Positions 1 to 30,647 of a stretch of 30,647 bases of DNA are shown piece after piece. Source of the stretch: an archaeon (GTDB lineage Archaea; Iainarchaeota; Iainarchaeia; Iainarchaeales; JAAZKV01). Within the stretch, counting starts at the first letter, position 1; every line of letters begins with the position of its first letter. The stretch is from positions 1 through 30,647 of the forward strand of contig JAVHOV010000032.1 in NCBI GenBank assembly GCA_036170245.1. Reading direction: 5' to 3'. The notes under the pieces were generated by a model, which worked only from the letters and a program-made list of their open reading frames with translations, ran no database searches and had not been told where the DNA came from. The position numbers and the translations under genes are program-made.

Positions 1-1
1 A

Positions 2-526
2 AAAGCAATAGGAAGAATGGATGAAGGTTTTATCCCCCTTTGTGATTTTATAATTAAAACAAAAAACTATTTTACTTCAAGTTCTTGTGCAGGAAGAATA
101 GCACTAATTGGTTTAAGCGAAGAAGAAACAAAACAAGAAAGTGCATTTTATAGAAAATGGCACAGGACTGTAAAAGAAAGTGAAGTACTTGAAGCAGTTC
201 ATGACTTTAATGGAGCAGTTCTTTGGTTTAAACAAGAACCGCTTATTTTGCACCTTGGAACAAACAATATTGAAAATGCCAAAAAGATACTAACTCTATG
301 CGAAAAAGTAGGAATCAAACGAGCAGGAATAAAAGTTGCAAAAGATGGAAAGTTTATTGCAGAAATACTTGGAACACAAAACATAAACGCCCCAATTAAA
401 GAAGGAAAAATGACTGTAACAGATGATTACTTGAAATATTTAGTAAAAAAAGGAAATGAGAAATTTGAAAAGAACCAGGAATTAATTGAAAAGTTGTACA
501 AAGAAGCAAAAAAAGAACTAAAATAA
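2..526 (+). CDS. taw3: tRNA wybutosine-pathway methyltransferase Taw3/Tyw3 (5'-truncated by window edge)
   Basis: TSSSCAGRI motif, KWH, QEPLILH and GIKRAGI match the Tyw3 family; the frame is open to the window start. Confidence 0.9.
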   Translation, partial: KAIGRMDEGFIPLCDFIIKTKNYFTSSSCAGRIALIGLSEEETKQESAFYRKWHRTVKESEVLEAVHDFNGAVLWFKQEPLILHLGTNNIENAKKILTLCEKVGIKRAGIKVAKDGKFIAEILGTQNINAPIKEGKMTVTDDYLKYLVKKGNEKFEKNQELIEKLYKEAKKELK

Positions 527-548
527 AACTAAAAGCGGTTGAAGAAAA

Positions 549-1070
549 ATGAAAAGACTTTTTGTTGCAATTGACGTTCCAAAAGATTTGAAAGAAAAAA
601 TAAATTCAGAGCTGACTGAACAACTTGGCGAAGTAAAAAAAGTTCCTAAAGAAAATCTACACATTACGCTTGCGTTCATTGGAGATGCTGGAGAAAACGC
701 AGAAAAAATAATAATTGAAAGACTCAAGAAAATTGAATTTTCAAAATTCCCTGTTTTGTTAAGTGGAACTGGAAGCTTTGATGAACGAGTAATATGGCTT
801 GGAGTACAAGCACTTGAACTTTACACACTTGCTGAAAACATTTCAAAAGAATTACATTTAGACAATGAATTCTCTGGGCACATCACAATTGCAAGAGCAA
901 AAGAAGGAAGAGACATTACTGAAAATTTCAAAAAGATAAGGGGAAAGAAAATAAACCAGACTATGAAAGTAGATAAATTTATTTTATTTGAAAGCAAACA
1001 GTCCGCCCTAGGGAGCGTTTATATTAAAGTCTGTGAATTTAAAGCAAGTAAAAAAGCCAAGAAAGAATAA
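549..1070 (+). CDS. thpR: RNA 2',3'-cyclic phosphodiesterase / 2'-5' RNA ligase (2H family)
   Basis: N-terminal RLFVAID and two HxT motifs (LHITL, GHITI). Confidence 0.92.
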   Translation: MKRLFVAIDVPKDLKEKINSELTEQLGEVKKVPKENLHITLAFIGDAGENAEKIIIERLKKIEFSKFPVLLSGTGSFDERVIWLGVQALELYTLAENISKELHLDNEFSGHITIARAKEGRDITENFKKIRGKKINQTMKVDKFILFESKQSALGSVYIKVCEFKASKKAKKE

Positions 1071-1095
1071 TTTTAATTCTTATTTAATCAATCAA

Positions 1096-2625
1096 CTATT
1101 GAAGATCAGAAATTGTTTTCAAAACTTTTTCAGGATTATAATAATAAGTATCAATTACTTCCAAAACTTCCAAAGGCTGCCTTATTCCTTCCTTAATCAT
1201 CCAATCCAACACTTTCTTTCTGATTGAAATTTCATTCATTACAGCTAACTTTGAAATAGAATTATTCAGCGCAATTTCTTCTAGAATTGTCCCTGATATC
1301 CCAGTTTTCTTTAAAGAATCACTCTTCTCATCAAAATCAAACAAAGTGCCAAACAAAACCTTGTCATTCATTCTGGACAATTCAACAATCTGAGTAACTC
1401 TTCGCTGCATTCCTTTTTCCTTAGAGAATCTTCTTTGCATAATTACAATTAAGTCAAGTAATGGAATCATTGCCTGCGGAACTGAAAGAGGTTTCTCCTG
1501 CAACTTTATCACTGCCTCTCGAGCATTATTTGCGTGAATTGTTCCTAAGCATCCTTGATGACCAGTATCCATTGCATTAAATAAAGACAATGCTTCTTCG
1601 CCTCTTACTTCACCAATAATTAACCTATCAGGTCTCATTCGCATTGCGTTCTTTAAAAGAGAATCCATCAAAACTTCAGCATTGGGGTTACTCCTTGCTT
1701 CAAGCGCAACCCAATTTTCTCTTGCTAATAAAGAAAGTTCAATTGTATCCTCTATTGAAATAACTCTTTCATTCAATCTTATAAAATTTGAAAGGATATT
1801 CAAAAAAGTTGTTTTACCACAAGCTGTTCCGCCGGCAACAACCATGTTCTGAGGAGAATTTCCAAATCCTTCAACCATTAACCACAAAAATGCAGCAGCT
1901 TCACTTGAAATAGTATTATTCTCAATCAAATCTAGAATTGTTAAAGGAATTGTAGAAAATTTTCTAATTGTTAATGTTGCCCCTGTTGGAGACAACTCTT
2001 GAATTGTTGCATTCACTCTTGAACCATCAGGAAGACGAGCATCAAGAACAGCATTTTTTCCGCCAAGTTCTTTTCCTATGGTTGATGCAATCTTCTGAAT
2101 AATTTCCACTAAATCTTTTTCATCTAAATTAATATCAGTTCTGCACATCCCATATTTTTTATGAAAAACAAAAATATTCTGCGGAGAGTTAACCATTAAT
2201 TCCTCCAAATCCTCATCGAGAGAAAAAAATGACAATTTCTTAATGCCAATTGAATTAAAAAGAACATATTCTGAAAACAACTTCTTGTCAACAATAAACT
2301 TTATTTGAGGAAGCAATTTTTGGAATGTACTTAATAAAAACTCAAGATCTTTTTTTGAAAGAAGTTTTTCACTAAGAGAATTTAGTTGAATATATGAAAC
2401 CACTTCATCCAAAAATTCATCATTAAAATCCTCAGGCAGACCATCAAATTTTTTTCTGAATAAAGAACCTTTTTGAATCTCCTTAATCAAAAAATCAGCC
2501 AAGTTTTTTTCTTTATCTGAAAAAACTGGGACTTTAGGGGAGTAAAAATTATTTGCTAGCCCTTGATGAATGTCTGCAAAAGAATTATTCTCAAGAAGCT
2601 TCAATTTTACTTCAGTAAATTGCAT
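1096..2625 (-). CDS. Type II/IV secretion or pilus assembly ATPase (CpaF/TadA/VirB11 family)
   Basis: LDARLPDGSRVNA, LTIRKF, Walker A GGTACGKTT, IEDTIEL, MRPDRLIIGEVRG, TGH..TIHA; ATG at 2625 preferred, ORF extends to GTG 2637. Confidence 0.9.
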   Translation of the reverse strand: MQFTEVKLKLLENNSFADIHQGLANNFYSPKVPVFSDKEKNLADFLIKEIQKGSLFRKKFDGLPEDFNDEFLDEVVSYIQLNSLSEKLLSKKDLEFLLSTFQKLLPQIKFIVDKKLFSEYVLFNSIGIKKLSFFSLDEDLEELMVNSPQNIFVFHKKYGMCRTDINLDEKDLVEIIQKIASTIGKELGGKNAVLDARLPDGSRVNATIQELSPTGATLTIRKFSTIPLTILDLIENNTISSEAAAFLWLMVEGFGNSPQNMVVAGGTACGKTTFLNILSNFIRLNERVISIEDTIELSLLARENWVALEARSNPNAEVLMDSLLKNAMRMRPDRLIIGEVRGEEALSLFNAMDTGHQGCLGTIHANNAREAVIKLQEKPLSVPQAMIPLLDLIVIMQRRFSKEKGMQRRVTQIVELSRMNDKVLFGTLFDFDEKSDSLKKTGISGTILEEIALNNSISKLAVMNEISIRKKVLDWMIKEGIRQPLEVLEVIDTYYYNPEKVLKTISDLQ

Positions 2626-2687
2626 CTTTAAACACACTCATATATAAAGAAAAGGAGTATATAAGTTATTCGAAAAGGTAATACAAA

Positions 2688-4052
2688 ATGCAAAAAATAC
2701 TTTCAATTGTATTGAAGAAAATTACCCCTTCAAAAAAAGAAATTCAATCTGAAGAACAAATGGTTAAAGAAATACGCCAAAAATTATCAAAAATTAAGGG
2801 AAAACATTCACACCTTGAATGGTGCGGTTCAAGCGCAAGAGGAACACACCTTTGCGGAGACAGGGATTTAGATTTATTCATAATGTTTGACAAAAAACTA
2901 AGTGAAGAAGAACTGGAAAAAGAAGGACTTGGTACTGCAAAAAAAATATTTAAAGGATCAAAATGGGAAAAAGCATACTCACAACACCCATACATACGAG
3001 GAGAAATAAAAGGATTTGAAATAGAACTTGTTCCAAGCTATATTGTTGAATCAGGCGCGGATAAAAAAAGCGCGGTTGATAGAACCCCATTCCACAATAA
3101 ATTTTTGCTTGAAAGAATGAATGAAAAACAAAAAAGCGACGCAAGACTACTAAAGCAATTTCTAAAAGGTATTGGAGCATACGGGGCAGATTTGAAAAAC
3201 TGTGCTCTCCCAGGATATGCTGCAGAACTGATGATTCTTTATTACACTTCATTTGAAAAAACAATTCAAGCCTTAAGCGAAATGAAACAGGGAAAGATAA
3301 TTGATTTCTTTGGCGAAGAAGAAAAAGCAAAGCAATTATTCAAAGGCCAAAATTATCCTCTTATTATAATTGATCCAGTAGATAAAAACAGAAATGTGGC
3401 TTCAGCATTAAGCATTGAACAATTTGAAAGAATGGTTTTAGCAGCAAAATTATTCATAAAAAATCCTAAAAAAGAATTCTTCTTCCCTAAAAATATTACC
3501 CCCCTGCCAAAAAGCAAGGTGAAGAAATTATTAGGACAAAAAGAACTAATTGCAATAAAAATGCCTTTTCCAAAAAAAGAATTAGCAGATCTTGTCTGGG
3601 GGCAATTAAGAAGAGAAGAAAGAAAGTTAAAAACAAGGCTTGAAGAAAATGACTTCACTGTAATTCAGGCAAATCTTTGGAGTGATGAAGAAACAGTTTA
3701 TTTCATATTTGAACTTGAAAGCACCTCTTTGCAAAAAGCAAAGAAAATATTCGGGCCAAAAGCAAGTGACAACGAGAACTCTAAAAAGTTCCTTGAAAAG
3801 AAAAGAAAAGTAATTTCAGGGCCAAGAATCGAGGAAGGAAAACTAGTTCTCGAAATAGAAAGAGAATTTACTAATGCAAAAGACTTTTTAACTAAAGAAT
3901 TAAAAAACGAAACAAAAAGCGAAACTAAATCAATCAAATATGGACTTAAATATGCAAAAGTACTTTCTGAAAAAGAAATCCTACAAAATTATGAAGGAGA
4001 ATTCGCAAAATATTTTACAACTTACCTGAAAGGAAAAGAAATATTTGAATAA
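2688..4052 (+). CDS. cca: Archaeal class I CCA-adding enzyme
   Basis: GSSARGTHL..DRDLDLF nucleotidyltransferase motif, YSQHPY, SAVDRTPFH, IIDPVD..RNVA. Confidence 0.95.
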   Translation: MQKILSIVLKKITPSKKEIQSEEQMVKEIRQKLSKIKGKHSHLEWCGSSARGTHLCGDRDLDLFIMFDKKLSEEELEKEGLGTAKKIFKGSKWEKAYSQHPYIRGEIKGFEIELVPSYIVESGADKKSAVDRTPFHNKFLLERMNEKQKSDARLLKQFLKGIGAYGADLKNCALPGYAAELMILYYTSFEKTIQALSEMKQGKIIDFFGEEEKAKQLFKGQNYPLIIIDPVDKNRNVASALSIEQFERMVLAAKLFIKNPKKEFFFPKNITPLPKSKVKKLLGQKELIAIKMPFPKKELADLVWGQLRREERKLKTRLEENDFTVIQANLWSDEETVYFIFELESTSLQKAKKIFGPKASDNENSKKFLEKKRKVISGPRIEEGKLVLEIEREFTNAKDFLTKELKNETKSETKSIKYGLKYAKVLSEKEILQNYEGEFAKYFTTYLKGKEIFE

Positions 4053-4063
4053 AGGGTGAAATT

Positions 4064-4618
4064 TTGTTTGGAAAAATAATTGCAGATATAAAAATCGTAA
4101 AAAAAAATGATCCTTCCGCAAAAAATTATTTTGAAGTAATTCTTTGCCATACCCCATTATGGGCTATAATTGCATATAGAATTGCACATCCTCTTGCAAA
4201 AATAAATGTTCCCTTAATCCCAAAATTAATTATGACTTTAATGAAAGTACTTACAGGAATTGAAATTAACCCTAATGCAAAAATTGGAAAAAGTTTCTTT
4301 ATTGATCACGGAGTAGGCACAGTAATTGGAGAAACCGCTGAAATTGGAGACAATTGTACATTATTTCATAATGTAACTCTTGGGGGAACTGGAAAACACC
4401 AAGGAAAAAGACACCCAACATTAGGAAACAATGTTTTAGTTGGAGTAGGGGCAACTCTTCTTGGACCCATTATTATTGGAGACAATGTAAAAATTGGGGC
4501 AGATACTTTTGTTATAATGAAAAATATTCCCTCAAACTGCACGGTTGTAGGAGCACCAGGAAAAATTGTAAAATTGAACGGAAAGAAAGTAAACCTTGCA
4601 CTCAAAAGAACTAATTAA
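4064..4618 (+). CDS. cysE: Serine O-acetyltransferase (CysE/EpsC-type hexapeptide-repeat acyltransferase)
   Basis: DPSA, FFIDHGVGTVIGETA, VTLGGTG...KRHPTLG, VVGAPGK; TTG start preceded by GGGTGA Shine-Dalgarno. Confidence 0.85.
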   Translation: MFGKIIADIKIVKKNDPSAKNYFEVILCHTPLWAIIAYRIAHPLAKINVPLIPKLIMTLMKVLTGIEINPNAKIGKSFFIDHGVGTVIGETAEIGDNCTLFHNVTLGGTGKHQGKRHPTLGNNVLVGVGATLLGPIIIGDNVKIGADTFVIMKNIPSNCTVVGAPGKIVKLNGKKVNLALKRTN

Positions 4619-4667
4619 TTAATATATTAGAAAACCCTCTTTATAACAAAAACAAGGTGATGGAGAA

Positions 4668-4991
4668 ATGGGAAGATATGGTGGATCAGCAGGAATGCTA
4701 AAAAAGCTAAAACAAAAAAGAGCAGCACAACTTGGTGTGCCAACACACAGAGTTGGAATGGTGGGAGTTGCAAAAGCAAGCGGGCTTAGGGTAGATACTA
4801 GAGGAAAAGCAAAACCAGTATTTACAGTTAAAATACAACCAAGAGAAGTCAGAATGACAGATTATATTACAGGCCAATCAGTTTATGCAAGACAACAAAA
4901 AGGAACTGTATCTGATCTTAACAAAGCACTTAATCAAATGAAGAAAGTTGATGCAAAGTTTTTGCAATTGCCAAAAAAAAGAAGGAAGTAA
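4668..4991 (+). CDS. Hypothetical highly basic protein
   Basis: 107-aa ORF with GGTGA SD and an upstream TTTATAAC TATA-like box; ends KKRRK. Confidence 0.65.
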   Translation: MGRYGGSAGMLKKLKQKRAAQLGVPTHRVGMVGVAKASGLRVDTRGKAKPVFTVKIQPREVRMTDYITGQSVYARQQKGTVSDLNKALNQMKKVDAKFLQLPKKRRK

Positions 4992-4998
4992 ATTAAAG

Positions 4999-5091
4999 CG
5001 GGCCTGGAGGGAATCGAACCCCCATCTCGGGATTTCTTCAAAAACTAAATTTTGCCGAAGTCCCGCCGGTTATCCATTGCCACACGGGCCC
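4999..5091 (-). tRNA. tRNA-Arg(UCG) with a 21-nt intron at 37/38 (5034-5054)
   Basis: Cloverleaf GGGCCCG...CAGGCCC-G, anticodon stem CGGGA/TCCCG, TTCGATT T-loop; canonical bulge-helix-bulge (CTTC/GAAG central helix, GG^C and AA^A bulges); CCA not encoded. Confidence 0.93.
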
Positions 5092-5254
5092 TTATACAAT
5101 AAAATAGGGTAAAGTCAATTTTTAATCCTTAGGATGAGAAGAGGTTTAATTTTAGGATAATAAATTAGCTTTTTTATCCGCCAAAATGAACCTTTTTAAA
5201 CGTTCCACTTAAGGAATTATTGTATTAGATATTATCATATTAAAGGTGAGAAGA

Positions 5255-5410
5255 ATGAAAACATGTACAACATGCAACAAAGTTGTTACAAACAAGCACA
5301 TAGAATTCAAGTGCCCTAGTTGCGGAAAAACAACAATAGTTAGATGCGAAAGCTGCAAAGAAGACGCAAAAACATACACATGCAAAGAATGCGGATTCGT
5401 TGGACCATAA
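5255..5410 (+). CDS. Small zinc-ribbon protein (DUF1610/HVO_2753-like), 51 aa, absent from the ORF track
   Basis: MKTCTTC...FKCPSCG..IVRCESC...YTCKECGFVGP has four CxxC motifs; GGTGA SD; usual position upstream of aEF-1beta. Confidence 0.92.
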   Translation: MKTCTTCNKVVTNKHIEFKCPSCGKTTIVRCESCKEDAKTYTCKECGFVGP

Positions 5411-5450
5411 ATAATAAAATTAATCTTAAATCTAAAGGAATTGACCTAAA

Positions 5451-5711
5451 ATGGGAAAAATAATGATAATATTCAAAGTATTCACTGACCCAGAAAACTT
5501 GGATGCAGTTGAAAAATCTTTGAGAGCAATAACTGTAGGGGAATTCAAGGACCTAAAAAGAGAACCAATAGGATTTGGAATAGAAGTAATAAGAGTTGGA
5601 TACTTAATCTCTGACAAAGTTGAAGGACTAATGAACCAACTTGAAGACGCAGTAAATAAAGTTCCTTTAATTAACCAAGCTGAAGTAGAAATGACAACAA
5701 TAATAAGTTGA
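5451..5711 (+). CDS. ef1b: Translation elongation factor aEF-1beta
   Basis: EPIGFGI motif, 86-aa size, synteny with the zinc-ribbon gene. Confidence 0.92.
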   Translation: MGKIMIIFKVFTDPENLDAVEKSLRAITVGEFKDLKREPIGFGIEVIRVGYLISDKVEGLMNQLEDAVNKVPLINQAEVEMTTIIS

Positions 5712-5806
5712 AGTCATTTTTCCCCCACAACTTCCTAATTTTAATTTTTTATAAAGCTAAAAACACTACCTTCTTGTTTTTATGATTTTCCCACTAATAC
5801 TTACTT

Positions 5807-8251
5807 ATGATTACTTCTCTTACCCTCAATAATTGGAGAACGCACTCCCAAACTACTTTGGAATTTGGGAAAGGAACTAATGTAATTATTGGAGTAATGG
5901 GGAGCGGAAAAAGCTCTGTAGTAAACGCAATATGCTATTCTCTGTTTGGGACTTTTCCTGCACTAAAGAACAGAAGTGTTTCTTTGGAAGAAGTAATAAT
6001 GAATAAACCAAATACCCAAAATAGTGCAGAAACTAAAATAGAATTTAATCAGGATGGAAAAAATTACCGAGTTGAAAGAATAATAAAAAGAGATTCAACT
6101 AATGAAGCAAAATTATATGAAGACAATAAATTAATTGCAGGCCCAAAACAAAAAGATGTAAATGAAAAAGTCGAAAAACTTCTTGGACTCAATTATGAAC
6201 TATTTAGCAGAGCAGTATATGCCGAACAAAATGAAATGGATTTCTTTTTGAAATTATCCCCTTCAGAACGAAAAAAGAAATTTGATGAACTATTGGAACT
6301 TGAAAAATATGAAGAAGCAAGAAAAAACGCAACTACCCTGCAAAATGATCTTGCAAAGGAAAACAAACAGAGAAAAGAAATGATTGATACTCAAAAAGAG
6401 GCAATCAAATCCCATGAAGAAGAAAAAATAATAAGCCAAATAAAAGAAGAAGAACAACTAATCCAATCAATCAATTTTGAAGTTGCCAAAATTACAAAAG
6501 AACTACCCTTGATTGAGAGGGACTATTCAGTTTTAATTGAAAAGGAAAAAATACAAAAAACCCTTTCTGAAATGAAAGTAAAAACGGAAGAACGAATAAA
6601 ATCAATAAATGAATTTTTGGACAAAAACAAAATGCTTGATGAAACAAAAACTGCACAGGAAATTGAAGAACAAAAAGATAAAATAAAAGAAAATGAGATT
6701 GAGCTTATTAAAGTTTCAAATAAACTTGAAGAATTATTAAAAAAAGAGAAAGAAAACAAAATGATTGAAGATTTACTTATAAAAATAAACTCAAAAATTG
6801 AAACATTAAAAGAAGAATTATCCAAAAGTGGAAAAATTACGCTAAAAGAAACAATACTGCTTTTGGAAAAAACTATTACTGAAACTGAAGAATTTAAAAC
6901 AAAAATAACGGCAGCTGAAAAAGAAGAGAAAGAGGTTCAGGTTTTAATAAAAAAGAATGATGAAGAAATCAGGATAATTGAACACGAAAAAAAACAAATC
7001 AATAACGAGGAAAAAGACATTTCAAATTTAAAAGGCAAATGCCCCACTTGCAAGCAAGAGCTAAACGAGGATCATAAAAAACACTTAGCTAGTGAATTTG
7101 AAGAAAAACTTAAAGCCTTGGAATTTACATTCGTTGAATTTGAAAAAGCCAAAAAACTAAATGAGTCAAAACTAAAAGCAATACAAGAAGATAAAGCAAA
7201 AATAGCAAAAAACCTTGAAGAAAAAACAAAAGAACAATACACTCTTGAAGCATCCAAAAAACAATTAAATGAAATTGAAGATAAAAGAAAACAACTCACT
7301 AACTTTGAAGAAGAAGCACCTAAAATTAAAAAACAATTAACCCAAACTGGTTTTGACAAAGAAAAATTGGAAGAAACAAGAAAAAACAAAAATGAACTTG
7401 AAAAGAAAATAAGCGAAATAAAAAATAAAATTGCACTAAAAGAACAGGAACATAAACTTGCACTTGAAAAGAAACAAAAAGAAGAGCAACTAGAGAAAGA
7501 AACCAAGAATTTAGATAAAACTAAAATTGAACTTGACACTAACAAATTTGATAAAAACGAACTTGAAAAAATAAGAGAAAATTTGTACTCAAAAAAGAGT
7601 TCATTAAATTTAGCTCAAGAAAAAATCAGATCAAAAGTTGAACTGAAAAAAAGCTATGAAAATACCCTTAATAAAATTTCACAAATAAAAAAAACAATTG
7701 AGGACCAGGAGAAACACATAACTAAATCAATGCAAGCAAGTGAAAAACTAGGAATATTTGCTAATTGCTTAATTGCAACACAACTCGAACTGCGAGAAGC
7801 AATGCTTGACACAATAAACCAGGCAATGACTACAATATGGCAGGCAGTTTACCCCTACCAAGATTTTACTGACGCAAGACTTTGCGTAGTTGAAGGAGGA
7901 TATGATTTACAGGTGCTTACAAGAAACAATGAATGGACACGAGTTGAGGGAATACTGTCAGGCGGGGAAAGAAGTGCTGCTGCGCTTTGTATTAGAATTG
8001 CTTTTGCACTTGTATTAACAAAGAAACTTTCAATGTTAATCCTTGACGAACCAACACACAACCTGGATTCAAATGCGGTTGGAAAATTAAGCGAAATGCT
8101 AAGAGAAGAACTGCCAAAATTGGTTGAACAAATATTTGTCATAACACACGACAAAAACCTAGAAGGAGCTGCTTCGTGCAACCTGTATTTATTGAAAAGA
8201 AACAAGGATACTGACGAATCAACAAAAATAGAAAATATTTCTTCCTACTAA
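5807..8251 (+). CDS. rad50: Rad50 SMC-family ATPase
   Basis: Walker A GVMGSGKSS, Q-loop YAEQ, central CPTC zinc hook between coiled coils, LSGGE signature, ILDEPT Walker B, ITHD. Confidence 0.92.
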   Translation: MITSLTLNNWRTHSQTTLEFGKGTNVIIGVMGSGKSSVVNAICYSLFGTFPALKNRSVSLEEVIMNKPNTQNSAETKIEFNQDGKNYRVERIIKRDSTNEAKLYEDNKLIAGPKQKDVNEKVEKLLGLNYELFSRAVYAEQNEMDFFLKLSPSERKKKFDELLELEKYEEARKNATTLQNDLAKENKQRKEMIDTQKEAIKSHEEEKIISQIKEEEQLIQSINFEVAKITKELPLIERDYSVLIEKEKIQKTLSEMKVKTEERIKSINEFLDKNKMLDETKTAQEIEEQKDKIKENEIELIKVSNKLEELLKKEKENKMIEDLLIKINSKIETLKEELSKSGKITLKETILLLEKTITETEEFKTKITAAEKEEKEVQVLIKKNDEEIRIIEHEKKQINNEEKDISNLKGKCPTCKQELNEDHKKHLASEFEEKLKALEFTFVEFEKAKKLNESKLKAIQEDKAKIAKNLEEKTKEQYTLEASKKQLNEIEDKRKQLTNFEEEAPKIKKQLTQTGFDKEKLEETRKNKNELEKKISEIKNKIALKEQEHKLALEKKQKEEQLEKETKNLDKTKIELDTNKFDKNELEKIRENLYSKKSSLNLAQEKIRSKVELKKSYENTLNKISQIKKTIEDQEKHITKSMQASEKLGIFANCLIATQLELREAMLDTINQAMTTIWQAVYPYQDFTDARLCVVEGGYDLQVLTRNNEWTRVEGILSGGERSAAALCIRIAFALVLTKKLSMLILDEPTHNLDSNAVGKLSEMLREELPKLVEQIFVITHDKNLEGAASCNLYLLKRNKDTDESTKIENISSY

Positions 8252-8300
8252 AAGAAGAAAATTAAATAAAAAAAATAGATAAAAAGCTGTTAAACTAAAT

Positions 8301-8507
8301 TTACTTTAATTCATTAGCTTTCTTCTTCTTTGCTTCTCTAACAATATAACCTGCTAGAATGTTTCTTGTGGTTTTTGACAAGTGCAAATCCTTAATATTA
8401 TTCAATTCAGTTTTGTTCTTTTCAAAGTTTTCTCCAAATTTTTCAGGAAATTCTTCAAGCAAAACTTCTCCTTTGTATTTAGTTTGTTTAGCTACTGACT
8501 TACCCAT
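8301..8507 (-). CDS. rps17e: Ribosomal protein eS17
   Basis: MGK..., F..NFE.NK, SK..RNILAGYI. Confidence 0.92.
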   Translation of the reverse strand: MGKSVAKQTKYKGEVLLEEFPEKFGENFEKNKTELNNIKDLHLSKTTRNILAGYIVREAKKKKANELK

Positions 8508-8521
8508 TTATCTCACCAAAT

Positions 8522-8731
8522 TTATTCGAATAATTCAACTCTTTTTATTGTTCCATTAGGGAACTTTCTTAAAACTGATAAAGGCAAAACCTTTTGTGCA
8601 AATTCTTTCTGTGCAACTTCAAGCATGCTTAATTCGCTTGTTCTTTTAACTAAAGGAGGAGCCCCTAAAGATAACTGAAGTGACCTTGCACTTAAAACTC
8701 TTGTTAATTCAAATCTTGTAAGTCTAGACAT
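8522..8731 (-). CDS. rpo6: RNA polymerase subunit Rpo6 (RpoK)
   Basis: LTRFE..RVLSARSLQLSLGAPPLV ... LPLSVLR. Confidence 0.95.
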   Translation of the reverse strand: MSRLTRFELTRVLSARSLQLSLGAPPLVKRTSELSMLEVAQKEFAQKVLPLSVLRKFPNGTIKRVELFE

Positions 8732-8842
8732 TTCAATTCACCAAGCTTAATACAATAACTTTCATAAAGCAACCTTTAAAAACGTAGCTGGGAAGGTAAA
8801 AAAATGAGCCAAAACCATTGTATTAAGCCAAAGGGCATTAAT

Positions 8843-10462
8843 TCAGGCAAATACCCTGTTTCTTTTATTTGCAAAACCTATTATTTGAGGCTGGGGAAGA
8901 CTATTTTCCTTAGCAAAAGACTTTGCAAGTTTAAGCGAAGAAAATCCTTTTACAAAAGCATTATTCTTATTTGCATGAAGAACCCTATAACCTTTCTGTG
9001 TAGAAAACTCTTTGAATTTTGAAAGAGTCGCTTCCTGAATTGAAACAATTGATTTGGCAAGAGTAGTTGAATAAAATTTTGAAGAAGAATTTGTCAATTG
9101 ATTTGGAAGCTCAAGAAGAACATTGTGAATTGAATCATAAAGAGATTTTGAATAATAATACCCAAAACCTTCTTTGAAAAAGAGAGTCTCTTGTGAAGAG
9201 CTAAAAGCATCATGCAGTGAAAACAGCTTAGAATTAGATGCACGAACCTCTTTTGAAAAAAAACTCTCTTTATTCAAACAAAACCAGTTAAGCTCATGAA
9301 TATCTTCAGGAGAAATGTTTTTCTCATATGAATTACTTTTACTTGAAACTAACCTTACCCTTTCATCCAAAATTAATTTTTTAGCATCTGTTATTGGCAC
9401 TAAACAAAAATCACCCTTGAAAAAAGGGCCCACAGGGTATGAATTTAGGAAAAATTCTTTTCTTTTGTTTGCTCGCACATCCTTAAAGGGCATATGATTA
9501 TGAAACTCAAAAGAAAAATTATCTGAAGAAGATTCAAAGAAAAAATTATCTTCCAAAAACTGCAATTTAATCAAGGATGAAGGCAAAATGTTTTTTGAAT
9601 CCAAAGTAAGAGGGGTGCAACAGGAGCAATTCCTTGTTTCAGGGCCAATGTTAAAAAAATTATTTGTAAATAAGTCAAACCATATTGAAGAAAAATTTAT
9701 TTTTGACAAATCATCTTTTTTTACAATAGGATCATAACCAGAACTAGAAAAAACATTTTCTGAAGGTTCAAATGAAATAGTTTGAGCATTTTTAAAAAAA
9801 ACGTTCTCCAAAAACAATTCTACTTTTTCATTAATTGATTTTGGAACCTTATCCAAGGGAACAAAAAGAGTATTACTCCATGCAGCAAGTTCAACTAAAA
9901 ACAAAGTATCCTCCTGGTTTAATTTCAAAGCTTGGTTGAATGAAACTTCTCCTGTCAGCATAAAACCCAAATCAAATTTATTCCAAAAAGTTTTGCCTAA
10001 TCTCTCTTTGCCTATCTCAGCTTTGAATAAAATTTCATCTTTTTCTTCAAATGCATCAAAAAAAGACCAATTTTTTTCAAGCAAAAATGCTCTTTGGGGC
10101 TCAAGAACCACAGGCAGTTTGTTTGTGTGAATTGCAATTGAATTGCAAATTTTTTTTAAATCAGAAAAAGAAATTGTTTTCAAAACCAAATTACTTCCCT
10201 CTTCTTCAACGTTAAAACCCTTAAAACCTAAACTTAAAATCAAATCAACCAATTTTTCTTTTTCAATACTATTAGGCAGCAGAACAAATGGAAAAAAACG
10301 AAATCTCTTTACTATTTTTTTGCTTTCTGATGAAAACTCTACAAGTATTTCATGCCTCTGCTCAAAGTAAGTGACTTTGGTAAGGTAAATCAGAGAAGAA
10401 TAACTTTTTCCAAGCTCAAACTTCTCTGAATCACTTACTAAAAACTCATTATCTTGCAGCAT
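8843..10462 (-). CDS. Catalytically inactivated, truncated family-B DNA polymerase homolog
   Basis: PolB motifs appear in order but are degenerate: N-terminal F.PF and QRAFLLEK; motif A KINFSSIW...NIGPET (cf. DFxSLYP...NISPET); NCSCC...WFC; KFYSTTLAKSI (cf. RWY..ecAesiT); motif C GYRVLHANKNNAFV (cf. GfkVlYGDTDSlFV). Confidence 0.8.
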   Translation of the reverse strand: MLQDNEFLVSDSEKFELGKSYSSLIYLTKVTYFEQRHEILVEFSSESKKIVKRFRFFPFVLLPNSIEKEKLVDLILSLGFKGFNVEEEGSNLVLKTISFSDLKKICNSIAIHTNKLPVVLEPQRAFLLEKNWSFFDAFEEKDEILFKAEIGKERLGKTFWNKFDLGFMLTGEVSFNQALKLNQEDTLFLVELAAWSNTLFVPLDKVPKSINEKVELFLENVFFKNAQTISFEPSENVFSSSGYDPIVKKDDLSKINFSSIWFDLFTNNFFNIGPETRNCSCCTPLTLDSKNILPSSLIKLQFLEDNFFFESSSDNFSFEFHNHMPFKDVRANKRKEFFLNSYPVGPFFKGDFCLVPITDAKKLILDERVRLVSSKSNSYEKNISPEDIHELNWFCLNKESFFSKEVRASNSKLFSLHDAFSSSQETLFFKEGFGYYYSKSLYDSIHNVLLELPNQLTNSSSKFYSTTLAKSIVSIQEATLSKFKEFSTQKGYRVLHANKNNAFVKGFSSLKLAKSFAKENSLPQPQIIGFANKRNRVFA

Positions 10463-10484
10463 ACAATTGAAGCATTTTTGGTTA

Positions 10485-10517
10485 CTTAAAAAGGCTTTGA
10501 GACCAAATTGCCGGCGT
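10485..10517 (-). promoter_or_regulatory. Promoter of the dead-polB gene: ACGCCGGCAATTT element + 12 nt + TATA (TTTTTAAG)
   Basis: TATA at 10485-10492 lies 22 nt upstream of the ATG (leaderless geometry); element at 10505-10517. Confidence 0.7.
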
Positions 10518-10535
10518 GAATATAAACGTCATATA

Positions 10536-10595
10536 TTGGACATATTTTAAAGATTTTAAAAAATTATTTTTGAAAAAATTATTAAATATGTCCAA
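10536..10595. repeat. 12-bp perfect inverted repeat (TTGGACATATTT / AAATATGTCCAA) around a 36-nt AT-rich spacer
   Basis: Arms at 10536-10547 and 10584-10595; the spacer contains only two G and no C. Confidence 0.8.
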
Positions 10596-10610
10596 GAATT
10601 AGAGTTCTAT

Positions 10611-12143
10611 TTAAAGGAACGAATTTACTTCATCAGCAGTTTTTTTATCATCAGCATAAAATGATTTTGCAGAATCTTCTAAAGTTATTTCATATCTGCT
10701 CGATTGTGATTTTCTTAACCTAACTTTAAAGAAAGTAGGAGCGCCGCAAGCTTCTCCAACAACTAATGCTTCCCCAACTCTAAGAGATGAAATTGAATTA
10801 ATACTTGTTTTATCCAAGCCTTCACATGATTGCGCAATGTGATCCAAATCATAAGGGTTTGTAACTCTTAAGATAATATTTGTATTACAATTTGCAAGTG
10901 TTGTTGTATCAAGCCGCTTTGGTCTTTGAGAAATTACAACAAGCGCTGCACCAAATTTTCTTCCTTCTCTTGCAATGGTTCTTAGATAACTTCTTGCAAC
11001 AGCATGTTCACTTGCTGTGCCTTCAGGAATAAAGTTATGCGCTTCTTCAACAAAGAGAGCAAAAGGAGGAATCTTTTTACTAACCCCTCTTCTTTCATTA
11101 AATAATTTATTTGAAATATAAGCAACTATTACCTGCTTCTTCTTTTCAGAAATAACCATATTCAAATCAATTACAACCAACTGATTCGGTTTTACAAAAT
11201 CAATAATTCCAGGTTCATCAATTTTTCCAAAAATTCCAAGTTCTTCAAGTTCTGAAATTATTCCATACAAAGAGGATTGTGTTTTTTCATTGTCAATTGA
11301 ATCAATCTCGCTTCTCACTGCACCTAAATCAAACGGCCCAGCACCTGCACGCATTTCTTCACTTAATTTATTTAAAATTCTCCCTAGAGCCCTCTTTTGA
11401 TTAGGAGAAAGTTCAACCATAGAAGCAATCATGTGAATACTTACTTTAGATAATGCAATTTTTATTTTAGTTGCATCAATTATTTTTGTTTTGCTAGAAA
11501 AATCAATCAGACCTGCTTCCTCGCTTGATTTTTTAAGCGGTTCTCCAAAGCAAGTATACTCTCCGTGCGTATCAAAAACAACTACTCCAATTTGGCCCTG
11601 TTCTTTCTTTCTTGTTAAAAGTTCTTCTAAAAGCACACTAACAAAATAACTTTTACCAGCCCCACTAGTTGCAACAATCGCCAAGTGCTTTTGAAGTAAT
11701 TTTGATAAATTTAATTTAAGTTCAACATCATGAAACTGTAGTCTTCCTAAATTCAACCCTTCTTCCTGAAGAGAAAGGAATTTTTTTATTCTTTCATTCT
11801 CCGCACAAAAAACTTTTGTTCCTGGAGAAGGAGGAAAAGTTGCTCTTTGAATTAAATTATTATTAAATACTCCAATTGGTTTTGCAGTTGCAACCAAAAA
11901 TTCCCATTCAGCTGAAGGAAAATTCTTTTCCAAATCCTCCCCAATTACTTTAACTGAATCAGGCCTTTGAAAATATCTGTTAGTCTTAATTACATCTTCA
12001 ACAAGCATCATCATTACTCCTTCAGAGTAATCAAGTTCCACAAACATCCCCTTGTGGGCTTTTCCATTATTCACTACAAAAGAAACATTACTTGGAGAAG
12101 GGCCCTCCATTGTTGAAACAACTGTGCCTAACTGTTCACGCAT
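10611..12143 (-). CDS. herA: HerA bipolar helicase/translocase
   Basis: N-terminal HAS-barrel-like region, PPSPG, HLAIVATSGAGKS Walker A, FDTHGEY, EEAH, IAREGRKFG, SQRP. Confidence 0.92.
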   Translation of the reverse strand: MREQLGTVVSTMEGPSPSNVSFVVNNGKAHKGMFVELDYSEGVMMMLVEDVIKTNRYFQRPDSVKVIGEDLEKNFPSAEWEFLVATAKPIGVFNNNLIQRATFPPSPGTKVFCAENERIKKFLSLQEEGLNLGRLQFHDVELKLNLSKLLQKHLAIVATSGAGKSYFVSVLLEELLTRKKEQGQIGVVVFDTHGEYTCFGEPLKKSSEEAGLIDFSSKTKIIDATKIKIALSKVSIHMIASMVELSPNQKRALGRILNKLSEEMRAGAGPFDLGAVRSEIDSIDNEKTQSSLYGIISELEELGIFGKIDEPGIIDFVKPNQLVVIDLNMVISEKKKQVIVAYISNKLFNERRGVSKKIPPFALFVEEAHNFIPEGTASEHAVARSYLRTIAREGRKFGAALVVISQRPKRLDTTTLANCNTNIILRVTNPYDLDHIAQSCEGLDKTSINSISSLRVGEALVVGEACGAPTFFKVRLRKSQSSRYEITLEDSAKSFYADDKKTADEVNSFL

Positions 12144-12167
12144 AATACAATAAGTAAGAGCCGGTTG

Positions 12168-12200
12168 TTTTTAAATTAGTTTGGGGTAAATTGCCGGCGT
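12168..12200 (-). promoter_or_regulatory. herA promoter: ACGCCGGCAATTT element + 12 nt + TATA (TTTAAAAA)
   Basis: The 13-mer at 12188-12200 is identical to 10505-10517; TATA at 12168-12175. Confidence 0.7.
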
Positions 12201-12213
12201 AAAAAAAGATAAG

Positions 12214-12423
12214 TTACCTTAATTTCAGTTTAGTTGCTCTTTTTACAGCATTAAATTTATTCATTCTAGACTTACTTAAAGCAACTGCTGCTTCTGCTTG
12301 AGCCATTTTTATTTTAAGTACATCTGACCTTATCTTCAATTCAGTTGCAAGCTTGTTTGCTTCCCTAATAGGTGGCGAAAGTATCCCATCAATTCTTCTT
12401 CTCTTTGCAATCTCGCTTTCCAT
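12214..12423 (-). CDS. Hypothetical small basic helical protein
   Basis: 69-aa ORF fills the gap between the HAD gene and the herA promoter; overlaps the HAD 3' end by 35 nt. Confidence 0.55.
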   Translation of the reverse strand: MESEIAKRRRIDGILSPPIREANKLATELKIRSDVLKIKMAQAEAAVALSKSRMNKFNAVKRATKLKLR

Positions 12424-13093
12424 TTAAAACATCAAGTACTTTATCAATGTCTTTTAGAGTATTTAATTCAAACTCAGGAGTGATTTTTGCCAAATCATAG
12501 CTCTTGCCGGGCCTATTAATCCACGCTGCATGCAAGCCCAAGTTCATTGCGCCAGTAATATCACTCCTTAAAGAATCCCCTACCATTAAACACTCGCTTT
12601 CACTCACTTTAAAGTGATTCACAATAGTCAAATACATTTTTTTATTTGGTTTTACAGCCCCTATTTCATAACTCAATCCTAAAAAATCCAAGTACTGCGA
12701 AATATTCAAAGTAGCATTAACTTTATCAAAAGCAATATTTTCAGTATTTGTCAAAAGAGCTAACTTGTAACCATCTTTTCTTAATTTTTTTAAAGTTGGA
12801 ATTACATCATTGAAAAAATAAATTTTGTCCAAGCGGTTTGTAAAAATTTCATAAAGTTCTTGTTCTAAAAGCAAAGCATCGCCGTCAAACCCACTAATAA
12901 ATTCTTTTCTAAATTCTTCATAAGAAGCATATTTTTTTAATTGAGTTAGCTCCTCATATCTTCTAATAAAATCTTCAACACCATCATCCTTATTATGAGG
13001 ATTATTTTTCTTTATTAAAGCAAATAAATGTGGCCAATCAATTGTAGTAGGAATAAGAGTATTCCACAAATCAAAAATAACAACCTTAATCAT
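12389..13093 (-). CDS. HAD-superfamily hydrolase
   Basis: FDLWNTL motif I, LLTN, KP, MVGDSLRSDITGA...G. Confidence 0.92.
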   Translation of the reverse strand: MIKVVIFDLWNTLIPTTIDWPHLFALIKKNNPHNKDDGVEDFIRRYEELTQLKKYASYEEFRKEFISGFDGDALLLEQELYEIFTNRLDKIYFFNDVIPTLKKLRKDGYKLALLTNTENIAFDKVNATLNISQYLDFLGLSYEIGAVKPNKKMYLTIVNHFKVSESECLMVGDSLRSDITGAMNLGLHAAWINRPGKSYDLAKITPEFELNTLKDIDKVLDVLNGKRDCKEKKN

Positions 13094-13142
13094 GACAAAA
13101 CCCTAAATTTAAAATATTAATACACCTTTGCTAAAAAATAAA

Positions 13143-13784
13143 TTACTTTCCCCTTATTCTTGCTTTTCGCATTTGCTTGTACTTTGCTTTTCCCATTCTT
13201 CCAAGTTCTAAATGCGCATAACTCTTCGCTCTAACATTTCTTAAAACAGATTCTGGAGGAAGAAGACGAAGAGGAACAGGTTTATTTGCAGCCAAAACCT
13301 TATCAAGTTCATTAAATGACAATCTTGGAAACTCCCCAAAAGAATGATATAAAGAACTGTATTTCCCCCATCTTTTTTCATGGCTAATTATTCTTTGGCG
13401 AACCTGTTTCTTGTGTGAAACACCCCTGTCAAAAGACCCATTATCAGATCTAAAAGAATGGACTCCATTTTTTTCAAGATAAGAAAGAGCTGAAAAAAAC
13501 ACTAAACGAAAAGGAGACTGGTGAAACACTTTAAAAAAATCTTTAGCCAAACTAAGCGTTTCGCCTGAAAGCCCAATCTCAGGAACACTTCCATTCACAA
13601 AACTTCCTTTAGAATCAAAACGAACAAAAGCCACTGTCCGGTTAATCTTTTTATCCATTATTGCAACTGTAAAAACATGCAGATTTTTAAAATCCTTTTT
13701 ATTTAAAGAATTTTTGTTTAAACTTAAAAGTCCGCCAATTGAAGAAACCCCAATTAATTCCAATCCATACTTTTGATCAGCCAT
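13143..13784 (-). CDS. Orphan family A, paralog 1 (213 aa)
   Basis: Shares QSPFRL, SDNG..D.GVSH.KQ and FGEFPRLSF.EL..LAANK..LLPPES.LR..RAKSYAHLEL with its two neighbours. Confidence 0.8.
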   Translation of the reverse strand: MADQKYGLELIGVSSIGGLLSLNKNSLNKKDFKNLHVFTVAIMDKKINRTVAFVRFDSKGSFVNGSVPEIGLSGETLSLAKDFFKVFHQSPFRLVFFSALSYLEKNGVHSFRSDNGSFDRGVSHKKQVRQRIISHEKRWGKYSSLYHSFGEFPRLSFNELDKVLAANKPVPLRLLPPESVLRNVRAKSYAHLELGRMGKAKYKQMRKARIRGK

Positions 13785-13819
13785 AAATTAAATAAGTCCT
13801 TTTTAATTTAATAAATTAA

Positions 13820-14461
13820 CTAACCCCTAAGTCTTGACCTTCTCAATTGTTTATACTTTTTCTTTCCAAGTTTTGCAAGTTCTAAATGAGCATAACTCTT
13901 TGCCCTAATACTCCTCAACATTGATTCAGGAGGGAGCAACCTTTCAGGAACAACTTTATTTGCAGCCAAAATTTTACTAAGTTCATCAAAAGAAAGACGA
14001 GGAAACTCCCCAAATTTATGAAGAAAAGGATCATACATCCCAAATTCTTTTTTATGAACAATTATTCTCTGGCGAATTTGCTTTAGGTGAGAAACCCCGG
14101 CATCATTCAAACCATTATCTGAACCAAATGAGTGAATCCCATTTTTTTCTAAAAAAGATAAAGTTGAAAATAAAACCAATCTAAATGGAGATTGCCTAAA
14201 TGTTCTAAAAAAGTTTTTTGCAAGAAATGCATCCTCTCCAGAAGAAGAAATGTACGGCACAATTCTTTTGCTAAACTGTTGCTCTTCAACATTGAGCTGA
14301 ATATTTGCAACATTTTTTTGAAGAGCTTTATCTTCAATCGAAAATGTTAAACTAGTCCAGTCAGCAATATTTAATTTTGAAATAGATGAATTATTTAATT
14401 TTATTAACGGCCCTCCTTTTGGGATACCAGAAACACTACACACATATTTTGCTTCAGCCAT
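13820..14461 (-). CDS. Orphan family A, paralog 2 (213 aa)
   Basis: Same conserved blocks as its neighbours. Confidence 0.8.
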   Translation of the reverse strand: MAEAKYVCSVSGIPKGGPLIKLNNSSISKLNIADWTSLTFSIEDKALQKNVANIQLNVEEQQFSKRIVPYISSSGEDAFLAKNFFRTFRQSPFRLVLFSTLSFLEKNGIHSFGSDNGLNDAGVSHLKQIRQRIIVHKKEFGMYDPFLHKFGEFPRLSFDELSKILAANKVVPERLLPPESMLRSIRAKSYAHLELAKLGKKKYKQLRRSRLRG

Positions 14462-14479
14462 ACTTATTCCTTTTTCTAA

Positions 14480-15135
14480 TTATGCCCTCATTCTTGCTTT
14501 TCGCATCGCTTTATACTTTTCTTTTCCTAGTCTTTTTAACTCTAAGTGAGCATAACTTTTTGCTCTTACTTTTCTTAAAACAGATTCTGGAGGAAGCAAT
14601 CTATTTGGAACAACTTTATTTGCAGCCAAAATTTTATCAAGCTCACTAAAAGAAACTCTTGGAAAAAACCCTAATGTGTGGTTATGCAGAGTTTGCCTAA
14701 TACTTATCTGTTCTGATTCAAAAAAAATCTTTTGACGTAACTGCTTTTTATGAGCCACACCCATATCATCTTCACCCATATCAGAACTAAAGTTCTTATC
14801 CCCAATTTTTTCCATAAAAGAAAGAGAAGCAAAAAACAACAAACGAAAAGGCGACTGCTTAAAAGTCCTAAAAAATTTCAACGCAGCAGCAGCGTTTTGC
14901 ATGCTTTTACGTATAGTAGTTTTTCCAAAAGCTGATTTATCCAAATAAATAAACGCCACATCCTTACCATTACAGTATCGTTTATTGCAAATTCAAAACT
15001 TCTTATCAAATCTCTGTTAAAAATAGGTTTCCCTTTATAGTCAAATCTTACAGGAAGAGTTTCAAAAGAATTATCTTTTTTAGGATTAACATATTGCTGC
15101 ATAAGCAATTTAGTAACATACCTTTGGCGCTGCAT
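14480..15135 (-). pseudogene. Orphan family A, paralog 3, split by a 1-nt deletion near 14970 (pseudogene or assembly error)
   Basis: Restoring one A gives FAIN-DTVNGKDVA-FI, which aligns without gaps to DKALQKNVA and DKKINRTVA in the paralogs; ATG 15135 has a TATA-like box upstream. Confidence 0.75.
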
Positions 15136-15186
15136 AATATACAAGAAATAGTCTCCTAAACTAAAAAGGCTTTGCCCTAAACCATT

Positions 15187-16269
15187 TTACCCAAAAGGTC
15201 TGTTTGTTCTGCGCATTCTAATTTTGCTTCCTAATTTATCCACTAACCTGTCATACACTACACTAATTTCCTGCTCGTTTAATCCTGCCCTTAAATCCGC
15301 TTCAATCAAAACACTTGGAAAAGAATATTCTTTATGAAGAGAAGATAAAGTAAAAACAACTCCGCTAATCTTGTCAGCAATTTCTTTTAAGGAAGAGTTA
15401 GGGCTAGAAATAAATTCTACTCTTAGAGGCTTATCAAACAGAGAACACTTTAAATAAAAAACAAAAATGCTTTTAGCCCACTCTGAAGAATAATCCTTCA
15501 AAATCGCGTGACTTGAAACATTATCAGTATAAGGAAAAGCAAAAGTTCTTTCTCCCTCACTCAAATAATAATCAAGCAACGAAGCATCAAAAGCGTTATC
15601 GAGCAATTTTGATTCTATCTTTGATTTATTGTTTGGAAGAATATCTTCCTGTAAAATTTGCCTAAACCTTGTTCCTCTTGAATCCTCAACACACCCAATT
15701 AAAGTAGTTGAATTAATTTTTGCAATAGAATATAATTTTTCAAACAGATTAACTATTGAAAAATAATCCTCATTAATTCCTGATTCTTTTCTTGGCTTAT
15801 CCTGATACTGAGGAACTAAAGACCCATCAATGAAAAGATATTTTGGCTTATACTTTATTATCATCTGAATAGCACACTTAACTTCCTGCTCTAAACGAAT
15901 AAGCGAAACACTCTGAGCCTCCTCATCTTTTTCAAGACCGCTTTTAAGTAAAATTGGTTCGGGAAAAGAAAAAGGAGCAGGAAAATAATCTGATTTTACC
16001 AAAGTCCCTTTATTATAAGAAAAAACTGCACCAATTGTTTTTATCAAAACCAAATCAATGAAAGATAATTTCTTTGAAACAAATCCTGAATCTACTCCCG
16101 CAACACTAAAATCAAGTTCACTCTTTTTTACACTAAGAGTAATGGGTTCAATTTTGTTTGGAGAAGGAACTGATTTTAAGGGAGCAAGGACTTTGCAAAG
16201 TCCCTCGTTGAAAGAATGCCTCTCTTCAATTGCAAGAACTGCATTCTTAAAAAATTCATCAAAAGCCAT
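15187..16269 (-). CDS. nurA: NurA 5'-3' nuclease
   Basis: AGVDSG, LFIDGSL, GCVEDSR, PLRVEF, YSFPSVLIEAD..A. Confidence 0.9.
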   Translation of the reverse strand: MAFDEFFKNAVLAIEERHSFNEGLCKVLAPLKSVPSPNKIEPITLSVKKSELDFSVAGVDSGFVSKKLSFIDLVLIKTIGAVFSYNKGTLVKSDYFPAPFSFPEPILLKSGLEKDEEAQSVSLIRLEQEVKCAIQMIIKYKPKYLFIDGSLVPQYQDKPRKESGINEDYFSIVNLFEKLYSIAKINSTTLIGCVEDSRGTRFRQILQEDILPNNKSKIESKLLDNAFDASLLDYYLSEGERTFAFPYTDNVSSHAILKDYSSEWAKSIFVFYLKCSLFDKPLRVEFISSPNSSLKEIADKISGVVFTLSSLHKEYSFPSVLIEADLRAGLNEQEISVVYDRLVDKLGSKIRMRRTNRPFG

Positions 16270-16307
16270 TTTTCATCAACTTAATTAAAATAACAAGATT
16301 CTTATGA

Positions 16308-16336
16308 TATTTAAAGATGCTTAAAGTAATTTGCCG
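16308..16336 (-). promoter_or_regulatory. nurA promoter: CGGCAAATT element + 12 nt + TATA (TTTAAATA)
   Basis: Element at 16328-16336 and TATA at 16308-16315, the same spacing as in the herA and dead-polB promoters. Confidence 0.6.
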
Positions 16337-16354
16337 AAGAAACTAAAAAAAAGA

Positions 16355-17016
16355 TTATTTTTTTCTTTTAACTAATACCGTTCTTTTAGGCGTTTTTCCC
16401 AAATCAAAAATAGTCTTGGCATGGGGAAGACGCTTAAGCATGGTTCTTCTAGTTAACCCTCCCTCAGCCAAAAAATAAGAATAATCCCTCAAAGCAGCTT
16501 CATCTTTTATAAATTCAGGTCTGTGCTTTGCCAAAGCATTTCTTATACTAAGGGCATGAACATTAATTGAAAGAGCAGAATATGAGGGAAGAACTCTTCT
16601 TGAAAACTCTGCAGTTGGCAAAACTTTTTTCAATTGTGCAAGAACCCCATTTAACCCCTTATCAACACAGTTCCCCGCATGATTTCCAAAAGCATTAACC
16701 TTCACTTTAGAACCGAATTTCAAACCAGTTTTATTCAGCAATTCAGAATAAATCTTTGAAACATTCCTCTGTTTAATTACAAAAAATCTATTAGACATCA
16801 ACCTATTAGCTTCACTAAAAAAAGACTTTACAAGCTCCTTTTGCGAAGGATTTAATTTATTCAATGCAAAACCATCATTTTGAACAACAACAAAAACCGA
16901 AGAGTTGTCCTTAGCCCTTAAACCAACTAGTTTAGACCAGCTCTTAAGCAGAGAAACCGGAACATAATGGCTCCAAAAGGATAAACAAGCAAATCAAGAC
17001 GCTTAACTTCAACCAT
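16355..17016 (-). pseudogene. Hypothetical protein, possibly cysteine-hydrolase/isochorismatase-like fold, frameshifted at a T4 run (16975-16978)
   Basis: ATG 17016 reads MVEVKRLDLLVYPF; adding one T continues WSHYVPVSLLKSWSKLVG into the 16355..16864 ORF; VKVNAFGNHAGNCV resembles the G..x..CV motif of that fold. Confidence 0.6.
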
Positions 17017-17156
17017 ACAGGATACTAGTTTGAACAGATATTTATTGCTAATCCCTCAAAAAAGAAGAGGGGTGCTAAAAAGCAAGTTTTATAAACAAAA
17101 CACGCTTTTACTTGTTCGGGTAAATTAAGTCCCCACAACAAGAAAGGTGTTTTATC

Positions 17157-17474
17157 ATGAAAGCAAAATTTGAAGTACGAACAATAAAAAGTTCTTGGAA
17201 ACCCCCATTCAAGAAAGATATAACTGAAGAAATTTTTGAAGCAAACGAAGGGGAATCATTTGACAAAATCCAAGGAAATGGAAATGTAGATGTTGTTTAT
17301 ACAGTAATGAGAGTTGCTGGAGACAGAGCAGTAATAAAGTACTCAAGATTCTTTACTCTAAAGGGACCAAACCCAGGCGACAAACAAATAATTCTTGAAA
17401 AAGACAAACCCGTTGAAATGACCTACATGTGGGGAGAAGACGGAATGACAAAGAAAATAACTTACAAAGGATAA
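17157..17474 (+). CDS. Hypothetical protein (105 aa, beta-rich)
   Basis: AGGTG SD, upstream TTTTATAA box, followed by a T-tract and hairpin. Confidence 0.7.
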   Translation: MKAKFEVRTIKSSWKPPFKKDITEEIFEANEGESFDKIQGNGNVDVVYTVMRVAGDRAVIKYSRFFTLKGPNPGDKQIILEKDKPVEMTYMWGEDGMTKKITYKG

Positions 17475-17475
17475 A

Positions 17476-17515
17476 AACTATTTTTTATTACAGAGCAAGG
17501 AAATTTTCTTGCTTT
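17476..17515 (+). terminator. AACTATTTTTT tract followed by a hairpin (AGAGCAAGGA/TTCTTGCTTT)
   Basis: Immediately follows the stop codon at 17474. Confidence 0.55.
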
Positions 17516-17552
17516 AAATTAAATTCACCCCTTAAGATAAGAATAAAAACCC

Positions 17553-17576
17553 TCATATGAATAGTATTTCATATGA
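17553..17576. promoter_or_regulatory. ArsR/SmtB-type operator overlapping the regulator start codon
   Basis: Perfect 9-6-9 inverted repeat TCATATGAA-tagtat-TTCATATGA with the TGAA-N6-TTCA core typical of SmtB/CzrA boxes. Confidence 0.8.
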
Positions 17577-17890
17577 AAACAAACTCAAATGAACTGCACC
17601 AGCCGCATAAATGCATGGAAGTATTAGGAAATGAAGTACGAATGGGAATAATACAACTGCTCATGAAAAAAGAAATGACTGTGCTTGATATTTGTAAATC
17701 TCTAGACAAAGAACAAAGCTTAATCAGCCACTCCTTAAAACAATTAAGAGAATGCTCTTTTGTTGATTTCAAAAAACAGGGAAAACAAAATGTATACTAC
17801 CTAAAAAGCGAAATATTCAAGGACAAAAACAAAACTTTAATTGAAATGTTCACTGAACATTCAAACAAATACTGTAAAGGAAAGATGTGA
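17573..17890 (+). CDS. ArsR/SmtB-family transcriptional regulator
   Basis: LGNEVRMGII.LL...EMTV..I...L..EQSLISHSLKQL...FV...KQGK...Y winged HTH. Confidence 0.9.
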   Translation: MKTNSNELHQPHKCMEVLGNEVRMGIIQLLMKKEMTVLDICKSLDKEQSLISHSLKQLRECSFVDFKKQGKQNVYYLKSEIFKDKNKTLIEMFTEHSNKYCKGKM

Positions 17891-17894
17891 GAAA

Positions 17895-19082
17895 ATGAAA
17901 GAAATATACTTTGATTATGCAGCAACTACACCAGTTCGAAAAGAAGCACTAAAAGAAGCTCTACCTTACTTTTCAAAAAAGTTTGCGAATGCCTCAAGCT
18001 TTCATTCTAGCGGGATGCTTGCAAAAAGAACTCTTAATGCTGCAAGAGAAGATATTTCAAAAATATTGAATTGTGAGAAAGAAGAAATTATTTTTACTGG
18101 AAGCGGAACAGAAAGCATTAATTTAGCGATAAAAGGACTCGCATTCAAAAAAATACTCGAAGGAAAAAAAGGAACAATAATTACCCAAAAAACAGAACAC
18201 CACGCGGTACTTGAAACACTTGACTGGCTGAAGAAATTCGGATTTAATACAATTGAATTAGGGGTAAATTCTGAAGGAATTATTTCTCTAAAAGAACTTG
18301 ATGAAACGATTACAAATGAACAGAAAAAAGGAAATGAAATAATTTTAGTTACAATAATGTATGCAAATAACGAAATAGGGGCAATACAGCCAATAAAAGA
18401 AATTGCACAAACTTGCCACAAATACAATATATTATTCCATACTGATGCCTGCCAAGGAAGCGAATACTTACCACTTGACACAAAAGAACTTGGAATAGAT
18501 TTAATGACACTAAACGGAAGCAAAGTTTATGCATTCAAAGGAACAGGACTTTTATACAAAAAGAAAGGAATTGAAATTGAGCCACTTCTTCACGGAGGCG
18601 GACACGAATTCGGTCTTAGAGCAGGAACAGAAAATATTCCAGGAATTGTTGCATTAGCAAAAGCGTTGGAACTAGCAGAGAAAGAAAAAAAATCTGAATC
18701 AAAAAGACTTACTCAATTGCGAGATTATTTTATTAAAAAAGTTGAGAAAGAAATATCCAAAAGCTATTTGAATGGGTCAAGAACAAAAAGACTTGCAAAT
18801 AATGTAAATATTTCATTTGAAGGAGTGGAAGGAGAAAGCATTCTTTTGCGATTAAATGAAAAAGGAATTAGAGTAAGCACTGGGAGCGCATGCACCTCTC
18901 AATCTTTAGATCCAAGCCACGTATTACTTGCAATCGGAAGAGACCATGCCCTTGCGCATGGAAGTATTAGATTTACTCTTGGAAAATACTCTACAAAAAA
19001 AGAAGTGGATTACACTATTAAAGAACTTAAAAAAACAATTAAATTTTTGCGAGAAATTTCTCCAGTTTGGGAAAGTGAATGA
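17895..19082 (+). CDS. iscS: Cysteine desulfurase IscS/NifS
   Basis: YFDYAATTP, FTGSGTES, HTDACQ, PLP lysine (NGSKVY), RAGTEN, catalytic STGSACTS; ATG 17895 preferred. Confidence 0.95.
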   Translation: MKEIYFDYAATTPVRKEALKEALPYFSKKFANASSFHSSGMLAKRTLNAAREDISKILNCEKEEIIFTGSGTESINLAIKGLAFKKILEGKKGTIITQKTEHHAVLETLDWLKKFGFNTIELGVNSEGIISLKELDETITNEQKKGNEIILVTIMYANNEIGAIQPIKEIAQTCHKYNILFHTDACQGSEYLPLDTKELGIDLMTLNGSKVYAFKGTGLLYKKKGIEIEPLLHGGGHEFGLRAGTENIPGIVALAKALELAEKEKKSESKRLTQLRDYFIKKVEKEISKSYLNGSRTKRLANNVNISFEGVEGESILLRLNEKGIRVSTGSACTSQSLDPSHVLLAIGRDHALAHGSIRFTLGKYSTKKEVDYTIKELKKTIKFLREISPVWESE

Positions 19083-19094
19083 GGGGATGAAAAA

Positions 19095-19553
19095 ATGAAA
19101 GTAGAAGGAAATGATTGGGTATATTCAAAAAAAGTGAAGGAACACTTCATGGAACCAAAAAACTTTTTGAAAAATATTAAAGATATTAAAAATTTTGATG
19201 GGCACGGCAGTGTAGGAAACATGAAGTGCGGGGATTTAATGGAAATGTGGATCAAAATAAAAAATGACAAAATCATTGACGTTAAATGGAAGACTTTTGG
19301 ATGCGCAAGCGCAATTGCTTCAACATCAATGCTTTCTGAAATGATTAAAGAAAAAGGCGGAATGACTTTAGAAAAAGCATTACAAATTAATGCAAAAAGC
19401 ATTCTTGATAGACTTGGAGGATTACCTGCAATTAAAATTCACTGCTCTGTCTTAGGTGACCAAGCACTTCGCGCAGCAATTTATGATTACGCTGAGAAGA
19501 ACAAAAGAACTGATTTGAAAGTGGAAAAACCAATTGAAGAAGAGCACCACTAA
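19095..19553 (+). CDS. iscU: Fe-S cluster scaffold IscU/NifU
   Basis: YS.KV.EHF..P.N, GNMKCGD, TFGCASAIAS, KIHCSVL. Confidence 0.95.
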   Translation: MKVEGNDWVYSKKVKEHFMEPKNFLKNIKDIKNFDGHGSVGNMKCGDLMEMWIKIKNDKIIDVKWKTFGCASAIASTSMLSEMIKEKGGMTLEKALQINAKSILDRLGGLPAIKIHCSVLGDQALRAAIYDYAEKNKRTDLKVEKPIEEEHH

Positions 19554-19589
19554 ATTAAAAAGATGCATCAGAGTTAATTCTAGTATACA

Positions 19590-20327
19590 ATGGCTAATAG
19601 AATCAAGATAAAAATTGACCCAAAAAAGAAATTTGGAGCAAGTGCAAAAAAAGGAGAAATTGCTTTTAGAACGCTTGCACATTTGAATATATTTAAAAAA
19701 ATTCACCCTGTGGAACTGCGCCTAATCAAAGCAGAAGCGGAACTTGAAAAAACAGAAGCTTTAATGAAAAGAGCCCCTCAAAACAGATCAATAAACACAA
19801 TGCTTTTGAGTCTTAAGCGACTTGAATCAATGGAACAATTCTTCTTTGCACAAAGAATGGCCCTGCTTACAAATTATAGAGAACTAAAAGACTTAGAGCA
19901 AAAAGCATCTACAGAAAATAATGCACAAATTTCAAGAATGGCTGCAAGATCCACTTACAAACAAGTAATGAGACTTGAAGATTTATTACAAAATATCCAC
20001 GCAAAAGAAAAAGTGTACAAAGACCATTTGACAATAGCACTAAAAAGCGAAATTAAACTAAAATCAAAAAAACCAAAACCAGTTGTTCAAAAAGTACTCA
20101 GCGAAAGTGAAAAAGAAGATGCAAATGGATTACTTGATACAAGAAACTTATACACTAAAAGAATAGAAAGAATACAAGATGAAATTAAGATGGGCAAATT
20201 AAGCACAGCCCAATTGATTGACAGAAGAATGATGCTAAAAGATGCTGAACTAAGTCTAGAACACACAAACCAACTTCTAAAAGACCTAACAAAACCTCCT
20301 CAAAAACAATCCTCAAAAAAGAACTAA
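19590..20327 (+). CDS. Hypothetical basic coiled-coil protein
   Basis: 245-aa ORF of helical composition with no recognised motif. Confidence 0.7.
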   Translation: MANRIKIKIDPKKKFGASAKKGEIAFRTLAHLNIFKKIHPVELRLIKAEAELEKTEALMKRAPQNRSINTMLLSLKRLESMEQFFFAQRMALLTNYRELKDLEQKASTENNAQISRMAARSTYKQVMRLEDLLQNIHAKEKVYKDHLTIALKSEIKLKSKKPKPVVQKVLSESEKEDANGLLDTRNLYTKRIERIQDEIKMGKLSTAQLIDRRMMLKDAELSLEHTNQLLKDLTKPPQKQSSKKN

Positions 20328-20366
20328 AGCAAGGGTTAAAAACAACAAACAGACTAATTTAGTATT

Positions 20367-20708
20367 ATGGAACTAGTGCAATATATTATAGTAAACAATT
20401 CGCTTGGGATGAATAAAGGAAAAATTGCGGCTCAGGCAGCGCACGCAGCAGTAAGTGTTCTAGACAAAGCTGATAGAGAGTTGGTTTCTGAATGGAAATT
20501 TAGCGGAATGAAAAAAATTGTTCTAAAAGTTGCAAGCACAGAAGAACTAATTGAGCTATTTGAAAAAGTTAAAAGAAAACACCCTTGCGCACTAATCACA
20601 GATGCAGGGAGAACACAAATTGAAGCAGGAAGCAAAACATGCTTTGCATGCGGACCTATAGAAGAAAGCGAAGGGCAGAAATTCTTCTCACATTTAAAAT
20701 TATTGTAA
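20367..20708 (+). CDS. pth2: Peptidyl-tRNA hydrolase Pth2
   Basis: LGMNKGKIAAQAAHAA, KKIVLKV, DAGRTQI..GS.T....GP. Confidence 0.95.
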   Translation: MELVQYIIVNNSLGMNKGKIAAQAAHAAVSVLDKADRELVSEWKFSGMKKIVLKVASTEELIELFEKVKRKHPCALITDAGRTQIEAGSKTCFACGPIEESEGQKFFSHLKLL

Positions 20709-20733
20709 TTAAAAAACAAAAGAAGGGAAAAAC

Positions 20734-21513
20734 ATGAGCGGCGGATTTTTAACACACATTTCAAATTTAATAAAAGAATCAAACATAGTAATTGAAATTA
20801 TTGATGCACGAAGACCTGAAGAAACCAGAAACAAGGATTTAGAAAAACAGGTCAGATCAAAAGGAAAGCAACTAATAATTGTAATGAACAAATCCGATCT
20901 TGTTGATGATAAAAAATTCCTTGAACAAAAAAAAGCAGAAATCAGCGCAACTTCAAGGGCAAAAGTAGTTTTTGTTTCAGCACTTGCCAGAGACGGAATG
21001 AACATGATTAGAAAAGAAATTGGGATGTCAAGCGGAAACGAAGCACAAAAAGAAACTGTCATTGGAATAATCGGTTACCCAAACGTTGGAAAAAGCACTT
21101 TGATTAATTCACTAGCAGGAAAAGGAAGAGGAAGAGTTGCAACAAGCAGAAAAGCAGGGCTGACAAGAGGATTATCAAGAGTAAAAGTAACTGAAAACGT
21201 TTACTTAATTGATTCACCAGGAATTATTCCATTCAAAGAAGAGGAATTTAATTTATTTTTAATTGAATCAAAAAATCCAAACCAATTAACTGACCCTGAA
21301 CTAATTGCACTAAAATTAATTGAATATTTAGGAAAAGACAGAATTGTAAAAGCATACCAGCTTGATGCAGAAAAGGCCAAAGATGTTGATGAAGACGGAT
21401 TAATTGAAATGATTGCTGCAAAAAGAAACATGCTCCAAAAAGGAGGAATACCTGATTACAGAAAGGGTGCCAGAGATTTACTTGAAAAATATCAACGACA
21501 TGAAATTAAGTGA
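20734..21513 (+). CDS. Circularly permuted GTPase, YlqF/RbgA family
   Basis: DAR.P, G4 NKSD before G1 GYPNVGKS, G2 GLT, G3 DSPG. Confidence 0.9.
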   Translation: MSGGFLTHISNLIKESNIVIEIIDARRPEETRNKDLEKQVRSKGKQLIIVMNKSDLVDDKKFLEQKKAEISATSRAKVVFVSALARDGMNMIRKEIGMSSGNEAQKETVIGIIGYPNVGKSTLINSLAGKGRGRVATSRKAGLTRGLSRVKVTENVYLIDSPGIIPFKEEEFNLFLIESKNPNQLTDPELIALKLIEYLGKDRIVKAYQLDAEKAKDVDEDGLIEMIAAKRNMLQKGGIPDYRKGARDLLEKYQRHEIK

Positions 21514-21519
21514 ATTTTG

Positions 21520-22242
21520 ATGAATTCTTTGCTTTCAAAAAGAAGAACACAAAAAATTGGAAAAGGCTCATTTGTCACAGCAAGAAGAATACTTCCTTCT
21601 TCAAGTGATGCACAAAAAAGAGTTTCCTTAGCAGGACGTGTTGTTAAAAGACTTGTAGGAAGATTTGATTTACATGACGGAATCCGAATAAAAAAGATGA
21701 TTAAGGAATATACCCAGAAATTAAACCTTGCAAAGGTTCCAACAATACGTACTGATGTAAGACTTGTTCCAACAAAGAAAGCAGGCAAACTGAAATTATT
21801 AATGATACAAGATTTTGTTCCACAAGAAAATATTTTGTCAAACAGACTGAAAAAATGTAGTTCTCAAGAAGCGGTTTATTGGTTTATAAAAACAAAAGAA
21901 ATGATAGAAAATTTGAATGATTACAATAGAACACACCACACAAGACTTGGTCTTGATGCACTATCAAAAAACATAGGAATCGTTGAAGGAAATTTAGTTC
22001 TCATTGATTTATATCCCGCATATGTAAGAGGAGAGCAAAAAATAGAGGTTGAAGATATTGCAAAAAGAAAAAGAGGATTTTTTAGGGCAATAAAAAGAAA
22101 TATCTTTCCAAAAGGAGTAGAAGAAAAAGCCACAAAAACTTTAATTAAAAAAATGGAGTTAGACCTTCTTTTGCGAGATGCACTTTTTGATTTTGAATCA
22201 AAACGACCTGAACTTATAGATAAATTTGTTGAAGCACTCTAA
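21520..22242 (+). CDS. Orphan family B, paralog 1, protein-kinase-like fold
   Basis: GRVVK, IQDFV, GLDALSKN (DxxxxN catalytic-loop-like), LVLIDLYP (DFG-like). Confidence 0.6.
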   Translation: MNSLLSKRRTQKIGKGSFVTARRILPSSSDAQKRVSLAGRVVKRLVGRFDLHDGIRIKKMIKEYTQKLNLAKVPTIRTDVRLVPTKKAGKLKLLMIQDFVPQENILSNRLKKCSSQEAVYWFIKTKEMIENLNDYNRTHHTRLGLDALSKNIGIVEGNLVLIDLYPAYVRGEQKIEVEDIAKRKRGFFRAIKRNIFPKGVEEKATKTLIKKMELDLLLRDALFDFESKRPELIDKFVEAL

Positions 22243-22258
22243 AGAAAAAGGTAAAAAC

Positions 22259-22981
22259 ATGGTTAGACAATTTACAAAAAATCAAGTGAAAAAACTTCCA
22301 GGTCACGGCTGGTTTACTAAACCTCTTCTTGTATTAAGAACAAAATCAAAAAAATCACACTTAGTTGGAAAAGTTTTGAAACAATACAGAGGTGCAATGA
22401 CTGCAAAAGAAGGAGTAAGAATAAGAAGACTGATTGACAGTTACTCAAAATATTTAACTATTTCAGGGATACCAGTTATTGAAACTCGATGCGTGTTAGT
22501 TCCAACAAAGAACGGAAAATACAAGATTAACCAGGTACAGCCTTTTGTTGCCCAAGAAGCAATAATGTCAAATTATTTAGCAACATGCAATAAAGAAAAT
22601 GCAATAGATGCATTCAAACAGACAATTGAAATTATTAACAAAATGGAAAAATTCAACAGAACCCATTCTGAAAAAATAGGGTTAGGGCCAAAGCCAAGCA
22701 ACTTTGCAGTAATAAACGGAAAAGTAACTTTAATTGATTTATACCCCCCTCAAGTAAAAAACGGGGATGAACTGCAAGTAAATGATTTACTTGACAGATT
22801 AAGAAATAAACCGATAAAAAAAATTGCCCAGCTGGTAACTGATTCATCCAGAAGAATAATTCAAAGAGAAATAAATAAACACTGGGACACAAACGCCCTT
22901 AGGGAAAGAGTGCTGTGGCATTTTAGCAAAAGAAGACCAGAACTGATTGAAAGTTTTATTGATGCTATTCCACCTAGATAA
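22259..22981 (+). CDS. Orphan family B, paralog 2, kinase-like with the catalytic-loop Asp replaced by Gly
   Basis: Colinear with paralog 1 (LVPTK, NRTH, LIDLYP, KRPELI); GLGPKPSN; ATG 22259 follows an AGGT SD. Confidence 0.6.
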   Translation: MVRQFTKNQVKKLPGHGWFTKPLLVLRTKSKKSHLVGKVLKQYRGAMTAKEGVRIRRLIDSYSKYLTISGIPVIETRCVLVPTKNGKYKINQVQPFVAQEAIMSNYLATCNKENAIDAFKQTIEIINKMEKFNRTHSEKIGLGPKPSNFAVINGKVTLIDLYPPQVKNGDELQVNDLLDRLRNKPIKKIAQLVTDSSRRIIQREINKHWDTNALRERVLWHFSKRRPELIESFIDAIPPR

Positions 22982-22982
22982 T

Positions 22983-23099
22983 TTAAAGCTGTTTAAAAAT
23001 TTCAATTAATTGTTTTAGCTGAACTTTCTTTTTAATAGAAACTTCTTTTTCCAGGCGAAGTTTTAATTCGTGGATTATTTCATCATTTGCAATTCTCAT
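22983..23099 (-). CDS. Putative 38-aa amphipathic peptide (not in the ORF track)
   Basis: MRIANDEIIHELKLRLEKEVSIKKKVQLKQLIEIFKQL; ATTGT-ATG start context matches the leaderless dead-polB gene; fills the gap exactly. Confidence 0.45.
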   Translation of the reverse strand: MRIANDEIIHELKLRLEKEVSIKKKVQLKQLIEIFKQL

Positions 23100-23144
23100 A
23101 CAATTAAAGATTTAATAAAAAAGAGTTAAAATACTACCTTTAAG

Positions 23145-23155
23145 AAAAAATAGTT
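23145..23155 (-). terminator. AACTATTTTTT tract after hjc
   Basis: Same 11-mer as at 17476, 26424 and 27368; starts 4 nt after the stop codon. Confidence 0.55.
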
Positions 23156-23159
23156 TTAA

Positions 23160-23558
23160 TTATTGAACTTGCGAACAAATTAAAGTTTCTAAAGTAATTG
23201 TATTTTTTCTTGCTTCTTCAAGAGAAATCATAAAATTCTTTCCTGCATTATGAAAATGTTCAAATTTAACAAACAGCCAACCTTCCCGAGGAATCTTCCA
23301 TCCGACAAAAAATTCTGCACCAGCAGTTTTTGCCCAATTTACTTCATCATTCATAGTAACACAAGGAATTGCCAAGTGCTTCCCCTTCCAAGCCTTGCAT
23401 TCAATAGCTAAAATTCTGCCATTCTTTAATGCAACTACATCTGGAGAGGGCAAAGGGCTTACTCCGCTCCCTGCAACTCTTAACACTGCAAACCCCTTAT
23501 CAGAAAGAGTGTGAATTAATTCACGCTCAGCGTTTGCACCTTTATTATAATGAGCCAT
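23160..23558 (-). CDS. hjc: Holliday junction resolvase Hjc
   Basis: KGANAEREL...L...GFAVLRVAGSG...PDVVA....ILAIECK. Confidence 0.93.
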   Translation of the reverse strand: MAHYNKGANAERELIHTLSDKGFAVLRVAGSGVSPLPSPDVVALKNGRILAIECKAWKGKHLAIPCVTMNDEVNWAKTAGAEFFVGWKIPREGWLFVKFEHFHNAGKNFMISLEEARKNTITLETLICSQVQ

Positions 23559-23593
23559 TTTTATTCACCAAAAAATTATTTTTCTAAAAAAAA

Positions 23594-23776
23594 TTATTGG
23601 TAAAGCCCTTTAGGAGAGTGAGCATCTTTTGTAGATAAGTCAACCAACTGTTCTTTACTCAAATTTCGCTTCTCTGCTTTTGAAAGAGTTTTATTTTTTG
23701 TTGCTTGTGAATTACGCTCATTAAGAAGTCTTCTTCGCTCCTTTGAAGCTTCACTAAAAGGATTCTTCTTTTCCAC
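23594..23776 (-). CDS. Orphan family C small protein, copy 3 (GTG start)
   Basis: KKNPFSEASKERRRL.NE.NS...L.K.QLV.L..K.A shared by three tandem ORFs; GGAG SD. Confidence 0.75.
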   Translation of the reverse strand: MEKKNPFSEASKERRRLLNERNSQATKNKTLSKAEKRNLSKEQLVDLSTKDAHSPKGLYQ

Positions 23777-24191
23777 CCATAATCAACTCCATTAAACAAA
23801 ATTACTTTTCCTCATGAATCGCGCCAGGTAAGTGTGCAGCATTCTTTGAAGCAAGCGCAACTAATTGCTCTTTTGTCAAAGTTTTATTTTCAACCCCGCT
23901 GGTTGATTTGCTTGCAGATTGAGAATTACGCTCATTTTGAAGCCTTCGTCTTTCCTTTGAAGCTTCACTAAAAGGATTCTTCTTTTCCATAATTCAAAAA
24001 CTCCTATTAAATTTAATCATTTATCGCAATATTCAATCTGAATGCATCTTTTGAAGAAAGTGCAACTAATTGTTTTTTGGACAAAGTTTTATTTTCGGAC
24101 CCTTTGACAGATTCCCCTTTTATGCCAGAATTTTTTTCATTTTGAAGCCTTCTTCGCTCCTTTGAAGCTTCACTAAAAGGATTCTTCTTTT
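23739..24191. repeat. Three exact 34-bp direct repeats (23739-23772, 23953-23986, 24158-24191)
   Basis: TCCTTTGAAGCTTCACTAAAAGGATTCTTCTTTT, encoding the KKNPFSEASKE block on the minus strand. Confidence 0.9.
23802..23990 (-). CDS. Orphan family C small protein, copy 2
   Basis: Same conserved blocks; AGGAG SD. Confidence 0.78.
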   Translation of the reverse strand: MEKKNPFSEASKERRRLQNERNSQSASKSTSGVENKTLTKEQLVALASKNAAHLPGAIHEEK

Positions 24192-24195
24192 GCAT
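24013..24195 (-). CDS. Orphan family C small protein, copy 1
   Basis: Same conserved blocks. Confidence 0.78.
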   Translation of the reverse strand: MQKKNPFSEASKERRRLQNEKNSGIKGESVKGSENKTLSKKQLVALSSKDAFRLNIAIND

Positions 24196-24250
24196 AATAT
24201 AATCAACTCTAAATAATTACCTACAATAGTGTATATTAGCCTTTAGATTT

Positions 24251-24412
24251 CTACTTCAAAACTCTGTCAGACAAACGAACCGAATTAACTTCGCTTTTTT
24301 CATCCCTTAAAAGAGCTACTTTTGCGTTAAAAAGGAATTTTTTGATTCTTTTAAACAAAGGAAGTCTTCCACTACCTTTATTTTGTTTACCTTCATACGA
24401 AAATCTACTCAT
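24251..24412 (-). CDS. Putative 53-aa basic protein (not in the ORF track)
   Basis: MSRFSYEGKQNKGSGRLPLFKRIKKFLFNAKVALLRDEKSEVNSVRLSDRVLK; GGTGA SD and upstream AATATAAA box. Confidence 0.6.
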   Translation of the reverse strand: MSRFSYEGKQNKGSGRLPLFKRIKKFLFNAKVALLRDEKSEVNSVRLSDRVLK

Positions 24413-24573
24413 AATATCACCTATACAAGCAACCTTGAATGATGAAAACGTTTATATTCCCTTCAATTAAGTAATTTAATTACAAAAAGCCCTAAAATTA
24501 GGGTTTTGGAATGAGTAAATGAAACACTAAAAAGTGTTTTTTGGATTTAGAAAAAGGTTTGTGCGAGAATGCA

Positions 24574-24834
24574 ATGGAAACAATATTGAACGCTAAAATT
24601 GCTACTGGAAAAAATGAATTCAGCATAACATTTGATAAAGAGAAAGAAATTATTTTGATCAAATCGACTGAACAACCAGAAAAAAACAAAGCGAATAAAG
24701 AAATCATTAAAGAATTGAAAAAATTCTTCAAAGCAGATATCTGCATTGTTTTCGGACTTACAAGCAAAGAAAAAAAAATTAAAATTTATTTGCCAAAAGA
24801 ACAAGTCTTAGAAAGACTCAAACACACAAACTAG
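24574..24834 (+). CDS. DUF167/YggU (UPF0235) family protein
   Basis: PEKNKANKEII..L...F...I.IV.G.TS.EK.I; ATG 24574 preferred. Confidence 0.85.
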   Translation: METILNAKIATGKNEFSITFDKEKEIILIKSTEQPEKNKANKEIIKELKKFFKADICIVFGLTSKEKKIKIYLPKEQVLERLKHTN

Positions 24835-24948
24835 TTTTAAAAAATCCAAATTTAGGTAATACAAATCAAGTTCAACTAAAATTGAACCCCTGAATTGTTT
24901 TATTGATTTACAAATTAAATGCCAAAAAATAAAGGAGAAGTGAGTTTA

Positions 24949-26421
24949 ATGGCTAAGACATATTTAAGCGCTGTGAAATACGAAGTGCTTGCAAATTACG
25001 AAGTACAAGGAGTAGTTGAAAAACCAGACATTGTTGGAGCAATATTCGGACAATGCGAAGGACTTTTAGGAGAAGACATGGACCTAAAAGAATTACAACA
25101 AGCAGGAAAAATAGGCAGAATAGAAATAACTGTTAACAAAGGAAAAGGAACAACAAGCGGAGAAGTAATAATCCCAAGTTCTCTTGACCAAGTAAAAACA
25201 AGTATTCTAGCTGCAACAATTGAAACTGTTGAAAAAGTTGGACCATTCGAAGCAAAAGTAAAAGTTTTGAAAATTGGAGACACAAGAAAAGAAAAAAGAG
25301 AAATTATTACAGACAGAGCAAAAGAACTTCTAAAACACATGCAAAAATTTGAAGGAGTAGAAAGCTCAGAAATTGCTGCTGAAATAAAAACTAACATCAG
25401 ATCAGAAAAAATTATTAACCTAAACGGTTTACAAGCAGGACCTGAAGTAGAAAGTTCTCCTGAAATAATCGTTGTTGAAGGAAGAGCTGATGTATTAAAG
25501 ATGCTAAGCTACGGAATAAACAACGCAGTTGCAATGAACGGAGGAAATATTGATACTCCATTAATCGCACTATGCAAACTAAAAACTGTAACAGTTTTAA
25601 TTGACGGGGACAGAGGCGGAGAATTAAATGTTAAGAAATTAGCTTCATTAACAAAAGTTGATTTTGTAGCAAAAGCTCCAGATGGAAAAGAAGTTGAAGA
25701 ATTAGTACAAAAAGAAATTTTACAAGCACTAAAGAAAAAAGTTCCATTCAGCGAAGCATTCCTAGGAAAAGAATCAAGCGAACAGTCTGGACAATTCCCA
25801 CAAAGAAATGATTTTAGACAACCTTTTGAAAGAAGAGAATTCCATAATAATAGAGAATTTAGACCAAATAATTTTGGGGGAAGAGACAACTATAGACCGC
25901 AAAGCTTCAACGGGCCAAGAGATAATTTCAGACCAAACTTCGAAAGAAGAGAATTTGGGCACAGAGATAATTTCAGACCAAGTTTCAATGGACCAAGACA
26001 CGATGATAGAGGCCCAAGACAATTCGGGGGAAGAGATAATTTCAGACCAAACTTCGAAAGAAGAGACAACTTTAGACCAAATTTCCAAGCAGGCGGAGAA
26101 ATTGTTAATACTCCAAGAGTAGAACTGCCTCAGGAAATTCCTAAAGACGTTGAAAAACTAAGAAAAGTTTTTGACAAATTGAAAGGAAAGTCAAAAGCAA
26201 CACTACTTGATGCAAAGAAAAAGAAAATCAAGGAAGTAGATGTAAAAGATCTATTGACTGAAGTTCAAGCATCAAAGAAAAAAGTGGATACAGTAATGTT
26301 TGATGGAATAATCACAAACAGACTTATCGAAGCTGCTATGGCAAAAGGAGTAAGCACAATAATAGGTGTTAAGAAAGGAAATATTACTCCAAACGAAAAA
26401 GTAAAAACATTCACAATGTAA
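24949..26421 (+). CDS. dnaG: Archaeal DnaG (TOPRIM, exosome-associated) with a low-complexity insert
   Basis: GVVEKPDIVGAIFGQ.EGLLG, GKIGRI, IIVVEGRADV, DGDRGG, APDGKEVEEL, FDGIIT.RL; start 24949 or 24919. Confidence 0.95.
   Translation: MAKTYLSAVKYEVLANYEVQGVVEKPDIVGAIFGQCEGLLGEDMDLKELQQAGKIGRIEITVNKGKGTTSGEVIIPSSLDQVKTSILAATIETVEKVGPFEAKVKVLKIGDTRKEKREIITDRAKELLKHMQKFEGVESSEIAAEIKTNIRSEKIINLNGLQAGPEVESSPEIIVVEGRADVLKMLSYGINNAVAMNGGNIDTPLIALCKLKTVTVLIDGDRGGELNVKKLASLTKVDFVAKAPDGKEVEELVQKEILQALKKKVPFSEAFLGKESSEQSGQFPQRNDFRQPFERREFHNNREFRPNNFGGRDNYRPQSFNGPRDNFRPNFERREFGHRDNFRPSFNGPRHDDRGPRQFGGRDNFRPNFERRDNFRPNFQAGGEIVNTPRVELPQEIPKDVEKLRKVFDKLKGKSKATLLDAKKKKIKEVDVKDLLTEVQASKKKVDTVMFDGIITNRLIEAAMAKGVSTIIGVKKGNITPNEKVKTFTM
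25800..26090 (+). repeat. In-frame degenerate repeats encoding RDNFRP(N/S)F units in dnaG
   Basis: AGAGATAATTTCAGACCA at 25918, 25963 and 26032; 36-bp exact duplicate at 25917-25952 and 26031-26066. Confidence 0.9.
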
Positions 26422-26423
26422 AT

Positions 26424-26463
26424 AACTATTTTTTAAGTGAGAAGGAGAAATCCTTCTTACTTA
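26424..26463 (+). terminator. AACTATTTTTT tract followed by a 13-bp hairpin with a GAAA tetraloop
   Basis: TAAGTGAGAAGGA-GAAA-TCCTTCTTACTTA directly after the dnaG stop. Confidence 0.65.
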
Positions 26464-26581
26464 TAATATTTTTTAAAATCAAAGCAAGAAATATACTAAG
26501 CTACTACTAAAAAAATTTGAGTAATAAAAAATAAGAAGAGGCAAAAGCAATTTTACTTGCTTTTACCATTTAACTAAAACT

Positions 26582-27043
26582 TTACCTTCTCTTTCCGAAA
26601 GGTCTTGCTACTTGCTCAACTTCTTCAATTGGGATTACTAATGCATTACTGAACATTAAGAATAATGCTAGTAAGAACAAAGCTGCCCAAGCAAAGAAAC
26701 AAGCAACAGGTTCAACTAAAGCAGTTGCAACTTGTCTTGAAGTCATACTTGTCTGCATTGCAGGAATCTGTGCCCCAGTTATTTGGTACAAAGAAGTCTT
26801 ACAATCTTGAAATCTCATTTCAGCTAACAATTGATCTGAACCAACTAAATTAGTTAATTCGTTTACACCAGAGAACTCAACGCATTTATTGAAATCTCTA
26901 ACTGACTGCCAAGAATCAAACATCACAGCAGCTGATTGCACAAGCATTAGAACAGTTATTATTCCTAAAAAAACTCCCAAGACCTGAGTCCAGCGAAATT
27001 CTTTAGTTCCGAGCCTGAGTAAAATAGTTTTACGCACAAACAT
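26582..27043 (-). CDS. Hypothetical two-TM membrane protein
   Basis: Two hydrophobic segments flank a loop with two Cys; ATG 27043 follows AAAGGTG with a CTTAAATA box upstream (the track start 27130 is probably too far upstream). Confidence 0.75.
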   Translation of the reverse strand: MFVRKTILLRLGTKEFRWTQVLGVFLGIITVLMLVQSAAVMFDSWQSVRDFNKCVEFSGVNELTNLVGSDQLLAEMRFQDCKTSLYQITGAQIPAMQTSMTSRQVATALVEPVACFFAWAALFLLALFLMFSNALVIPIEEVEQVARPFGKRR

Positions 27044-27270
27044 CACCTTTAGTAATAACAACCAAAAACCCATATTTAAGCTTATGGCAAAGGGCCAAAA
27101 TGACAAATAAAATAAACTCTTTAATAACAAAATAAATCAAACAAAACTATTTTCAAAACTATCTAAAAAAGCCCTAATCCCTAAAAAAAAGGCAAAAGTC
27201 AAGGTTTAAAAAAACACTCCAAGAAACATTTCTTTAGAGAGCATCAAAGAATGCTTTAAAAAAATAAAAT

Positions 27271-27343
27271 GGGCTCGTAGCCTAGCGGTTATGGCATCAC
27301 CCTTACAAGGTGGGGGTCGTCGGTTCGAATCCGACCGGGCCCA
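27271..27343 (+). tRNA. tRNA-Val(UAC), intronless
   Basis: GGGCTCG/CGGGCCC-A acceptor, TCACC-CTTACAA-GGTGG anticodon arm, GTCGG-TTCGAAT-CCGAC T arm; CCA not encoded. Confidence 0.96.
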
Positions 27344-27367
27344 TTTAATAATTATTAAAAAGAGTCA

Positions 27368-27378
27368 AACTATTTTTT
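27368..27378 (+). terminator. AACTATTTTTT tract after tRNA-Val
   Basis: Same 11-mer, 24 nt after the tRNA end. Confidence 0.55.
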
Positions 27379-27435
27379 CCAAAAAACAAAACCTTTAACC
27401 AAATATTAATAATAACTATAATCTTAGTATAATGC

Positions 27436-29169
27436 ATGAAACAACTTGCATTTCTTTTGCTATTACTATTGAGCATTTCTTTTGTTTACTCAGAAGAAGT
27501 TTTAACAACTGATTCGATTTATCCTACAACTATTGGAGAAATGAGTGCAAGAGTTACGCTGTTTGGAAGCGGAACAATAAGTGGACTCAAAAACGGGGAA
27601 GAGGCAAAATTTCAGACAATAACTTTCCAAAGCACCCCTCTGCAGGACGTGCAAATAATCAAAGAAGAACTGAATGTAAACGGAACTATTTTTTATCCAA
27701 AAACAATACTAGACAAATTCCAAAACAAATATGCTTCTTTTGCCATAACAAAGAATGGGTCTTTTACTTATGAGATAATTGCTGATGTTAACATAAAAGC
27801 AGCAACTCCTGAATTAATTGACATGAATATTGTTTCACCAAGCGAAATGGTAAACCAATATACTCTTGCAAGTGAAAAAGTTGAGAGCAGTTCAATAGAA
27901 ATAATTAACTTAGCAAAAAACAAACTAACTTCAAATAACTTTATTGACACATTAAACACAACTGTTCTTTGGGTAAACGATTACGTAGAATATGCAAAAG
28001 GAAGTGAGTTCAATAAATATTATTTACAGCAAAAAAGTGCAGTCGAAACATTACTCAGCAGAAAAGGGGTTTGTGATGAATTTGCAAACCTTGCAACCGC
28101 AATGCTTAGAGCCAAAAATATTCCAACAAGACTTGCAATAGGAATAACATTTGATGGAACAGCCTGGGGAAACCACGCATGGATTGAAGTATACAACGAA
28201 AAACAAAAAGAATGGCTTCCAAGTGATCCAACATTTAGAGAAACTGGGTTCGTTGATGCAACGCACATAAAAATGGGCTCATTCAGCGATGTATCCCTTT
28301 CACTTGCAAAAGCAACTTACCCCCAAACAGCAAATGTTTCCTTTGATACCCAATCAAAACTTCCCACTGTTGAAATAAAAAATTTGAAATACTTTAGTTT
28401 AGTAACACTGAAAACAAACGAACAGGAAATAAAAGCAAATACTTGGAATGATATAAACATACAAATCACTAATAATACAAACAGAATTCTAAATGCCCCC
28501 TTAAGTATAAGAGAAAATTACAGTGAAATGCTCTTCCAAGAGAAAAGAAAAACAGAAATACTGCAGCCACTTGAAACAAAAGAAGTTACTTTCAAGATAT
28601 ACCCAAATATTAGTCTAGAACAAAATCAACTAGCAAAAGGAACCTTAACATTCAACAGTTTATCCCAACCTGTAAAGCAAAATATTACTATAACAAAAAA
28701 CTCAGATGGGAATAATGGTGAATTAGTTGTAGAAGACATTACTCCCATTACGCATGAAGGAAAATTGCTAATACAAATAAAAGCCACAAATTACTTTAAT
28801 TCAGATAGGGAAATCGACTACAATGTAACAAACAGCACTTTCAAAGAGGACTCAAACGCACTAATCCCTAAATTTAGCTCAAAAATACTTGAAGTTGAAA
28901 TTGATGATTATAAAAAAGAAAATTATCTAGTACAAATAACTACCCCCACAAGCATTTACACTCAAACAATAACCACTGCACAACAAGTCCTAATTACTCC
29001 AAAACCACTCGAAAAACAAACGGTAGTGGAACAAAAAATTGATACAACCGATATAAACGGGACAAAAGAGAATCTGCTAAAGAACCCATTAGTCCTAATG
29101 ATAGGAATACTAATAGTCGTAGGGCTACTCCTAATGGGAATACTTTGGACAAACAAGAGATATGTCTAA
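27436..29169 (+). CDS. Secreted, membrane-anchored transglutaminase-like (Cys-His-Asp) protein
   Basis: Signal peptide, GVCDEFA, HAWIEVY, WLPSDPT, beta-rich C-terminal domains, C-terminal TM helix. Confidence 0.88.
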   Translation: MKQLAFLLLLLLSISFVYSEEVLTTDSIYPTTIGEMSARVTLFGSGTISGLKNGEEAKFQTITFQSTPLQDVQIIKEELNVNGTIFYPKTILDKFQNKYASFAITKNGSFTYEIIADVNIKAATPELIDMNIVSPSEMVNQYTLASEKVESSSIEIINLAKNKLTSNNFIDTLNTTVLWVNDYVEYAKGSEFNKYYLQQKSAVETLLSRKGVCDEFANLATAMLRAKNIPTRLAIGITFDGTAWGNHAWIEVYNEKQKEWLPSDPTFRETGFVDATHIKMGSFSDVSLSLAKATYPQTANVSFDTQSKLPTVEIKNLKYFSLVTLKTNEQEIKANTWNDINIQITNNTNRILNAPLSIRENYSEMLFQEKRKTEILQPLETKEVTFKIYPNISLEQNQLAKGTLTFNSLSQPVKQNITITKNSDGNNGELVVEDITPITHEGKLLIQIKATNYFNSDREIDYNVTNSTFKEDSNALIPKFSSKILEVEIDDYKKENYLVQITTPTSIYTQTITTAQQVLITPKPLEKQTVVEQKIDTTDINGTKENLLKNPLVLMIGILIVVGLLLMGILWTNKRYV

Positions 29170-29252
29170 ACAGTTCAAAAAAGCAGGTTTTTAAACAATA
29201 CCCGAAAGAAGAATAATTATTGGTATTGCGAAGCAATAACTAACAAACAAAA

Positions 29253-29411
29253 GCGATCGTTGTCTAGTGGCTATGATTCGTCCTTGCCACGGCCTTGTTA
29301 AGGCCGGCGAAAGTATTTGCCCTTTGCCTTAAGCAAAGGACAGAAAACTTAAACTGGTTTTCAAGCTGATTCAACTAGGACGGGGCCCGGGTTCAATTCC
29401 CGGCGGTCGCA
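29253..29411 (+). tRNA. tRNA-Gly(GCC) with an ~87-nt intron (29290-29376)
   Basis: GCGATCG/CGGTCGC-A acceptor, CGTCC/GGACG anticodon stem, TTGCCA^A loop, CCGGG-TTCAATT-CCCGG T arm. Confidence 0.88.
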
Positions 29412-29656
29412 TTTATAAAATAAAAAAAGGAAAAAATATGAATTGCAAATTGTGTGAATCGCCTATCAAAAATTATTCCTCTGAATTTAATCACATAAAA
29501 ATTGACCAAACACACGAAATAGATGTTTGTGAAGAGTGTATTGAAAAATTTACTAAATGGCGACAACAAATACTCGCTAAACTATTTCCAACAAAAACCA
29601 TGAAAAAATTTTTAAAAAAATAATACTTCCTCTTACTTTTTAGCGGTCGCACTTAT
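29403..29656 (+). repeat. Direct repeat of the tRNA-Gly 3' end (att-like), copies 240 bp apart
   Basis: GCGGTCGCATTTAT (29403-29416) vs GCGGTCGCACTTAT (29643-29656), 13/14 identical. Confidence 0.7.
29438..29623 (+). CDS. Small CxxC...CxxC zinc-finger protein
   Basis: MNCKLCE...DVCEEC; AAGGA SD; lies between the direct repeats. Confidence 0.75.
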   Translation: MNCKLCESPIKNYSSEFNHIKIDQTHEIDVCEECIEKFTKWRQQILAKLFPTKTMKKFLKK

Positions 29657-29698
29657 CCTTATTTTTAAGAACTATTTCTGATTAGAAAGAATAGAAGT

Positions 29699-30601
29699 TT
29701 ACTTTCTCTTTTTTATTTTACTCTTCTTCGTCACAACAGTTTTCTTGTGCAAAATTCTGTGAGCCAAAATTCTTTTAATTGAAGTTGAAGAATCATGAGT
29801 GCTCTTTAATTGAGCATAAACTGAAGTTATTGCATAATGATATGCTATTATACAAGGCGCCAAAGCAAATGCAGCAGCAACCTTAAACCCAAGTGAAATT
29901 GCCAAAGGTTCTATTAAAAATATTCTTAAGAAAATTGCTACAAAAACACCTAATGCAAGAGTGACAAAAGAAAACATCAAAAATATTAATACAAGAACCC
30001 ATAACACAGGAGAAAATGATTTAACCATTTGACCATGAGTAAGAGACCAAGATTTCAGGATAGCCTCTTTAGTCGAAAGCCCATCATTACAAAATATAGT
30101 TGAAGAAAAGAAAATTCTTCCAAAATTATAAACTACCATTAATGCATAAATTGAAACTGAAACAAATAGAGGAAAAACCCACAAAGACGCTGGAAGATAA
30201 GATGCTAAAATAAAAAACAATGCACTTGAAATTAAATACAAAATTTGAGAAACTCTTAATTTTGAATTAATATTCCAAATAAAAACATAAAAACACTCCA
30301 AAAAAACCAATTTTATCAAACCAACTATTTTGCCTAAACTCATGTCAGCTACTTTTTCATTTTTGCTTCTCAAACAATACTGAATAAGCACAATTAAACC
30401 TAAAAATAAAGTAAAGTAAAGCACACTGTAAAGACACACTGCAATTGGTTTGGTTGCAGAATTATATACTAAATCTTTCTCAAATATCTGCGGTAAAATC
30501 AAAAGAAAAGGCAATGAAACCCAAAAAAATAATAAAAACAATTTAGCTTTTTCAATAGACATCCAAGAATATGCAGAAGCAACAATCTTTTTGTAATCCA
30601 T
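29699..30601 (-). CDS. Multi-pass membrane protein with a basic C-terminal tail
   Basis: About 6 hydrophobic segments, EAILKSWSLT.G motif, upstream TTTTTATA box. Confidence 0.8.
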   Translation of the reverse strand: MDYKKIVASAYSWMSIEKAKLFLLFFWVSLPFLLILPQIFEKDLVYNSATKPIAVCLYSVLYFTLFLGLIVLIQYCLRSKNEKVADMSLGKIVGLIKLVFLECFYVFIWNINSKLRVSQILYLISSALFFILASYLPASLWVFPLFVSVSIYALMVVYNFGRIFFSSTIFCNDGLSTKEAILKSWSLTHGQMVKSFSPVLWVLVLIFLMFSFVTLALGVFVAIFLRIFLIEPLAISLGFKVAAAFALAPCIIAYHYAITSVYAQLKSTHDSSTSIKRILAHRILHKKTVVTKKSKIKKRK

Positions 30602-30647
30602 AATTTAGAACATGGCTTCTGCCATATAAAAACATTACTATTCAAAC

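Follow-up and report, generated by a model that had tools for sequence, protein, structure and literature searches.

A 16-base element that stands at a fixed distance upstream of TATA marks a DNA-repair regulon in the genome of an Iainarchaeota archaeon. The reading that we favour, to which we give a probability of about one half, is that this box, which is conserved across the Iainarchaeota, is bound by a paralog of Orc1/Cdc6 that would activate 22 repair, toxin-antitoxin and selfish-nuclease promoters after DNA damage. The genome (G000; GCA_036170245.1, contig JAVHOV010000032.1) is 86% complete and comes from a tiny, uncultured organism of a DPANN lineage. The window in which the box was first recognised is the whole stretch of 30,647 nucleotides of this contig that was analysed.

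The founding sites

Three sites on the minus strand of the window, proposed in the earlier note, are found where they had been placed. Against a matrix built from four other genomes, the boxes of the dead-polB (10502..10517, ACGCCGGCAATTTGGT), herA (12185..12200, ACGCCGGCAATTTACC) and nurA (16325..16340, TCTTCGGCAAATTACT) promoters score 16.0, 15.2 and 16.3. TATA-like elements, recognised from sequence on the same strand, lie at 10485..10492, 12168..12175 and 16308..16315, respectively. Exact CGGCAAWTT occurs in the window only at these three promoters, the earlier note having seen the motif in no other, and the rad50 promoter scores -6.6. When one mismatch is allowed, the core alone is not enriched in the window (14 observed, 17.7 expected), so the signal is the core in combination with fixed spacing.

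The names given to the genes are also upheld, Rad50 being recognised by Pfam. The 510-residue HerA helicase (10611..12143, minus strand) matches Pfam DUF87 (E 6e-31) and, below their cut-offs, the NCBIfam HerA models (E 1e-47), and the 360-residue NurA nuclease (15187..16269, minus strand) matches Pfam NurA (E 6e-8). The 539-residue product of dead polB (8843..10462, minus strand) has no match in Pfam or NCBIfam. The top Foldseek matches of its structure model (pLDDT 84) are all PolB (E 1e-11), and in a profile alignment with PDB 5mdn motif A is degraded and the YGDTD motif is gone; as modelled, it is a family-B DNA polymerase fold whose catalytic motifs have been lost. Its transcript is likely to be leaderless, because the distance between the ATG and the first base of CGGCA is 51 nt. 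The same spacing peaks at 50-51 nt in five relatives (29 of 72 sites).

Definition and genome-wide distribution of the box

The box is non-palindromic, is used in a single orientation and lies 9-10 nt upstream of TATA. What is conserved across relatives is YGGCA-N4-RSY; the AWTT of the proposed CGGCAAWTT core, exact at the three founding sites, is specific to the species of G000. In the intergenic DNA of G000, 19 of 57 CGGCA words have a TATA-like word 20-24 nt downstream, and 29 other permutations of the same letters give at most four such pairs each. A relaxed box-plus-TATA pattern is found 19 times in this DNA, compared with a mean of 1.5 and a maximum of 5 in 100 shuffles. With the matrix from the four other genomes, 21 of the upstream regions of 801 ORFs score between 7.4 and 24 (one of them falling inside an ORF) and the rest 2.1 or less. 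The intergenic box sites number 22. Fixed spacing to TATA, set beforehand as one of the points on which the proposal could be refuted, holds throughout the genome, both by the permutation control and by the box-to-TATA offset, which peaks at 21-23 nt in one orientation (the BRE position being the expected rather than a mapped one).

Nearly all of the 22 box promoters serve DNA-repair, toxin-antitoxin or selfish nuclease genes, so that the targets are, as had been predicted, non-random. The repair genes are radA, herA, nurA, dead polB, uvrB, recJ and one that encodes a radical SAM protein of repair type. The box also stands before three BRO-N/DinD-like genes, one of which precedes hef, a member of the regulon by operon, before six loci of toxin-antitoxin type and before two free LAGLIDADG genes. 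In G000, by matrix score, no box precedes rad50, hjc, rpa or nre; uvrA and mcm have degenerate sites, and a motif scan did not find mre11. The regulon of resection genes that had been envisaged is thus strongly supported as a DNA-repair regulon with a fixed-spacing element, but not in its restriction to resection, since radA, uvrB, recJ, hef, selfish nucleases and toxin-antitoxin loci are in and rad50 and rpa are out. A genome-wide scan had been expected to yield both radA and rpa; in G000 it yields the former and not the latter.

Conservation in relatives

The box is conserved across the Iainarchaeota, and orthologous promoters keep it as anticipated. All 29 dead-polB orthologs have it, even where protein identity is as low as 30%; its spacer bases vary, and there are variants of it that are species-specific. 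So do all 21 radA orthologs in the family of G000. Among nurA orthologs 17 of 28 score at least 8, and among herA orthologs 11 of 29 score at least 5, all of these within the same family. One relative, G018, has 24 distinct sites, of which 10 are followed by genes of repair or replication (XPD-like, Hel308-like, recJ, radA, rpa, nurA, herA, dead polB, mcm and radical SAM) and six by LAGLIDADG-type genes. In the Micrarchaeota phylum only 4 of 30 radA promoters score (shuffles, 0).

Related TGGCA elements, placed 2 nt nearer to TATA, can be seen by eye at Altiarchaeota and Undinarchaeota loci, below the level of scoring.

A second Orc1/Cdc6 paralog as candidate regulator

The best candidate for the regulator is a second Orc1/Cdc6 paralog of 356 residues (G000:C16:34781-35851), because the box resembles the ORB core, because the box and the paralog gene are linked head-to-head in genomes of other families and because nine of the ten genomes that have only one Orc1 lack the radA box. 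On these grounds the paralog probably binds the box. It was detected by tblastn, having been missed by a Cdc6_C search, and has intact Walker A and B motifs and a divergent winged helix. It scores above cut-off with TIGR02928 and is 29% identical to the 403-residue Orc1 initiator of G000 (C37:12149-13360); the two proteins favour different NCBIfam subfamily models, and the paralog is nearer to PDB 2v1u (E 8e-48) and 2qby_A than to the ORC2 of 1w5s (E 4e-8). Upstream of the initiator orc1 gene stands an ORB-like inverted repeat that differs from the box, and because this repeat adjoins the other orc1 gene we infer that the 356-residue paralog is a non-initiator.

The phylum consensus of the box, CA(C/G)(C/T)GG(C/A)AA, aligns in the 5' half of the box with CAGTGGAAA of the ORB consensus of archaeal Orc1-1 (PMC1868953), and the G096 site is an exact 14-base ORB. 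The box differs from the ORB as described there in being a single promoter site at fixed TATA spacing, not an origin repeat. Of 39 genomes from other families, 10 have a box on the opposite strand that lies upstream of the paralog gene by no more than 150 nt (shuffles: mean 0.57, maximum 2), compared with 0 of 26 genomes for a head-to-head box at the initiator gene; a same-strand box at the paralog gene is found in none of the 39. Where Orc1 has a single match, 1 of 10 genomes has the radA box, versus 54 of 69 others, a comparison that is partly circular, the matrix having been trained on radA boxes. The single-Orc1 genomes, moreover, represent no more than three lineages, which are related, and several have radA in an operon without its own promoter. 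Genome-wide, the pattern gives 9 matches versus 9 for the control in five single-Orc1 genomes, and 77 versus 25 in five two-Orc1 genomes. Paralog and box are jointly absent in family f27. Families f3 and f21 have the paralog, yet their radA promoters do not score (0/7 and 0/3), variant motifs being visible by eye, and G031 and G022 (78-79% complete) have the box with no strong paralog match.

Several families encode a helical protein of 60-70 residues head-to-head with the paralog. Pfam, NCBIfam and PDB searches left it unassigned, and neither G000 nor its family (0/34) yielded a copy.

The same repair regulon could instead answer to another factor, for instance a small protein of the winged-helix or ribbon-helix-helix type, which might be a TFB-blocking repressor that is released on damage. 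We regard this as unlikely. It would accord with the lack of a box near the paralog gene in G000's own family (0/29), and with the 3' end of the box, which adjoins the expected BRE position and is compatible with repression too. Covariation was rejected as support for the paralog: a winged-helix residue and a box base agree in 40 of 45 rows, but these reduce to two independent pairs on the tree (p = 1; the 49 rows kept exclude weak sites and any genome that has no radA site), and both variants of the base occur in G064. Against another factor stand the head-to-head linkage, the likeness of the box to ORB, the joint absence in f27 and the asymmetry of a site that covers neither the TATA box nor the start. 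A WYL regulator was also considered and rejected, PF13280 not being found in G000 (86% complete) and being present in 7 of 14 control genomes.

Less likely again is a programme tied to the replication phase or to the resumption of growth, as might follow host contact, in which repair genes would rise with replication. Orc1 proteins are replication factors, and in relatives the box precedes mcm in G018, G011 and G112, rpa in G018, the primase large subunit in G171 and ribonucleotide reductase in G125. However, by matrix score the promoters of the initiator orc1, the primase large subunit and ribonucleotide reductase of G000 are, like that of rpa, without the box, which is carried by uvrB, DinD-like genes and toxin-antitoxin loci, an SOS-type mix. 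The fixed spacing to TATA might suit a core-promoter element of general use, or a site at which an alternative TFB acts, but this is very improbable: only 6 of 129 TATA-anchored promoters have the box and the other 123 have no such bias, the bimodal distribution of scores largely refutes it, and an alternative TFB was rejected since G000 has one full TFB and a 97.6% identical partial duplicate, with no divergent paralog. That the box arose by chance or is left over from a mobile repeat, although many targets are selfish genes, is refuted by the permutation and shuffle controls and by the box being kept at every dead-polB ortholog, and can be dismissed.

To return to the Orc1 paralog, it would bind the box upstream of TATA after DNA damage and, once bound, would help TFB and TBP onto the adjacent core promoter. 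DNA damage is quite likely to be the signal, and a binder that activates rather than represses is nearly as likely. Free homing-endonuclease genes and toxin-antitoxin modules are likely to have gained the box and would thereby fire during recombination repair. A more extended version is offered tentatively. The Iainarchaeota and some Micrarchaeota may possess a true SOS-like programme over radA, herA, nurA, uvrB, recJ and hef, in which the Orc1 paralog reads a drifted origin-recognition box as an activator site; the box may also drive the 60-70-residue protein as a feedback modulator in several families, and homing endonucleases may have plugged in so as to cut when repair is on.

Comparison with known systems

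Bacterial SOS regulons mix a recombinase, uvrB, DinD-like genes, a repair radical SAM, toxin-antitoxin loci and selfish genes. The target mix of the box regulon matches that of SOS (LexA) and WYL-activator regulons. Unlike the palindromic LexA operator, which overlaps the promoter, the box is asymmetric, has one orientation and ends before an archaeal TATA, and unlike the WYL-activator regulons it comes with no WYL protein found in G000.

The closest likeness in arrangement is to the DNA-damage regulon of the Sulfolobales, which Orc1-2 activates by way of the DDRE, a non-palindromic ANTTTC hexamer that lies at -44 to -39, upstream of BRE/TATA (PMC6061795, PMC5817253, PMC9738581). In both systems a non-palindromic site stands at a fixed place just upstream of BRE/TATA (in G000, of the expected BRE), the genome encodes a spare Orc1/Cdc6 with AAA+ and winged-helix parts, and the regulon takes in herA, nurA and a family-B polymerase that is degraded. 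If transcripts are leaderless, RSTYYC, which forms the 3' half of the box, falls at about -42 to -37 and loosely resembles ANTTTC, whereas the high-information core of the box, YGGCA/SGGAA, is not in the DDRE as defined in those papers. Exact ANTTTC is found at the matching offset in 1 of 22 G000 sites, with at most one mismatch in 9 of 22, and anywhere from -10 to +21 in 3 of 22. Thus, the box fails the DDRE motif test though it would work like the Orc1-2/DDRE system. The targets also differ from the Orc1-2 regulon as it is described, including radA, uvrB, recJ, DinD-like, homing-endonuclease and toxin-antitoxin genes and not ups, ced or tfb3, and no divergent TFB3-type secondary regulator was found in G000 (86% complete).

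In Halobacterium, the radA1 motif TTTCACTTTCA is common to UV-induced genes and its regulator is given as unknown (PMC2556686). Like the box, it lies upstream of TATA, about 50 nt before radA starts, but it is an AT-rich direct repeat of other sequence and is reported there for four genes only.

Implications

Archaea have long been described as being without a coordinated SOS-like response (PMC2556686), and whether members of the Orc1-2 cluster act alike elsewhere was left open by Sun et al. (PMC6061795). In the literature searched, a characterised archaeal master regulator of the damage response was found for the Sulfolobales only, and no description of the box motif or of a DPANN repair regulon was found, supplements aside. 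For a DPANN lineage there is now a site with sharp limits, a set of 22 targets and a candidate protein by name, and purified protein with short DNA probes would allow the question to be put to the test, uncultured as the organism is. The presence of the box at their genes suggests that homing endonucleases may time their expression to host repair. If the more extended version is true, a spare Orc1 would be to archaea in general what LexA is to bacteria, its site re-evolving in each lineage.

Box-TATA spacing

The box sites at the promoters of dead polB, herA and nurA, on the minus strand, lie where the earlier note placed them and have the sequences that it gave. In the window the exact core CGGCAAWTT occurs at these three sites only, and allowing one mismatch in the 9-mer gives no enrichment there (14 matches against 17.7 expected). 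The whole genome (867 kb, 86% complete; the window is its contig C32) has 22 exact matches, 13 of which are followed at +21 by an AT-rich 8-mer, and all 13 are intergenic. The fixed distance to TATA proposed from the three promoters holds genome-wide: a TATA-like word lies at +20 to +24 in 19 of 57 intergenic CGGCA occurrences, with a peak at +21/+22, whilst the other 29 permutations of these letters give four or fewer at that spacing. A relaxed box and TATA pattern occurs 19 times in intergenic sequence, against a mean of 1.5 (maximum 5) over 100 shuffles. The probability that a regulon defined by this box exists is put at more than 0.95.

Members of the regulon

A scoring matrix trained on 63 sites from four other genomes was applied to 801 upstream regions; 21 scored 7.4-24 and the remainder 2.1 or less. 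Removal of one site inside an ORF and addition of two short genes gave 22 intergenic sites, with the consensus ACGCCGGCAAATTAGT. The repair targets are radA, herA, nurA, dead polB, recJ, an intein-bearing uvrB and a radical SAM-HhH gene (TIGR03916-like, below cut-off). Three BRO-N genes, two with weak similarity to DinD and one lying 19 nt upstream of hef, and two free LAGLIDADG genes also carry the box, as do six toxin-antitoxin-type loci: PIN, two HicB-HicA, a HicB-like gene, AbrB-PemK and a pair termed RHH/RelE-like by appearance alone. Of the remaining four, one is an AlbA_2 gene, one resembles AbiEii weakly, one encodes a zinc-finger protein and one is an unknown gene; none of the 22 targets is a metabolic or translation gene.

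The expectation that a genome-wide scan would find the box before repair genes is thus borne out for radA, uvrB and recJ, but not for rpa. Scoring of the promoters of rad50 (already seen as lacking the box), hjc, nre, the primase large subunit and both orc1 genes likewise found none, whilst those of uvrA and mcm have degenerate sites. No mre11 was found in this 86% complete genome by a motif scan.

Family searches (Pfam, NCBIfam) with the dead polB ORF gave no match. A 22-sequence profile matched PDB 5mdn weakly (E 0.065), in an alignment where motif A is degraded and YGDTD replaced, and a structure model (pLDDT 84) matches family-B polymerases (E 1e-11), which together uphold the original label.

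Some other genes may be mentioned. An unknown 109-aa gene near a Fic-domain gene (contig C17, 7073-7438; locus L012) lies under a strong box, and its counterpart in the relative G018 is 85% identical and also has one. A 54-aa protein without a Pfam match (C40, 4347-4511; L283) is 94% identical in G018, where its predicted promoter, unlike that in the present genome, is box-driven. Three basic ORFs of 213, 213 and 159 aa, which look alike and are arranged in tandem, separate nurA from herA (window 13143-14959) and have no Pfam match.

Conservation across relatives

The box is retained in orthologous promoters. It is present at all 29 dead polB orthologs with upstream DNA (score at least 11.5, 50-60 nt from the ATG; 25 pass a strict TATA filter), at 21/21 radA genes of the family, and at 17/28 nurA and 11/29 herA orthologs; most other herA genes have no apparent promoter of their own. 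A strict pattern was matched in 33 of the 34 family genomes; counts per genome run to 28, and control counts lie between 0 and 6. Targets in five relatives (G018, G011, G135, G027 and G112) include XPD-like, Hel308-like, recJ, rpa, mcm, nre, uvrB, BRO-N, LAGLIDADG and toxin-antitoxin genes. Since 29 of the 72 sites in these five lie 50-51 nt from the ATG, the transcripts are suggested to be leaderless, and the box would therefore occupy about -55 to -40.

Across the phylum, the DPANN lineage Iainarchaeota, the core differs by lineage (YGGCA, SGGAA, GGGAA or CGGCG); among radA promoters of the Micrarchaeota phylum the box was found in 4 of 30. By eye, radA promoters of family f3 (L074, L319-L323, L330) share a distinct element, YGG(A/C)C-N2-3-TACCCC, and herA/radA promoters of Altiarchaeota and Undinarchaeota (L106, L108, L109, L524, L525) have TGGCA 14 nt before a TTTTAA word, possibly a shifted relative of the box.

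Folded one at a time, most of 40 radA 5' leaders of about 75 nt (L045:1497-1570, contig C6, and its orthologs) form a nested stem-loop whose internal loop is A-rich and whose apical loop is GCC or CCC. When 18 leaders are folded to a consensus, just six pairs are kept, four with compensatory changes, and an Rfam search gave no match. Judged from sequence, the leader may add a second layer of control on radA, at the level of RNA.

The candidate regulator

Two Orc1/Cdc6 proteins are encoded, the second (356 aa) being 29% identical to the first, the presumed initiator. All 201 phylum genomes have Orc1 matches and most have two; all seven f27 genomes and the three of f35 and f36 have one. The paralog is favoured as regulator because the box is linked to its gene, an opposite-strand box (score at least 10) lying within 150 nt upstream in 10 of 39 genomes of other families, compared with 0/26 for initiator genes and 0.57 in shuffles. 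It is favoured also because the box is scarce in single-Orc1 genomes, both at radA (1/10 against 54/69 in others, a partly circular comparison with a matrix trained on radA boxes) and genome-wide, where five single-Orc1 f27 genomes are at background (9 matches and 9 for the control) and five two-Orc1 genomes give 77 against 25. Dead polB was not found in any of five single-Orc1 genomes, in a search that had no positive control.

Two further reasons come from known systems. The phylum consensus aligns with the core of ORB as given in PMC1868953; one site, in G096, is an exact 14-mer ORB but may just as well be a genuine initiator site. According to PMC6061795, PMC5817253 and PMC9738581, Sulfolobales Orc1-2 is an activator acting through a non-palindromic site upstream of BRE/TATA. 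The box regulon is proposed to work alike, the paralog being a candidate counterpart by analogy of role. However, the DDRE hexamer is matched by only 1 of the 22 sites, so the regulon is not placed within the Orc1-2/DDRE system. Literature searches returned no description of the box motif in the text available.

Against the paralog are the absence of a box near its gene in 29 genomes of the organism's own family, its presence in f3 and f21 where no radA box reaches a passing score, and the presence of the box in G031 and G022, which have no strong paralog match. The single-Orc1 losses, moreover, represent three related lineages, and covariation between winged-helix residues and box bases failed a tree-aware test. 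As for other regulators, neither a WYL protein nor a divergent TFB was found in the 86% complete genome.

In G131 the gene divergent from the paralog is nurA; elsewhere it often encodes a small helical protein, head-to-head with the paralog in 24 of 30 loci. This unnamed two-helix protein (60-70 aa; L428:1498-1680, alignment A5) occurs in 42 of the 201 phylum genomes, was not found in the organism's own family, and may modulate the regulator. An ORB-like inverted repeat precedes the initiator orc1 (C37, 12050-12110; L134); it is retained in many genus members and likely to be an origin or autoregulatory site. The genome has two copies of the 3' part of tfb (C31, 9800-10600 and 13450-14250; 97.6% identity), each adjoining a pilin-like gene.

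A possible damage response

The paralog would probably bind the asymmetric box, adjacent to where the BRE is expected, as Orc1 binds ORB, and would then, once damage is signalled, help TFB/TBP to load. Every step here is inferred, and the whole chain, from binding through signal and loading to a joint response, is given about an even chance. If it operates, the repair genes would rise jointly, the toxin-antitoxin modules would slow growth, and the homing endonucleases may cut while recombination is active.
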